Assembly (NCBI GenBank): GCA_037446635.1
Contig: JBBIIG010000004.1
Span: 12,186 to 76,185, forward strand
DNA: 64,000 bases
DNA from: a bacterium
GTDB lineage: Bacteria > Zhuqueibacterota > Zhuqueibacteria > Oceanimicrobiales > Oceanimicrobiaceae
Direction: 5' to 3'
The notes under the pieces were generated by a model that ran no database searches, had not been told where the DNA came from, and was given only the letters and a program-made list of their open reading frames with translations. Made by a program: the position numbers and the translations under genes. Shown here piece by piece: positions 1 through 64,000 of this stretch (position 1 is the stretch's first letter; every line of letters starts with the position of its first letter).

Positions 1-113
1 GGAACGCGTTCGTAGTCGCTCCTTCAGGAACGCGTTCGTAGTCGCTCCTTCAGGAGCGCCACCGTTTGTATTAGCTCCTTCAGGAGCGCTTCATGCCTAA
101 AGGCATCACTACA
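1..113. repeat. GTAG-type REP-like palindromic repeat cluster (26-bp unit x2 plus variants)
   Basis: ggaacgcgttcgtagtcgctccttca occurs twice in tandem, followed by gctccttcaggagc hairpins and atgcctaaaggcat-cactac; truncated by the window edge. Confidence 0.75.
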
Positions 114-124
114 AAACACATCCT

Positions 125-1888
125 TCACCCAATCAAATCCATTCCGTACCCCTTCCCCTCATACGCCGCCTCCGCAATCTGCTTCCGCCACGGATCGATA
201 TTATTATCCACCTGGCGCGCATTGCGACGAATCCGCCGCCACGCCTCCTCGCAAAACGTCTTCGCCAGCAGCAGCTCGCCTGCCCGCGCAGGCGGGCGCT
301 CCGCCTTGCGTTTGCTCTTTTCTTTCAGCAAACCGTCCACGCGCGAAATCACTGCCGCCATTCCAAACAAATCAATTGCCATGTCCGCGATGCGGTGCAG
401 CACGAACTCCTGATTGATGATATCCTTGCGATATTTCCCCAACACCCTCTCTGTCGCGAGATGCAGCTCTTTGGCGTACTCCTCGAATCGCGCCACTTCA
501 TCTTTCAGCGCCTCGTGCACGCCTTCCAGACGCTCGGTGGCCACGTAATCCTTTATGCGATGGATCGCGTATTCGGTGAGAATGCCAAGCTCGTCCATCG
601 GCTTCTGCAGCGCCTTGCCGACTTTCTTCAAATACTCGCCGTGCTCCTGCATGCCCGCCAGCGCGATGAACAGCCGCAGCACTTCGTTCGTGCCTTCAAA
701 AATCAGGTTGATGCGCGAGTCCCGCAGCGCCCGTTCGTAGGGATACTCAGCGCTGTAGCCGATGCCGCCCGCAATTTGCATGGCCTCGTTCACCGTGCGC
801 CACAACGCCTCGGAGACATACACTTTGCAGATGGCCGACTCCACCGAGTAATCCACGTCGCCGCCTGCCTGCGCAGGCAGGCGGTCGATGAGGCCCGTGG
901 TGAGGTACACCATGCTCTCCGCCGCAAAGGTGTCCACCATCATCGCCGCAATCTTTTCCTGAATCATCTCGAAATTGGCGATGGGCTGGTTGAACTGCTT
1001 GCGATTTTTGGCGTACTCCACGCTCATGGCCGTGAGCTTTTTCATGCCGCCGACGCAGCCCGCCGCCAGTCCGAGGCGCCCCGAGTTGAGCACCTCCATC
1101 GCCACTTTGAAGCCTTTGCCCACTTCGCCAATGACGTTCTCCACGGGCACCTTCACATTATCAAAGGTGATCTCCGTGGTGGACGAGCCGTGAATGCCCA
1201 ACTTGTGTTCGGGCTTGCCCGATGAAAATCCCGCCATGTCGCGGGTGACGATGAACGCGGTGATTTTCTTTTCGTCGCCCACGGGCGTTTTCGCGAACAC
1301 GGTGAAAAGGTTGGCGATGCCGCCGTTGGTGATCCAGATTTTGCCGCCGTTCAGCACGTAGTGTTTTTTATCCCCATCCAGCACCGCCAGCGACTGGATG
1401 CCCGCGGCGTCGGAGCCAGCGTTGGGTTCGGTGAGGGCAAACGCCGCCAGCCATTCCCCGCTCGCCAGCTTCGGCAGGTATTTTTTCTTCTGCTCCTCGG
1501 TGCCGTGCAGCAGCAGCCCCTTGAGGCCAATGGACTGGTGGCCGCCGAGGGTCACCGCCAGCGAGGCGTCGATGCCGGCGATTTCCTCGAACACGCGGTT
1601 GTAGGCGGTGGCGGAAAAGCCGTAGCCGCCGTAGGCCTCGGGGATGCTCATGCCAAACAGGCCAATTTCCGCGAGACCCGTGAGCACCTCCTGCGGGATG
1701 GACTCGTTGCGGTCGATTTCGTCGGAGTTGATGTGGTCTTTGGCAAACTGGCGGATGCTCTCCAAAACGAGCTTGAGGTTTTCCGCCTCCTCGCTGCTGA
1801 TTTTGGGATACGGAAAAATCAAATTCTGCTCGATGCTTCCTGCGAACAGGCTTTTGCTGAAACTGGGTTTGTTGGGGGTAGGGGGCAT
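125..1888 (-). CDS. fadE: Acyl-CoA dehydrogenase (long, VLCAD/ACAD9-like)
   Basis: Motifs FALTEPNAGSD, GGKIWITNG, RKQFNQPI, IFEGTNEV; downstream of fadB in the same orientation. Confidence 0.93.
   Translation of the reverse strand: MPPTPNKPSFSKSLFAGSIEQNLIFPYPKISSEEAENLKLVLESIRQFAKDHINSDEIDRNESIPQEVLTGLAEIGLFGMSIPEAYGGYGFSATAYNRVFEEIAGIDASLAVTLGGHQSIGLKGLLLHGTEEQKKKYLPKLASGEWLAAFALTEPNAGSDAAGIQSLAVLDGDKKHYVLNGGKIWITNGGIANLFTVFAKTPVGDEKKITAFIVTRDMAGFSSGKPEHKLGIHGSSTTEITFDNVKVPVENVIGEVGKGFKVAMEVLNSGRLGLAAGCVGGMKKLTAMSVEYAKNRKQFNQPIANFEMIQEKIAAMMVDTFAAESMVYLTTGLIDRLPAQAGGDVDYSVESAICKVYVSEALWRTVNEAMQIAGGIGYSAEYPYERALRDSRINLIFEGTNEVLRLFIALAGMQEHGEYLKKVGKALQKPMDELGILTEYAIHRIKDYVATERLEGVHEALKDEVARFEEYAKELHLATERVLGKYRKDIINQEFVLHRIADMAIDLFGMAAVISRVDGLLKEKSKRKAERPPARAGELLLAKTFCEEAWRRIRRNARQVDNNIDPWRKQIAEAAYEGKGYGMDLIG
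277..298. repeat. Intragenic short imperfect palindrome (in-frame insertion PPARAG)
   Basis: cgcctgcccgcgcaggcgggcg, a variant of the palindrome at 861-884. Confidence 0.65.
861..884. repeat. Intragenic perfect 24-nt palindrome (in-frame insertion LPAQAG)
   Basis: ccgcctgcctgcgcaggcaggcgg is its own reverse complement. Confidence 0.75.
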
Positions 1889-1995
1889 GGGTGGCTCCGT
1901 GTTTAATATTCATAAATGTGAACCGATGAGTCGTTAGAATTACCCATTTCATTAGTTATGATTCATTGCAGTAAATCACAGCCGAAAACTTTGAG

Positions 1996-3123
1996 TTACA
2001 AATCACAATTGGTTTCAAAACCAGTTACAGTCCAAGAGACAACTCTTAAACCGTCGTCCCTGAACGCATCAGGGCCTCGCAGTGTATGCGGTAGGACCTG
2101 ATCCGATACTCTACTTTGGATTTTTTCTCTTTCATCTTCCTTCAGACTTTCCCACCACAACGGTGAAAAATACACGTTCTCAGAACATGAGATTACAAAT
2201 CTTGTTACTGCGTGAGGCAGGTCGGTCCGTGTCATTCTGCTTAATGATTCAATAAGCTTATGTGCAGGACCATTTCCAGCCTGTAGCCATGAGAATATCA
2301 CCAAGCTTCCTACATGTGCTGTAATTATTGAAAAAGTGATTGCTTCCAATCTAGCAGAAAGGTCCGTCAAGTCCTGCAATTTATTTCCATCAAAGTCAAA
2401 ATCAGGGTAAGCAATCCCGCTACACATTAATTCCGCCGTTTCACGGATTCTGACAACATAAAATTTTACATTTGAATAATCCTTGTTCAATAGTACAGCA
2501 TCGTATTCACTCTTTATTTTCTCAATTTCTTTGAGCCCAACTTTTACGCCTAACGAGTGAAGTTCGTGATACTCGTGAAGTAAACGCTGTGAAAGCTTAT
2601 CTAAGCCTTGGTCTAAATCTTCCAAAATTGGTAATGAGTCTGACTGCCTTCTTTTTGCAAAAACCTCCCTGCACAAGGCTCTATAAGCGAAAAGAAACAT
2701 TGTTTCTTGATTCACCGCGAAGGGGTGAGACTCTATTGCCTTAAAGGTTTCTGAATCATGTTTTTGACAAAATCCCGTGAACGTTGAAGCTTCTTTTATT
2801 CCAATGAGTTCTGGTTTGACTCTTCCCTCATTCTTGATAAAAGAAACCATATTGGGATTATAGCCATACACGTGGCCATCCTTTGCAATCCTACTCAGCC
2901 CTCCACTTCGCTGGACAGTATGTGCCCTCACGATGTTGCGATCACAATCCTCGGGACTAGCTTCTGGATGCAAACAGTACTTTTTCCCAAAAAGTCTTTT
3001 TTGTTTTTTAGCCACCTCAAAAGGATTGAGAGGAGGCAAGTTTTCACGACCCCAGTGACAGCGTTTATATTTCTTACCCGAACCACACCAACACGGGTCA
3101 TTTCTTCCAATTTTCAGATTCAT
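1996..3123 (-). CDS. SEC-C metal-binding motif protein, function unknown
   Basis: N-terminal GRNDPCWCGSGKKYKRCH; further C/H motifs (AHTVQ, FTGFCQKHD); low GC. Confidence 0.85.
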   Translation of the reverse strand: MNLKIGRNDPCWCGSGKKYKRCHWGRENLPPLNPFEVAKKQKRLFGKKYCLHPEASPEDCDRNIVRAHTVQRSGGLSRIAKDGHVYGYNPNMVSFIKNEGRVKPELIGIKEASTFTGFCQKHDSETFKAIESHPFAVNQETMFLFAYRALCREVFAKRRQSDSLPILEDLDQGLDKLSQRLLHEYHELHSLGVKVGLKEIEKIKSEYDAVLLNKDYSNVKFYVVRIRETAELMCSGIAYPDFDFDGNKLQDLTDLSARLEAITFSIITAHVGSLVIFSWLQAGNGPAHKLIESLSRMTRTDLPHAVTRFVISCSENVYFSPLWWESLKEDEREKIQSRVSDQVLPHTLRGPDAFRDDGLRVVSWTVTGFETNCDL

Positions 3124-3173
3124 GGTTTTTGTTAGTCAAACATCAAACTAAGCAAATCATTTAGGTTTTTTGT

Positions 3174-3632
3174 CTAGCCGTTATCTCGACTTCTGAAACC
3201 TTTGTATACCCAACCAATAGCGACGCCCAAGAAGTAGAGAAAAATAGAGGGAAGAACCCAGAATAGAATTGAATTGCCAATATGCTCAATCCGTTTGGAA
3301 TATAGATCATCCATCTTTTTTCGGTATTGCTTTTCAATAGCTTGAAAATCCAATTTGTACTGACTGGACTTTTGTGCACTATTCTCTTTTAACTTCTTTA
3401 TGAACTGTTCATCCGTTATTCCCTTTTCACTGTATTTAAACCTGATTCTCCAACTGTCTAGATTTGTTATACTCGGATCGTATCTTTTCTCAAGCTCAAG
3501 TACAGCAATCGCCCAGTCCTGCAAAATGGGAGACTTTTGGGGAAAGCTTGACCAAGAGACGAATATGACTAAAAGTAGATAAATACAGACAACCAAAATC
3601 CACAATCGTTGCCAGCCATTAAGTTTCTTCAT
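3174..3632 (-). CDS. Hypothetical membrane protein (2 TM)
   Basis: 152-aa ORF with hydrophobic N- and C-terminal segments; low GC. Confidence 0.75.
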   Translation of the reverse strand: MKKLNGWQRLWILVVCIYLLLVIFVSWSSFPQKSPILQDWAIAVLELEKRYDPSITNLDSWRIRFKYSEKGITDEQFIKKLKENSAQKSSQYKLDFQAIEKQYRKKMDDLYSKRIEHIGNSILFWVLPSIFLYFLGVAIGWVYKGFRSRDNG

Positions 3633-3729
3633 TTGGAACTTGTTAATTTTATTCTTTGATAAATTTGATACTATGTCAACTTACGGTGCACGATGCAAGC
3701 ATAAGATCGCGAAGAGAACCGCCACATTC

Positions 3730-4380
3730 CTAGGGGAATTTTGGACCCAGTTCGGCCTTAACTTCAAAGAAAAGACTTTCAATATCGCTTAGAACTTCTG
3801 GCACAAATTCCTTCATCAACTCAATCCTCGAATCGACGATTTTCAAGAGAGTGTGCCGCTTTTTAGAAAATGCCATAATTGCTTTTGAGTCGCCATCATC
3901 CGACAGTTGTCCTTCGTTATGTGCGATTTTATTTCTAATTTTGTTGTAGATTTTAATTCTGTCCCACAACAACTTGCTAACTTTGGGAATTTGAATCACC
4001 TTCGTTAAATAATTATAAGAGCGAATTACTCCGCGGTCTGCCAAATCTGTCAATTTGAGGTGGTAATTGAACTCCAAGCTTCGACATAATCGGTTAAGTG
4101 TAAATTCGAGATAAGAATAGCAAGTCAGAAAACTTGAATATCTTAAAATCCGTGGGAACACTTCCGTGAATTTCCACTCGAGATGTTCACGGTGAAATTC
4201 CAAGAGTTCCCGTTTTTCCTTTGAGGATTTATCAATATTTTCAACCATCTTTGAAGCCTTCTTCTCAAACTCCTTTTCGATATAAGACTCTACAGTGGAA
4301 ACATATTCTCCAATTCTGTGAAGTCCATCGAATAAGAAAAACTCAAAGGTAGTTTGTAAAGGTCTACTTTGATCGTTCAT
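3730..4380 (-). CDS. Putative HEPN-domain protein
   Basis: Helical protein with YSYLEFTL and an RX4H motif (RNKIAH); start MNDQ chosen. Confidence 0.6.
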   Translation of the reverse strand: MNDQSRPLQTTFEFFLFDGLHRIGEYVSTVESYIEKEFEKKASKMVENIDKSSKEKRELLEFHREHLEWKFTEVFPRILRYSSFLTCYSYLEFTLNRLCRSLEFNYHLKLTDLADRGVIRSYNYLTKVIQIPKVSKLLWDRIKIYNKIRNKIAHNEGQLSDDGDSKAIMAFSKKRHTLLKIVDSRIELMKEFVPEVLSDIESLFFEVKAELGPKFP

Positions 4381-4391
4381 GTTTGTTAGTC

Positions 4392-4560
4392 TCAACAACT
4401 ACAATAAGGTAAGCCGTCAATTTCGATGGCCAGCATCAGCTCGTGGCAATAAAAATCCACAATATATTTATCGAGCGGCACCTGTCGGTGAAACTCAACC
4501 CCAGTCCTTTCCCGCGAATTGCTTGCCATAGAATTCGTTCCAAGACCGTGGCATTCCGCC
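4392..4560 (-). pseudogene. DUF559/Vsr-like endonuclease remnant
   Basis: RNATVLERILWQAIRGKGLG, then a frameshift into VEFHRQVPLDKYIVDFYCHELMLAIEIDG, then truncated. Confidence 0.75.
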
Positions 4561-4586
4561 AAGGCAGTTTGGCTTAGCCGCCCCAC

Positions 4587-4757
4587 TTAGCTACCCGTCT
4601 TTTTCACCAACAATTTTGGCGGCAAAGATTTGATCGGGTTGCGTAGCTTCTTTTCCTTCTTCTTCAAATCTTCGCAGATCGCGTGCAAGTCAAAGTTGAA
4701 GCGCTCAGCATGTTTTTGGCGCGCTTCCCGCACTTCTTCCACAATTGGATCTTTCAT
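4587..4757 (-). CDS. Small putative antitoxin partner of the PIN toxin (56 aa)
   Basis: MKDPIVEEVREARQKHAERFNFDLHAICEDL... directly downstream of the PIN gene; below the ORF-track cutoff. Confidence 0.75.
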   Translation of the reverse strand: MKDPIVEEVREARQKHAERFNFDLHAICEDLKKKEKKLRNPIKSLPPKLLVKKTGS

Positions 4758-4759
4758 TG

Positions 4760-5233
4760 TTATTCTCCCAAGAGTTCTTCAGGTGAACATATCAATGGAC
4801 ATTGATAACCATGCTCCTCGATAACCGAAGCTATTTTAGCCTTCATTTGAGCGTTGTTGATATGCTTAAAGTTCCAAGTCAAAAGATAATCCATGCCATT
4901 GACCGTTGCAATGGCAATGTGCAGGGCATCTTCTGGTTGATTTTCGGGTATCGGTCCGTCTTGTATCAGCACTGACGCTAACTCCTCAGCTTGCTCACTA
5001 ATTGGAAGAACCGTCAAACTTGAAACGGCAGCGAGTCGTTCTCTGACCGCCTCTTGGTCACCCTGCTCTGCCTCCTGCACGACCAGTGCTGAAATGAATG
5101 CGTCAAAGGAACGTAAAATCTTCGGCCATTTTTCGCGAGTGATTTCCTGACGGCCAGCAATCACCAAATCGCGGCTCGGGCGTGAAGTATAATAACTCAC
5201 AACACTCGTCTCGATATAAACTGTCTCCTTCAT
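4760..5233 (-). CDS. PIN-domain (VapC-like) toxin
   Basis: VYIETSVVSY, EDALHIAIA and YLLTWNFKH PIN motifs. Confidence 0.88.
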   Translation of the reverse strand: MKETVYIETSVVSYYTSRPSRDLVIAGRQEITREKWPKILRSFDAFISALVVQEAEQGDQEAVRERLAAVSSLTVLPISEQAEELASVLIQDGPIPENQPEDALHIAIATVNGMDYLLTWNFKHINNAQMKAKIASVIEEHGYQCPLICSPEELLGE

Positions 5234-5318
5234 TTTGATAATCCTCTCCAAACTCTATTTGTTTTTAGACCAACATTCATTATACTTGTACCGCAGATCT
5301 TTTAGAAAGACACCTGAC

Positions 5319-5558
5319 ATGGCTAAACTCCAACTCCGTTTACCCGAATCCATTCACAACAAGGTTCGCAAAATTGCTGAAAAAGAGCAGGTCTCAATTA
5401 ACCAATTGTTGGTGAATTCCATTTCCAACGAGATTATTCGCTACGAGACCCAGCAGTTCTTCGCCGACCGTTCCAGAGATTTCAATGAACAAGATTTTCT
5501 CGATGCTTTGCAGGAAATTCCTGCCGTCGAAGCATCGGAAGAGGACAGACTCAAATAG
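5319..5558 (+). CDS. Ribbon-helix-helix/HicB-like antitoxin, orphan
   Basis: MAKLQLRLPESIHNKVRKIAEKEQVSINQL RHH pattern. Confidence 0.8.
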   Translation: MAKLQLRLPESIHNKVRKIAEKEQVSINQLLVNSISNEIIRYETQQFFADRSRDFNEQDFLDALQEIPAVEASEEDRLK

Positions 5559-5569
5559 CCTTTAAATCG

Positions 5570-5713
5570 TCAGCGTCTTCTTTGATCACGACGCTTTTGC
5601 AATACTTCTCGGACCTCTTCGGTACTGTGAACGCGTCCAGCATCAGCGTCAGCCAGTCCTCGCTTCACCGATTCAACGAACAGCCTTTTGTACGCCAATT
5701 TAATCCGTTTCAT
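5570..5713 (-). CDS. Small antitoxin-like peptide or remnant (47 aa)
   Basis: GGAGG RBS, then MKRIKLAYKRLFVESVKRGLADADAGRVHSTEEVRE, resembling the C-terminus of ParD-like antitoxins. Confidence 0.5.
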   Translation of the reverse strand: MKRIKLAYKRLFVESVKRGLADADAGRVHSTEEVREVLQKRRDQRRR

Positions 5714-5742
5714 TCTTCCTCCATTGAGCGAGATCGAACATC

Positions 5743-5775
5743 ACATTTACTAAACCTCGAAGGTTTAGTAAATGT
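5743..5775. repeat. Inverted repeat (15-bp arms)
   Basis: acatttactaaacct-cga-aggtttagtaaatgt. Confidence 0.7.
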
Positions 5776-5850
5776 CGCCTGCCATCCATTTTCTATCCTC
5801 AATCTTCAATCCTCGCTCCACGCTCTCTCGCTCTTCGCTCTGTCGCCCAT

Positions 5851-8055
5851 TCATTCCTGATAAAACCTCTCTCCCTTCATCGCCAGCTTCTGCAGCAACT
5901 CGGGCGTCTCGAAGCGCGCGCCGTATTTTTCTTTTAGCGTGAAAAATCTATCGTGGCAATTTGAGAGGCCGAGACTATCGGCGTATCGCAACAGGCCACC
6001 GCGGAAGGGTGGAAAGCCGGTGCCGAAAATCATCCCGGCATCCACGTCGCGGGGACGGCGTACAACTTTTTCCTCTAAACACAACACCGCTTCCCGCAGC
6101 ATGATGAACACCAGCCGATCCTGCATCTCTTGTCGCGATAGTGGTTTCGGTTTCACTAAATGTTTGAACAACGCGTACACGTTTTCATCCACCCGCTTTT
6201 TTCGGCCTTCATAAATGTAAAATCCTTTGCCGCCCTTTTTGCCGAGTCGCTTGTCTTCGTACATGCACTCGATCACCTTCGATGGCTGCACGCGCTCGCC
6301 GAACGCTTCGGCCAAAATTTTGGCCACTTTGTAACCCACATCGATGCCGACTTCGTCCAGCAGATTGAGCGGCCCCATCGGCATGCCGAAGTCCACCATC
6401 ACGCGATCGATCTCCTCAATCTTCGCGCCTTCCTCCAACATCAGCGCCGCCTCGTTGATGTACGGCCCGAGGATGCGGTTCACTAAAAATCCCGGACTAT
6501 TCTTCACCACAATCGGCGTTTTGCCGAGGCGTTTGGCAAAGGCGACCGCGGTGACAACGGTGTCGTCCGAAGTTTTTTCTCCGCGGATCACTTCCACGAG
6601 CGGCATGCGGTGCACAGGGTTAAAAAAATGAAAGCCCACCACACGCTCGGGCTTCTTCACCGCCTCGGCGATTTCAGAGATAGAAAGCGATGACGTATTT
6701 GACGCCAGAATGCAGGTGTCCTTTACCCGCGGCTCGATTTCCGCGAACACCTGCATCTTGATCTCGATGTTTTCCACCACCGCCTCGATGATGAAATCCA
6801 TGGGCGTGAAGCCGGAGTAATCGGTAGTGCCAGAGATGAGCGACATTTTGCGCTGCATTTCGCGGCGGCTCATTTTTTTCTTTTCAACCGATTCCAGAAA
6901 AATCTGCTCGGCCTTTCGCAGCCCGAGGTTGACCATCTCCTGATGGATGTCTTTCATCCGTGACGGGATGTCGTTGTAGGCTAACAATTGCGCGATGCCG
7001 CCGCCCATGACGCCGGCGCCGAGGATGCCCACCTGCCGAATTTCGCGCGGGTGCACTTTCGCTTTCTCGACGCCCGGATCTTTTTTCAGCGCCTCGGTGA
7101 GGAAGAATAGCGAGACGAGATTTTTGCAGACCTCGCCCGCGATCAGTTCTCCGAGGAGTTTGGCTTCAATCTCCAACCCCTGTTCCAGCGGCAACCCGAT
7201 GCCGCGCTGCACCGCCTCCAGCGCTTTGAGCGGCGCGGGATAGTGTCCGCGCGTCGTCTTCAATGTTTGCTTGCGCGCCTGCTCGAAAATGAATTTGCGG
7301 CCGAAGCGGTTGCTTTCCAAAAAAATCCCGTGCAGCCGTTTGGCGTTGCGCTTTTGCAGATACGCGCCGCGCTTGAAATTTTGCAACATCGCCAGCCCGA
7401 ATTCTTCGGCGGCGGCTTTCATAAATGAAAACGGATAATCGGGCGGCAGCACTTTATCGACGAGGCCCATTTTGCTCGCGGTTCGTGCGTCCACCAAGTT
7501 GCCAGTGAGGATGAGTTTCAACGCGCGCTGAATGCCAATGAGCCGCGGCAGGCGCTGGGTGCCGCCGAAGCCGGGGAGGATGCCTAACTTCACTTCGGGC
7601 AAACCGATTTTAGTTTTGGAGCTGATGCGCGCGATGCGGAAGTGACACGCCAGCGCCAGTTCCAGTCCGCCGCCAACGCACGCGCCCTGAATGGCCGCCA
7701 CCACGGGAAACGGCAAGTCGTGGATTTTTTGGAAAATCGTCTGACCCTGCCGCGCCTTTTCCGCGCCCTCGTTGGGATCGCTGATGTCGCGGATTTCGGA
7801 GACGTCGGCGCCGGCGATGAAGTTGTCCTCTTTGCCGCTGAGGAACACCAGCGCTTTGATGTCGCTGCGGCGAGCGAGGCCATCGAGCCAACCGTCCAGC
7901 TCCGCCATCACTTTGCTGGAAAGAATGTTGACCTTCTCGTTTTTGAGATCGAAAATGAGAAACGCGACGCCGTTGTCGCGCACTTCGAGATTAAACGCGC
8001 CGCCGCGTTTGGCGGTTTTCTGAGCAGGCATTTTTTCGGCAAGTGTCTCGGACAT
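5851..8055 (-). CDS. fadB: Multifunctional enoyl-CoA hydratase/3-hydroxyacyl-CoA dehydrogenase (FadB/FadJ)
   Basis: [45 protein letters not shown] before MSETL. Confidence 0.93.
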
Positions 8056-8113
8056 TGTGGTTCCTCCCTTATCCTTCAAAATTGATTTGCTTTTCACGCA
8101 ATTTCACATAAAA

Positions 8114-8256
8114 TGTCATTTCGAGGTCGACGTTGTTTGTCGGCTGAGAAATCTGGCGGTGAACAGATCATAATTGCTTCCAACAGCCTGCGAGGCATTC
8201 GCTGAATCTTTCCTCCGTCAGGTTTCTGGACTCGCTAGCGCTCGCTCGAAACGACA
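8114..8256. repeat. GTCA-tagged ~143-bp palindromic element, copy 1
   Basis: tgtcatttcga...gagaaatctggcggtg...caggtttc..gactcgctagcgctcgctcgaaacgaca; direct repeat of 8569-8712. Confidence 0.85.
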
Positions 8257-8261
8257 GTCCC

Positions 8262-8549
8262 TTAGATCCCATAATACAAATCCCGCCACTGCGGATTTAT
8301 TGACTCAATCAGCGCGATTTTCTTTTCGCGTCGCCAGCGTTTGATTTGCTTTTCACGCGCTATCGCACTCAAAACGTCTTCCGTCATTTCGAAATAAACC
8401 AGCTTTTTGATTTTGTATTGTTTGGTAAACCCATCAACAAATTCTTCTTTGTGTTGCCAGACTCTTTTCTTGAGATCACTGGTCACACCCACATAGAGCG
8501 TCTTGGTCAAACTCGAAAGAATGTAAACGAAATATTGCTTGCTCTGCAT
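8262..8549 (-). CDS. Small GIY-YIG nuclease (YhbQ/UPF0213-like)
   Basis: YFVYIL...LYVGVT..LKKRVWQH...AIAREKQIKRWRR. Confidence 0.92.
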   Translation of the reverse strand: MQSKQYFVYILSSLTKTLYVGVTSDLKKRVWQHKEEFVDGFTKQYKIKKLVYFEMTEDVLSAIAREKQIKRWRREKKIALIESINPQWRDLYYGI

Positions 8550-8568
8550 TAAGACTGTTCCCGGAAAA

Positions 8569-8712
8569 TGTCATTTCGAACGCGACGCTTTTTGTCGCGT
8601 GAGAAATCTGGCGGTGCACCGATCTTTGATCTACGCAATCACGCTTGTGCGAAATCGTTGCTTCTATTCTCCAACAGGTTTCTCGACTCGCTAGCGCTCG
8701 CTCGAAACGACA
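8569..8712. repeat. GTCA-tagged ~144-bp palindromic element, copy 2
   Basis: Same ends as 8114-8256 with a divergent core. Confidence 0.85.
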
Positions 8713-8719
8713 ACTCGAG

Positions 8720-8857
8720 TTAGTTTTTCCTCAACCCACTAACAAAAATCTCCGCAATCTGATTGGCGGATTCTTCCAAATCGTAACAGCCATTTTTCAG
8801 CAGCACCCAGTGAGTGGTAATTTCATCCAGCGCGCCGAAGAGAGCGCGCTTCGCCAG
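8720..8857 (-). pseudogene. Displaced duplicate 3' end of the TetR gene
   Basis: 8735-8857 matches 9625-9747 at 111/123 nt (hand count); encodes LAKRALFGALDEITTHWVLLKNGCYDLEESANQIAEIFVSGLRKN*. Confidence 0.88.
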
Positions 8858-8897
8858 CTCATACTCGGTCAGGTTCTCAACTCCGCTTCGCCGCGTT

Positions 8898-9251
8898 TCA
8901 TTTTGTTTTTATCAAACCCGACATCTCAAGCACGCGCTGTGACCACTCGTGCGACTTCGCGATGAACTGCTCTCGCCAGTTTTTATCCAGCCATTGCGTT
9001 TGAGATTGTCTCTGCCATTGAGCCATTTGTATTTGTAGGCTGACTAATTGCGCCGCATCCGCAATTGCCAATTCAGCCGCAATCCATTCAATGAACCATT
9101 TGCTTTCCTGCAAAATCGCGAATACCACTTCGCGATGATCATCGTTTTTCGAGAAGCTGGCAACGCGGGCTAAATTTGCTGCCAGCCCGCCGAGGCGCAC
9201 CGGGACGGGGTCGCACAAATAGCGCGAGCGGAGTTTATCCAATTTTGTCAT
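8898..9251 (-). CDS. Hypothetical helical protein, partner of the DUF5674-like gene
   Basis: 117-aa ORF translationally coupled (4-nt overlap) to the upstream gene. Confidence 0.8.
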   Translation of the reverse strand: MTKLDKLRSRYLCDPVPVRLGGLAANLARVASFSKNDDHREVVFAILQESKWFIEWIAAELAIADAAQLVSLQIQMAQWQRQSQTQWLDKNWREQFIAKSHEWSQRVLEMSGLIKTK

Positions 9252-9583
9252 ACGCCCTCCAAAAGCTGTTTCACTATTGCTTCCACTCTCTGCTTAATTG
9301 ACGGGTCTTGTATGGTCATCGCCAGGTTGTTTCGATTGGGACGAATATTGATAAGGGCTTCAAACTCTACTGTCTGGGTGGCAGGAATCCAATTGGCTCC
9401 CCAAATATCTTCCTGCTGACTCCCATCGTCAAGCAGGATCGTTTCACAATCAGCGTGCATAACACCGCCGCCCGCCAAAATCTGACGATTTAAATCGACC
9501 GCCAACTTAATGATGGGATCCAATTCTTCGAGCATTTCGTCAACCTGCTGTTTTGTGGCCTTACTTCGAATGATATGTATCAC
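9248..9583 (-). CDS. DUF5674-like protein
   Basis: KLAVD...GGGVMHADCE...DIWGANW...LINIRP pattern, recognised from memory. Confidence 0.75.
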   Translation of the reverse strand: MIHIIRSKATKQQVDEMLEELDPIIKLAVDLNRQILAGGGVMHADCETILLDDGSQQEDIWGANWIPATQTVEFEALINIRPNRNNLAMTIQDPSIKQRVEAIVKQLLEGV

Positions 9584-10194
9584 GGAAGTAACCTTGCGTT
9601 TTGATCATTGAAACCCGGTCTTAGCCCACCAACAAAAATCTCCGCAATCTGATTGGCCGACTCTTCCAAATCGTACCGGCCATTTTTCAGCAGCACCCAG
9701 TGGGTGGCAATTTCATCCAGTGCGCCAAAAAGGGCACGCTTCGCCAGTCCGGGGTGAATGTCACTGCGGAAGAGTCCCTCGCGCTGGCCCTGCTCGATCA
9801 AATTTCCCACGAGATTTAAATACTCTTTCAGCTTCGAACCGCTGTATTCTTTGATGAAACGATTGCTCTGCCGCAGCTCTAATTGAAACACCTGCGCCAG
9901 CTTGGGATTTTGTTTCACGAATCGCAAATGCGCGTGAATGTACTTGCGCACTTTGGCAATCAGGTCGGTTTCGGCCGCTATTTCCTCCTGCACTTCGGCA
10001 ATGAATTTCCCCAGCTCCTCCTCAAAAATGGAGATGAGAATTTCGTCTTTATTTTTGAAATAGAGATAAATGGTGCCGTCCGCCACGCCCGCGCGTTTGG
10101 CGATTTCCGAAACCTTGGCGTGATAAAAGCCCTTTTGGGCAAACACCTTGACGGCGGATTTGAGAATGCGAGTACGCTTGTCTTTTGTGGGCAT
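9580..10194 (-). CDS. fadR: TetR-family regulator (Bacillus FadR/YsiA-like)
   Basis: HTH SEIAKRAGVADGTIYLYFKNK; QLELRQS motif; heads the fad genes; matching operator upstream. Confidence 0.85.
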   Translation of the reverse strand: MPTKDKRTRILKSAVKVFAQKGFYHAKVSEIAKRAGVADGTIYLYFKNKDEILISIFEEELGKFIAEVQEEIAAETDLIAKVRKYIHAHLRFVKQNPKLAQVFQLELRQSNRFIKEYSGSKLKEYLNLVGNLIEQGQREGLFRSDIHPGLAKRALFGALDEIATHWVLLKNGRYDLEESANQIAEIFVGGLRPGFNDQNARLLP

Positions 10195-10244
10195 CGTCCG
10201 TGAAAAGTTTGAGTTTGAAAACACAGAGAGACTGCAACAGCAAC

Positions 10245-10291
10245 TGAATGATGATTCATTCACAAAATAAAAAAATGATGCTGGAATGCAA
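10245..10291 (-). promoter_or_regulatory. FadR-type operator (10245-10262) adjacent to a putative sigma70 promoter
   Basis: TGAATGA-N4-TCATTCA palindrome; TTGCAT-N16-TATTTT on the minus strand immediately upstream. Confidence 0.75.
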
Positions 10292-10406
10292 GTTATTTTT
10301 CAGCAAAAACTTTGAACCACGAATTACACGAATTGCACGAATAAAAAACGCTTGATGCTTAGGTCGAAATCCGTTATCTTGCGCCAATTCATTTTCACGA
10401 GTGTAG

Positions 10407-10436
10407 CGGAGTGCAAAGCTTAAGCTTTGCACTCCG
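10407..10436. repeat. Perfect 30-nt palindrome (REP-like)
   Basis: cggagtgcaaagcttaagctttgcactccg; related to 30381-30455. Confidence 0.75.
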
Positions 10437-10468
10437 GGCGTTAAGCAAATAAAACCCGGAGGGAGAAA

Positions 10469-12577
10469 ATGCGCATACGGCTTTGCCTATTTTTGTTGCT
10501 GACTTACGTTATCTCGGTCAATGCCCAATCCATAAGCGGATTCACCGCCAATTCCGCCGTCACTCAAAAACAACTCGAAGAAAAATTTCTCGCGCTGCCG
10601 CGGCCGGAGAACGCGGAAAAATATTTATTCAAACTCACCGAAGAGCCGCACATCGCCGGCAGTCCGGAAAGCAAAGCGGTGGCGGAATACATTAATTCAA
10701 AATATCTCGAATGGGGACTTGACTCAAAGCTGGTGGAGTATCACGTCTATCTCCCCTATCCGAAATCGGTGCAAGTGAAAATGCTGGCGCCAGACACCGT
10801 CGCGCTGAATTTGGTGGAAGACTCGTGGCGATTCGACAAAGACAGTTATGACTCCCACGCGGTGACGGCCTTCAACGCGTATTCACCGTCAGGCGATGTG
10901 ACGGCGCAGGTGGTGTACGTCAATCGCGGGCTGCCGGATGATTACGAAGCGCTGGCGGAATTGGGCGTCGAAGTGCGCGGCAAAATTGCGCTGGCGCGCT
11001 ACGGCGGCAGCTTCCGCGGCGTGAAAGCGCAAGTGGCGGAGGAACACGGTGCCGCGGGACTCATCATCTACTCCGATCCCGCGGACGACGGTTACATGCG
11101 CGGCGACATTTATCCCAACGGGCCGATGCGCCCAGAGAATGCCATCCAGCGCGGAAGTCTGCTCTACATTTTCAACTACCCCGGCGATCCACTGACGCCC
11201 GGCTTTGCATCCATCAAAACTGCCAAGCGCCTCAAAGCCGAAGAAGCCCGCAGCATCACAAAAACGCCGACGACGCCGATTTCATACAGCCAAGCGAGTC
11301 TCATTTTAAAAAGTCTCGCCGGTCCGGAAGTGCCGGAGGGCTGGCAAGGCGGGCTGCCGTTTCGGTATCATGTGGGGCCGGGGCCGGCGACCGTCCATAT
11401 CAAATTGGAAATGGATTATCAAGTGCGCCCGATTTACAACGTCATCGCGGAAATCAGAGGCAGCGCGGAGCCGGACAAATTGGTGATCATCGGCAATCAC
11501 CACGACGCGTGGGTGCACGGCGCGGTCGATCCCAGCAGCGGCACGGCGACGGTGATGGAAATCGGCCGCAGCTTCGGCGAGCTGCTGAAAACCGGCTGGC
11601 GGCCGAAGCGCACAATCATCCTCGCGCACTGGGATGCCGAGGAATACGGACTCATCGGTTCCACCGAGTGGGTCGAAGAAAAGAAAGCGGATCTGACGAA
11701 AAACGCGGCGCTGTACATCAACATCGACTCCGCGGTGTCCGGAAAAAATTTCGACGCCGGTGCTGTGCCCTCGCTGGATCGATTCATTCAAGAAGTCACG
11801 AAAGATGTAACCGATCCCAAAACGCAGCAAACGGTTTTTCAGCGCTGGTGGGTTAATCAAAACAAAAAAGAATACAAGCGGCTGAAGCAAACCGTCCCCG
11901 ACACCGCAGAAACCAAACTCGATCGCCTCGGCAGCGGCTCGGATTACACCGCATTTTTGCAGCACGTGGGGGTGCCGTCGCTGAGCATGGGATTCGGCGG
12001 ACGCTACGGCGTTTATCATTCCATTCTCGATAATTTTTATTGGATGAAGAATTGGGGCGACCCGACGTTCGAATACCACGCGGCAATGTCGAAAATCGGC
12101 GGACTGATGGCGCTGCGTTTTGCGCAAGCGGATGTATATCCGTTCAATTATGCCGATTACGCGGAGGCCATTGTCAAGCACTTCGAGGAATTAGAAAAAT
12201 CGTTGAAGGAAAAATTTCTGAAAGTCGAAATTGATCTCACCGTTGCGAAAGACAAAGCCAACGAGTGGAAAAAAGCTTGTGAGGGCTTGAATGAGAAAGT
12301 TAAATCTGCGCTGGACTCCGGGGCCGTTCCTCCAGAATTGAATAGTTTGCTGGTGCAAATAGAGAGAGAATTGTTGGTCGAACCCGGTCTGCCCGGCCGC
12401 GACTGGTTCAAGCATCGCATTTACGCGCCGGGATTTTACACCGGCTACGCCTCGAAGCCGCTGCCGGGAATTTCGGAGCCGGCGGATAAAGCGGATTGGG
12501 AGGCGGCAAAGCGGGAGTTGGCGGTATTGATTCAAATACTGGATAAAGTTATTCAGACTACACAAACTGAATTTTAA
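10469..12577 (+). CDS. M28 peptidase, glutamate carboxypeptidase II/NAALADase-like (PA and TFR-dimer domains)
   Basis: Signal peptide; GNHHDAW, GAVDP, WDAEEYG, GSGSDY, YHS. Confidence 0.92.
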   Translation: MRIRLCLFLLLTYVISVNAQSISGFTANSAVTQKQLEEKFLALPRPENAEKYLFKLTEEPHIAGSPESKAVAEYINSKYLEWGLDSKLVEYHVYLPYPKSVQVKMLAPDTVALNLVEDSWRFDKDSYDSHAVTAFNAYSPSGDVTAQVVYVNRGLPDDYEALAELGVEVRGKIALARYGGSFRGVKAQVAEEHGAAGLIIYSDPADDGYMRGDIYPNGPMRPENAIQRGSLLYIFNYPGDPLTPGFASIKTAKRLKAEEARSITKTPTTPISYSQASLILKSLAGPEVPEGWQGGLPFRYHVGPGPATVHIKLEMDYQVRPIYNVIAEIRGSAEPDKLVIIGNHHDAWVHGAVDPSSGTATVMEIGRSFGELLKTGWRPKRTIILAHWDAEEYGLIGSTEWVEEKKADLTKNAALYINIDSAVSGKNFDAGAVPSLDRFIQEVTKDVTDPKTQQTVFQRWWVNQNKKEYKRLKQTVPDTAETKLDRLGSGSDYTAFLQHVGVPSLSMGFGGRYGVYHSILDNFYWMKNWGDPTFEYHAAMSKIGGLMALRFAQADVYPFNYADYAEAIVKHFEELEKSLKEKFLKVEIDLTVAKDKANEWKKACEGLNEKVKSALDSGAVPPELNSLLVQIERELLVEPGLPGRDWFKHRIYAPGFYTGYASKPLPGISEPADKADWEAAKRELAVLIQILDKVIQTTQTEF

Positions 12578-13026
12578 AAATCTTTTCCCTTTTTAATTCT
12601 AGCAATACCTTGTGTCGCCTTGATGAGATGCCAGACAGTTTCTAAAAGCTCTTTATCTTTGCTCAAGTATTCGATGACCTCTTTTAAAATGTCCTCTTCC
12701 TTTTTACCGTAGTTTTTTAAATTTTCATCTCGAACTCTTAAACCAGATGCGGCGGCAGACTCGCTTAAGTATTTAGGCTGGTCGCCGCCTTCCAGCAGCC
12801 AGAGGATATTGACATTATATTTTCTCGCAAATTCGAGAATAAATGAGAGCGTTGGCAAATACTTACCGTTTTCCCACTCCGATACCGTGCCTTTACCAAC
12901 ATTAAATTCTTTTGCTATAATTTCTTGATTTAAATTAAGTTCTTTTCTTAGCAACCGAAACCGTTTGCCAAACTCTGTACTAAAATCCAAAATTTTTCCT
13001 CGAATATTCGATTTTTTACTTGACAT
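12574..13026 (-). CDS. XRE-family HTH repressor
   Basis: LRKELNLNQEIIAKEFNVGKGTVSEWENG...NILWLLEG; low GC. Confidence 0.85.
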   Translation of the reverse strand: MSSKKSNIRGKILDFSTEFGKRFRLLRKELNLNQEIIAKEFNVGKGTVSEWENGKYLPTLSFILEFARKYNVNILWLLEGGDQPKYLSESAAASGLRVRDENLKNYGKKEEDILKEVIEYLSKDKELLETVWHLIKATQGIARIKKGKDF

Positions 13027-13130
13027 TCTCGGAATAACGAATTATATGCAATTGAAAAAAGCCTAATGTATTCTCACAAATTAATATAAAAAGGCTTTCC
13101 AGAATGTCAACATAAAATCAGGAGGGGAAG

Positions 13131-13430
13131 ATGGCAACCGAAGCAACCATCATTAAACAAATTGAGAAAACGGCGGCAGGTAAATATTCGGATTGGCTAA
13201 TTGGCCTTACGGATGATCCGGCTGTTCGCAAAGCTCAGCTCGACAATCCGCTGAGTTTCTTGCAGTGGAAAGCGGATACTGAACGAGCAGCAAAAAATGT
13301 CGAACGTTATTTTCTCGCGAAAGGAATGCACAGCGCGGGTGCCGCCCCACAATCCGCACTACATGTTTATATTCTGCTGGCCATTAATCCGGGCAATACC
13401 TCTTCAGGAAAGTTCTCCGCACATTTCTGA
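13131..13430 (+). CDS. Small hypothetical protein, possibly minimal GIY-YIG-like
   Basis: GGAGG RBS; WLIGLTDDPAVR...AKNVERYFL...VYI pattern. Confidence 0.65.
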   Translation: MATEATIIKQIEKTAAGKYSDWLIGLTDDPAVRKAQLDNPLSFLQWKADTERAAKNVERYFLAKGMHSAGAAPQSALHVYILLAINPGNTSSGKFSAHF

Positions 13431-13511
13431 CCTACGGTGTTAATTTTCCTTCAAATCTGAGAGAACATCCCCTTCAAAATTGTCTATGTATTGCCAAGGG
13501 GAATCTCTCTG

Positions 13512-14282
13512 ATGTCCAAACCAAAACTGCTTATCTATTCTGAGCAACTGGCCAATTGTAGCTGCTTTCACACTGTCTTTAACACCAAATTTGAAGCAGA
13601 GGTGACATACCAGGAAACGCATTTCTTAAAAAAGATTCAGGAAGAAAACGTTGATACGGCGGTGGTCTGTTTCTGCTCCGCCCAAGAAAAAGATGTGGAG
13701 CGATTGCTGCGGCTGGACGCCCTCACCGGCCCGGTGCCGGTGCTCACTTGTTCCCGAACCCTAAATGCCGATTTTGTTCAGATGGGAGCCAAGCAAGGGG
13801 TGGATCGCTTTCTACAGTGTACCATGGAAGCTGAAAAAATTCATGACCTCATTTTCGAAGCCATTCGCCGCGGCGGTTTGAAGGAATATCTGAAATCGTG
13901 CACCCCCGGTAGCCTCGAGGCTTCTCCTTACGTGCGGAAAATGGTAGACGAAATCATTCATGCTTTTCCCCATCGGCTGAAAGCGGAAGAATTGGCCGAA
14001 CGGCTGGGCATAACCCGCCGCTGACTGCATAAAATTTGCAGACAAGCCTTCGGTAAACCTTTCTCCCTGGTCATGCGCCGTATCTGGGTTCATCAGGCTT
14101 TGCGAATGATGCAGCATACCAACCTCGATAACACGGAAATTGCTCTGCAGCTCAATTACAGTGAGGAGAGCAACCTGGCTCGTGATTTCCGCAGCGAACT
14201 GGGTTATAGCCCCACCGAAGCACGCCGAAGGCTTATCCAACACACCCCAGAAGAGTTACTCATTCCCAAGAATAGTCCTTAA
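13512..14282 (+). pseudogene. AraC-family regulator with a receiver-like N-terminus, interrupted by one in-frame TGA (14022-14024)
   Basis: ORFs 13491-14024 and 14073-14282 share a frame; read-through gives LAERLGITRR*LHKICRQAFG...EIALQLNYSEESNLARDFRSELGYSP (double HTH). Confidence 0.8.
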
Positions 14283-14376
14283 ACAATGATTCCTTTCGAC
14301 TATTTCTGGTCTCCCACTCTCCTTTTCACTCTTTCTCGTTTCACTTTTCACCTCTCACGTTTCACCTGAAAATCAC

Positions 14377-14438
14377 TTCCCATTTTGAACGAAAAGTTCC
14401 CATTTTGATTTGACGGAAAGAACATTTTTTAGTATTTT
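14377..14438 (+). promoter_or_regulatory. Direct-repeat activator sites abutting a sigma70 promoter
   Basis: ttcccattttga at 14377 and 14397, then TTGACG(14410)-N17-TATTTT. Confidence 0.6.
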
Positions 14439-14511
14439 TGTTTAGTTTTCAGTTTAAAATAAGGTTAAATAAGGTAAATAATTACAGAGAATAGATTGCG
14501 AGGCAAGCCTG

Positions 14512-15459
14512 ATGCAGATTATTCCATCTATCACTCTTATCTTTTTGTTTTGCTTTACAATCGGCTGTAAGGAAGAGGATTTTTCGGTGAATATCCCAAT
14601 CAATCGGCCGACACGCAATTATGGTGAGCCGGCATGGGGACCGTCAGATTGGATTATGTTTTCTCATACTCCGTATGATGCGTCAGGTCAACCAGTGGAT
14701 TCTTCCGGGTTATGGCTGGTTCATCCTGATGGTACGGGAAGACGGCCTTTTACACTTTTACGAGAAGTCCGTGACTTTGCAGCACCTGATTGGTCACCAG
14801 ATGGAAAATGGATTGCAGCACATCAAGATGGCCAAATCTACAAAATTTCGGTTGAGAAGGACAGCTTGGTACAACTGACATTCCCTTCATTACGAAAATT
14901 TTATCCCACTTGGAACCCGGATGGTAAATGGATAGCATTTTCAATTACCGATGGTGACCATAGTCAATGGGGCATCTGGGCTGTTAGAAGCGATGGTCTG
15001 GAGATGCGTCACCTCCGGCGAGTCGATGGCTTGAACCCCGACTGGTCGCCAGATGGTCAACGAATTGTTTTCCCTGGATGGCCAGAAGGCACCCAGAAGC
15101 AAAAGCTAATGATCATGGATGCAACCGGAGAAAATCTGAAGGTCGTTTTTGACCCCGCTCGGTATGGATTTAATTTTACCTGGAACGTTGACCATCCGCA
15201 GTTTTCTCCGGATGGCGCAAAAATCGTGTTTCAAATGGGACCCGCTGAGCAGAGGGATGGACAAATTTGGATAGTGAATACCGATGGCAGCCATCCCCGC
15301 CAGTTGACTTCGGACGGGGGGCTGGAGCCCTCATGGAGTCCCGACAGCAGACAGATAGTTTATGTTAAGTTTTCAACCCGCCATGCTGAGCAAACAGGAA
15401 ATGGCAAGCTGTGGATAATGGATGCCGAAGGTGGTAATAAGCGGCAGTTGACGTTCTAA
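14512..15459 (+). CDS. TolB-like PD40 beta-propeller lipoprotein
   Basis: Lipobox-like TIGC; repeated PDWSPDG/PTWNPDG/PSWSPDS. Confidence 0.88.
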   Translation: MQIIPSITLIFLFCFTIGCKEEDFSVNIPINRPTRNYGEPAWGPSDWIMFSHTPYDASGQPVDSSGLWLVHPDGTGRRPFTLLREVRDFAAPDWSPDGKWIAAHQDGQIYKISVEKDSLVQLTFPSLRKFYPTWNPDGKWIAFSITDGDHSQWGIWAVRSDGLEMRHLRRVDGLNPDWSPDGQRIVFPGWPEGTQKQKLMIMDATGENLKVVFDPARYGFNFTWNVDHPQFSPDGAKIVFQMGPAEQRDGQIWIVNTDGSHPRQLTSDGGLEPSWSPDSRQIVYVKFSTRHAEQTGNGKLWIMDAEGGNKRQLTF

Positions 15460-15477
15460 ATTAAAACTCTCGTAATC

Positions 15478-15522
15478 AAAAAAGGCGTATCGGCCACCCG
15501 CCAAGGTATTTCCGATACGCCT
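15478..15522 (-). terminator. Intrinsic terminator-like hairpin on the antisense strand
   Basis: aggcgtatcgg/ccgatacgcct 11-bp stem followed by a T-run on the minus strand. Confidence 0.6.
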
Positions 15523-15732
15523 GTGAAATCGACAAAAGAAGCAAGGAGTTTAGGCTTTTTATTTCGGCCCATACGCCCTCTTTGTCTTGGGAAAGTTATG
15601 AATTAAAATGAAAAAGTCAATCAAAAATTTGTCGACACAGTTCATTTCCTTATCCCTCCGGTTTTACATAATTGCGATAGGAGAAAGAACTATCTGACAA
15701 TTATCCAATTACTTAAAAAGGAGGATGCAAAC

Positions 15733-18033
15733 ATGCAGTGCAGAACCAATATCACTGTGTGGAAGGTCTTGTTTACCTTCCTGGTTCTTTCGATGGTCGT
15801 TTTTTCTAAAAAAACACTAGCCCAAGAAAATATAGATAATCAGATCGTGGTCATGTTCAAATCAGGCATAGTAAGCCTTCCCGATGGCCGCGATCGAGCG
15901 AATCTGGACGAGGCCACGCTTCCAACTCCACTTCGGACTTTACTAAAAGCCTTTGATGCCCAGGAAATTGCAAAGGGAATCCCGGAATTCCAGCGTTCAG
16001 ACACCTTACGCGTTCTACCAGATGGCCGATTGTTTAAGGTACCGGACTATACGAACCTGTTTGTCATTACATTGCCCACAGGATTACAACGAGAGGCATT
16101 GGTAGATTCCTTGGTGCGGTTCCCAATCGTGGTCAGTGCCGAAAAAAACCAGAGGGCCATTTTGCGGGAGACCATTCCCAATGATACACACTTCCAGGCC
16201 CGCCAATGGAATTTGAAAAACACGGGTCAATTTGGCGGCACGCCGGGCGCCGACGTCAAAGCAACTTTTGCGTGGGATATTACCAAAGGCAGTACTTCCG
16301 TTATCTTGGGTATTTTAGATTACGGAATACAATCAGGACATCTTGATTTGCAGGGCAAGGTTAGCGGTGACGCTGGTTATAGTGTTTCTCACGGAACCCA
16401 TGTAGCGGGCATTGCTGGCGCACTTACAAATAACAACCGAGGCGTTGCCGGCGTAGATTGGAATGCTCAGTTGGTTTCGCAACGAATAGATTTAGGCGGC
16501 ATCCCAGAAATAGCACAGGCCGTCAACGATGCAGTAGCGGCAGGCGCACGGGTGTTGAACAATAGCTGGGGATTGCCAAGTTATTCTACGGTACTTTACA
16601 ATGCGTTTCTATCCGCTTACCAAGCCGATGTCCTCTCCACTGTGGCCAATCCCGAAACCGGCGCTACAGGTGAATTTCCAAACAGTTTCGGTACCTGGAT
16701 TATGAATGTTGCTGCTACGACTAATGGAGATGCAAAAGCCAGCTATTCCTTCGATCGCAACTATACTGATGTTGGTGCACCTGGCGGCAATGCCGATGGA
16801 GTCTTAGAACGCAATATTTATTCTACAATTCCGGACAACACCTATGGTTATATGGCTGGCACTTCCATGGCTACTCCACACGTAACCGGCATTGCAGGAC
16901 TATTGCTGGCCATCAATCCCAACCTGCACAATTATGATCTGGAGTGGATCATCAAACGCTCTGCCAACGATATACCGCCTACGGGTCGAGACCCTAGCAC
17001 CGGTTACGGTCGAGTTAACGCGTACGAGGCGGTGCGACATGTGGCTGCCCCGTATCAGATCACCCACGGCAATGCCACGTTGACGAAAACAAATAACAAT
17101 ATTCAGGTAACATTCTTAGCGCCACCGTTGCCGGAACTAGCGGCGGGGACTTACTGGGTAGATCGTTGGCAATTAGAAGCTGTTGTTAATTTCAATCCTA
17201 TTTATTCTCAAACTCCATGGGCGTGGCTGAGCCAAACCGGCTATTCAGCAGCCAACCCCAACGATGCAAAAGAATACATGTATGAAAACTCCACGACATC
17301 TTCGACTACCATTAGAACCTTTTTCTATTATATAAGAACAAATCTCTTAGGACAAACAATCAACAAATGGGCGCCGATGGATCCGAATATTTTATCTCGT
17401 CAATATGCTGTGTTAGGCACTCCGGCACCTCTGGCCGTCACCATCACCGGCCCGACCTCGCTGGGATACAAACAATCCGGCACGTGGACGGCCAATGCCT
17501 CCGGCGGCACGGGTTCGTACACTTACGAATGGCGGTTTCGTTACAATGGCACCGGCCCCTGGTCCAGTGTGGTGGGCACATCTCAAACCTATACCCGCAC
17601 CATGTTAGACACCGATTTTGAGCTGCAGGTTAAGGTAACCAGTGGCGGTCAGAGTGTCTATGACACCCATTACGTTGATTACGGAGTGGCTAAAGAAGGC
17701 GTTGCTGATTCTGATGTGACGGTTCAAATCCCAGAACAATTTGCACTACATCAGAATTATCCGAATCCGTTTAACCCGACTACCGAAATCAAATTTGAAT
17801 TGCCAGAAAATGGCTACGTCACTGTAAGCATCTTTAACGCGGTGGGCCAAAGAATTCGTACTCTGGTAGATGAGCCCAAGACCGCCGGTTATCACAGCGT
17901 CGTCTGGGACAGCAAAGATGAGTCTGGTCACGAGGTGGCTTCGGGAGTGTATCTCTACCGTATCTATGTCAGACCCGCTAATGCCAGCGGCCAACCATTC
18001 AAAGCGGTCAAAAAAATGACGCTTCTGCGATAG
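15733..18033 (+). CDS. Secreted S8 subtilisin-like protease with a C-terminal FlgD-Ig/T9SS-like sorting domain
   Basis: ILDYG, HGTHVAG and GTSMATPH triad; QNYPNPFNPTT...SGVYLY tail. Confidence 0.92.
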   Translation: MQCRTNITVWKVLFTFLVLSMVVFSKKTLAQENIDNQIVVMFKSGIVSLPDGRDRANLDEATLPTPLRTLLKAFDAQEIAKGIPEFQRSDTLRVLPDGRLFKVPDYTNLFVITLPTGLQREALVDSLVRFPIVVSAEKNQRAILRETIPNDTHFQARQWNLKNTGQFGGTPGADVKATFAWDITKGSTSVILGILDYGIQSGHLDLQGKVSGDAGYSVSHGTHVAGIAGALTNNNRGVAGVDWNAQLVSQRIDLGGIPEIAQAVNDAVAAGARVLNNSWGLPSYSTVLYNAFLSAYQADVLSTVANPETGATGEFPNSFGTWIMNVAATTNGDAKASYSFDRNYTDVGAPGGNADGVLERNIYSTIPDNTYGYMAGTSMATPHVTGIAGLLLAINPNLHNYDLEWIIKRSANDIPPTGRDPSTGYGRVNAYEAVRHVAAPYQITHGNATLTKTNNNIQVTFLAPPLPELAAGTYWVDRWQLEAVVNFNPIYSQTPWAWLSQTGYSAANPNDAKEYMYENSTTSSTTIRTFFYYIRTNLLGQTINKWAPMDPNILSRQYAVLGTPAPLAVTITGPTSLGYKQSGTWTANASGGTGSYTYEWRFRYNGTGPWSSVVGTSQTYTRTMLDTDFELQVKVTSGGQSVYDTHYVDYGVAKEGVADSDVTVQIPEQFALHQNYPNPFNPTTEIKFELPENGYVTVSIFNAVGQRIRTLVDEPKTAGYHSVVWDSKDESGHEVASGVYLYRIYVRPANASGQPFKAVKKMTLLR

Positions 18034-18042
18034 GTCAATTAA

Positions 18043-18180
18043 AAAGAGGCTGTTCAAAAAGTCGATTTTCGTTATGTGTCATGCTCGCATGCTTTAAGGG
18101 GCATCTACAAAATCAGCAGCTTATGGACTCCCGCTTAAAACCTGCGGGAGTGACAGCGGGGCTTTTGGGACAGCCTCTTT
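18043..18180. mobile_element. MITE-like element with terminal inverted repeats and a GTCA...TGAC core
   Basis: aaagaggctgttcaaaa / ttttgggacagcctcttt; core is an inverted homologue of the core of 42122-42253. Confidence 0.7.
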
Positions 18181-18183
18181 AAA

Positions 18184-19617
18184 TTAATACTTCGGCACAC
18201 TCGGATCCACCTCATCCGACCAGGCCAGAATCCCGCCTTTCAAATTCTTGACCTTCTCAAAACCGGCTTCCCGCAAAAACTTCACGGCTTTGGCGCTGCG
18301 GCCGCCCATCTTGCAATGCACGACAATTTCCTGTGAGCGATCCAATTCGTGAATCCGCGTGGGCAATTCATTGAGCGGAATCAGCTTCGAACCAGGAATG
18401 CGGCAAATTTCATATTCATGCGGCTGGCGGACATCGAGGATGAAAACGCCGCGATTGTTGGACAAGCGCTCATGCAACTGTCGCACCGTGATCTCGTTTT
18501 CCTCCGGCAGCACCACGCGATCCGCCGGCGTGCCGATGCCGCAGAATTGCTCGTAGTCAATCAAGGCATGAATGGTTGGATTTTCACCGCAGATCGGGCA
18601 CTTGGGATCTTTGCGCAATTTCAATTCGCGATACTTCATGGCTAACGCGTCGTATAAAAGCAGCCGGCCAATCAGCGGCTCGCCTTTGCCGATGATCAAC
18701 TTCACCGCTTCCGTGGCTTGCATCAGCCCGACCGTGCCAGGGAGAATGCCCAGCACCCCGCCTTCGGCGCAGCTCGGCACCAATCCCGGCGGCGGAGGTT
18801 CGGGATAGAGACAGCGATAGCACGGGCCCTCTTTGGCGTAAAACACCGAGACCTGCCCTTCGAAACGAAAGATGCTGCCGTACACGTTGGGCTTGCCCAG
18901 CAGCACACAGGCGTCGTTCACCAGATAGCGGGTGGGGAAATTATCGGTGCCGTCGATGATGATATCGTAGTTCTCGAAAATTTGCAGCGCGTTTTCGGAA
19001 GTCAATCGCGTCTCGTAGGTATCCACCTCGACGTAGGGATTGATGCCCTGAATACGTTCCTTCGCCGCCTGCAATTTCGGGCGGCCGACGTCATTCGTTG
19101 AATAAATCACCTGCCGCTGCAAATTAGTAAAATCCACCACATCAAAATCGACGATGCCAATTCGGCCCACGCCCGCGGCGGCTAAATACAGCGCCACCGG
19201 CGAACCCAGCCCGCCCATGCCCACCAGCAGCACCTTGGCCTCTTTGAGTTTCCGCTGTCCTTCGAGCGCCACCTCCGGCATAATGAGATGCCGGCTGTAG
19301 CGTTCGATTTCTGCTTTCGAAAATTCACCGTTGCTGTCGCTGCCGCCGGCCACCGATGGCACGATGCTGATGACGTCGCCGGCTTTGATGTTGGTTTCTG
19401 TGCCGCGAAGATAGCGCACGTCGTCATCGTTGACATAAAGGTTGACGAAATTGCGCAGGCGACCGTCCTCGCTAAAGAGATGTTTGCGCAAGTCGGGGAA
19501 TTTCTCAGTGAGGTTGTCCAGCAGTTCGCCAACATTCTTTCCCTCTATTTGAACGCTGTCCTGATTTTTTGCATACTGGCGCAGCGCCGTCGGGATCAAT
19601 ATTTTTGTAGTCATCAT
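18184..19617 (-). CDS. moeB: Fusion of MoaD/ThiS-like sulfur carrier, MoeB-like adenylyltransferase and rhodanese (CysO-MoeZ-like)
   Basis: Ubiquitin-like N-terminus ending VPSVAGG; RYSRH, GMGGLG, NLQRQ, CYRC, PSCAEGG, CPIC; rhodanese DVR...HCKMGGRS. Confidence 0.92.
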   Translation of the reverse strand: MMTTKILIPTALRQYAKNQDSVQIEGKNVGELLDNLTEKFPDLRKHLFSEDGRLRNFVNLYVNDDDVRYLRGTETNIKAGDVISIVPSVAGGSDSNGEFSKAEIERYSRHLIMPEVALEGQRKLKEAKVLLVGMGGLGSPVALYLAAAGVGRIGIVDFDVVDFTNLQRQVIYSTNDVGRPKLQAAKERIQGINPYVEVDTYETRLTSENALQIFENYDIIIDGTDNFPTRYLVNDACVLLGKPNVYGSIFRFEGQVSVFYAKEGPCYRCLYPEPPPPGLVPSCAEGGVLGILPGTVGLMQATEAVKLIIGKGEPLIGRLLLYDALAMKYRELKLRKDPKCPICGENPTIHALIDYEQFCGIGTPADRVVLPEENEITVRQLHERLSNNRGVFILDVRQPHEYEICRIPGSKLIPLNELPTRIHELDRSQEIVVHCKMGGRSAKAVKFLREAGFEKVKNLKGGILAWSDEVDPSVPKY

Positions 19618-19631
19618 TTTCTCTCCTCAAC

Positions 19632-20063
19632 TTACTCGTTCACTACAATGATTTTTTCTTGTTTGAATTTTGAGCGATCGTCTTCGAGCGTCCAGGAGGT
19701 GACATCGCTCGCTTTGCTATTTTTTATTGAAACGATGATATAGGAATACCACGGCCAACCATGTTCAACATCATAGGCGGAGGGCCGCGCTTCGGCATTT
19801 GGGTGCGAATGATAAAAACCAATGATGTCGAGATTCTTTTGCTTAGCGTACTTTTGGCATTCGAGATAAGCTTGCGGCGTAATTAGAAAGCGATGATACT
19901 TCTCGGCGCTTTCGCGAGCATTGAGCGCTGGCAGTGTTGCCACCACTACTTTGTCGCCGTTCACATTTCTGCCCAATAAAAATCCGCAGCACTCGTCCGG
20001 ATACGATTCCTCGCCGTATGCTTTGATTAATTCCAAATGCTGTCGATCAATCTTAAGCGCCAT
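19632..20063 (-). CDS. mec: JAMM/M67 metallopeptidase (Mec-like)
   Basis: YPDECCG and HSHPNAEARPSAYD (E...HxH-x7-S-x2-D); located between cysM and the sulfur-carrier gene. Confidence 0.88.
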   Translation of the reverse strand: MALKIDRQHLELIKAYGEESYPDECCGFLLGRNVNGDKVVVATLPALNARESAEKYHRFLITPQAYLECQKYAKQKNLDIIGFYHSHPNAEARPSAYDVEHGWPWYSYIIVSIKNSKASDVTSWTLEDDRSKFKQEKIIVVNE

Positions 20064-21030
20064 AATTATTTTCACTCCAAAATTTCTGATCGAAATATTT
20101 GTGCGCGCTGTCCGGAAAAATAGTGACAATAACTCCGCAGCCGATCTCCTTCGCAACCTGCAGTGCCACGGCCAAAGCCGCTCCCGAGGAAATTCCTACG
20201 AGCAGACCTTCTTCCTTTGCCAAAAGTTTCACCATGCGCTGCGCCTCTTCGGTGCTCACGGTGCGATTGTCATCCGCTAAATCCGGCTGATAAAAACCCG
20301 GCACGATGGCGGTCTCCATGTGCTTCAAACCTTCAAGACCGTGGAATGGCGAATCGGGTTGCACCGAGATCAATTTAATTTCTTCGTTATATTCTCGCAA
20401 AAAAAGCCCCGAGCCCATAAACGTGCCGCTGGTGCCAAGCCCCGCAACAAAATGGGTAATGCGGCCTTCGGTTTGCCGGATAATTTCCGGGCCCGTACTA
20501 TCATAATGCGCCAGCCAGTTGGCGCGATTGTTATACTGATCGGCATAAAAATAGCGCTCCGGCTCTGCCGCAAAAATTCGGCGCGCTTCGCGAATGGCGC
20601 CGTCGGAGCCTTGCTGGGGATCGGTCAAAATCAATTCCGCGCCATACGCTCGCAAAATTTGCTGAAAGATGTTGCCGGAATTCTTTGGAATCGCCAACTT
20701 GACTTTGTATCCCAAATTCGCGCCGTACATGGCGTAGGCGATGCCGGTATTTCCAGAGGTGGCGTCGAGGATAATTTTATCCGGTGTGAGTTGCCCCGAT
20801 TTTTCGCCTTCTAAGATAATGTTCAAAGCCGCGCGGTCTTTCACGGAGCCGCCGGGATTGAACCACTCGGCTTTGGCGTAAATTTCCACTGGCGCCACAC
20901 GCGCGGAAATTTTGGCAAGATAAATCAGCGGCGTGTTGCCAACGCGGCTGAGGATAGATGGTTTGCGATCGCCGCCTTCAGAGAGCGTCTCCGCAAACGG
21001 CTCGAATATTGTCGCTGCTTCTGTTTGCAT
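20053..21030 (-). CDS. cysM: PLP-dependent cysteine synthase (CysM-like)
   Basis: GNTPL, NPGGSVKDR, ATSGNTG, GLGTSGT. Confidence 0.92.
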   Translation of the reverse strand: MQTEAATIFEPFAETLSEGGDRKPSILSRVGNTPLIYLAKISARVAPVEIYAKAEWFNPGGSVKDRAALNIILEGEKSGQLTPDKIILDATSGNTGIAYAMYGANLGYKVKLAIPKNSGNIFQQILRAYGAELILTDPQQGSDGAIREARRIFAAEPERYFYADQYNNRANWLAHYDSTGPEIIRQTEGRITHFVAGLGTSGTFMGSGLFLREYNEEIKLISVQPDSPFHGLEGLKHMETAIVPGFYQPDLADDNRTVSTEEAQRMVKLLAKEEGLLVGISSGAALAVALQVAKEIGCGVIVTIFPDSAHKYFDQKFWSENNYGA

Positions 21031-21051
21031 TTTAAGCCTTTCTATTAAAAC

Positions 21052-21080
21052 AAAAAACCCACATCGTGTGAATGTGGGTT
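21052..21080 (-). terminator. Attenuator terminator hairpin upstream of cysM
   Basis: Minus strand AACCCACAT-tcacacg-ATGTGGGTT-TTTT. Confidence 0.85.
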
Positions 21081-21121
21081 ATGATTTTGGTATGCTAACT
21101 TGATTTAAGAATATCAAAACT

Positions 21122-21223
21122 TCAACATAACCCACCGCTCCATTTCATACAACAGATGCACGCGCTGCACACCATCCAGAATTGATTGCAGGGGCCCATG
21201 AAGTTTTGCATTTGAATTTTCAT
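21122..21223 (-). CDS. Cys/Met-rich leader peptide (33 aa)
   Basis: MKIQMQNFMGPCNQFWMVCSACICCMKWSGGLC*: 6 Cys, 5 Met; its 3' end overlaps the antiterminator strand. Confidence 0.8.
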   Translation of the reverse strand: MKIQMQNFMGPCNQFWMVCSACICCMKWSGGLC

Positions 21224-21247
21224 CGCGTTGTTCAATTTTGACGAACA

Positions 21248-21276
21248 AATGTACGCCATCGTTTATTTCAAGTCAA
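21248..21276 (-). promoter_or_regulatory. Sigma70-type promoter of the cys leader/operon
   Basis: TTGACT-N17-TACATT on the minus strand. Confidence 0.75.
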
Positions 21277-21300
21277 GAAAAAGTTTTAGAAACTTAATGG

Positions 21301-21705
21301 TCAATTGGCGCGAGTTTTAGACCACTCTTTGATGTAGGCGATGATGTCGCTAGTGCTCGATCCCGGGCCGAAAATTTTGCCTGTGCCCATTTTCTCCAAT
21401 GCCTCCACATCTTCCGGGGGGATGATGCCGCCGCCGGTGAGCAGCACGTCGGTCAATCCCTTTTCGTCCATTAATTTTTTGATGCGCGGAAAGAGCGTCA
21501 TGTGGGCGCCGGAGAGAATGCTGAGCCCGATAACGTCCACGTCTTCCTGCAACGCCGCCTCGACGATCATCTCCGGCGTCTGATGCAAGCCAGTGTAGAT
21601 CACTTCAAAGCCGGCGTCGCGCAGGGCGCTGGCGATGACTTTGGCGCCGCGGTCGTGGCCGTCCAATCCGGGCTTGGCAATAAGTACGCGAATTTTACGT
21701 TCCAT
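21301..21705 (-). CDS. Methylmalonyl-CoA mutase, cobalamin-binding subunit
   Basis: [23 protein letters not shown]. Confidence 0.93.
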
Positions 21706-21779
21706 AATTTACTGCTCAGTTTATCGGGTTAGTGCGACCGTTAATTTAGAATCCGTTCTGAAAAATGCAACTTAAAAAA

Positions 21780-21930
21780 CGCATGGCGCATAGCGCCAAG
21801 AGCATAGCGCCGAGCGAAGAGCGAAAGAGCGTTAAGCGAAACATCGGCACAAACACCTCTGCCCGCAAACAACGCGGGCTGTCCCCTCAAGGGGACATTT
21901 TACGTTGGCGCTATGCACTTGCTCTCTGCG
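21780..21930. repeat. Degenerate heptamer repeats (agagcat/agcgcca) with an inverted partner and an internal hairpin
   Basis: gcatagcgccaagagcatagcgcc ... tgtcccctcaaggggaca ... ggcgctatgc. Confidence 0.55.
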
Positions 21931-23588
<1,658 letters not shown>

Positions 23589-23592
<4 letters not shown>

Positions 23593-24551
23593 GATTTTTC
23601 TCCGAGTTTGCGTTTGAAATTCGCGATGAGTTCCTCAGCGATTTTATACGGGGACAAACTTGAATCTTGATAATTTTCTAATTTCTCGTGCAACGTTTGG
23701 CGGGTGGCGTCATCCCAAAATGCTTTCTCAAATCGAAAGCGCACAATGTTATGAACTTTTTTGAGCAGCCGCGTTTTGCGTTTTTGCTGCAGAAGATTCT
23801 GTTCGATCAAAAATTTGCGATGCGCTTCGATGGCCTCGGCAATTTCGCCAATGCCGTCGCCCTGGCTGGCAATGGCGCGCAAAACTTTCGGCTGCCACGG
23901 CTGCCTTTCGCGGAGTTGCAAAATGGCTTGCAGCTCGGAAATGACGCGGTTTGAGCCTTCGCGGTCGGCTTTGTTGACCACGAACAAATCGGCGATTTCC
24001 ATCAGGCCGGCTTTCATGGCTTGCACGGAATCGCCGGACTCCGGTACCAGGACGACAATCGTCGTGTCGGCGCTCTCGGCGATGTCCAGCTCGGATTGTC
24101 CCACGCCCACGGTTTCGAGCATCACATAATGTTTGCCGGCGGCGTCGAGGATGTCAGCGGCGTCATCGGCTTTCTTCGAGAGCCCACCCAAGCTGCCGCG
24201 CGTGGCCATGCTGCGAATGAACACGCCGTCGTCGAGCGTTACATCCACCATGCGGATGCGATCGCCCAACAGCGCGCCGCCCGTGAACGGACTCGTGGGA
24301 TCCACCGCGATGATGCCCACGGTTTGGTTGCGGCGGCGATAAAGTTTGGTGAGCTGATCCACCAGCGTGCTTTTGCCGGCGCCCGGCGGTCCGGTGATGC
24401 CAATACGATAAGCGTTACCAATCTTAGGATAAATCGCATCGAGCAAGTTAGCGGCATCCGCGACCTCATCCTCCACCAGTGAGATGGATTTGGCGAGGGC
24501 GCGTTTATCGCCGCTGAACAGATTTTTGATTATTTGATGAGACACGTTCAT
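23589..24551 (-). CDS. meaB: Mutase-associated GTPase MeaB
   Basis: [38 protein letters not shown]. Confidence 0.94.
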
Positions 24552-24561
24552 TCATTAACCT

Positions 24562-24589
24562 GTAAAGACGTTGGATGCAACATCTCTAC
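24562..24589. repeat. GTAG-type REP palindrome
   Basis: gtaaagacgttggatgcaacatctctac (imperfect). Confidence 0.6.
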
Positions 24590-24609
24590 GGGATAAACAT
24601 TCATAAGTG

Positions 24610-24885
24610 TTAGTTGACGACCATTTCATCGACATCTTCAGCAGGAACAAATTCAATTTTGGGCATGACAGACTCAATTTTGAAGACGACATGCTTTTTT
24701 CCTTCTCGTTTCAATCGCTCCAAGATTTGTAAATTTTCTTTGTAAAGTTCCGGATCATTTGTGGGTAAGAGAACTAGCTGAGCATCTCGAGGAATTTTAT
24801 CCAAAATTTCCGGCCTATCAATGGCATATTTCATGAAGTCGCTCAAAAGATCACAGTTTTTTTCAATAATCTTTTTTTCAGTCAT
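24610..24885 (-). CDS. DUF5647-like small protein (putative antitoxin)
   Basis: EKNCDLLSDFMKY..PEILDKIP..AQLVLLPTNDPEL; overlaps the upstream gene; low GC. Confidence 0.7.
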   Translation of the reverse strand: MTEKKIIEKNCDLLSDFMKYAIDRPEILDKIPRDAQLVLLPTNDPELYKENLQILERLKREGKKHVVFKIESVMPKIEFVPAEDVDEMVVN

Positions 24886-25201
24886 TTTTAATCTCCGACA
24901 AATAATTTCTGAGATAATTTTCCCATGATAGTTTCAAATCCGAAAGGGCATAATTAAATGCTTCATTGAAAGTAATAAAATACAAAGCTTGTTTACTTTG
25001 AGAACCATCGGGATGCAGTATATCTCGATGAGCAAAACTGTGCGCTGTATCATACCTGACGATTGGAATCCAAGTTTCATTAATTTCCGACTCATATTGA
25101 ACGACAAAACTCAAGATTTGGCCGCTCTCTTTGAATGCTCTCACGCGAATGCGATGCCGCCCATCCGGAGTAAGATCGAACAAGAACGATAATTCATTCA
25201 C
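24878..25201 (-). CDS. Putative toxin (DUF7718/TumE-like)
   Basis: FVVQYE...WIPIVRYDTAHSFAHRD motif; low GC. Confidence 0.7.
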   Translation of the reverse strand: MNELSFLFDLTPDGRHRIRVRAFKESGQILSFVVQYESEINETWIPIVRYDTAHSFAHRDILHPDGSQSKQALYFITFNEAFNYALSDLKLSWENYLRNYLSEIKND

Positions 25202-25227
25202 AAGTCTTTTTGATGTTGAAGTTGATG

Positions 25228-26760
25228 TTATTCAGAACGGGCGTACGCCTTTCTCCCCGCCGCCTTCCACTCACTGGTTCGATGATTCAACTCAGCGCCT
25301 CGCATTTTCGGCCGCTGATTTTTGAACTGAATTTCATACAGCGCCGCCGCCAGCGCCGCAATCTCTTTTTCATCACTTTCTGCTTCTAGCATTGCTTGCG
25401 GCTTGGATAAGAATTCTTTCTCAATAAAATGGGTATCGAAATCACCAGCCGCAAATTTGGGGTGGTTCATCACCAGCAGGCAAAATGGAATGGTGGTCTC
25501 GACGCCGTGGATTTGGTACTCCTCCAGCGCCCGTTTCATGCGCGCAATGGCTTCGCTGCGATTTCGTCCCCACACGATTAACTTCGCAATTAGCGGATCA
25601 TAATAAACCGAAACCTCGGCGCCGGCGTAGTAGCCGTTGTCATCGCGCACGCCAAAGCCGCCGGGCGCGGACAGATGTTTGATTTTTCCAATCGAAGGCA
25701 GAAAATGGTTGGCGGGATCTTCGGCATAAATCCGGCACTCGAGGGCGTGGCCGTTGAATCGAATTTCCTTTTGCTCGTAACCCAACGGCTCGCCGGCGGC
25801 AATGCGAATCTGTTCTTTCACGAGATCGATGCCGGTGATCATCTCGGTGACCGGATGCTCCACCTGCAGCCGGGTGTTCATCTCCAAAAAATAAAAATGG
25901 CGCTGTTGGTCCACCATGAACTCGATGGTGCCGGCGTTTTGATAGCCGCAGGCCTGCGCGGCTTTCACCGCGGCTTCGCCCATCTCGCGGCGCAGCTTGT
26001 CATCTAAAATGCACGAGGGCGATTCCTCGATTACTTTTTGATGGCGGCGCTGAATGGAACACTCGCGCTCGCCGAGGTGAACAACCTGGCCATGTTGATC
26101 CGCGAGAATCTGAAACTCAATATGCCGCGGCGCTTCGAGATATTTTTCAATGTAAATGCGGCCGTCGCCAAACGCCGACTCCGCCTCCGAATGCGCCGCC
26201 CGCATCGCTGACGCCATTTCCCCTTCGGCTTTCACCACCCGCATCCCTTTGCCGCCGCCGCCCGCTGCCGCTTTCAACAACACCGGATAACCCAATTCTT
26301 TGGCGACCGAGATGGCTGATTTTTCATCCGTCAAAGCTTTGTCGGTGCCGGGAACAATTGGAACATTCGCCGCCATCATGCGCTGCCGCGCCGCGGTTTT
26401 ATCGCCCATGAGATTCATCGCTTCGGCCGGCGGCCCGATGAAAATTAGGCCGGCCTCTTTCACGCGGCGAGCAAACTCCGGATTCTCGGATAAAAATCCA
26501 TAACCGGGATGAATGGCTTGCGCGCCCGATTCTTTGGCAGCGGCGATGATCTTCTGTTGATCAAGATAACTTTCACGGGAGGGGGCCGGACCAATCAAAT
26601 AAGCTTCGTCGGCGAGACGGACGTGCAGCGCGAGATGATCCACTTCGGAATAAACCGCTACTGGGGAAATCCCCAGCTCACGGCAGGCGCGAATCACCCG
26701 CACCGCAATCTCGCCGCGATTGGCAATGAGAATTTTTTGAAACGGCTTGTTATTCATCAC
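25228..26760 (-). CDS. accC: Biotin carboxylase subunit of acyl-CoA carboxylase
   Basis: ANRGEIA, HPGYGFLSEN, GGGGKGMR, RECSIQRRHQK, EMNTRLQVEH; no biotinyl domain. Confidence 0.94.
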   Translation of the reverse strand: MMNNKPFQKILIANRGEIAVRVIRACRELGISPVAVYSEVDHLALHVRLADEAYLIGPAPSRESYLDQQKIIAAAKESGAQAIHPGYGFLSENPEFARRVKEAGLIFIGPPAEAMNLMGDKTAARQRMMAANVPIVPGTDKALTDEKSAISVAKELGYPVLLKAAAGGGGKGMRVVKAEGEMASAMRAAHSEAESAFGDGRIYIEKYLEAPRHIEFQILADQHGQVVHLGERECSIQRRHQKVIEESPSCILDDKLRREMGEAAVKAAQACGYQNAGTIEFMVDQQRHFYFLEMNTRLQVEHPVTEMITGIDLVKEQIRIAAGEPLGYEQKEIRFNGHALECRIYAEDPANHFLPSIGKIKHLSAPGGFGVRDDNGYYAGAEVSVYYDPLIAKLIVWGRNRSEAIARMKRALEEYQIHGVETTIPFCLLVMNHPKFAAGDFDTHFIEKEFLSKPQAMLEAESDEKEIAALAAALYEIQFKNQRPKMRGAELNHRTSEWKAAGRKAYARSE

Positions 26761-26765
26761 GCCAA

Positions 26766-27104
26766 TTAAAAACTTTTCAGCGCTTCTTTTTCACTGGTGA
26801 ATCCTTCCAACACGTCGTCCAGCTTGGCGATCTTGATCAGCGTACGGATTTTGGTGCTGAGGTGAACGAGTTTGAGCTTGCCCGAGTTGGATTTTAACTG
26901 CCGATGCCCAAAGAGCAGCGCGCCCAAACCGGAGCTGTCCACGTAATCAACCTTTTTCAGATCGATCAGAACCTTCTTGGTCTGTTTGTCCTCCAGCAAA
27001 CCCAACAGGGCGGTCTTGAATTGCGGTGCAACCGTGCTATCCAATCTGGTTTCATCCACACGCAAAATCAGTACGTCGCCAACTTTCTCTTGATTAATTT
27101 TCAT
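26766..27104 (-). CDS. STAS-domain anti-sigma factor antagonist
   Basis: VLIDLKKVDYVDSSGLGAL. Confidence 0.9.
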   Translation of the reverse strand: MKINQEKVGDVLILRVDETRLDSTVAPQFKTALLGLLEDKQTKKVLIDLKKVDYVDSSGLGALLFGHRQLKSNSGKLKLVHLSTKIRTLIKIAKLDDVLEGFTSEKEALKSF

Positions 27105-27126
27105 TAGTTACTCCATCAACCCTGTT

Positions 27127-27327
27127 TTATTCGAGAATAAAGGTTACCTGCATCGTCACGCGGTATTCTGAAATTTCGCCATTTTCGATCTTAGCTTTTT
27201 GCGCGATGATTTCAGCCCCGGTGATGTTGCGCAGCGTGGAACTGGCGCGGTCGATGCCTTTTTGAAACGCATCCTGAAAACCTTTGGGCGACGACGCGGT
27301 GATCGTGGTTACTCTTGCAACTGCCAT
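27127..27327 (-). CDS. Dodecin-family protein
   Basis: ASSPKGFQDA..GIDRASSTLRNI...EYRVTMQVTFILE. Confidence 0.88.
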   Translation of the reverse strand: MAVARVTTITASSPKGFQDAFQKGIDRASSTLRNITGAEIIAQKAKIENGEISEYRVTMQVTFILE

Positions 27328-27368
27328 TTTAAATCCTCCTTTTATATGTTATATGTTTTGAATTAAAC

Positions 27369-29627
27369 TCAATTGAGTGCTTGAATTTCTATTTCAGCGT
27401 CAATGTAACGGCCATCATTTAGGTCCTGAACCTTGTTGCTGCTCGCGGCGCGGCGCATCTCATCACTGACGACGCAGCGAATTTCATCATACGTAAAATC
27501 CTCCGGCAGCCGATCTTTGATAGGCTTGAGCGCCGCCGTTCCCACCTCACGAATCACTTCGCGAATTTTCTGCATTTTTCCAACTGCTACAATTGCTGAA
27601 ACCTGCACCAAATTTCGTCCAATCAGTTCGGCAAAATGGCCATACACGGTCGGCGCCGTCAACCCGCGGCGTGCGGCGATCTCCGGCGGCGACAAGCCCT
27701 GCCGAAACAGCGCGAGCGTTTGCTGCACCGTCAGCGGCATCTGCGAAATCTGCCGCAGCGGCGAACCGTACGGCGCCGGTGTGGGTGGCACGTTCAAATC
27801 CAACGGTATTGATTCTAAATTTTGCAAAGCCGCCGCACCTTTGGGGGTGAGATCGAGCACGGGGTAATCGGCACCCACCAGCGTGAGGTAGCGCATCTTC
27901 AAAAGCTGGTCGATGAAATCGCGGCACTGCGGCTGGGTGTATTGACTCAAGCGTCCGTAGGCTTTCGTTCGATTCCAACCGAACTCAAAAATTTCTTTCG
28001 CTTGCGAGCCGTTCAAAATTTCGATCAACCGCGACCGTCCCACTTCGCGTTTGAGGTGCTTCACCGCGTGTAAAATAATCAGCGCCACTTTTTCGGCTTC
28101 GCTGAAATCGCGGTCAGCATCACGCTGCGGCGGCGCCACGGCTTTTGCGGCCTCGTGCTCACGAGCAGCGAGACAATTATCGCAGCAGCGCTCGGCTTCG
28201 GCGCTGCCGGTGTCGCCGAAATGATCCAAAATGAAGCGCCGGCGGCAAAGATCGCCCTGGGCATAACCAATCATTTGCTCAAGCTGTTGATACTTGTATT
28301 CCAGCCGGCGCGCGATCTCCTGCAAAATGGGGACGAGGTTGGCCTGCTTGAGCGGCAGAATTTCGAAGTTCATGCTGTTGGCTTCGTCACCCAAATCCAC
28401 CAGCGCCTGCGCTTTCACCAACTCGGCGAGGGCGACGCGCACTTTGGTTTCGTGCAGACGCGCCGCCTTTTGCAGATAAACCGAGTTCGTTCTCACCCGG
28501 CCATCTTCGGCAATATTTTTGAGGAGGGCGTAAATCAGCTCCAATTCCTCGCGGGTGGGAAAACTATTTTTGATAAACCAGTATTGCAGGTCAATATCTT
28601 TCGGCGAGTACAGCAAAACCGCGCGCGCGGGCAGGCCATCGCGACCAGCGCGGCCGGCTTCCTGATAATAGGCCTCGAGGGTGCCGGGCAAATTATAATG
28701 AATGACGCTGCGAATGTCCGGCTTATCTACTCCCATGCCAAAGGCGTTGGTGGCGACGATGACGGTGGTTTCATCTTTCATAAACGAATCTTGAATGCGG
28801 CTGCGCTCCGCGGCCTCAAGGCCGGCGTGGTAATGATCGGTTTTGACTTTGCTGGTGAGGCGGATAAACTCGGCCACTTCCTCGGCGCCGCGGCGGGTGG
28901 CCGTGTAAACAATCGCGCGGTGATTTTTATCCCCCAGGAGCTGTTTGAGCGCGTCTAATTTGGAATCGTCATCCGGAGCGTACTCGACTTCAAACGCAAG
29001 ATTGGGGCGATTGAAACCGGTGACGATGCGCTGGCAATTTTGCAGGCGCAATTGTTTGATGATATCGTCCTGCACTTTCAGTGTTGCGGTGGCGGTCAAC
29101 GCGGCAACGGGCGGATGTTTCAGTTGCGCGATGACGTTTTTCAGAGTGAGATAATCCGGGCGAAAATCGTGGCCCCAGTGGGAGATGCAATGGGCTTCGT
29201 CCACCACAAACAGAGCGACGGCGACGCCATCAAGCGCGGACAGAAACGCCTGGCTGCGGAAACGTTCGGGCGCCACATACACCAGCCGCAATTTTCCGGC
29301 GCGCATGTCGCGAACCCGGCTCGACTGCTCCGAAGCCGAAAGCGAGCTGTTGATGAAGGTCGCGGCTTTGCCAATTTCGCGCAAAGCCTCGACCTGATCT
29401 TTCATCAAGGCGATCAGCGGCGAAACCACGATCGTGGTGCCGGATTGCAAAAGCGCCGGCAGTTGATAGCACAGCGACTTCCCCGCGCCGGTGGGCATCA
29501 CCACCAGCAGGTTGCGCTTGTCGAGAATCGCGCGGATCGCCGCCTCCTGTCCGGGACGGAAGCCGTCGAAGTGGAAGTGACGGCGAAGCTCGGTTTGCAG
29601 ATTATTCATTGCTTCGATTTTCTTCAA
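27369..29627 (-). CDS. recQ: RecQ-family DNA helicase
   Basis: PTGAGKS, DEAHC, HDFRP, QEAGRAGRDG; RQC and C-terminal HTH. Confidence 0.93.
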   Translation of the reverse strand: MKKIEAMNNLQTELRRHFHFDGFRPGQEAAIRAILDKRNLLVVMPTGAGKSLCYQLPALLQSGTTIVVSPLIALMKDQVEALREIGKAATFINSSLSASEQSSRVRDMRAGKLRLVYVAPERFRSQAFLSALDGVAVALFVVDEAHCISHWGHDFRPDYLTLKNVIAQLKHPPVAALTATATLKVQDDIIKQLRLQNCQRIVTGFNRPNLAFEVEYAPDDDSKLDALKQLLGDKNHRAIVYTATRRGAEEVAEFIRLTSKVKTDHYHAGLEAAERSRIQDSFMKDETTVIVATNAFGMGVDKPDIRSVIHYNLPGTLEAYYQEAGRAGRDGLPARAVLLYSPKDIDLQYWFIKNSFPTREELELIYALLKNIAEDGRVRTNSVYLQKAARLHETKVRVALAELVKAQALVDLGDEANSMNFEILPLKQANLVPILQEIARRLEYKYQQLEQMIGYAQGDLCRRRFILDHFGDTGSAEAERCCDNCLAAREHEAAKAVAPPQRDADRDFSEAEKVALIILHAVKHLKREVGRSRLIEILNGSQAKEIFEFGWNRTKAYGRLSQYTQPQCRDFIDQLLKMRYLTLVGADYPVLDLTPKGAAALQNLESIPLDLNVPPTPAPYGSPLRQISQMPLTVQQTLALFRQGLSPPEIAARRGLTAPTVYGHFAELIGRNLVQVSAIVAVGKMQKIREVIREVGTAALKPIKDRLPEDFTYDEIRCVVSDEMRRAASSNKVQDLNDGRYIDAEIEIQALN

Positions 29628-30021
29628 TCCATTTGTCGAGATAAGAAATCACTTCTTTGGCAAACTCATCGGCGTATTTCAGAACCAGTTCAGCATCTTC
29701 CTTGGTTTTGGAGATTTCAAAGTCATAGTCCGCTTCGTGCCGTTCTTCAAAGGCTTCTTTAATTTTCGCCGCCAATTCTTGGGGCAAAATACCGGTGTTC
29801 GCAAAATGCTCTCCAAATGCCGCTATCACCGCAGAGTGTTTTTGACGAGACAAATCTTTTGTGGCCAGAACCGCTTTTCCCAAGTAGAACATCGCATAAT
29901 AAGCCCGTGAAATAGCCCCTTCGTAGAACCCTTGCTCAAATAGCAATTTGGCTTCACCGAAACTTTTCTCTGATTTCCGCCGCAGCTTTTCAATAAATGT
30001 CAGTCGATTTTGAACGGTCAC
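29602..30021 (-). CDS. HEPN-domain protein
   Basis: AISRAYYAMFY, KHSAVI, ERHEADY. Confidence 0.9.
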   Translation of the reverse strand: MTVQNRLTFIEKLRRKSEKSFGEAKLLFEQGFYEGAISRAYYAMFYLGKAVLATKDLSRQKHSAVIAAFGEHFANTGILPQELAAKIKEAFEERHEADYDFEISKTKEDAELVLKYADEFAKEVISYLDKWIEENRSNE

Positions 30022-30374
30022 AGCTCAATACCCTCTTTGCTGACATTTTCATAATAGTAAAAATACCGGTCTTCGGTAAAATTAGATAACTCGGCAGCAA
30101 AGGCAGTTATAACAACCGCATGCTTGTAGGAAATTTGGAATCCAATCTCGCGTAGTTTCTTCTTATCGCTGCTATGAAATGGCTCGAACAGCACCAAGAA
30201 ATCATAATCCGATTCTTCGTCGGCATCGCCGCGGGCGCGGGAGCCATAAAGGATGATGCGCTTCGCCCGCTCTTTGAACGTATCTCGCACCCGCGTTACG
30301 AATTCATCGATGATCTGCTGTTCTTTCGGATTCCATCTCTGCCCACTTTGAATTTTGATATTTGCACTTTTCAT
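30018..30374 (-). CDS. Minimal nucleotidyltransferase (MNT antitoxin)
   Basis: LYGSRARGDADEESDYDFLV. Confidence 0.9.
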   Translation of the reverse strand: MKSANIKIQSGQRWNPKEQQIIDEFVTRVRDTFKERAKRIILYGSRARGDADEESDYDFLVLFEPFHSSDKKKLREIGFQISYKHAVVITAFAAELSNFTEDRYFYYYENVSKEGIEL

Positions 30375-30380
30375 ATTGCA

Positions 30381-30455
30381 TGTCGGAGTGCCAAACTTCA
30401 GTTTGGCTTATTGAGCGTCAAGCTAATGTCAGGCTAAAGCTTGACACTCCGGACA
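30381..30455. repeat. REP-like doublet
   Basis: cggagtgccaaacttcagtttggc ... gtcaggctaaagcttgacactccg. Confidence 0.65.
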
Positions 30456-32006
30456 TCATAGCGGAATATTTCCGTGTTTCTTCTTGGGATTGGTATCCAC
30501 CTTCGTGTCTAAAATTTCCAATGAGCGGATCAGCTTCGGGCGCGTTTCCTGCGGCTCAATGATCTCGTCCACGTAGCCGCGCTCCGCCGCTATGTAGGGA
30601 TTGGCAAACTTCTCGCGATACTCGGCCACTTTCTGCTCCGTGGCTTTTTCCGGGTCCGCGGCGCGTTCGATCTCTTTTTTAAAAATGATCTCCACGGCTC
30701 CCTTCGGGCCCATCACCGCGATTTCCGCGGAGGGCCACGCGAAGTTGATGTCGCCGCGGATGTGTTTCGAACTCATGACGTCGTACGCGCCGCCGTAAGC
30801 CTTGCGAGTGATGACTGTAATTTTCGGGACTGTGGCCTCGCAGAACGCATACAGCAATTTCGCGCCGTGTTTGATGATGCCGCGCCATTCCTGATCCGTG
30901 CCGGGCAAAAATCCCGGCACATCCACGAACGTGATGATGGGAATATTGAAGGCGTCGCAAAATCGCACAAAACGCGCGCCTTTGATGGAAGAATCGATGT
31001 CCAGCACGCCGGCCAGCACCGCCGGCTGATTCGCCACGATGCCCACCGAGCGGCCATTGAGCCGCGCAAATCCCACCACTAAATTCTGGGCGTAGTTTTC
31101 GTGCACTTCAAAAAAATCGTGGTGATCGACCACGCGCGTGATGATTTCTTTGATGTCGTACGGTTTGTTGGGATTCTCCGGGACGATGGTCATCAACGCC
31201 TCGTCCATGCGGTTGACGTCGTCCGTACACTCCACGCGCGGGACGTCTTCTAAATTATTTTGCGGGATGAAGCTCACCAGCCGGCGAATTCCCTGTAAAC
31301 ATTCCACTTCATTTTCCGAAATAAAATGCGCCACGCCACTTTTGCCGGCGTGCGTCATCGCCCCGCCCAATTCTTCAAACGTCACTTCTTCATGGGTGAC
31401 GGTCTTCACCACCTCGGGACCGGTAACAAACATGAAACTGGTATTTTTCACCATAAAAATAAAATCGGTGATCGCGGGCGAATAAACCGCGCCGCCGGCG
31501 CACGGCCCCATGATGGCGGAAATTTGCGGGACCACGCCGGATGCGAGGGTATTTCGCAAAAAAATCTCCGCATAGGCCCCGAGGCTCACCACGCCCTCTT
31601 GAATGCGCGCGCCGCCGGAGTCATTGAGTCCAATCACCGGGGCGCCCACCTTCATAGCCATATCCATGATTTTGCAAATCTTCTTGCCGTACGCTTCGGA
31701 AAGCGAGCCGCCCAGGACGGTAAAATCCTGCGAGAACACAAACACCAGTCGGCCGTCGATGGTGCCGTGGCCGGTCACCACGCCGTCGCCATAAAAGCGC
31801 TGTTTATCCAGTCCAAAATCGCGGTACTGGTGGCGCACCAGCATATCCACTTCCTGAAAGCTGCCCTCGTCCAGCAACAAGTCGAGGCGTTCGCGGGCGG
31901 TGAGTTTGCCCTTTTGGTGTTGTGCCTCGATGCGCTTTTGGCCGCCACCCAACTGGGCTTCGGCTTTCTGTTGGCGAAGATGTTCTATTTTTGGAGGTAA
32001 TGCCAT
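30456..32006 (-). CDS. pccB: Propionyl-CoA carboxylase beta (carboxyltransferase)
   Basis: [41 protein letters not shown]. Confidence 0.95.
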
Positions 32007-32178
32007 TTGTTTATTAGGCGCAGGCGCCCGCACCGGTCGGTTTCAAAGTGCAAAATAATAAACAAACCAAACTCAAAAAGCAATAGCTTTTTCAGAGCCG
32101 AACTTGTGCAGTGGAATATTTTTATTGAGTTTTTGGCAACTTTCTCTAACTTGTCAACCTGACCCGGAGGAGATAAAG

Positions 32179-33438
32179 ATGAGATCTCATTTCGTACTGA
32201 TAGCCGCACTCGCCGTGTTGCTCGCGCCCGAAACAACGCTAGCACAACCGGATGAGTTGGGTTTATGGCTCAGCCGGGCGCCGCTGCCTACGCCGCGACA
32301 GGAGATGCCCCAGGTGTTTTTGAACAACCGAATTTATATTCCCGGCGGGTTACTCCAAAACACGCTGGCGACCACCATTGTTGAAGTGTTCGAGCCTGCT
32401 GCCAATCGCTGGACAGCCGCCGCGAATTTGCCGGCGGCCATGCACCATCTCCATCTCACCACGGCTAACCTGCGTCTTTATGTTTTGGGTGGATTTGAAG
32501 GATCGGGTTTCACGCCCTCCAATCTCGTGTTTGAATACAATCCTAGCAATAACGAGTGGACACAACTGGCCACCATGCCGACGCCCCGCGGCGCCGGCGT
32601 CGCCGCGGCACTGGATGGCAAAATTTTTGTGATTGGCGGAGTCAGTTCATTTCAATTAGCCGTCGGAACGAATGAAATGTTCGATCCGGTTGCCAACACA
32701 TGGAACTCGCGTCGTGCCATGCCGACCCGGCGCGAACATCTCGCCGCCGCGGTGATCGATTCTCTCATTTATGTCGTCGGCGGCCGGGAATTCGGAGTGA
32801 ACAAAAATACCTTAGAGGCTTATTCGCCCCGAAGCGATACCTGGTACACGCTGGCACCGATGCCCACCGCGCGCGGCGGACTGGCGGCAGCCGCGCTGCA
32901 CGGAAGGCTTTACGTCTTCGGCGGCGAGTTTTTTGATTCCGGCGGCTCCGGTGTCTTTGCAGAAGTAGAAGAATATAATCCCGTCACCAATACTTGGCGA
33001 GAATTGACTCCCATGCCGGTTCCGCGCCACGGCATGGGCGCCGCTGCCGTAGGCGATTCGATCTTTGTCATCGGCGGCGGACCAGTTGCGGGCTTCGGAG
33101 TTTCCAATGTCAACTCCCTGTTTGTGCCGCCGGCCATTCCCAGCGCTGTGATTGACGCGCCGCAACGACCGGAACCGTTCATACTTCTGCAAAATTATCC
33201 CAACCCGTTTAATCCGGCAACCACCATCCGCATTACACTCGCCCATGAAAGCGAAGTGGTACTTAACATTTTTGACGTTACCGGACGCGTCGTGACCACC
33301 CTGCTCTCGCAAAAAATGCCAAAAGGGGAGCACTCCGTTGAGTGGAATGCACACCCGCAAGCGAGCGGCGTGTACGTGGGCACGCTTTGGGCAGGCAGCC
33401 GGCTCATCGCCACCAGAAAAATGCTGCTGTTGCGATGA
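32179..33438 (+). CDS. Secreted Kelch-repeat protein with a C-terminal sorting domain
   Basis: Six MPTPR...YVxGG Kelch repeats; QNYPNPFNP tail; GGAGG RBS. Confidence 0.9.
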   Translation: MRSHFVLIAALAVLLAPETTLAQPDELGLWLSRAPLPTPRQEMPQVFLNNRIYIPGGLLQNTLATTIVEVFEPAANRWTAAANLPAAMHHLHLTTANLRLYVLGGFEGSGFTPSNLVFEYNPSNNEWTQLATMPTPRGAGVAAALDGKIFVIGGVSSFQLAVGTNEMFDPVANTWNSRRAMPTRREHLAAAVIDSLIYVVGGREFGVNKNTLEAYSPRSDTWYTLAPMPTARGGLAAAALHGRLYVFGGEFFDSGGSGVFAEVEEYNPVTNTWRELTPMPVPRHGMGAAAVGDSIFVIGGGPVAGFGVSNVNSLFVPPAIPSAVIDAPQRPEPFILLQNYPNPFNPATTIRITLAHESEVVLNIFDVTGRVVTTLLSQKMPKGEHSVEWNAHPQASGVYVGTLWAGSRLIATRKMLLLR

Positions 33439-33570
33439 ACCGCTGCCAGGTTTTCGCTTTAGAAAAATCTTGCCTTTCAAACCCAATCGAGCTATAATTA
33501 CAGCCGATAGACGCTTTGTTAACCTTACCCGGGGGATCAAATCAATTTTGTCTCAAGGGAGGAATAAAAC

Positions 33571-33930
33571 ATGGCCAAGCAATTCACGCAAATCGTGGGG
33601 GTAGCACTCCTTGTTGTGGGTATTCTTGGTTTTCTCATGCCGGGTATCGGTTCACTGTTAACCTTTCACGCCCATCATAATCTCATTCACATCGTTTCCG
33701 GCGCAGTTCTGGCCTATCTTGGCTTCAAGGGCTCGGCCAACAGTCAGCGCCTGGGGGCACAAGTGTTTGGTGTCGTCTATGGTTTAGTCACCTTGTGGGG
33801 ATTTATGGGTAATCAAAACTTAGGGCCGCTTACCTTGCATCTCAATATGACTTACAATCTCATCCACCTCGTAATAACTGCGTGGGGATTGTGGGCTGGT
33901 TTCGGAAAAAAACCGGCAGCGGCCAGTTAA
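33571..33930 (+). CDS. DUF4383-like membrane protein
   Basis: LLVVGILGF, HNLIHIVSG, NLIHL. Confidence 0.8.
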   Translation: MAKQFTQIVGVALLVVGILGFLMPGIGSLLTFHAHHNLIHIVSGAVLAYLGFKGSANSQRLGAQVFGVVYGLVTLWGFMGNQNLGPLTLHLNMTYNLIHLVITAWGLWAGFGKKPAAAS

Positions 33931-33989
33931 CGATTTCCAAAGAAATAAACCACGCGCTCCCCGGGTGAGGGCAGTCGCCAGGCGTCTAC

Positions 33990-34027
33990 CGCCGGTCCCG
34001 TATAGTCGGGATCGGCGTTTTGTTTTC
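33990..34027 (+). terminator. Intrinsic terminator
   Basis: cgccggtcccg-tatagt-cgggatcggcg-ttttgtttt. Confidence 0.7.
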
Positions 34028-34147
34028 GGATGGCTACAAGCCAGTTCTGCAAGTTTGTGCTTGCTATTTTTTCTTCATTCGTTTAATTTCGACCGAACTT
34101 TCCATAAATCATTCTTCCGCATCATTATTAAAGCGAGGTTTGATCGC

Positions 34148-34534
34148 ATGTCAGAATCAAGTGAACTTCAGGCGCGCAACTGGGGCATCTTCTGTCATTT
34201 GTCCGCATTGGCCTTATGGGTGGGCGTGCCATTTGGCAATATCGTAATTCCACTTTTGATTTGGTTGATCAAAAAAGATGAAATGCCACTAGTTAATGCC
34301 GAGGGCAAAGAATCGCTTAATTTTCAAATTTCGATATCGATTTATGCACTCATCATCAGTATCGTAGGGATAGCGACCATTTTCATCGAGTATGAAAGTG
34401 AATTTCTGTGGCCTTTCGCCTTGTTGCTGTTTGTGCTCGCACTTTCACAAATCGTGCTCGTCATCATTGCCGCCGTCAAAGTAAGCCGCGGCACGCCATT
34501 CAAATACCCGCTGACGATGCGCTTCATTAAATGA
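34148..34534 (+). CDS. DUF4870-like membrane protein
   Basis: WGIFCHLS, PLLIWLIKKD, GKESLNFQIS, YPLTMRFIK. Confidence 0.85.
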   Translation: MSESSELQARNWGIFCHLSALALWVGVPFGNIVIPLLIWLIKKDEMPLVNAEGKESLNFQISISIYALIISIVGIATIFIEYESEFLWPFALLLFVLALSQIVLVIIAAVKVSRGTPFKYPLTMRFIK

Positions 34535-35319
34535 AAATAACTAATAAGATCGCTCTAATTACCGGCGCCGCGCGCGGTATTGGGCAAGCCATTGCGCAGG
34601 AACTAGCGCAAGCCGGCGCGCACATCATTGGTGTGGATTTACGCGCGGAAGACCTGCAGGAAACAGCCGCGCTGGTGCAAAGCTGCGGACGCGATTTTTC
34701 GTCACTTGCCTGCAACGTTGCCGATGAAAACGCCATCCGCCAACTGCTGGCAAATTTAATGCAGAGCGGCGGCTTCGATATTCTTATTAACAACGCTGGC
34801 GTGTTGCCCAGCGGGCCGTTTGCCGAACGCAAGTTTGACGATTGGCGCAAGGTGATCGACATCAACCTCACCGGGCTCATGTCGCTCACCCACGCGGCGC
34901 TGCCCATTTTAAAATCGCGCGGCGAGGCACACATCGTAAACATGGCCAGCGTGGCCGGGAAATTCGGCACCGAGGGCGTGGCGGCGTATGCGGCGTCCAA
35001 GCACGGTGTGGTGGGATTTAGCTCGGCGCTGCGGTTCGAGCTGGCGAAGTTCAACATCGGCGTCAGTTGGATTTGTCCCAGCATGGTAAACACCCGCATG
35101 GCCGCCGGTGTGCCACCCAATTTTTTCACGCCGTTGATGCAGCCCGCGGACGTGGCGCGCGCCGTACGCCGAGCCATCGAATCCAACGCCGCAGAAGTGT
35201 ACGCCCCGCGAAGAATGGGATTTCTGGTTTCGATTATGCCGAGTCTGCTGCCGGGTTTTTCGCGCTGGCTCTCGTGGCACGGCAAGGCTTCGCGCGGATG
35301 GCTTACCCGTGAAACGTAA
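34531..35319 (+). CDS. Short-chain dehydrogenase/reductase
   Basis: TGAARGIG, NNAG, YAASK. Confidence 0.92.
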   Translation: MKITNKIALITGAARGIGQAIAQELAQAGAHIIGVDLRAEDLQETAALVQSCGRDFSSLACNVADENAIRQLLANLMQSGGFDILINNAGVLPSGPFAERKFDDWRKVIDINLTGLMSLTHAALPILKSRGEAHIVNMASVAGKFGTEGVAAYAASKHGVVGFSSALRFELAKFNIGVSWICPSMVNTRMAAGVPPNFFTPLMQPADVARAVRRAIESNAAEVYAPRRMGFLVSIMPSLLPGFSRWLSWHGKASRGWLTRET

Positions 35320-35353
35320 GAACGCGGGAGAGCTTTCGAGCTAAGATAAGAAA

Positions 35354-36649
35354 ATGACTGAGCGAATCGACAAATACTGCATCGTCGGCGCCGGATCGTC
35401 CGGACTGGCGGCGGCCAAAAACCTGAAGGCGCTTGATATCCCTTTCGATGTTTTAGAAAGGGAAGACGACGTCGGCGGCTTGTGGAATTTCGGCAAACCC
35501 TTCAGCGCCGTCTATCGTTCAACTCATCTGATATCATCGAAGCCGCTCACCGAATACACGGACTTCCCCATACCAGCCGAGTATCCGGATTATCCCAACC
35601 ATTGGCAGGTTTTGGAATACCTGCGGAATTATGCGCGGGCGTTTGATCTTTATCCCCACATTCAATTCAAAACCGTAGTGGAGGAAATACATCCCGCCGA
35701 GAATTTTTGGGAAGTGACGCTCAACAGCGGCGAAACGAGGCGCTACCGCGGGGTCATCATTGCCAATGGCCATTTGTGGGATCCAAAATTTCCGGACTAT
35801 CCCGGCCGCTTCGATGGCGTCGCCCTGCACTCTAAAAATTACAAAACCCCGGAGGTGCTGCGAGACAAGCGCGTACTCGTGGTTGGCGCCGGCAACTCTG
35901 GCTGCGACATCGCGGTGGAGTCGGCGCAAAACGCCGCGCGCACGTTCCACAGTGTGCGGCGAGGTTATTACTACATTCCTAAATATCTCTTCGGGAAACC
36001 GGCGGATCAAATTGGTGAAGTTGCGCTGAAACTGCGGCTGCCGGTTTCCGTGCGCCGCGCCATCAACGGCGCGCTGCTGCGGCTGCTGCACGGCCAGCCG
36101 GAAAATTTCGGCCTGCCCAAGCCGGATCATAAATTATTTGAAACCCATCCCATCATCAATTCGCAGATTTTTTATTATCTCGGCCACGGCGACATCATCC
36201 AGAAGCCGGACGTAGCAGAACTGCGCTGTAAGCGCGTGCGCTTCAAAGAGGTCAGGGAAGAGCAGATCGACGTCATCATCTACGCCACCGGCTTTAACAT
36301 CACAATTCCATTTCTCGACAAAGCCCACTTGAACTGGCGCAACGGCCACCCGGCGTTTTATTTGAACGTGTTTCATCCGCAATATGATAATTTGTTTTTG
36401 GCAGGATTCATTCAGCCGGACAGCGGCCAGTGGGGGCTGGTGGATTATCAAACGCAGCTCATCGCCAAATTCATTCGCGCGCAAACTCACGCGCCGCAGA
36501 AGGCCGCGGCGTTTCGAAAATTGAAGGCGGGGCCGCTGCCCTATCTCGGCGGCCGGATTCGATATGTCAATTCCACGAGGCATTATTTGGAGGTGGAGCA
36601 TTTCAGCTACCGGCAGCGGCTCAAGAAACTGGCCAAAAAGCTCGCTTAG
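35354..36649 (+). CDS. Flavin-containing monooxygenase (FMO-like)
   Basis: GAGSSG, FDGVALHSKNY, GAGNSG, YATG. Confidence 0.92.
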   Translation: MTERIDKYCIVGAGSSGLAAAKNLKALDIPFDVLEREDDVGGLWNFGKPFSAVYRSTHLISSKPLTEYTDFPIPAEYPDYPNHWQVLEYLRNYARAFDLYPHIQFKTVVEEIHPAENFWEVTLNSGETRRYRGVIIANGHLWDPKFPDYPGRFDGVALHSKNYKTPEVLRDKRVLVVGAGNSGCDIAVESAQNAARTFHSVRRGYYYIPKYLFGKPADQIGEVALKLRLPVSVRRAINGALLRLLHGQPENFGLPKPDHKLFETHPIINSQIFYYLGHGDIIQKPDVAELRCKRVRFKEVREEQIDVIIYATGFNITIPFLDKAHLNWRNGHPAFYLNVFHPQYDNLFLAGFIQPDSGQWGLVDYQTQLIAKFIRAQTHAPQKAAAFRKLKAGPLPYLGGRIRYVNSTRHYLEVEHFSYRQRLKKLAKKLA

Positions 36650-36723
36650 ATTTATTCTTGCTTCTACTTTTTTTCGCGAGTCAGAAACTTTGATTATTGT
36701 AAACCCAATTTACAAAGGAGCAT

Positions 36724-36752
36724 GTAGGGAACGCATAGTATGCGTTCCCTAC
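36724..36752. repeat. GTAG-type REP palindrome
   Basis: gtagggaacgcata-g-tatgcgttccctac. Confidence 0.75.
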
Positions 36753-36806
36753 GTAAGTTAAGAACCCCCTGATTTGCTTTAGTTTGAAAATATTTTGCGC
36801 CATACA

Positions 36807-36838
36807 AAAAGCCGCCGGCTCTTGGTCCAGCGGCTTTT
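36807..36838. terminator. Bidirectional terminator-like hairpin
   Basis: aaaagccgc...gcggctttt. Confidence 0.55.
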
Positions 36839-36913
36839 CTGTTTAAAAAAAATTGGGATGGGAACGGGACTCAAATCCTGTTTGATATTTTGATAGATAG
36901 CGGGAACGACGCC

Positions 36914-39511
36914 ATGATCGGTGACACCATTTCACATTACAAAATCGAAGAAAAGTTAGGCGCCGGCGGGATGGGCGTGGTGTACAAAGCCCGCGATGTT
37001 CTGCTGGATCGCTTCGTGGCGCTCAAGTTTTTGCCGGCCCAAGTTGGCGGCAACGGCGAAGAAAAGCAGCGTTTCATTCTGGAGGCCAAAACCGCGTCGT
37101 CCCTCGACCACACCAACATCTGCACCATTTACGAAATCGACCAAACAGTTGATGGCCAGATGTTCATCGCCATGGCCTACTACGACGGCGAAACGCTGAA
37201 AGAAAAAATCGCGCGCGGGGTGCTCACCACCAACGCCGCCATCGACCTCGCCATGCAAATCGCGCAGGGGCTCGCCCGCGCCCACAAAGCCGGCATCATT
37301 CACCGCGATATTAAACCGGAGAACATCATCGTCACCAAAGAGGGCGCGGCCAAGATTGTGGATTTCGGATTGGCGAAACTGGCGTCCTCAACTAAAATCA
37401 CCGAAAGCGATACCACGATGGGCACCCTCGCCTACATGTCCCCCGAACTTTTACACGGCGAGAACAGCGACCATCGCGCTGACATCTGGTCGCTGGGCGT
37501 GGTGCTGTATGAAATGCTCACCGGCCGCCTGCCCTTTCATGGCGAGCCGAACGCCGCCATGTCGTTGGCCTACGCGATTCTGAACCATGAGCCGGAGCCG
37601 CTGGCGCGCTATAAAGCCGGCCTCTCGGCGGAGATGCAGCGCATCATGGATAAAGCGCTGGACAAAGATCCCGAGACCCGTTTCCAAAGCGCTGATGAAT
37701 TTTTAGCAGATTTAAAACGCGAACGCAAAACCACCTCGCAAAAAATCAATCTCATCCCCTCTGTTCCAAAAATCAAAAAGCGGACAAAATTATCCTGGCT
37801 GCTGGCGCTGCCGGCGGCCGTGCTCGCCGCCTGGGCCGTTTATCAATTCAGTACGAAACCGGTTCCGCCCGATCCCGCGATGCACAAGCAGGTGACGTTT
37901 GTGGGCGACGCCGCCCTGCCGGCCATTTCTCCCGACGGCCAGTTTATCGCCTACGTGGTGGGCAAAAGCGGCGAGCAACGGGTGATGGTGCAAGACCTGC
38001 TGAGCGGCAAAGTTTTGGAGGTGTACCCGGCAACCACCCGCATCGGCTCGCTGCTGTGGTCCTCGGATGGAGCCGAGCTGATGTTTTGGATTATGGCAGT
38101 GGATTCGATTTTTAAAACGGTCATCGTGCCGCGATTGGGCGGCCCGGCGCGCACCTTGATGGCTGCCGGCGACCTGAGTTGGTCGCCGGATCGCCGCCGC
38201 ATCGCCAGTCTCAATTGGTACACCAAAAAAATTTTCCTGACCACCGTTGGCACCGAGCACACCTCTGCCATTGATGTTGCTGGCGATTTCATCTGGATGC
38301 ATGAACTCGAATGGTCGCCGGCTGGCGATCGCCTGCTGTTTCTCACCGAGGACGGGGACGGCCAGTACACCATTTGGACGATCAAAGTCGATGGTAGCCA
38401 GCAGCAGCCGGTCATCAGCGACAGCGTGATGCTGCCGTCGCCGCGCTGGTCCGCGGCCAGCGACGCCATTTACTTTCTGCGCTGGAACGGACAAACCAAA
38501 GATTTGATGAAAATCAACATTGACCGCGCCAGCGGCAAAGCCGTCCGCGGCCCGCGGGTGCTGCACAGCGGCTTGCAGGCCGGCAACTACTTCACGATCT
38601 CCAAAGACAATCGCCGCATGTTATACACCCGGGAATCGATGGCGTCAAACCTTTGGCTGGTTCAGCTTGATCGTTCGCAAAAAACGACTTCTTTAAAAAC
38701 CACCAAGCTCACCACCAGCACCTCGAGTCTGGGGCCAGCGCGTATTTCTCCGGATGGCCAATGGCTGGCGTTCAGCATGGGCGACCCTTCGGTGAGCAAC
38801 CTTTTTGTGATACCCTTGGCCGGCGGCGCGGCGCAGCAGCTCACGTTTCTCAGCTCATTTAACACCAGTGCGGTGTGGAGTCCGGATGGAAATGAGATCG
38901 CCTTTGGCTCCAATCAAAATGGCAAATTTCGAGTTTGGAAAATTCCGGCGCGGGGCGGCACGCCGCAGCCGTTTGCTCAAAGCGAGTTAAGCTCGAACTC
39001 CATTGGACTCAGTTGGGCGCCGGGAAAACATATTTTGTACCAACGTCCGGGAAACCGCAATTTCCACTTCATCAATCCCCAAACCGGCGAGGAGACGCCG
39101 CTGCTCCGCCACCCCGAACTGGGCTGGACGTTTATCCCCCGCTACTCGCCCGACGGCTCGCAAGTGGTGCTGTTTTGGAATCGCAAAGGCACGCGCGAAG
39201 ACGGCTTGTGGGTGCTGTCGCTGGCGGACTCTTCACAAACTCTGATTTACCGCGGCAGCCTTCTGCCAATCGAATGGTCGGCTGATGGCCGGTGGATCTT
39301 TGCGTGGGACCCCAACCACAAGCCTTTTGAAATCCGCATGATTCCCGTTCACGGCGGCCCGGCCAAAACCCTCGTGACGCTGCCGTTCGAAAACATCTCC
39401 CCAGACAACGGCATCGCCATGACCCCGAACAGCCGCCAGATCGTCTGCACGGTCGTGGCCAGCCAATCTGACATTTGGGTGATGGAAACATTTGATCCGG
39501 AAATAAAATAG
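36914..39511 (+). CDS. Ser/Thr protein kinase with a TM segment and TolB-like beta-propellers
   Basis: LGAGGMG, VALK, HRDIKPEN, DFG; multiple SPDG repeats. Confidence 0.93.
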   Translation: MIGDTISHYKIEEKLGAGGMGVVYKARDVLLDRFVALKFLPAQVGGNGEEKQRFILEAKTASSLDHTNICTIYEIDQTVDGQMFIAMAYYDGETLKEKIARGVLTTNAAIDLAMQIAQGLARAHKAGIIHRDIKPENIIVTKEGAAKIVDFGLAKLASSTKITESDTTMGTLAYMSPELLHGENSDHRADIWSLGVVLYEMLTGRLPFHGEPNAAMSLAYAILNHEPEPLARYKAGLSAEMQRIMDKALDKDPETRFQSADEFLADLKRERKTTSQKINLIPSVPKIKKRTKLSWLLALPAAVLAAWAVYQFSTKPVPPDPAMHKQVTFVGDAALPAISPDGQFIAYVVGKSGEQRVMVQDLLSGKVLEVYPATTRIGSLLWSSDGAELMFWIMAVDSIFKTVIVPRLGGPARTLMAAGDLSWSPDRRRIASLNWYTKKIFLTTVGTEHTSAIDVAGDFIWMHELEWSPAGDRLLFLTEDGDGQYTIWTIKVDGSQQQPVISDSVMLPSPRWSAASDAIYFLRWNGQTKDLMKINIDRASGKAVRGPRVLHSGLQAGNYFTISKDNRRMLYTRESMASNLWLVQLDRSQKTTSLKTTKLTTSTSSLGPARISPDGQWLAFSMGDPSVSNLFVIPLAGGAAQQLTFLSSFNTSAVWSPDGNEIAFGSNQNGKFRVWKIPARGGTPQPFAQSELSSNSIGLSWAPGKHILYQRPGNRNFHFINPQTGEETPLLRHPELGWTFIPRYSPDGSQVVLFWNRKGTREDGLWVLSLADSSQTLIYRGSLLPIEWSADGRWIFAWDPNHKPFEIRMIPVHGGPAKTLVTLPFENISPDNGIAMTPNSRQIVCTVVASQSDIWVMETFDPEIK

Positions 39512-39552
39512 TTTATATTACTCTCCGCAAAACCTGCCGTTTTTAACAAAGC

Positions 39553-39656
39553 TGTCATCGCGAGCGTTTTTTGCGAAGTGATCTGGTGATTTTGAGCGTG
39601 GAGACTGCTTCGGCAAACAACGGCCCGCGCAGTGACATTGGCTTTTTAAACAGCCC
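39553..39656. repeat. GTCA...TGAC palindromic element with a TIR-like right end
   Basis: tgtcatcgcgagcg...gcgaagtgatct...gagactgcttcg...cgcagtgaca, followed by tttttaaacagccc. Confidence 0.65.
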
Positions 39657-39690
39657 CCTACGTACAAATCTTATTCGAGGAGGGAAAGCG

Positions 39691-40704
39691 ATGAACTCAA
39701 AAAAAATTTTTGTTTCTGCGCTTATCTTGCTGATGGTGGTCATCTTTGGCATCATCATTTCTTCGCGCTATGAAAACGTCAGCGGCTCCACCACGCCGGA
39801 GCCGAAATATTTTCTCACCGCCGATCAAAGCCACAACAAATTCAGCGCTAGCATTCCGCCAGTGTTGACCGTGCCATCGGGCGCGGTGATTGAAGTGCAC
39901 ACCGAAGAAGCCACCGACGGCCAACTCAACATCAACTCCACTTCCGCCGATGTGCCGAATGTCAAATTCGATCCCATTCACCCACTCACCGGCCCGGTAT
40001 TTGTGGAGGGCGCCGAACCCGGCGACGTGCTGGCGGTGAAGCTTCATAAAATTGAAATTGGCGATTGGGGCTGGGCCGGCATTTTTCCCGGCTTCGGATT
40101 TTTGGCGGAGGAATTCAGCGAGCCGCTTTTGAAAACCTTCAAACTCGGCAAAGACGCCGCCGTGGCGCATTTCAATGACAAAATCAAAATTCCACTGAAG
40201 CCGTTTGCCGGCGTGATGGGCGTGGCGCCGGCCACTGACTCCCTCCTCTCCACCATTCCGCCGCGCGCCAACGGCGGCAACATGGATGATCCCAATCTCG
40301 TGGAAGGCACCACGGTTTACTTCCCGGTGTTTGTCAAAGGCGCGCTGTTTTCCATCGGCGACACCCACGCCGCTCAGGGACTCGGCGAAGTGTGCGGCAC
40401 CGCCATCGAAGCGCCGATGCGCATTGTTTATCAGGTGGACGTCATCAAAAATAAAAAGATGGCCGAGCCGCAGTACGAAACCGCCGACTACTACGCGGTG
40501 ACCGGCTTCGCCACCACCATCGATGAAGCCGCGAAAAAAGCCACGCGCTACATGATCGATTACCTCGTCAATGAGCACGGTCTCACGCGCAACGAGGCCT
40601 ACGTTCTCTGCTCACTGGCGGCCGATCTGAAAATCGCGGAGGTGGTGGATGTGCCGCACGTGCTGGTGACGATGCACATCTCGAAGAAGGTGCTGGGAAT
40701 GTAA
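39691..40704 (+). CDS. Acetamidase/formamidase family protein
   Basis: HPLTGP, GAEPGD, GGNMD, GDTHAAQG.GEV. Confidence 0.9.
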   Translation: MNSKKIFVSALILLMVVIFGIIISSRYENVSGSTTPEPKYFLTADQSHNKFSASIPPVLTVPSGAVIEVHTEEATDGQLNINSTSADVPNVKFDPIHPLTGPVFVEGAEPGDVLAVKLHKIEIGDWGWAGIFPGFGFLAEEFSEPLLKTFKLGKDAAVAHFNDKIKIPLKPFAGVMGVAPATDSLLSTIPPRANGGNMDDPNLVEGTTVYFPVFVKGALFSIGDTHAAQGLGEVCGTAIEAPMRIVYQVDVIKNKKMAEPQYETADYYAVTGFATTIDEAAKKATRYMIDYLVNEHGLTRNEAYVLCSLAADLKIAEVVDVPHVLVTMHISKKVLGM

Positions 40705-40982
40705 ACTTATTATAGGTGCATCTATCATTTGAAGGTAGAGGAGGTAATCTAATGAAAACGAAACTTCGTCTAGCAAAAATGTTCTTTGCCCTTTTGAACA
40801 GAATGAATTAATCGCGATTGTCGAAGGCACCAAAGGGGATATCGTCGTCGCGACGACCCAGAAATAATAAACGGCGCGCTGGGCCGCAAGCCTGCGCGCT
40901 GGGCCGCAAGCCTGGAACCCGTGCCGCCGAATTTTTTGCTCAGGTTTGCGGCTCTCCCCTTTAACAATAAATATTTCACCGC

Positions 40983-42053
40983 TTAGTAAAAAATATCCCA
41001 AATCGATCCGCTTTTCCGGCCATACTTTCTAAACCAGTCTTTGTAGCGCTTCTGAGTGATGATCCCGATGGGGCCGTCGTAAATTCCGCCGCCAATCAGC
41101 CCATCAAACACCCGCACCGCGATGACGTTTTCTCCGTCAAATTTGAGATGCTCACGCGGGATGTAATAAGCTCGCAGCTCCAACCACTCATCCCCGCGAA
41201 TGGAGATGCGGCTGCGATTTTGGTAGATGCGTCCAGTGCGGCCGATGTGCTCGCCGTTGAGATAGACTTCGTCCAAATCATCAATTTTTCCAAGCAGTAG
41301 AATCAGATTTTCGTTTCCGTACTCTTTGCTGAGCCGGAATTTTTTACGATACCAGGCAAAGCCATCGTAGTCCGGATATCCCTGGGTTTCCCAATTTAAC
41401 GGCACCAGGATCGGGCGCCAATTATTGTCATTGAATTCCGGCTTTTTCCACGTCATGTCATCGCCAGGTGAAAATTTCCACAAACCAGCAAGCGGGGTGT
41501 CCGGAGTTAACGGATTCTTTTGCTCGAACAATCCCACCTGACCTCGCACAATTCCCCCTTCCAACTGTTCATCAAACACGCGCACCGCGATGAGGTTCTC
41601 CCCCGAAAAATTAAGATACTCGGTGGGCAGAATATAAATGCGATTAACGTGGTAGGCTGTGAAATATTCCGGCGGAAAGCTGCCGCTGAAGCCAATGAAA
41701 TGGCCGTTCAAAAAAATTTGATCCACGTCATCGATATACCCTAAGTGTAAATAGAGGGTTTTTCCCCGAATATCGGGAGACAGGGTGAAACGTTTACGAT
41801 ACCAGGCATAGCCGTCGTAGCCGGGGAAGCCCTCGTCTTCCCAACTGGAGGGCACGAAAATGTTCTGCCAATTGCGATCGTCCAAATTCGGCTGCGCCCA
41901 CTGCGGGTTGTCGCCGATTTCAAATTTCCATTGTCCGCGTAAATCCAGCAGGCGAATCCAATCGTCCCCCTGTGCAAAGTTTGGAAATATCGCCCCCGTT
42001 AAAAGTAAAATTAGAAACCCACGAATTTTCAAATGTCCAGGGAGCTTAATCAT
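40983..42053 (-). CDS. Secreted protein with two beta-galactosidase jelly-roll (sugar-binding) domains
   Basis: Duplicated WKF..GD...WE..G..GYDGYAWYRK...LG.IDD.D..LNG...NLIAVRV. Confidence 0.85.
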   Translation of the reverse strand: MIKLPGHLKIRGFLILLLTGAIFPNFAQGDDWIRLLDLRGQWKFEIGDNPQWAQPNLDDRNWQNIFVPSSWEDEGFPGYDGYAWYRKRFTLSPDIRGKTLYLHLGYIDDVDQIFLNGHFIGFSGSFPPEYFTAYHVNRIYILPTEYLNFSGENLIAVRVFDEQLEGGIVRGQVGLFEQKNPLTPDTPLAGLWKFSPGDDMTWKKPEFNDNNWRPILVPLNWETQGYPDYDGFAWYRKKFRLSKEYGNENLILLLGKIDDLDEVYLNGEHIGRTGRIYQNRSRISIRGDEWLELRAYYIPREHLKFDGENVIAVRVFDGLIGGGIYDGPIGIITQKRYKDWFRKYGRKSGSIWDIFY

Positions 42054-42121
42054 CCTTGCACCTTCTGAGAAAAGTATCAAAATTAGCAGGGAGCGCTTTT
42101 TCGAAAACCGCTCCCTGCATC

Positions 42122-42253
42122 GCGACTGTTGAAAAAGGTCTTTGTCACTCCCGAACGCTTTTGTCGGGAGTCCATAAGCCGTTGTTTTCGTGGATGCCCG
42201 CCAAAGGCATGCGGGCATGACAGCTACTGTTTTTGGACTTTTTCAACAGTCGC
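42122..42253. mobile_element. MITE-like element with 16-bp perfect TIRs and a GTCA...TGAC core
   Basis: gcgactgttgaaaaag / ctttttcaacagtcgc; core homologous to that of 18043-18180. Confidence 0.75.
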
Positions 42254-42266
42254 TTCGGGGAGGCCA

Positions 42267-42728
42267 TCAGTTTTCATATACAAAAAACTTCGATTGCAGC
42301 GTTTCCGCGAGGAGGATGAAAAACTGATCCGCATCTTTATAATCGGACTTCTTTATCGTTGAAAGCCATTCGTTATTGTGCATGAAATTGCTGGCGAGCT
42401 GCGCTTTGTAACGGATGCGCGGCGTGGGGCCGGTTATCGCCAAACGGTCCAATTCCGCTGCTATTTCTTCGCAATCCTGCTGGGGATAAAACAGCCTGAA
42501 TTTCACCACATAAAAAACCGTTGATTCGAGAACGCCAAGATTGTTGGATTTCAGGCTGTGCAGATAATTCTTTTTAACGGCGTCGAGCATGGATTCGGAG
42601 ACGCCGTTTGGGTAGCTCAGTTTCGCCGCATCCAGCGTCGGCTTTCCCGACACCTGCAGTTGCGCGCTGCAATTCGCGAAAAACATTCCCCCAACAATCA
42701 GAACGAGAATAAACAAATGCTTTGCCAT
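42267..42728 (-). CDS. Hypothetical exported protein
   Basis: Signal peptide; GGAGG RBS. Confidence 0.8.
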   Translation of the reverse strand: MAKHLFILVLIVGGMFFANCSAQLQVSGKPTLDAAKLSYPNGVSESMLDAVKKNYLHSLKSNNLGVLESTVFYVVKFRLFYPQQDCEEIAAELDRLAITGPTPRIRYKAQLASNFMHNNEWLSTIKKSDYKDADQFFILLAETLQSKFFVYEN

Positions 42729-42835
42729 GACTAAGCCTCCAGTTTATTGGTTCAAAATTCTGACTCAATATACTGGCTTAAAATATCACAGATGTCATGG
42801 CTGTGTTTGAGATTGTAAAAAATTGTCAAAGAAAA

Positions 42836-43516
42836 TTATAGCACCAGCTTGTAGCCGACGCCGTGAACGGTTAGAAGGTGGCGTGGGTGCGCCGGGTTGG
42901 CCTCGATTTTCTGGCGCAATCGCACAATAAAATTGTCCACTGTGCGGGTGGTGGGAAACTCATCGTAGCCCCACACTTCGGTCAAAAGCTGGTCGCGGCT
43001 GACGGTCTGATTTTGATTCCGCCAGAGAAATTTGAGCACCTCAAATTCCCGGTGAGACAACGAAACCGATTGACGATCGCGGAAGGCTTCGAAGGTTTTG
43101 AAATTCACCTCCAATTGGCCAATCGTCAATTTCGTTTCAGAAACTGGCGCATCGGATTTTCTGCGCAAAATCGCTTTAATTCGCGCCAGCAGCTCCCGCA
43201 GACCGAACGGCTTGGTAACATAATCGTCGGCGCCCAATTCCAGTCCCAGAACCTTGTCAATCTCCTCGCCTTTGGCAGTGAGCATCAAAATCGGAGTTTT
43301 TACTCCCTTTTCACGAGCGGCTTTACAAACATCGAATCCGAACATTCCTGGCAGCATGACGTCGAGAATAATCAAATCATACGTTTGCTCCAACATTTTT
43401 TGGAGTCCGCTCTGGCCGTCCTCGGCAAAGTCCACATCGTAGCCTTCGAACTCCAGGTTATCCTTCAGGCCCAGCCGCATCTGAGGTTCGTCTTCAACAA
43501 TCAGAATTCGAGGCAT
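42836..43516 (-). CDS. OmpR/PhoB-family response regulator
   Basis: VEDE, LDVMLP, GADDYVTKPF, RTVDNFI, TVHGVGY. Confidence 0.94.
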   Translation of the reverse strand: MPRILIVEDEPQMRLGLKDNLEFEGYDVDFAEDGQSGLQKMLEQTYDLIILDVMLPGMFGFDVCKAAREKGVKTPILMLTAKGEEIDKVLGLELGADDYVTKPFGLRELLARIKAILRRKSDAPVSETKLTIGQLEVNFKTFEAFRDRQSVSLSHREFEVLKFLWRNQNQTVSRDQLLTEVWGYDEFPTTRTVDNFIVRLRQKIEANPAHPRHLLTVHGVGYKLVL

Positions 43517-43519
43517 CGT

Positions 43520-45100
43520 TCATTTATCCTCATTTTGTGTTTGCGCAGCATTTCGGAAAACCAGCCGAAAACAACTGCCTTCGCCCGGGCGGCTCTTGAC
43601 GATCACATCGCCGCCATGCGCCTCCATAATATGCCTCACCAGCGTCAGACCCAAACCGCTGCCTTTGGTGTTGTGAACCAACCCCGTCGAGACGCGATAG
43701 AATTTATCAAAAATTTTATCGTGCTGCTCCGGCGCAATCCCGATTCCATGATCTTCCACCTCAAGGAAGAGGTCGCCTTGATCAACGCCCGTTTTGATGG
43801 CGATAAACTTCCGGCTGTTGGAATACTTAACGGCATTATCCAGCAGGTTGAGGAGAGCTTCGGAAATCGACTCGGCGTCAACAGCGGTCTCAGGAAGATC
43901 TTCAGATAGTCGCAGCGAAACATCAAAACCCTGTTCCTGCAAATGAACGCGATAATTTTTCAACACTTTCTCAACCACGGTATTTAAATTGGCCATCTCC
44001 AATTGGTACTGTTTTTTGCCCGCTTCCATTCGTGAAAAATTCAAAAGATTGTTGACCAGGTGAGTCAAGCGCTCAGTCTCCTGGCGGATGATGTGGTAAT
44101 ATTCTTTCTTTTTGCGTTCGGAACGTGCTCTGCCCATTTCCAACGTTTCGGCAAACATGCGAATCAAGGAAAGGGGCGTTTTGAGTTCATGGGAAACGTT
44201 GGAGACGAAATCCGACTTCAATCGCGATAATTCCATCTCTCGTTTTATATTGCGATACACCACCCAGGCGCTCAAAATTAACACGAAATCTAAAATAATG
44301 ATCAGCAGCAAACTGCGGTAAAATCGGCTGCGGGCAAGCTCCTCGAACGTTTCACCCTGCGGGCGGATGCCCAAAAAATGGTTGGGAAAAAGCCAGAGGT
44401 TTTTTTGTTGCTTGCTCTCTTGCACTTGAATCGGCGCCGTTGAAAATATCGGCTGCGAACGGTTCTCTTGAAAAACCGCCAGAATAAACTCCTGGCCCGC
44501 CGCCTCCTGCAGCTTCGGCGACAGCACCTGCTGCACGAATGAGTCGCTATTCAAAACCAGGCCCGCAATATCAGCACGGCTTAGATCAGAAACAAAAATC
44601 AATGCCAGGTTCTCGCTGTCTTGTTCGTCGAAAGCGGGCAACATAATTGACTCGATCTTGCGATAACCAGAGCGTTTCATTCTTTCCAATCGCGCTGTAG
44701 TTTCTTGCTGGGTCTCGAAAGCTTCCGTGAGAATCTGGCGCAGAGCGGCGTCCTCTCCACCAACTTGCACCAAAACAAAACTCTGAGTTTGAGTATTCAA
44801 AAGAAACGCCGCTAAGAGGTTTCGGTTTTCCGACAAGAATTTTTGCAACATGAATTGAATTGTCCGATCGGAGTGATCGCGCGCTTCAATGAACGCCAGG
44901 TTGAGTTTGCTGACCCAGTTGTTCACACGGTCCCAGGCGTACTGGTTGACGGAAAAAAGAATCGCATCCAATTGCCGGCGATAAATTTCGCTGAGCAATT
45001 TTTCGTTTGCGGATAGAGAGTTGAGCTCGTAACCGGTAAAGAATAGTGCAGGCAGAAGAATGATCAAAAGCAGGATCAGCGTAATTTTTTTTAATGGCAT
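43520..45100 (-). CDS. Sensor histidine kinase
   Basis: SHELKTPL, NLLDNAVKY, DHGIGI, GSGLGL; 2 TM. Confidence 0.93.
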   Translation of the reverse strand: MPLKKITLILLLIILLPALFFTGYELNSLSANEKLLSEIYRRQLDAILFSVNQYAWDRVNNWVSKLNLAFIEARDHSDRTIQFMLQKFLSENRNLLAAFLLNTQTQSFVLVQVGGEDAALRQILTEAFETQQETTARLERMKRSGYRKIESIMLPAFDEQDSENLALIFVSDLSRADIAGLVLNSDSFVQQVLSPKLQEAAGQEFILAVFQENRSQPIFSTAPIQVQESKQQKNLWLFPNHFLGIRPQGETFEELARSRFYRSLLLIIILDFVLILSAWVVYRNIKREMELSRLKSDFVSNVSHELKTPLSLIRMFAETLEMGRARSERKKKEYYHIIRQETERLTHLVNNLLNFSRMEAGKKQYQLEMANLNTVVEKVLKNYRVHLQEQGFDVSLRLSEDLPETAVDAESISEALLNLLDNAVKYSNSRKFIAIKTGVDQGDLFLEVEDHGIGIAPEQHDKIFDKFYRVSTGLVHNTKGSGLGLTLVRHIMEAHGGDVIVKSRPGEGSCFRLVFRNAAQTQNEDK

Positions 45101-45102
45101 GG

Positions 45103-46113
45103 TTACCTTAATTTCAAGACGGCCCAAACCGGCACGTGATCCGAAGCCAAATCCCGGCGCTCGGTGTACTGCAGCTTGCCATCAACAAATTCTACCCGCG
45201 AGGGTTTGCCTGTGATCGCAACCGAGCGATTAAAAATTCCCACCGCCACCACTTTGGATTTTAAATTCTTCGAAAGTAAAATCTGATCGAAGAGGATGGT
45301 TTTGATTTTGACGTCGTTCATAAAATCGTGCGGCTTGTCGCGCCACTTGTTGTTTTCGGCGCGGGAACCGGCAACCACTAAGTCGAAGGTGTCGGGGAGC
45401 GCGGTGGAGTCGAAGAGATAATTATAGCCGTAGGAACAATAATCTTTTTCTAACAGCCTTTCGGTTGCGTTAAACAAAAACGTGTCCTCGCGAACGTCGA
45501 TTCCGCCCGCTGCGCTGGCGCTGCCGTATTCGAGAATGTTGAGCGAACGATCGTCCGGGTTATCGTTAAAATCGCCCAGTAAAATAACGTTGCGTTTTTT
45601 CAATTTTGACTTGATGTAATCTACCATCAATTTTGAGGCCGCCTCCCGCCGGCTGGCGGTTTCGTTGCGGCCGCCGCGTCGGGACTTGGCGTGGTGAACG
45701 AGAAACACAAAATTTTTGCCGTATCCGTCAACTCGCACTTCCAGCAAATCGCGCTTGCGCGGAAACGCGTGATCATAAATCGTATCCGGAAAAACCGAGC
45801 GAAAGGAGCGAATTTTTAGCGGCGGGCGCACAGCCAGCGCCAATTCCTGCACCTCTTCGGGATCGTCCGCCATGGCGATGTCATACTCCGCGGGCAGGAT
45901 ATTCCTTAAGCCGGCGCGGGTGTTGATTTCCTGAAAGCCAATCACGTCCGCATCCAATCCGGCGAGGACTTGCTGCAAACGCTGTTTGCGCGTCGGCGTG
46001 ATGCCTTCATCGAGAAAATAAATATTGTACGTCGCCACTTTGATTTCCTGCGCCGCTGCGCCGGCGATCGATAGAAACACCAACAAAAAAAGCCCAGAGA
46101 ATTTCTTCATCAT
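45103..46113 (-). CDS. Exported endonuclease/exonuclease/phosphatase
   Basis: ATYNI, FQEI, GDFND, SDHVPV. Confidence 0.9.
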   Translation of the reverse strand: MMKKFSGLFLLVFLSIAGAAAQEIKVATYNIYFLDEGITPTRKQRLQQVLAGLDADVIGFQEINTRAGLRNILPAEYDIAMADDPEEVQELALAVRPPLKIRSFRSVFPDTIYDHAFPRKRDLLEVRVDGYGKNFVFLVHHAKSRRGGRNETASRREAASKLMVDYIKSKLKKRNVILLGDFNDNPDDRSLNILEYGSASAAGGIDVREDTFLFNATERLLEKDYCSYGYNYLFDSTALPDTFDLVVAGSRAENNKWRDKPHDFMNDVKIKTILFDQILLSKNLKSKVVAVGIFNRSVAITGKPSRVEFVDGKLQYTERRDLASDHVPVWAVLKLR

Positions 46114-46122
46114 GCCATCCTT

Positions 46123-46848
46123 TCACATTTGTTGTGCAAATTTGCGCAATTCTTTGTTCGCAGCTTTGGCGTTCGGATAAACCGATTCCAACAGTTTCCA
46201 GAAATCCGCACTGTGATTTGGGACGCGGGTGTGCGCCAATTCATGCAGCAAAACATAATCGACCAAATGATCGGGCAAGCGCATGAGGTGTAAACTCAGG
46301 TTGATGTTGTTGCGGGACGAGCAGCTTCCCCAGCGCGATTTGTGATTTTTGATGAATACCCGGTTAAAAGAGAAGCCGTGCAGCTGCGCCAGCCATCGTA
46401 ATCGTTCGGGCAAATAGCCCTGCGCTTCAATGCGATAGGCCGCGATCAAACCGCGCTGAATGGCCGACTGCACGCGCGGATGGCGCAGCGGCAGCTTGCG
46501 CGGGTAGCGCACGCGAACGACTCCTTTCGCCAGTTGGACGTGAATCGCCCCCACCTCTGCGGCGCGAGCATCCAGCTTGTGGCGGCGAGTGCGCAGCTCG
46601 CCGCGGCCGTCGTAAACCACCGCCTGCTTCTCGGCTTCGCGAATTTTTTGCAGGTGTTTGGCGATCCATTTTTTGTGACGCTGGACAAAGTCCTGCGCGG
46701 CGGAAAGGCTCACCCCCACCGGCACCGAAACGCACACGCCTGCAAACGGCTTGATGCGAATGCGCAAATGCCGGGCGCGCCGGCTGCGTTTGAACGTCAC
46801 CATCCCAACTTCCGGAATTTGCAATGCAACGGCTTTCGTTGTTTTCAT
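46123..46848 (-). CDS. YgjP/SprT-like zinc metalloprotein (M48-related)
   Basis: KSRWGSCS, YVLLHELAH..VPNHS..FW. Confidence 0.9.
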   Translation of the reverse strand: MKTTKAVALQIPEVGMVTFKRSRRARHLRIRIKPFAGVCVSVPVGVSLSAAQDFVQRHKKWIAKHLQKIREAEKQAVVYDGRGELRTRRHKLDARAAEVGAIHVQLAKGVVRVRYPRKLPLRHPRVQSAIQRGLIAAYRIEAQGYLPERLRWLAQLHGFSFNRVFIKNHKSRWGSCSSRNNINLSLHLMRLPDHLVDYVLLHELAHTRVPNHSADFWKLLESVYPNAKAANKELRKFAQQM

Positions 46849-47270
46849 TTTCGATCCTGGCGGCGATAGACGAATTTCAATCCCGACCACACTTCGTCCA
46901 CCGCGCAAACTTTGACATCGACAAGATGATTTTTCAAACCGATTTCGCGAACGCGGTTTTCATTGAGATCGGTTTTAACTTTGGATGAGCCTTTCGGCCA
47001 GGAAATCCACAGCGCGCCGTCCTGCGCCAGCGATTTTTTCAAATCAGGAAAATGCTTTTGCAGCTCGGCGCGCTGCGTCGTAAAAAATTGAATAAAATCC
47101 AGTGCCTCAGCCCCCGCAGGCTTGAGGCCTCCGGGGGTTGCGATTCGGACGTTTTGTGGGAGCGGCCCTAAAATTACAAAATAATTTTCGGGCGCGTTCA
47201 AAAAAAGGACGGCGCTGCCGGCTTTGATTCCGAGTTTCTCCACCAACGATCGTTTTGAATAACCGGCCAC
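46845..47270 (-). CDS. DUF3052-like protein
   Basis: AGYS..SLVEKLGIK, LWISWPK, LVDVKVCAVDEVWSGLKF. Confidence 0.85.
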   Translation of the reverse strand: MAGYSKRSLVEKLGIKAGSAVLFLNAPENYFVILGPLPQNVRIATPGGLKPAGAEALDFIQFFTTQRAELQKHFPDLKKSLAQDGALWISWPKGSSKVKTDLNENRVREIGLKNHLVDVKVCAVDEVWSGLKFVYRRQDRK

Positions 47271-47271
47271 T

Positions 47272-48483
47272 TCAGTTCAAACCTTTGGAGGTAAAATGGC
47301 GGAGGTGATCGCTCGGGATCAAGTGGTTGTCAACAATATAACCGGCGAACAACTTTGCCATCAAGCGCGCGCCCTGCTCGTTGACGTGGCGGCCATCGTG
47401 GTAGTATTTTTTGTCGACGGGAAAAAGACTGGCGAAGTCAAACAAGTGGGCGCCCTTTTGTTTGGCAACCGTTTTAAGCACGTCATTCATTTCTTGATAG
47501 GCCGCGATGTACTCCTCCGAAGCCACCCGCGGCTCGTTTTCAAAAAGCGGAGAAAAGGCGAAAGTCGCCAGCACGGCGGTGATGTTGCGGGCCTGCGCCG
47601 AGAGCACGATGTTTTCGACGTTGCGCTGAAAATAAATCGGACGGTTGATTTCCAACATGCGCCTGGCGCTTACGTCTTCGAAGGCGCCGCTGGGGTAGCT
47701 GTGGTTCATTTTCTGTCTTTGAAAATTATCGCCGTAGTAGGTTTTGGCGTGGCGGTCGATGGTTTTGGTGATATCGGCGTGCGGCTGGGTGACGCCGGCG
47801 CGCACCAGAAAGAAGCGAATGATGGCGCTGTATTCAAAAATGCTGGGCATGAAAACATTGGTCACCGCAGGCATAGTGGCGCCGGAGTTGTCGCCGCGGT
47901 AGGCCTCCGGCGGCCACACCAGGCGGGTGTGGATATCGTTAATGGCTTCGTAAAAAATAATCAAGTCCGGTTCTAAATCCAACACACGGAATTGAAAATT
48001 AATCAAACATTCAAAGCTGGTCCAGCCCGGCACGCCGGCGTTGATGACGTTGACGTTCGCGTACCCCCGCTGCAAAATCTCCTGCTCCAGCAACTCCGGG
48101 TAGGAAAGATTGTAGTCCTCCACGCCAGAGGTGTAGGTGGTGGAACCACCCAGGCAAACGATACGGAATTCGTTCGCCGGTTTCGGCAGCGCGATCTCCT
48201 CGCCGCGATATCCCAACGAATTGTGCTTGTTTTTGCCGCTTTGATAATTCGGGGTGAGATAGTAACCGAGATAGCGGTGAAACGATTTTTTGAAATAAGC
48301 CTGGCCTTTTTTCTTAAGCCGATCTTCTAATTGCTGCAGGGAGGCGTAGCGGAAAAAAATATCCTCGTCGGCGAAATTCACCAGATAGATGCGGGCGGCG
48401 ATTTCCAATACGACAAAACAAACCACCAACGTGGCCAGCGACAGCGCCAGGTTGGGAAGCAATGATTTCTTTGATTCATTCAT
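47272..48483 (-). CDS. SGNH/GDSL hydrolase, membrane-anchored
   Basis: CLGGSTT, INAGVPG, AIND, DGRH. Confidence 0.87.
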   Translation of the reverse strand: MNESKKSLLPNLALSLATLVVCFVVLEIAARIYLVNFADEDIFFRYASLQQLEDRLKKKGQAYFKKSFHRYLGYYLTPNYQSGKNKHNSLGYRGEEIALPKPANEFRIVCLGGSTTYTSGVEDYNLSYPELLEQEILQRGYANVNVINAGVPGWTSFECLINFQFRVLDLEPDLIIFYEAINDIHTRLVWPPEAYRGDNSGATMPAVTNVFMPSIFEYSAIIRFFLVRAGVTQPHADITKTIDRHAKTYYGDNFQRQKMNHSYPSGAFEDVSARRMLEINRPIYFQRNVENIVLSAQARNITAVLATFAFSPLFENEPRVASEEYIAAYQEMNDVLKTVAKQKGAHLFDFASLFPVDKKYYHDGRHVNEQGARLMAKLFAGYIVDNHLIPSDHLRHFTSKGLN

Positions 48484-48488
48484 AGCGA

Positions 48489-50429
48489 CTATTTTTCAGA
48501 AAGCGCGGCGTTGGTGGGCAGGGTGATGCGAAACTCCGTGCCCTTCCCCACCTCGCTTTCAAATTCGATCTGGCCGCGGTGGCGTTGAATGATGTTGTAA
48601 GCGTTGTGCAGCCCCATCCCTAATCCCACCCGCGAGCTCTTGGTAGTAAAATTAAGCTGAAAGAGCGACGCCCGGATTTCCGGCGGAATGCCGCGGCCAG
48701 TGTCGCGGATGCGAATGAAAATGTTGCCGTTTTCCGCGCCGGTTTGAATGGTGATGCGGCCCTCCTTTTCGATGGCCTGGGCGGCATTGCGCAGCAGGGT
48801 CATAAAAACCTGATTGAGCTGATTGGGGTAACAATAAATCGGCGAGACCTTTCCAAATTCTTTGTGGATGGTAACGCCCTTTTTGAATTCATGCTGAATG
48901 AGCGTCAAGGTGCTTTCGAGGCCCTGGTGAATGTCGGCCATTTTGAAATCGGCCTCGTCGAGGCGCGCAAAATTTTTCAGGCTCTCAACGATGCCGGCGA
49001 TGCGGTCCGAAGCCGCTAGCAAAGTTTTGGAGTTGAGTTCGAGAACTTCGACGGCCTTTTGAAAACGCGCGTTTTCGGCCAGCGTCTTCGCGGACTCGCT
49101 GCCTTCCACCAACTGCTGGATTTTGGAAATGCTGCGCAGCAAAATATCTGCAGAGCTTTTGATGGCGCCGATGGGATTGTTGATCTCGTGGGCAATCCCG
49201 GCCGTGAGCTGGCCCAGCAGCGCCATCCGCTCCGACTGCACCAAATGGGATTGCGTTTCGCGCAGCTCGCGGTTGACTTTTTCTAAATCGTCCAGCGCCT
49301 TTTTAAGCTCGATATTTTTCAAGCGATGAATTTCGGCTTCTTTCTCGGTCTTCTCCACCTCGAAATGAATTTGCAAATTTTTCAGCCGCGTCTTCGCTTC
49401 ATCGCTGAAGACTTCTTCTTTGATTTGTTGATAGCATTTCAAATGTTTGAGCGCGCTGTGAAGATCGCCCTGCAGCTCATAGGCATCGGCCAGGGCGTGG
49501 TGGATTTGGTAGAGCTTGGGCCGCACATCGATTTCTTCCGCGCACTTTAACGCCTTGGACAACACCTCCAGCGCTTTCGCCGGCTCACGTTTTTGGTTGT
49601 ACGTGCGCCCGATATTTAATAAGCTGGTGATCTCGGCGTTGCGGTTGGCCAGCTTTTCTCGAATCCGCAGACTGCTTTGATGATAGGAAAGCGCTTCGTC
49701 TAATTGATTGAGCGCCTGATACACCACACCCATGTCATTCAACGCCCGCGCCTCGCCCAACGAATTGGAAATGTCGCGGAAAATCTTGAGGCTCTCATCA
49801 TGGTGCAGCAGCGCTTTCTCGTAGTCTCCCAAACCCTCATAAACATTACCAATACCAGAGAGCGCACGGGCAACGCCGAGGGGGATGTCATAATTTTTGA
49901 ACATCTCTAAGCTTTTTTGGTGATACGACAGCGACTTCTCTAAATCGCCGAGATCGCGATAAACCCCACCAAGAGTTGTAAGAACCCAGGGCAGGCGATA
50001 TTCGTAATCGCTGCCCTGCAGCTCGCGCTCGGCTTTGTGGAGATAATCCAACGCCAGGTCGAAATTTCCCAGGTTCCAATAAGTGATGCCAATGATGGTG
50101 AGCGCGCTGGAAAGCTCGATCCTATCGCCAATCAATTCAAAGTGGTTCAAGGCGGCGTAAGCGTAGCGTAAAGCCGAGTTATAATCGCTCAGATTGCAAT
50201 AAACCAGCCCCAAGTTGCGGCTGCTGCTCGCTAAGCCGTGCTCATAAGATAACTTCTCGGATAAGGCATAGGCCTCCTGGCTCATTTCCAAAGTGGGCAT
50301 CGATTCCAGAAACGTAGTCTCCCACGCCAACTCAGTCATCACATCGACTCGTTCGGTAGTTTGGGCGTCGCCGAGCTCGGCCAGCCGTTTTTTGAGAGCT
50401 TGAATTCTTTTTTTGACTTCTTTGGTCAT
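48489..50429 (-). CDS. TPR-containing cytoplasmic histidine kinase
   Basis: TPR repeats; AHEINNP, NQVF, DTGRGI, GLGMGL. Confidence 0.9.
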   Translation of the reverse strand: MTKEVKKRIQALKKRLAELGDAQTTERVDVMTELAWETTFLESMPTLEMSQEAYALSEKLSYEHGLASSSRNLGLVYCNLSDYNSALRYAYAALNHFELIGDRIELSSALTIIGITYWNLGNFDLALDYLHKAERELQGSDYEYRLPWVLTTLGGVYRDLGDLEKSLSYHQKSLEMFKNYDIPLGVARALSGIGNVYEGLGDYEKALLHHDESLKIFRDISNSLGEARALNDMGVVYQALNQLDEALSYHQSSLRIREKLANRNAEITSLLNIGRTYNQKREPAKALEVLSKALKCAEEIDVRPKLYQIHHALADAYELQGDLHSALKHLKCYQQIKEEVFSDEAKTRLKNLQIHFEVEKTEKEAEIHRLKNIELKKALDDLEKVNRELRETQSHLVQSERMALLGQLTAGIAHEINNPIGAIKSSADILLRSISKIQQLVEGSESAKTLAENARFQKAVEVLELNSKTLLAASDRIAGIVESLKNFARLDEADFKMADIHQGLESTLTLIQHEFKKGVTIHKEFGKVSPIYCYPNQLNQVFMTLLRNAAQAIEKEGRITIQTGAENGNIFIRIRDTGRGIPPEIRASLFQLNFTTKSSRVGLGMGLHNAYNIIQRHRGQIEFESEVGKGTEFRITLPTNAALSEK

Positions 50430-50434
50430 AATAA

Positions 50435-51862
50435 TTATTTAAACCGTAAAACCAACAAACGAATCTCCGTCATTTCTGCCATGGCGAAACGGATGCCCTC
50501 ACGCCCGAGGCCGCTGTCTTTGACGCCGCCGTAGGGCATGTGATCGACGCGCCAGGAGGGCACGTCGCCGATGATGACGCCCCCCACTTCCAATTTGTCC
50601 CAGGCTCTGTGGGCTTTGTAAATGTCGCGGGTGAACACGCCGGCCTGCAAGCCAAAGGCGCGGTCGTTCACTTCATCCAGCGCCTGATCAAAATCGTTAA
50701 ATTTTGAAAGAAGCGCCACCGGGCCGAACGCCTCCTGCGCACACACCTTTTGATTCTTGGGAACATTTTCCAGCAGCGTCGCCTCTAACATTGCGCCGTC
50801 GCGGCGGCCGCCACACAGCAGCTTGCCGCCGGCCGCCAGCGCCTCTTCGATCCACTGCTGGAGGCGCGCGGCTTCGGCTTCCGAGATCATCGGGCCGATG
50901 AACACGCTTTCGTCTTTGGGGTCGCCCATTTTTAATTTGCGAGTCGCGGCGACCAGCTTGTCTTTGAATTCATCATAAATTTTTTCATGCGCGAAAATGC
51001 GCTGCACGCTGATGCAGCTTTGTCCGGATTGATAGAACGCGCCAAACACGATGCGCTGCACGGCGTCCTCCAGGTCGGCGTCCTCATCCACAATGCAGCC
51101 GGCGTTGCCGCCCAATTCCAAAACTACTTTCTTTTTTCCGGCTTTCGCCTTCAGCTCCCAGCCCACGGCCGGCGAGCCGGTGAAGCTCAGCAGCTTCAAA
51201 CGCTCATCGGTGGTGAACAATTCGGCGCCGTCGCGGCGGCAGGGCAGGATCGAAAACGCGCCCTCCGGCAGATCGGTTTCCGCCAGCACCTCGCCGATGA
51301 TCAGCGCGCCGATTGGAGTGAGACTGGCCGGCTTGAGTACAAACGGGCAGCCCACCGCCAGCGCCGGCGCCACTTTGTGCGCCGCTAAATTCAATGGAAA
51401 ATTAAATGGCGAGATGAACGAGCACGGGCCGATGGGGACGCGCTTCCACATCCCAAAGTAGCCCTGGGCGCGGGCGGAAATATCCAGCGGCAAAACTTCG
51501 CCAGTGAGGCGCACCGATTCCTCGGCGGCGATGCGAAAGGTGTCGATGAGGCGGGTTACTTCGCCGCGGCTGTCTTTGATGGGCTTGCCGGCTTCGATGC
51601 ACAGCGTCATCGCCAGCTCGTCGAAGCGTTCGCGGAAACGCTCCACGCAGTGATTCAAAATTTCCTGGCGGCGGAAGGCCGGCATGTGCCGCAGCGCCTC
51701 CTGCGCCGCCACCGCTTTGGCGATCGCGTGATCGATGGCCTTGGCGTCGGCCATGGCCACGCGGGCGACAATTTCGCCGGTGTATTTATCCGCGACCTCG
51801 AGATCGGCATTGGGCATCACCGGGCGGTTAGCTAAAAAATAGGGGTAACGATCTTTCAACAT
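50435..51862 (-). CDS. Aldehyde dehydrogenase family protein
   Basis: PFNFP, FTGS, LELGGN, GQSCIS, EAFGP. Confidence 0.94.
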   Translation of the reverse strand: MLKDRYPYFLANRPVMPNADLEVADKYTGEIVARVAMADAKAIDHAIAKAVAAQEALRHMPAFRRQEILNHCVERFRERFDELAMTLCIEAGKPIKDSRGEVTRLIDTFRIAAEESVRLTGEVLPLDISARAQGYFGMWKRVPIGPCSFISPFNFPLNLAAHKVAPALAVGCPFVLKPASLTPIGALIIGEVLAETDLPEGAFSILPCRRDGAELFTTDERLKLLSFTGSPAVGWELKAKAGKKKVVLELGGNAGCIVDEDADLEDAVQRIVFGAFYQSGQSCISVQRIFAHEKIYDEFKDKLVAATRKLKMGDPKDESVFIGPMISEAEAARLQQWIEEALAAGGKLLCGGRRDGAMLEATLLENVPKNQKVCAQEAFGPVALLSKFNDFDQALDEVNDRAFGLQAGVFTRDIYKAHRAWDKLEVGGVIIGDVPSWRVDHMPYGGVKDSGLGREGIRFAMAEMTEIRLLVLRFK

Positions 51863-51924
51863 GGCTGTTCAAAATTGAATTGTCAAAATATAATCATTTT
51901 TAGAAAAATTAGAAAGATTTATCT

Positions 51925-52125
51925 AACCTGACGCGGACGAGCCGCCCGCCGGCGCAGGCAACCAAACAAGTGACCACACGGATTTAAGAAACACTGATAA
52001 AGCTTTTGAAAAATCCGTGTGATTCCTTCCGCCAAAGCGGATCCGCCAGGCGGACAATCCGTGTGGACTTTCAGTGATTTTGATAAGCTCTGCGTTCTCG
52101 GCTCTCTCTGCGGTGAATGATTCAG
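51925..52125. repeat. Nested intergenic repeat cluster
   Basis: ccacacggatt...aatccgtgtg (x2) interrupted by ccgccaaagcggatccgccaggcgga; also gcccgccggcgcaggc. Confidence 0.6.
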
Positions 52126-52136
52126 GCTCACGGATT

Positions 52137-54767
52137 TTAAAACGCCGCGCGATAGAACGGCAAATAATCGAACAGGGCGTAGCGCTGGTCGATGTACCAC
52201 CAGGCGCCGCCTAAAATCAACAGCCCTAAAATCACCGCCGTGAAAAGGGCGTTGAACAACGTCAAATTAAAAACCACCCGGCTGCCGCGAAAAATGCGGA
52301 TGGCGGTCCAAACCGCAAACAGCAGAACCAGCAGGATGGCATAACTCGCGGCGCCGGTCTGACTGATGATGCGATAATAGATGGGAACGATCGGCAGCAG
52401 CCAGAGAAAGTTCGCGCTGTCCCAAACCACCATCGTATAAAACTGGGTCGCGGGCGTATTTTCACCGATAACCAAATCAAGCGTTCTCAAAAAAATCGTG
52501 ACAACGATACCAAGAAGGATCAGCGCCAAAAAACATACGGGGATGAAGAGCAGCGGATTCCAAATCAAGCGAATCACCATCAGCTTCAGCGGCGGCGAGG
52601 CGAAAAAAAGATCCAGCAATGAGTTGAAAAGCAAGTGGTCGCGAAATCGAAAAGCGATGCTGGAAAGGATGATGCTGATCAACAAACTAATGACAAAGCT
52701 CAACAGGATGGTGTGAAAAAAAGGCGTCTTTCTGCGCTCGCGCAGCTCAACGTAAAAACCGTGAGGATACAAAAATACCCGGCGCAGGTTCGCCCGCAAA
52801 CGGGAATCGCGATTGAGATTGAAAAGAAAAATCAGGATGCTTGCGATTCCCGCAATTGGATAGATGATGGGATAATGAGCTTCGGCCGCGGTGACAGAAA
52901 CAGCTTTCGCCGGCGCTTTTGCAAAAAACGACCGCGCGATTTCATAAGCCAGACGCGATTCCACGGCGCCAGCCGCGATGCCAGAGCGATGCACATCCGG
53001 CGCCGGCTCGCGGGCAAAAAGCAGATTGGGACGCGCCTCGCGCCAGTCGCTAAAAGTATGAAACAAGACGCCCGCGGCGCGGTGAGTAGAATCCATTCGC
53101 GCCAGCGTACTCCGCAGCATCTCGGCCTGGACTTGCTGGGCTTTGCGATACTTGGATATCATCACGGAATTGCGCGGCGCGTCCATCGCCCGCGCAACGC
53201 CGCCGCTTTCATGGTGAATGAGCAAAGGAGATCCCAGCGACAACAAGAGCGGACGCGGCCCGGTTACCGCCGCCAAAGAATTCGACATATCGATGATGTG
53301 CTCGGCGGAACGATAATAGCCCTCGACGATGGCAAACTCGAACCCGGAAAATGGTGCGATTTTTTTTACAAAACGAAAAGAAAGGTAGGCCGGCAGAGAC
53401 GATCGCTTGCGCAACCGCTCCCGCAGTTCATTTAAAAAGTTGACCGTGGCTGGACGTTCCGTCAACAAATCCGTTCCCAGCCCCCAGCCCGCCGTGGCGA
53501 CGTGCAGCGCATCCCGCTTCAGCATTTCCTCAAAATAGTTTTGAGCCAGATCGACAAACTCCGGATTGAGAAAAAAATTATCCGGAATCGTGTGCAGCGG
53601 CATTTCCTGAAAAACCAACAGGCCGATCTCGTCGCAGGCGTCTAAAAAAAACGGCGGCGCGGGCGTCCCGAAAATCCGCACCAAGTTGGCGCCGCTCTCT
53701 TTGATTCGCCGCACTTGCCGGCGGGCTTCGGCGGCGCTGAAAATCGCGCCGGCGTCCACGGCGGTCTCGGCCCAATCGAATCCTCTGATCTCGAAAGGCT
53801 GGCCGTTTAACATGAAGCGCCCGCCGGCAATCCTGAAAGCTTTAAAACCGATCCGCTTCACCACTTCATCGATGATTTCCGAATTTCGCGTTAAGAAAAG
53901 CCGAAGCTGATACAGGGCTGGCCGCTCGGGAGACCACAATGCTGGCTGTGGAATTTCCAGATCGATCGTGCAGTTCGCCGCGCCCACAGTGAAGATCAAA
54001 TCATGCGCTGGCGAGCGACTAATTAAACCTTTGCCGGCGGCATCCCATAACTCAACCCGGCAGGCAACGGGGTCTTCCAGATCGCGCAGACGATTTTGAA
54101 TGTGCGTTTCCACAATCAGATCGCAGCGGGTGTAATCTGTCGCAAACGTTTCCGCGATACGCACATCTTCGATGGCAACCGCCGCGGAAATTTGTAAAAA
54201 GATATCTCGGAAAATCCCGCCGTAGTTGAATGGAAAATGCAAGCGATGGCGCGGCGGCAAGCTGGCGCGGGGGTGCAGCCGGTTGTCCACCACAACACGA
54301 ATCTCATTTTCAGCAAGCGGGCGCAGCGCCTCCGTGGGAATTTCCAACTCAAAAGAAGTGTGGCCGCCGTTGTGCAGGCCAACGTAAGAATCATTGACAT
54401 AAATCTCGCAGCGATTGTTTATGCCGAGAGCAATTAAGTGGACCGCTTTGCTCGCCAAGTTAGCGCCCACTGAAAACACCCGCCGAAATTCAACCTCGCC
54501 CTCGAATTCATACACCCCCGGCACGGAGACGGAATTCCACTGAGCTTCGCCCTTGAGCCGCGCCTCCCAAGGTCCGTTTAAATTGATGATGCTGCGCGCA
54601 GCCGAGGATGCGCGCAGCAGCGAGTCGGCCAAAGAGGCTTCAGCAGGGGGACGAGCAACGTAGCGCGTTCGCCAGTCGTTGGTGGAAAGCGCACTCGCGG
54701 AATAAAGCAGATTAAATGTGCACAGGGCGCAAATAAACATCGCCCTCGCCGGCGGATGGCGTCTCAT
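52137..54767 (-). CDS. GH2-like protein fused to a C-terminal multi-TM domain
   Basis: LNGPW, YGGIFRD, LWSPERPALY, FMLNGQPF, CDEIGLLVFQE; hydrophobic C-terminal ~240 aa. Confidence 0.85.
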   Translation of the reverse strand: MRRHPPARAMFICALCTFNLLYSASALSTNDWRTRYVARPPAEASLADSLLRASSAARSIINLNGPWEARLKGEAQWNSVSVPGVYEFEGEVEFRRVFSVGANLASKAVHLIALGINNRCEIYVNDSYVGLHNGGHTSFELEIPTEALRPLAENEIRVVVDNRLHPRASLPPRHRLHFPFNYGGIFRDIFLQISAAVAIEDVRIAETFATDYTRCDLIVETHIQNRLRDLEDPVACRVELWDAAGKGLISRSPAHDLIFTVGAANCTIDLEIPQPALWSPERPALYQLRLFLTRNSEIIDEVVKRIGFKAFRIAGGRFMLNGQPFEIRGFDWAETAVDAGAIFSAAEARRQVRRIKESGANLVRIFGTPAPPFFLDACDEIGLLVFQEMPLHTIPDNFFLNPEFVDLAQNYFEEMLKRDALHVATAGWGLGTDLLTERPATVNFLNELRERLRKRSSLPAYLSFRFVKKIAPFSGFEFAIVEGYYRSAEHIIDMSNSLAAVTGPRPLLLSLGSPLLIHHESGGVARAMDAPRNSVMISKYRKAQQVQAEMLRSTLARMDSTHRAAGVLFHTFSDWREARPNLLFAREPAPDVHRSGIAAGAVESRLAYEIARSFFAKAPAKAVSVTAAEAHYPIIYPIAGIASILIFLFNLNRDSRLRANLRRVFLYPHGFYVELRERRKTPFFHTILLSFVISLLISIILSSIAFRFRDHLLFNSLLDLFFASPPLKLMVIRLIWNPLLFIPVCFLALILLGIVVTIFLRTLDLVIGENTPATQFYTMVVWDSANFLWLLPIVPIYYRIISQTGAASYAILLVLLFAVWTAIRIFRGSRVVFNLTLFNALFTAVILGLLILGGAWWYIDQRYALFDYLPFYRAAF

Positions 54768-54882
54768 TTTTCTGAAAGGTTGTTCGGAGCAATAATTTAA
54801 TTTAGGATAATTTGAAGTAAAAGCAAGTTTGTGCTTTACTTTTTTAAGACGGTTTCTTATAATGAGGCTCAAAAAATCCTCT

Positions 54883-56883
54883 ATGACAACTTTCCCTCTA
54901 ACCCACCGGCGACTCGTCGCTGCCCTGGCGGTTTGGTTTGGAATTTTGGCGAGCAGCCTTTCAGCGCAGACATCCGAAGCGCCGGTCGATGGAATCGCCT
55001 ACCTGAAATTGAACCTCCCAAAACTGGTTTTGAAGGACGCCAGTTTCGAGGTGAACATTCAGGCGATGACCGGCGACAGCGCCCTCGCGCGGGCTTTTTC
55101 GGGAATCGCTCTCGTCTCCGGATTAGAAATCAAAACTTCCGCAAAAATTTATAAACGAATCGAGGGCATCGAATTTCGCGACGGCCGCGCAACGATTTCC
55201 AATGCCGCTATTCGCAAGACCGGCAGCCAGGCCGTAACGGTTGTACTTGATGGAATTCGCGCCGAGGCGCAAACGCGGGTCATCCCCGGCATCTTGAGCC
55301 TGCTGCCGCCGATCCTCGCTATTGCGCTGGCGTTCATCGCGCGGCAGGTGCTGCTCTCGCTGTTTTGCGGCGTCTGGTTAGGCAGCATGTTTGTTTTTGA
55401 CTACAACCCGCTGCAGGGCTTTATCAAAACCGTTGACACCTATCTCGTGAAAGCGCTGGCCGATTCCAGCCACGCCTCGATTCTGATTTTTAGCATGACG
55501 TTGGGCGGGATGGTGGGCGTGATCTCCAAAGCCGGCGGCACGCAAGGCATCGTGCAGAAACTTTCGAAATTTGCCAAGAACCAGCGCGGCGGCCAACTGG
55601 CGACCTGGGCCATGGGGGTGCTGATTTTTTTTGATGATTACGCCAACACGCTCATCGTCGGCAACACCATGCGCCCGTTCACCGATCGCCTGCGCGTTTC
55701 TCGTGAAAAGCTTTCGTACATCGTGGACTCCACCTCGGCGCCCATCGCTTCGATTGCGTTGATTTCCACCTGGATCGGATTTCAAATCGGCCTGATCGAT
55801 CAAGCGTTCGATGCCCTGAAAATCGAGCACAACGCCTACAATATTTTTCTGGAGTCGATTCCGTTTTCTACTTACAGCATCCTGGCCGTTCTATTTGTGT
55901 TGGTCATCGCGTTGGCGCAGCGCGATTTTGGCCCTATGTATCGCGCCGAGATACGGGCGCTGCGCTTTGGCAAAGTTTTACGCGACGGCGCGCAACCCCT
56001 CACCGACAGCGCGGCGCTGGATATGACCGCCGACGAGCGCACGCCGCTGCGGTGGTACAACGCCCTCATTCCAATCATAGTTGTGATCGGGGTGACCCTG
56101 GTGGGTTTGTATTTAGATGGCAGAACGTCGCTGGGAGAAGCAGCGGCCACGGCAAAATTAGGAGATATCTTTGGGGCGGCGAACTCGTTTTCGGTTTTGA
56201 TGTGGGCCGCCTTCACCGGCCTACTCACGGCGATGGCGTTGAGCGTGTCTCAAAAAATTTTGACGCTCAACGAAACTCTCAACGCCGCGGTCAACGGCTA
56301 CAAGTCGATGTTGATGGCCGCCATGATCTTGATCCTGGCGTGGGCCATCGGGGAGATTTGTAAAGACCTGCACACCGCCGACTACGTCATCGAATTTAGC
56401 AAAGGCATTCTATCCCCCCACATCATTCCGTTCGTGACCTTCATCGTCGCGGCGTTCATCAGTTTTTCCACCGGCACCTCGTGGGCGACCATGGCCATCC
56501 TGACGCCCATCGTCATTCCCATCGCCTACCAGCTTCCGTTGGAGGCCGGGCTCAACAGCACGTTGAGCCACGAAATTCTCATCGGCACGGTTGGCGCCGT
56601 GTTGTCAGGCTCGGTCATGGGCGATCACTGTTCTCCCATTTCCGATACCACGATTCTTTCTTCCATGTCGTCCGCTGCGGACCACGTGGATCATGTGCGC
56701 ACGCAACTACCCTACGCCATTTTGGTGGGAATGGTAGCTTCGTTGAGCGGTTATCTTCCCAACGGCTGGGGCTTCAACACCTACCTGTCGCTGCTGGCTG
56801 GCGCGATCGCGCTCACGGCGATCGTTTTCATTTTTGGCAAACCTTCCGACCGAATTACAGAGGGCGTCCAACCAAAAGCTTAA
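54883..56883 (+). CDS. NhaC-family Na+/H+ antiporter/transporter
   Basis: IFFDDYAN, SREKLSYIVDST, TGTSW, GDHCSPISDTT, HVRTQLPY. Confidence 0.9.
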   Translation: MTTFPLTHRRLVAALAVWFGILASSLSAQTSEAPVDGIAYLKLNLPKLVLKDASFEVNIQAMTGDSALARAFSGIALVSGLEIKTSAKIYKRIEGIEFRDGRATISNAAIRKTGSQAVTVVLDGIRAEAQTRVIPGILSLLPPILAIALAFIARQVLLSLFCGVWLGSMFVFDYNPLQGFIKTVDTYLVKALADSSHASILIFSMTLGGMVGVISKAGGTQGIVQKLSKFAKNQRGGQLATWAMGVLIFFDDYANTLIVGNTMRPFTDRLRVSREKLSYIVDSTSAPIASIALISTWIGFQIGLIDQAFDALKIEHNAYNIFLESIPFSTYSILAVLFVLVIALAQRDFGPMYRAEIRALRFGKVLRDGAQPLTDSAALDMTADERTPLRWYNALIPIIVVIGVTLVGLYLDGRTSLGEAAATAKLGDIFGAANSFSVLMWAAFTGLLTAMALSVSQKILTLNETLNAAVNGYKSMLMAAMILILAWAIGEICKDLHTADYVIEFSKGILSPHIIPFVTFIVAAFISFSTGTSWATMAILTPIVIPIAYQLPLEAGLNSTLSHEILIGTVGAVLSGSVMGDHCSPISDTTILSSMSSAADHVDHVRTQLPYAILVGMVASLSGYLPNGWGFNTYLSLLAGAIALTAIVFIFGKPSDRITEGVQPKA

Positions 56884-57404
56884 ACCGGCTTGCAACTGCC
56901 GTTAAAATAATTTTGCTTGTACCCGACGTAACGCTCCGCGGAGCGTTTGATTAAAGTAATCTCCTCCAAAGTCAGCGAGCGCTTGACAATTGCCGGTACC
57001 CCAGCCACTAACGAGTGCTCAGGAATGTTCTCGCCTTCGCGAATGAGCGCGCCAGCCGCCACCAGCGAAAATCTCCCGATGCGCGCGCCATCTAAAATTC
57101 GCGCCCCCATCCCGATCAAACAATCATCCTCGATGGTACAGCCGTGCAAGATGGCGGCGTGTCCGATCGTCACCCGGTTGCCAATTGTTAGTATGGACCT
57201 TTGATAAGTTACGTGCAGAGTGGCGTTGTCCTGAATGTTGGAGCGCTGGCCGATGCGGATGGGGTTGACGTCGCCGCGCGCGACAACATTAAACCAAACG
57301 CTGGAATCTTCGCCAATCTCCACGTCGCCGATAATGGTGGCGGTGGCGGCAATAAAAACAGAGGGGTGAATTTTAGGGTGGGCGCCGTTATATGAAAAAA
57401 GCAT
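56880..57404 (-). CDS. Gamma-carbonic anhydrase family protein
   Basis: IIGDV, RGDVN, NIQDN.TLH, IGH.AILHG. Confidence 0.92.
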   Translation of the reverse strand: MLFSYNGAHPKIHPSVFIAATATIIGDVEIGEDSSVWFNVVARGDVNPIRIGQRSNIQDNATLHVTYQRSILTIGNRVTIGHAAILHGCTIEDDCLIGMGARILDGARIGRFSLVAAGALIREGENIPEHSLVAGVPAIVKRSLTLEEITLIKRSAERYVGYKQNYFNGSCKPV

Positions 57405-57552
57405 GGTTCCCTCCAGTTCGTGAACTCTTTGCAAAAAAGTCTCACGCAAATCCGCAAAGGCGCTAAGAAGCATAAAAAAAATCTTTGCGTCTCCGCGTCT
57501 TTGCGTGCGCTCTTTTTTGGTAGCGGCTTGGACTCTATTGTTGAAAATTGTT

Positions 57553-58512
57553 TCAGTCGAGGTTGTTGGCGATTTTAACCGCGCGCACCATGGCGTCCGC
57601 CACCAGTTCCGCAGCCGCGCTTCCGATGGTGGTAACGTTGCCCCGTTTCTGGCCAACGGAAAGGCAAAACACCAGGTCGCCATCGAACGGGGTGTGCGCC
57701 GGCCGCGTCGCGCGGCCCAGCCCATCTTGCGCCATCTCCGCAATTTTAATGGCTTCTTCTTTTGTCAGCAAGGCATCGGTCGCGACGACCGCTAAGGTGG
57801 TGCTGCTGGCCGCGCGGAAGGGTTCCACCGCAAATGGCTCGATGGCGTGGGTTTTCAAATAGCGCTCGCAATTGATGAACTCGCCGGATTGCGGGTCGCG
57901 CGCGCCGGCGATAATTTCTCCGGAATAGGGGTCAACCACATCGCCGAACGAATTCACCACCACCAGGCTGCCAACATACATCTCGCCCAATTTAAGGGAG
58001 TTGGTTCCCACTCCTCCTTTCATGCGAAATTCGTAGCCCGCTGCCTTTCCCACAGTGGCGCCGCAGCCCGCGCCGACTCGGCCCTCTTGTGGAGCTTTGG
58101 AACTGGCGTGCGCCGCGGCGGCGTATCCCATTTGCTTATCCGGGCGAATTTTAGCATCGCCCTCCCGCAAATCAAAAATAACCGCCGCCGGCACAATGGG
58201 CACTTTAGTGATGCCCACGTCGTAGCCGATATTGCGCTCTTCGAGAAATTGCTGCACCCCACCGGCGGCGTCCAGTCCAAAGGCGCTGCCCCCAGTCAGC
58301 AGAATCGCATGAATTTTAGGAACCAGCCGCACCGGCCGCAAAGTCTCGACTTCCCGGGTGCCGGGCGCGGAGCCGCGGATATCGACGCCAGCGACTGCGC
58401 CGTTCTCCGGCAAAATCACCGTGCAGCCGGTCATGCCGGCTTCGTTCTGGGCATGTCCGACTTTGACGCCGGGAACATCGCAAATGGAGCCGGTTTTGTT
58501 GATCTTATTCAA
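57553..58512 (-). CDS. P1/DmpA-like (S58) peptidase
   Basis: GVKVGH, APGTRE, GGSAFGL, PAHTPFDGD. Confidence 0.9.
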   Translation of the reverse strand: MNKINKTGSICDVPGVKVGHAQNEAGMTGCTVILPENGAVAGVDIRGSAPGTREVETLRPVRLVPKIHAILLTGGSAFGLDAAGGVQQFLEERNIGYDVGITKVPIVPAAVIFDLREGDAKIRPDKQMGYAAAAHASSKAPQEGRVGAGCGATVGKAAGYEFRMKGGVGTNSLKLGEMYVGSLVVVNSFGDVVDPYSGEIIAGARDPQSGEFINCERYLKTHAIEPFAVEPFRAASSTTLAVVATDALLTKEEAIKIAEMAQDGLGRATRPAHTPFDGDLVFCLSVGQKRGNVTTIGSAAAELVADAMVRAVKIANNLD

Positions 58513-59666
58513 GACTCTTTCTCGGGATGGGATCGGAAAAGTTGGAACCGTTTCCTGAGAGGAGTTTTGCGGGAGGGCACTTCCAAGATCAAGCTGCTGT
58601 CGTTGAAGAAAAACAAATCGCCGATGACCAGACCGATGGATCGCCGCAGCGGCTTCCAGTTTTCGCGATAGGCGTAGGCATCGACTTTGGTGCCTTCGCG
58701 GCCTTTGGTGACCAGCCGCACGCGCTGGGGAAACTCGCGATTGATCATAAACGGCGAATGGGTGGTGAAAATCAACTGATTTTTGATGGCGAGGTCTTCG
58801 ATGACGCGCGTTAAATCTTTCTGGCCAGCGGGATGCAGATGGATGCCGGGCTCATCCAGCAGAAAAAAATATTCATTGGCTTTGGCCTCGAACGTTTGCG
58901 CGATAAAATTGATGTAAAAAGACAAGTACCAGCGGAAGCCCAGGCTGCGCGACTCCGGCGTGTCATACACGGTCGTGCCGTCGGAAATGTCGATGTACAA
59001 AACTTTGCCGTTGACGTTGAGCTTGATTTCGATGGTGGGTTCCTGCGACCAGACGCGGCGGATTTGCTGGGTGATGAGCCGGCCGGCTTCTTCGCTGGCG
59101 CGGCGGCCGCGCGTCGAATCTTCAAAGATGATTTCAAAATTATTTTGCAGCCCGCCGATCTTGAGCAAATTTCTTTCGGTGAGAAAATTCTTGTCGCCGT
59201 TCAACAACGTCTCCAGCTCCACCCGATTCTTGATCAACGAAATGCTTTCGAAGTACAAAATTTTCGGCAGCAGCTCCAAAAATCGCCGCATGTTGAGAAT
59301 TTTGATCTCTTCGTTGTTGGCGTAAACATGATAGTTCGAAAGTTCGGGGCCATCCTTTTTCACCAGGAATTTTTCCACGTCTTTAAACGCCTCGGAAATC
59401 GGCATCAAATTTCTTTTGTTGTCGCGCGAAAGCTGAGTGAACTCAAACGTGATTTCCGGACATTTGCCTTGATAGTAGTAATCGGAGTATTGGCAGGTGA
59501 GGTGGTTGGTAAATGGGAAATCCGGGCGAAACGACTCGAGGGCGCGCAGGAGATTGGTTTTGCCGCTTTCGTTGGCGCCAATCAGCACGCTCACTTTTGG
59601 ATCCACGGGCAGAGTTAATTCAAAAATCGACCGAAAAGCTTTGACGTGCACACTGCTTATTAACAT
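58509..59666 (-). CDS. OLD/AAA_15-type ABC ATPase without TOPRIM
   Basis: GANESGKT, LLDEPGIHLHP, TTHSPF. Confidence 0.82.
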   Translation of the reverse strand: MLISSVHVKAFRSIFELTLPVDPKVSVLIGANESGKTNLLRALESFRPDFPFTNHLTCQYSDYYYQGKCPEITFEFTQLSRDNKRNLMPISEAFKDVEKFLVKKDGPELSNYHVYANNEEIKILNMRRFLELLPKILYFESISLIKNRVELETLLNGDKNFLTERNLLKIGGLQNNFEIIFEDSTRGRRASEEAGRLITQQIRRVWSQEPTIEIKLNVNGKVLYIDISDGTTVYDTPESRSLGFRWYLSFYINFIAQTFEAKANEYFFLLDEPGIHLHPAGQKDLTRVIEDLAIKNQLIFTTHSPFMINREFPQRVRLVTKGREGTKVDAYAYRENWKPLRRSIGLVIGDLFFFNDSSLILEVPSRKTPLRKRFQLFRSHPEKES

Positions 59667-59840
59667 GAATCATCCTTAATTAACGCGAGCTTAATATAAA
59701 GACGGGGCAAAACCAAAGCAAGAAAAATTCTTAAACCGCGATCGGTGGGAGCCAGCAGAATCGTTTAAACCCGCCTACGAAATTTAACACCGAAATACAC
59801 CGAAAATATTTTTTGACTGGGTTCTGCTAACCTGAATGAT

Positions 59841-59888
59841 TTACCACGAAGATCATGAAGCTTTTATTTTTCGTGATCTTCGTGGTAA
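59841..59888. repeat. Inverted repeat downstream of clpC
   Basis: ttaccacgaagatcatgaa / ttcgtgatcttcgtggtaa. Confidence 0.65.
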
Positions 59889-59949
59889 CATTCCGGCTCA
59901 CGTCAATTCTGCGCTTCCAGTGTCATTCGGTGTTTTATTAAAAATGACG

Positions 59950-62439
59950 TTATCCTTCGATCTCTTGTTCTTTGGGTTTTTGTTTATTGCGGTTCGGGGC
60001 AACTTTGGTGATCTTTTTGCGCTCCACTTCCACAAACTCCAGCTCCTCGCCTTTTTTGCGCACCTGTATGCGGCTGCCTTCGGAGAATTTATTTTTGAGA
60101 ATTTCTTCCGCAATCGGATCTTCCACATACTTTTGGATGGTGCGGCGCAGCGGCCGCGCGCCATACACCGGATCGAATCCGCGTTCCACCACGAATTCTT
60201 TGGCGCTCTTGGTGAGCTCCACTTCGATGGACATGTCTTCGACTTTCTTCAAAGTCTCGGCAATCACCACGTCCACGATTTGCAGCATGTGTTCTTTGGC
60301 CAGCGAACGGAAGACCACAATTTCATCGACGCGGTTGATGAATTCCGGATTAAAAATGCGCTTGACCTCGTCCATGATTTTGTGGCGCATAGCCTCGTAG
60401 TCGATGTCGTCGCGGATGGCTGCGAACCCGATGCCGCCGCCTTTGCGGATTTCGCGCGCGCCGATGTTGGAGGTCATGATCAAAATAGTGTTGCGGAAAT
60501 CCACGCGGCGGCCGAGGCCGTCGGTCAATTGGCCGTCATCCAAAATTTGCAGCAGGATATTGAATACATCCGGATGGGCTTTTTCGATTTCATCAAACAA
60601 GACCACGCTGTAGGGGTGGCGGCGCACTTTTTCGGTGAGCTGCCCGCCCTCTTCGTAACCGACGTATCCCGGAGGCGCGCCGGTCAAACGCGACACGGAG
60701 AATTTCTCCATGTACTCCGACATGTCGATGCGCACCAATGAATCTTCATCTTCAAACAACGCGATTGCCAATTCTTTTGCCAATTGGGTTTTACCCACGC
60801 CGGTGGGGCCGAGAAAAATGAAGGAGCCGATGGGGCGATGCGGGTCTTTCAAGCCCGCGCGAGTGCGGCGGATGGCTTTGCTCAACAGCTTGATGGCGTC
60901 GTCCTGGCCAATGATGTGCCGCTTGAGGACGTCTTCCAAATTTAAAATCTTTTCCGATTCCGATTGCGCCACTTTCTTCACCGGGATGCCGGTCATCATC
61001 GAAACTACTTCCGCGATATCATCTTCGGTGACGGTTGCGAGATAATCTTCTTCGGAATCTTTCCACCTTCGCTTGGCGGCGTCCAATTTGCGGTTAAGCC
61101 GCTTTTCCTGATCACGCAAAATGGCGGCGCGCTCGAACTCCTGGGCTTTGATGACCGCGTCTTTGTCGCGGCGTACTTTTTTAATTTCTTCCTCCAGCTC
61201 GGTGATCTCTTTTGGCACCACAATGTTGGCAAGATGCACGCGCGCGCCGGCCTCGTCCAACACGTCGATGGATTTGTCGGGTAAAAAGCGATCGGTGATG
61301 TAGCGCTCCGAAAGTTTGACCGCGGCTTTGATGGCGCCGTCATCGTAGTAAACTTTGTGGTGTTTTTCGTAGCGATCTTTCAGTCCTTCCAAAATTTGCA
61401 GCGTCTCATCGGCGGAGGGCGGATCGACCATAATTTTCTGGAAGCGGCGCTCGAGCGCTCCGTCTTTTTCAATGTACTGGCGGAACTCGTCGAGGGTGGT
61501 GGCGCCGATACATTGCAGCTCGCCGCGCGCCAACGCCGGCTTGAACATATTGGAAGCATCCAACGAGCCGGAAGCGCCGCCAGCGCCAACGATGGTGTGC
61601 AGCTCGTCAATAAACAAAATGACGTCTTTGGCGCGCTGCAGCTCGTTCATAATCGCCTTCATGCGTTCTTCGAACTGGCCGCGGTACTTGGTACCGGCGA
61701 CGATGGCGCCCAGGTCTAGCGTCACCACGCGCTTGTTGTGAAGTATGCGCGGCACTTTGCGCTCGACGATTCGCAGCGCCAAGCCTTCGGCGATGGCGGT
61801 TTTGCCAACGCCCGGCTCGCCGATCAGCACCGGGTTGTTTTTCTTCCGGCGGCTGAGAATCTGCGCCACGCGCTGAATTTCATTGTCGCGGCCGATGATG
61901 GGATCGAGTTCGCCCTTGCGCGCCAGCTCGGTGAGATCGCGGCCAAAATGATCGAGGGCCGGGGTTTTTGATTTTTGTGGGTTGGATTCGCGGTTGCTGG
62001 GAGCGCCGCGCAAAATGTTTTCCAATTCTTCGCGCACGGTGTCGTAGGTCACGTCGTAGCTCATCAGCACTTGCGCGGCCACGCCGTCTTTTTCTTTCAC
62101 CAATGCCAGCAGCAGGTGCTCGGTGCCGATGATATCGGATTTGTATTTTTCCGCTTCCACGTAAGCCATTTTCAAAATCTTTTCCGCGCGCTTGGTAAAC
62201 GGGATGTTGCCAATGGTCATGGTATCGCCGCTCGACTTCACTGAGTCTTCGATGGAGCGTTTAATTTCATCGAGATCGCACCCCAGGTTGCGGAGAATTT
62301 CAACAGCGATGCCCTCCCCTTCCCGGATCAAACCCAATAACAAGTGCTCCGTCCCGATATAATCGTGGCCTAAACGCAGCGCCTCCTCGCGGGAAAATTG
62401 AATGACCATTTGCACTCGGCTCGAAAAGTTATTCTTCAT
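59950..62439 (-). CDS. clpC: ATP-dependent Clp protease ATPase subunit ClpC
   Basis: Two Clp-N repeats, [11 protein letters not shown] middle domain, [12 protein letters not shown] ClpP-binding loop. Confidence 0.96.
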
Positions 62440-62513
62440 AGGTTAAGACTCCATGGCTAAAAATCATTAAATCGCTTCTGACAACAACAATATTAAAATA
62501 ATTTTGCTTCCAG

Positions 62514-63581
62514 TCAATTAATTTTATCTTTTAAAAATTCTCGGATAAATCGCGCGCGATAAACGTCGCGTTCTTCCGATTGCAAATTCCTTTTAAACAC
62601 TTTTTGCAAATGCGCCGGCTGAACCAGCACCGTCAACTGATTTAAAGCGGCGCGGGTAATCTTTTTTAGAATTCCTGATTCCTTCCCCAGGCGAATCGCG
62701 GAAATTAGGTTCAGAGATTCCAACGTGCTCATCATGCGGGCGTTGGTCAAAAGTCCGATCGCCCGATAAACGGAATCTTCCAATTTGAGCTTGTCGTTGG
62801 CGGCCAAATCTGCGCGCGCCGCCCGCTCCATCGCAACGATTTTTTCGGAGACGTCGAGCATGCGTTTGATGACCCCCTTTTCCGTCAACCCCAGGGTGAG
62901 CTGGTTGGAGATTTGAAAAATGTTTCCCACGGAATCGCTGCCCTCGCCGTAAAATCCGCGCACGGCAATTTCCGAGGTGGGCAAATCATTCAAAACTTTG
63001 TTGATTTTTTCGCTGAGCGCCAGCGCCGGCAAATGAATGAAGATCGAGACCCGCAGGCCGGTTCCGAGATTGGTGGGGCAGGCCGTCAGGTAACCAAATT
63101 GATTCGAGAAGGAAAATTCTAATTGTGCTCCCAATTCATCATCCACGGCGCTGATGAGCTTCCAGGCTTTCTGAATGCCCAAGCCGGCTTCCAGGGCCTG
63201 GATGCGCAGATGGTCTTCTTCGTTTACCATGATGCTGACCGCCTCTTCTGCAGACACGATCAACAACGCCGGCTTTTTGCTGGCGACGAACTGCGGGCTG
63301 GCGAGGCGGCGTTCCACCAAAAATCGCGCCTCCAATTCCGTGAAGCGCCCGATCTCCAGGAAGCGGGCGCCGTCTAAAAGCTTGGAGTGATCGCAGGCGG
63401 ACTTCACTTTTTCAATCACCCGATTCAACACGTCGCGATTGGCGCGGTTGGGAAAAGGCAGGCCTGCGAGGTTACGCGCCAGGCGGATGCGCGAAGAAAT
63501 GATGACGTCCGAATACGCATCCTCATCGCTTAACCAATTTCCAAAATTAAATAAATCTTCTTTTGAGGTAGCCGGCTTCAT
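62514..63581 (-). CDS. mcsB: Protein arginine kinase McsB
   Basis: SSRIRLARN, VNEEDHLR, TACPTNLGTG; between mcsA and clpC. Confidence 0.93.
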   Translation of the reverse strand: MKPATSKEDLFNFGNWLSDEDAYSDVIISSRIRLARNLAGLPFPNRANRDVLNRVIEKVKSACDHSKLLDGARFLEIGRFTELEARFLVERRLASPQFVASKKPALLIVSAEEAVSIMVNEEDHLRIQALEAGLGIQKAWKLISAVDDELGAQLEFSFSNQFGYLTACPTNLGTGLRVSIFIHLPALALSEKINKVLNDLPTSEIAVRGFYGEGSDSVGNIFQISNQLTLGLTEKGVIKRMLDVSEKIVAMERAARADLAANDKLKLEDSVYRAIGLLTNARMMSTLESLNLISAIRLGKESGILKKITRAALNQLTVLVQPAHLQKVFKRNLQSEERDVYRARFIREFLKDKIN

Positions 63582-64000
63582 CGCAACATTCCATTTTCCA
63601 GGTCGCTTTTATCGATCTCGCGCTCGGCGTCGCGAATAATATCCCGCAGCTGCGCCGCCTTTTCAAAATTTTCGGATTTGATCGCCCGTTCCAATTGCGT
63701 CCTGAAATTTTTAATCTTAGAATGATCGACGACGCGCCGAAACGATTTCGGGCAACTGCCGATGTGCTGGTTGCTGCCGTGAATGCGCCGCAATACCAGG
63801 TTTAAATCTTCCAAGAAAATATCGTAGCATTGGCCGCAGCCGAGGAGTCCGGTTTTCTCAAACGTTTCCCAGCTCGTGCCGCAGCCCGGACAGCGCCGCT
63901 TATCATTCGATTGTTCGCGCCGCAGAGTATACTCTCCCAGCAACTCGGCGATAAAATTTCCAAACATCTGCGGCAGGGCGCTGAAGGGATTATCGACGCC
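63578..64000 (-). CDS. mcsA: McsA (partial; start lies beyond the window)
   Basis: CPGC, LGCGQCY, RRIHG, UVR motif ENFEKAAQLRD. Confidence 0.88.
   Translation of the reverse strand, partial: GVDNPFSALPQMFGNFIAELLGEYTLRREQSNDKRRCPGCGTSWETFEKTGLLGCGQCYDIFLEDLNLVLRRIHGSNQHIGSCPKSFRRVVDHSKIKNFRTQLERAIKSENFEKAAQLRDIIRDAEREIDKSDLENGMLR

Follow-up and report, generated by a model that had tools for sequence, protein, structure and literature searches.

The short Cys-rich leader that precedes a cysM-mec-cysO/moeZ operon is very probably a classical ribosome-mediated transcription attenuator, which would sense charged Cys-tRNA and gate the operon. The leader lies on the minus strand of the window, that is, the whole 64,000-nt stretch of bacterial DNA analysed here. 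This reading is drawn from sequence features: in 15/15 close orthologues of cysM, a U-tailed terminator lies downstream of an ORF of 26-40 codons with 4-9 Cys, and ahead of hisG and trpE the same RNA frame is fitted with His and Trp/Tyr codons. The leader would represent a compact, fully specified terminator version of cysteine attenuation that can be tested in the laboratory.

Elements of the leader and the downstream operon

The elements of the leader and the genes that follow it are listed below in the direction of transcription, with positions counted within the window.

21248..21276, minus strand: predicted sigma70-type promoter-like site, TTGACT-N17-TACATT (9/12 matches)
21122..21223, minus strand: leader ORF, 33 codons, with a Cys-rich ORF at the equivalent place in 15/15 close orthologues
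21188..21209, minus strand: segment 1, predicted protector strand, whose core 21208-21199 pairs with 21124-21115 (duplex -24.7 kcal/mol, shuffle p=0.007)
21146..21175, minus strand: sensor codons M17-M26, enriched in Cys and Met
21169-21149, minus strand: Cys cluster C19, C22, C24 and C25 within the sensor codons
21115..21135, minus strand: segment 2, made up of the antiterminator strand 21135-21126 in the last codons, and of the stop codon and following bases, which pair with segment 1
21071..21083, minus strand: segment 3, comprising the partner of segment 2 (21083-21074) and the terminator 5' arm (21080-21071)
21047..21080, minus strand: intrinsic terminator, hairpin 21080-21056 plus a U tail ~20 nt before the cysM ATG (21030)
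20053..21030, minus strand: cysM-like PLP cysteine synthase, 325 aa (best NCBIfam model cysM, 334 bits, cut-off 394)
19632..20063, minus strand: mec-like JAB/JAMM protease (PF14464)
18184..19617, minus strand: ThiS-family sulfur carrier fused in frame to a MoeZ-like ThiF-rhodanese enzyme (Gly-Gly at residues 91-92)

The leader ORF (21223-21122) is translated as MKIQMQNFMGPCNQFWMVCSACICCMKWSGGLC, followed by the stop codon, and contains 6 Cys and 5 Met, including the initiator. C25 is the last clustered Cys; its codon ends at 21149, 13 nt 5' of the antiterminator strand. This strand, GTGGGTTATG (21135-21126), is the exact reverse complement of CATAACCCAC (21083-21074), which gives a 10-bp helix. 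The antiterminator and the terminator are mutually exclusive, since both use segment 3. In addition, the core of segment 1 pairs perfectly with 21124-21115, and this pairing extends over segment 2. An initial annotation of the same DNA had described an unannotated 33-aa ORF with its 6 Cys, 5 Met and Cys cluster, the 13-nt spacing, the perfect complementarity, the U-tailed terminator ~20 nt before the cysM start and the promoter-like site ahead of the ORF. All of these were recovered, whereas the protector helix was absent from that account. No clear Shine-Dalgarno sequence stands ahead of the leader ATG at 21223. An alternative start at 21259, giving 45 aa, was ruled out because the -10 element falls inside that ORF.

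The source genome (G000, 4.64 Mb, 97% complete) contains 1780 leaders of at least 90 nt, among which 262 have a hairpin with a U tail; 324 short ORFs lie ahead of such hairpins. The leader ORF has the densest Cys cluster of this set (rank 1/324) and is the only one with 4 Cys in 8 codons. Five leader peptides were looked up by exact match in a protein collection, which contains none of them, the leader had no match in a plasmid collection, and no tRNA was found in the window. Similarly, no Rfam family was matched in the window at the gathering score, the Trp, His, Thr, Leu and Phe leader families included, and at E<=5 the leader gave only chance-level matches to unrelated families.

Taken alone, the promoter match is at chance level (2 found in the region versus 1.4 expected), but a similar site occurs 16-39 nt before the leader start in 11/15 orthologues. 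In the window, the leader ATG lies 24 nt after the -10 hexamer and ~18 nt after the predicted start site. In the remaining loci (L008, L010, L014 and L031), no promoter-like site was found within 70 nt before the ORF; their leaders are intact and may rely on read-through from the upstream operon.

In terms of domain content, CysM, a JAB protease, a Gly-Gly sulfur carrier and MoeZ are all present in the operon, which probably serves to produce cysteine, with O-phosphoserine and the thiocarboxylated carrier as substrates. The cysM-like enzyme belongs to the cysteine-synthase family and scores below the curated cysM and cysK cut-offs. In a gap-free alignment with the solved mycobacterial CysM 3dwg, its residue K236 corresponds to the ALRN-motif Arg (R220), a residue that binds the phosphate. 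Within G000 (97% complete), no cysE over the cut-off, no sulfite-reductase domain and no match to the serC model were found; a SerA-like gene adjoins a class V aminotransferase. K236, the lack of cysE and sulfite reductase, and the SerA-like gene fit the route from O-phosphoserine and carrier treated in PMC12910592, the available part of which describes CysM as using O-phosphoserine and CysO. The M. tuberculosis CysM-CysO-Mec-MoeZR pathway comprises the same four activities by domain content. In contrast to that pathway, the genes here form one operon, the carrier is fused to MoeZ, Lys takes the place of Arg, and the enzyme falls under the cysM cut-off. Fusion of carrier and MoeZ after the Gly-Gly was found in 11/12 scorable close orthologues and in 1/11 of family f10, and Mec, the JAB protease, probably cuts CysO free of the fusion. 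A cystathionine-synthase-sized paralogue and three Cys/Met PLP enzymes in G000 suggest a second cysteine route, from methionine.

Upstream of the leader, the same strand carries a biotin carboxylase gene, meaB and two mutase genes. A DUF7718-DUF5647 gene pair (24610-25201, minus strand) is inserted between the biotin carboxylase gene and meaB. Elsewhere in the window, the gene of an AraC-type regulator (13491-14282, plus strand) is interrupted by an in-frame TGA at 14022-14024, with the helix-turn-helix continuing in frame; it is either a pseudogene or the product of a sequence error.

Conservation and folding of the leader RNA

The cysM orthologues were collected from 167 genomes of the phylum at E<=1e-85. 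The 27 orthologues obtained comprise 13 in family f1 (source included), 1 in f3, 1 in f14, 11 in f10 and 1 in f21. Families f1, f3 and f14 make up the close set (n=15), whose members are kin genomes and not independent tests; therefore, p-values across them overstate the support. The alignment of cysM upstream regions proposed in the initial annotation showed the Cys-rich ORF in all 15 loci and a covarying terminator stem, with antiterminator covariation not above shuffles. Cys accounts for 20.2% of the 484 leader codons, compared with 0.86% in G000 proteins (23-fold, in one frame); the other two leader frames have 3.5% and 2.3% Cys and numerous stops. The leader Cys codons are TGT (72) and TGC (26), the genes of G000 favour TGC, and the leaders tend to T-ending codons generally. 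The antiterminator core lies 9-18 nt from the last clustered Cys in 14/15 loci (31 nt in L031) and 3-20 nt before the stop codon. In f3, the leader is found ahead of an operon-opening sulfurtransferase-like gene (read by eye). The f21 orthologue (L039) has no leader in the 171 nt upstream and no mec, cysO or moeZ.

The terminator stem covaries: 97% of cells are paired, two-sided changes occur at 6/10 pairs, and 0/500 shuffles reach as high a score. The U tail follows this covarying hairpin in 15/15 orthologues. The antiterminator pairs are preserved in 82.7% of cells, compared with 28-53% in slid controls, but their covariation (alignment A2) is reached by 168/500 shuffles, probably because the motif hardly varies; in this alignment, L031 is misaligned and the register of L014 is shifted. 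The antiterminator duplex has a shuffle p=0.013 in the window and p<=0.06 in 12/15 of the related orthologues (L013 p=0.017). Leaders whose sequence has changed provide better evidence for the antiterminator than alignment covariation. In leaders of other sequence, the antiterminator strand tracks the terminator arm (L014 p=0.043; L024 p=0.013). In leaders of family f5 that precede cysK-like paralogues, p ranges from 0.003 to 0.03 in 4/5, the fifth having 0.71. In other phyla, values of 0.013-0.043 were obtained for L081, L103 and L073, and weaker ones for L044 (0.073) and L077 (0.126). The protector duplex between segments 1 and 2 has p<=0.05 in 9/15 orthologues, with differing sequences, and a leader's own pairs average -18.5 kcal/mol against -13.7 kcal/mol for cross pairs. 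The protector helix likely completes a trp-like 1:2/2:3/3:4 switch. The 137-nt domain as a whole is no more stable than shuffles (z=-1.25).

The folding of the leader with ribosome footprints, also proposed in the initial annotation, bears on whether the geometry allows such a switch. When the RNA is masked to 12 nt past C25, the antiterminator forms with P=0.98 before segment 4 exists; its probability is 0.78 with the ribosome at M26 and 0 from K27, the zero value with the ribosome at the stop codon following from the mask by construction. When only a 30-nt footprint on the last Cys is masked, 2:3 pairing reaches 0.94 in the window and at least 0.7 in 12/15 loci. Three loci (L007, L008 and L009) favour the protector over the antiterminator when the protector helix may enclose the ribosome. 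At equilibrium, the complete transcript folds preferentially into the terminator, even if a ribosome is stalled on it (P=0.94 in the window, at least 0.99 in 13/15); therefore, the switch must be kinetic. The terminator is also favoured at equilibrium when E. coli thrL and hisL are folded in the same way. In naked RNA at equilibrium, the 2:3 antiterminator beats the 1:2 protector in 10/15 loci, including the window (0.95). The masked-fold measure is crude, since for the E. coli controls it gives only 0.14 for thrL and the wrong direction for hisL (0.2 stalled, 0.6 at the stop codon). The folds thus show that the geometry permits the switch, not that the switch operates.

Proposed mechanism, alternatives and known systems

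The elements described above suggest the following course of events. RNA polymerase would first make segments 1 and 2, which would pair as the protector, and a ribosome starting at 21223 would melt this helix. When Cys-tRNA is scarce, the ribosome would wait on C19-C25 and leave segment 2 free to pair with segment 3 before segment 4 exists; no terminator would then form, and the operon would be transcribed. When Cys is plentiful, the ribosome would run onto segment 2 and the stop codon, segment 3 would pair with segment 4, and transcription would end ~20 nt before cysM. If the ORF were left untranslated, the protector would favour termination; this is the least certain step, and it is weakened because the antiterminator wins in naked RNA. 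The initial annotation had proposed that stalling at Cys codons frees the antiterminator and lets cysM-mec-cysO/moeZ be read, in a geometry matching the trp, his and thr attenuators. This proposal gains support from the ORF, terminator and spacing kept in the 15 close orthologues and from the occurrence of the frame with His codons before hisG and with Trp/Tyr codons before trpE; the protector helix and the sharing of the frame between operons are added to it.

Stalling at Met codons, which the initial annotation had put forward as possible, also gains support. In the 10-codon sensor windows, Met accounts for 13/77 non-Cys codons (17%), against 8/334 elsewhere in the leaders and 1.94% genome-wide. 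Co-sensing of Met with Cys is plausible and may occur, with Met-tRNA possibly acting as a second input to the attenuator. Slippage in TG-rich repeats could be an alternative source of the ATG codons.

The same terminator switch could in principle be operated by the nascent Cys-rich peptide itself, which would stall the ribosome by sensing a ligand (metal, thiol or sulfide), as arrest peptides do. CxxC and CC patterns can bind metals, and the leaders of family f10 keep a fixed R-C-x-C-R/T-R/K-R-G motif with just 2-5 Cys. However, the leader peptides of the close set are otherwise dissimilar: their N-terminal identity averages 2.4/12 residues, and the number and spacing of Cys vary freely. In L003, a 1-nt deletion shifts the C-terminal frame over segment 2 and leaves the RNA sequence unchanged. 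Together with the presence of the frame before hisG (with His codons) and trpE (with Trp/Tyr codons), these observations make a peptide-ligand sensor improbable. The same variation bears on the idea that the ORF makes a functional small Cys-rich peptide, either a metal binder or a substrate of the ThiF and JAB enzymes, which is suggested by the location of Cys-rich products of 26-40 aa next to an E1-like enzyme and a JAB protease. It is very unlikely, as neither the peptide sequence nor the Cys pattern is conserved, the position of Cys is fixed relative to the RNA helix and not to the ORF start, and the fused carrier offers these enzymes a natural substrate.

The hairpin could also be a mere terminator of the upstream methylmalonyl-CoA mutase operon, with the ORF being incidental: 78 nt separate the ORF from the end of the mutase C-terminal gene, which is read in the same direction, with no terminator listed between the two. 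This explanation has a very low probability. A mutase gene lies upstream in only 7/15 loci, so the leader goes with the operon and not with the mutase gene; moreover, the U tail is ~20 nt from cysM, and the 23-fold Cys enrichment is confined to one frame. Control might instead be exerted on the translation of cysM, by occlusion of the ribosome-binding site or by reinitiation, as in mycobacteria. The dissected mechanism of the mycobacterial Ms5788A ORF is of this kind (available part of 10.1101/834739), and poly-Cys ORFs that end near the next gene, with no terminator found, exist in other phyla (L049, L053, L086 and L107). For the leader studied here, translational control is highly improbable, since the conserved helices end at 21056, at the terminator and ~20 nt or more before the start codon, the cysM start region is unpaired in the predicted folds with no occlusion of a Shine-Dalgarno sequence, and the covarying hairpin is U-tailed in 15/15 orthologues. 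The attenuator sensing Cys-tRNA is therefore the preferred reading.

This attenuator shares its layout with the classical ones (E. coli thrL, hisL and trpL; M. tuberculosis ilvB1), in which a short ORF with a run of end-product codons and a U-tailed terminator likewise stand before the first gene; the mechanism is described in the accessible portions of PMC13236596 and 10.1101/834739. In E. coli thrL, as was seen directly, the antiterminator strand in the last codons copies the terminator 3' arm, as it does here. The differences are that Cys, and perhaps Met, would be sensed, that a sulfur-carrier cysteine operon would be controlled, and that there is no Rfam match.

Among the closest described systems is the mycobacterial Ms5788A ORF of the 'Cys ribulon' (Canestrari et al., 10.1101/834739), which, according to the part of the paper available, shares the run of Cys codons before cysteine-related genes and for which stalling was proposed as the sensor. 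The same source reports that Ms5788A is leaderless and unmasks a Shine-Dalgarno sequence, and that termination was shown not to be its mode of action. In contrast, the leader described here is not leaderless (its start site is predicted), and its output is an intrinsic terminator. That source further states, as far as it is accessible, that mycobacterial polycysteine ORFs respond to cysteine, leaves the mechanism at the other loci open, and notes that no cysteine uORF attenuation was known earlier. In the portion of PMC13236596 (2026) available, cysteine genes are still cited as translationally attenuated. For Actinobacteria, Seliverstov et al. 2005 (PMC1262725) predicted that cys and cbs genes are preceded by short ORFs containing runs of Cys, as here; the accessible part reports no conserved terminator hairpins and suggests Rho, whereas a terminator, an antiterminator and a protector are present in this leader. 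The available parts of PMC2965389 and PMC4833913 do not mention a cys attenuator. The initial annotation knew of no characterised terminator attenuator for this pathway. This holds for the terminator type, of which no cysteine example was found in the literature searched, whose coverage was partial; it has to be qualified in that cysteine-responsive leader ORFs have been shown in mycobacteria, where the dissected one is translational.

Related leaders in the source genome and beyond

Terminator-type attenuation is textbook knowledge for Trp, His, Thr and the branched-chain amino acids. Less expected are the sharing of one RNA frame with swapped codons, the Met/Cys leaders of receptor genes and the terminator-less form in family f10.

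In G000, four leaders share a GUGGG...CCCAC...GUGGG-U frame: that of cysM combines it with Cys codons, that of hisG with His codons, that of trpE with Trp/Tyr codons and that of a TonB-dependent receptor gene with Met/Cys codons. Of the 8 places that match the terminator core, 4 have GTGGG upstream, and these correspond to the leaders of cysM, trpE, hisG and the receptor gene. Of the 324 short ORFs, the one ranking first for His lies ahead of hisG, and the one ranking first for Trp/Tyr lies ahead of trpE; therefore, the organism appears to use leader-peptide attenuators. These two leaders (L120, Trp/Tyr-rich, before trpE and L121, His-rich, before hisG, on contigs C1 and C45) are unannotated, and both share the frame of the cys leader, complete with protector, antiterminator and terminator.

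A covariance model built from 14 cys leaders was searched over 150 genomes, and 16 further matches were examined. Two are His-rich (hisG), and five are rich in Trp/Tyr/Phe, preceding trpE (2), DAHP synthase (2) and a trpB-like gene (1). The others include one Trp-rich leader (unnamed gene), four Met/Cys-rich leaders (TonB-dependent receptors) and one each before moeZ, cysK-like and thrC-like genes; L163 has no leader ORF. A codon-blind three-part pattern gave 16 matches in 21 family genomes and 0 in the control. Of these matches, 9 are cysM leaders, as follows by construction, 4 belong to trpE and 3 to TonB-receptor genes; in each case the codon run fits the gene. Aromatic-codon leaders with a similar frame stand before the DAHP synthase, trpB-like and unnamed 289-aa genes (L164, L166, L165 and L168). 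The frame also occurs before a stand-alone moeZ in G010 (L162) and 376 nt before a threonine-synthase-like gene in G011 (L160); neither genome has a cysM orthologue at E<=1e-85. The hisG leader of G014 (L179) is the nearest to the cys leaders. It has two Cys codons left among the His codons and looks like a cys leader in which most Cys codons have been swapped for His.

The Met/Cys copy of the frame in G000 (L180, contig C97, 4249-4372, minus strand) precedes a TonB-dependent receptor of 912 aa. Receptor orthologues in three other genomes (L177, L178 and L159) also have Met/Cys-rich leaders, and the receptor genes of G000 C97, G001, G005 and G015 are 69-72% identical over the compared stretches. 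In G015, the Met-rich ORF of the leader stops just before the core. By its leader codons, this receptor is a candidate importer of a sulfur amino-acid source. More generally, leader codons can suggest functions for unnamed genes, the TonB-dependent receptor being one example.

Common descent is the simplest reading of the shared frame, although the cores are short and the resemblance may also be due to convergence. A broader proposal, held with about even confidence, is that a shared chassis (protector, GUGGG antiterminator and CCCAC/GUGGG terminator) was copied between operons while its sensor codons were swapped. The Cys and Met versions would then form a sulfur-amino-acid regulon read by ribosomes, and f10 would have kept the Cys ORF and replaced the terminator by another, possibly Rho-dependent, output. 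If this is true, the Met/Cys leader names the receptor as an importer of a sulfur amino-acid source. A shared frame with swapped codons would also offer a natural series for studying the origin of attenuators and changes in their specificity.

In family f10, a short ORF with Cys-x-Cys and an 11-bp helix with two compensatory pairs are found in 10/10 loci with enough upstream DNA (L015-L018, L032-L036 and L038; L037, with 81 nt upstream, was left out). No U-tailed hairpin below -7 kcal/mol was found downstream in 9/10 of them, and a C-rich sequence follows the helix. Just 5 nt lie between the last Cys and the helix; therefore, the logic differs.

Among paralogues, 1/12 loci has a convincing leader (L024, a cysK-like paralogue). 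Of a further 20 paralogue loci, 5, all from f5, have both a Cys ORF and a terminator in the 250 nt next to the gene. The apparent Cys ORFs of L027 and L029 (cystathionine-synthase-sized paralogues) were discarded, since their Cys run overlaps the terminator or lies downstream of it. L140 has an ORF and a terminator, but its antiterminator is not switch-like (p=0.71).

Of 80 named loci in other phyla, 77 have at least 300 nt upstream. A cluster of 4 or more Cys per 8 codons is present within 600 nt at 10/77 of these loci, compared with 1/77 on the opposite strand. Some of the ORFs are accompanied by terminators; others stop near the next gene, with none found. The latter form is seen in Blastocatellia- and Heliobacteriaceae-labelled loci (L049, L053, L086 and L107), where the poly-Cys ORFs possibly act by translational control. 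In L107, the gene that follows the poly-Cys ORF is peroxiredoxin-like as read by eye, with cysM further downstream.
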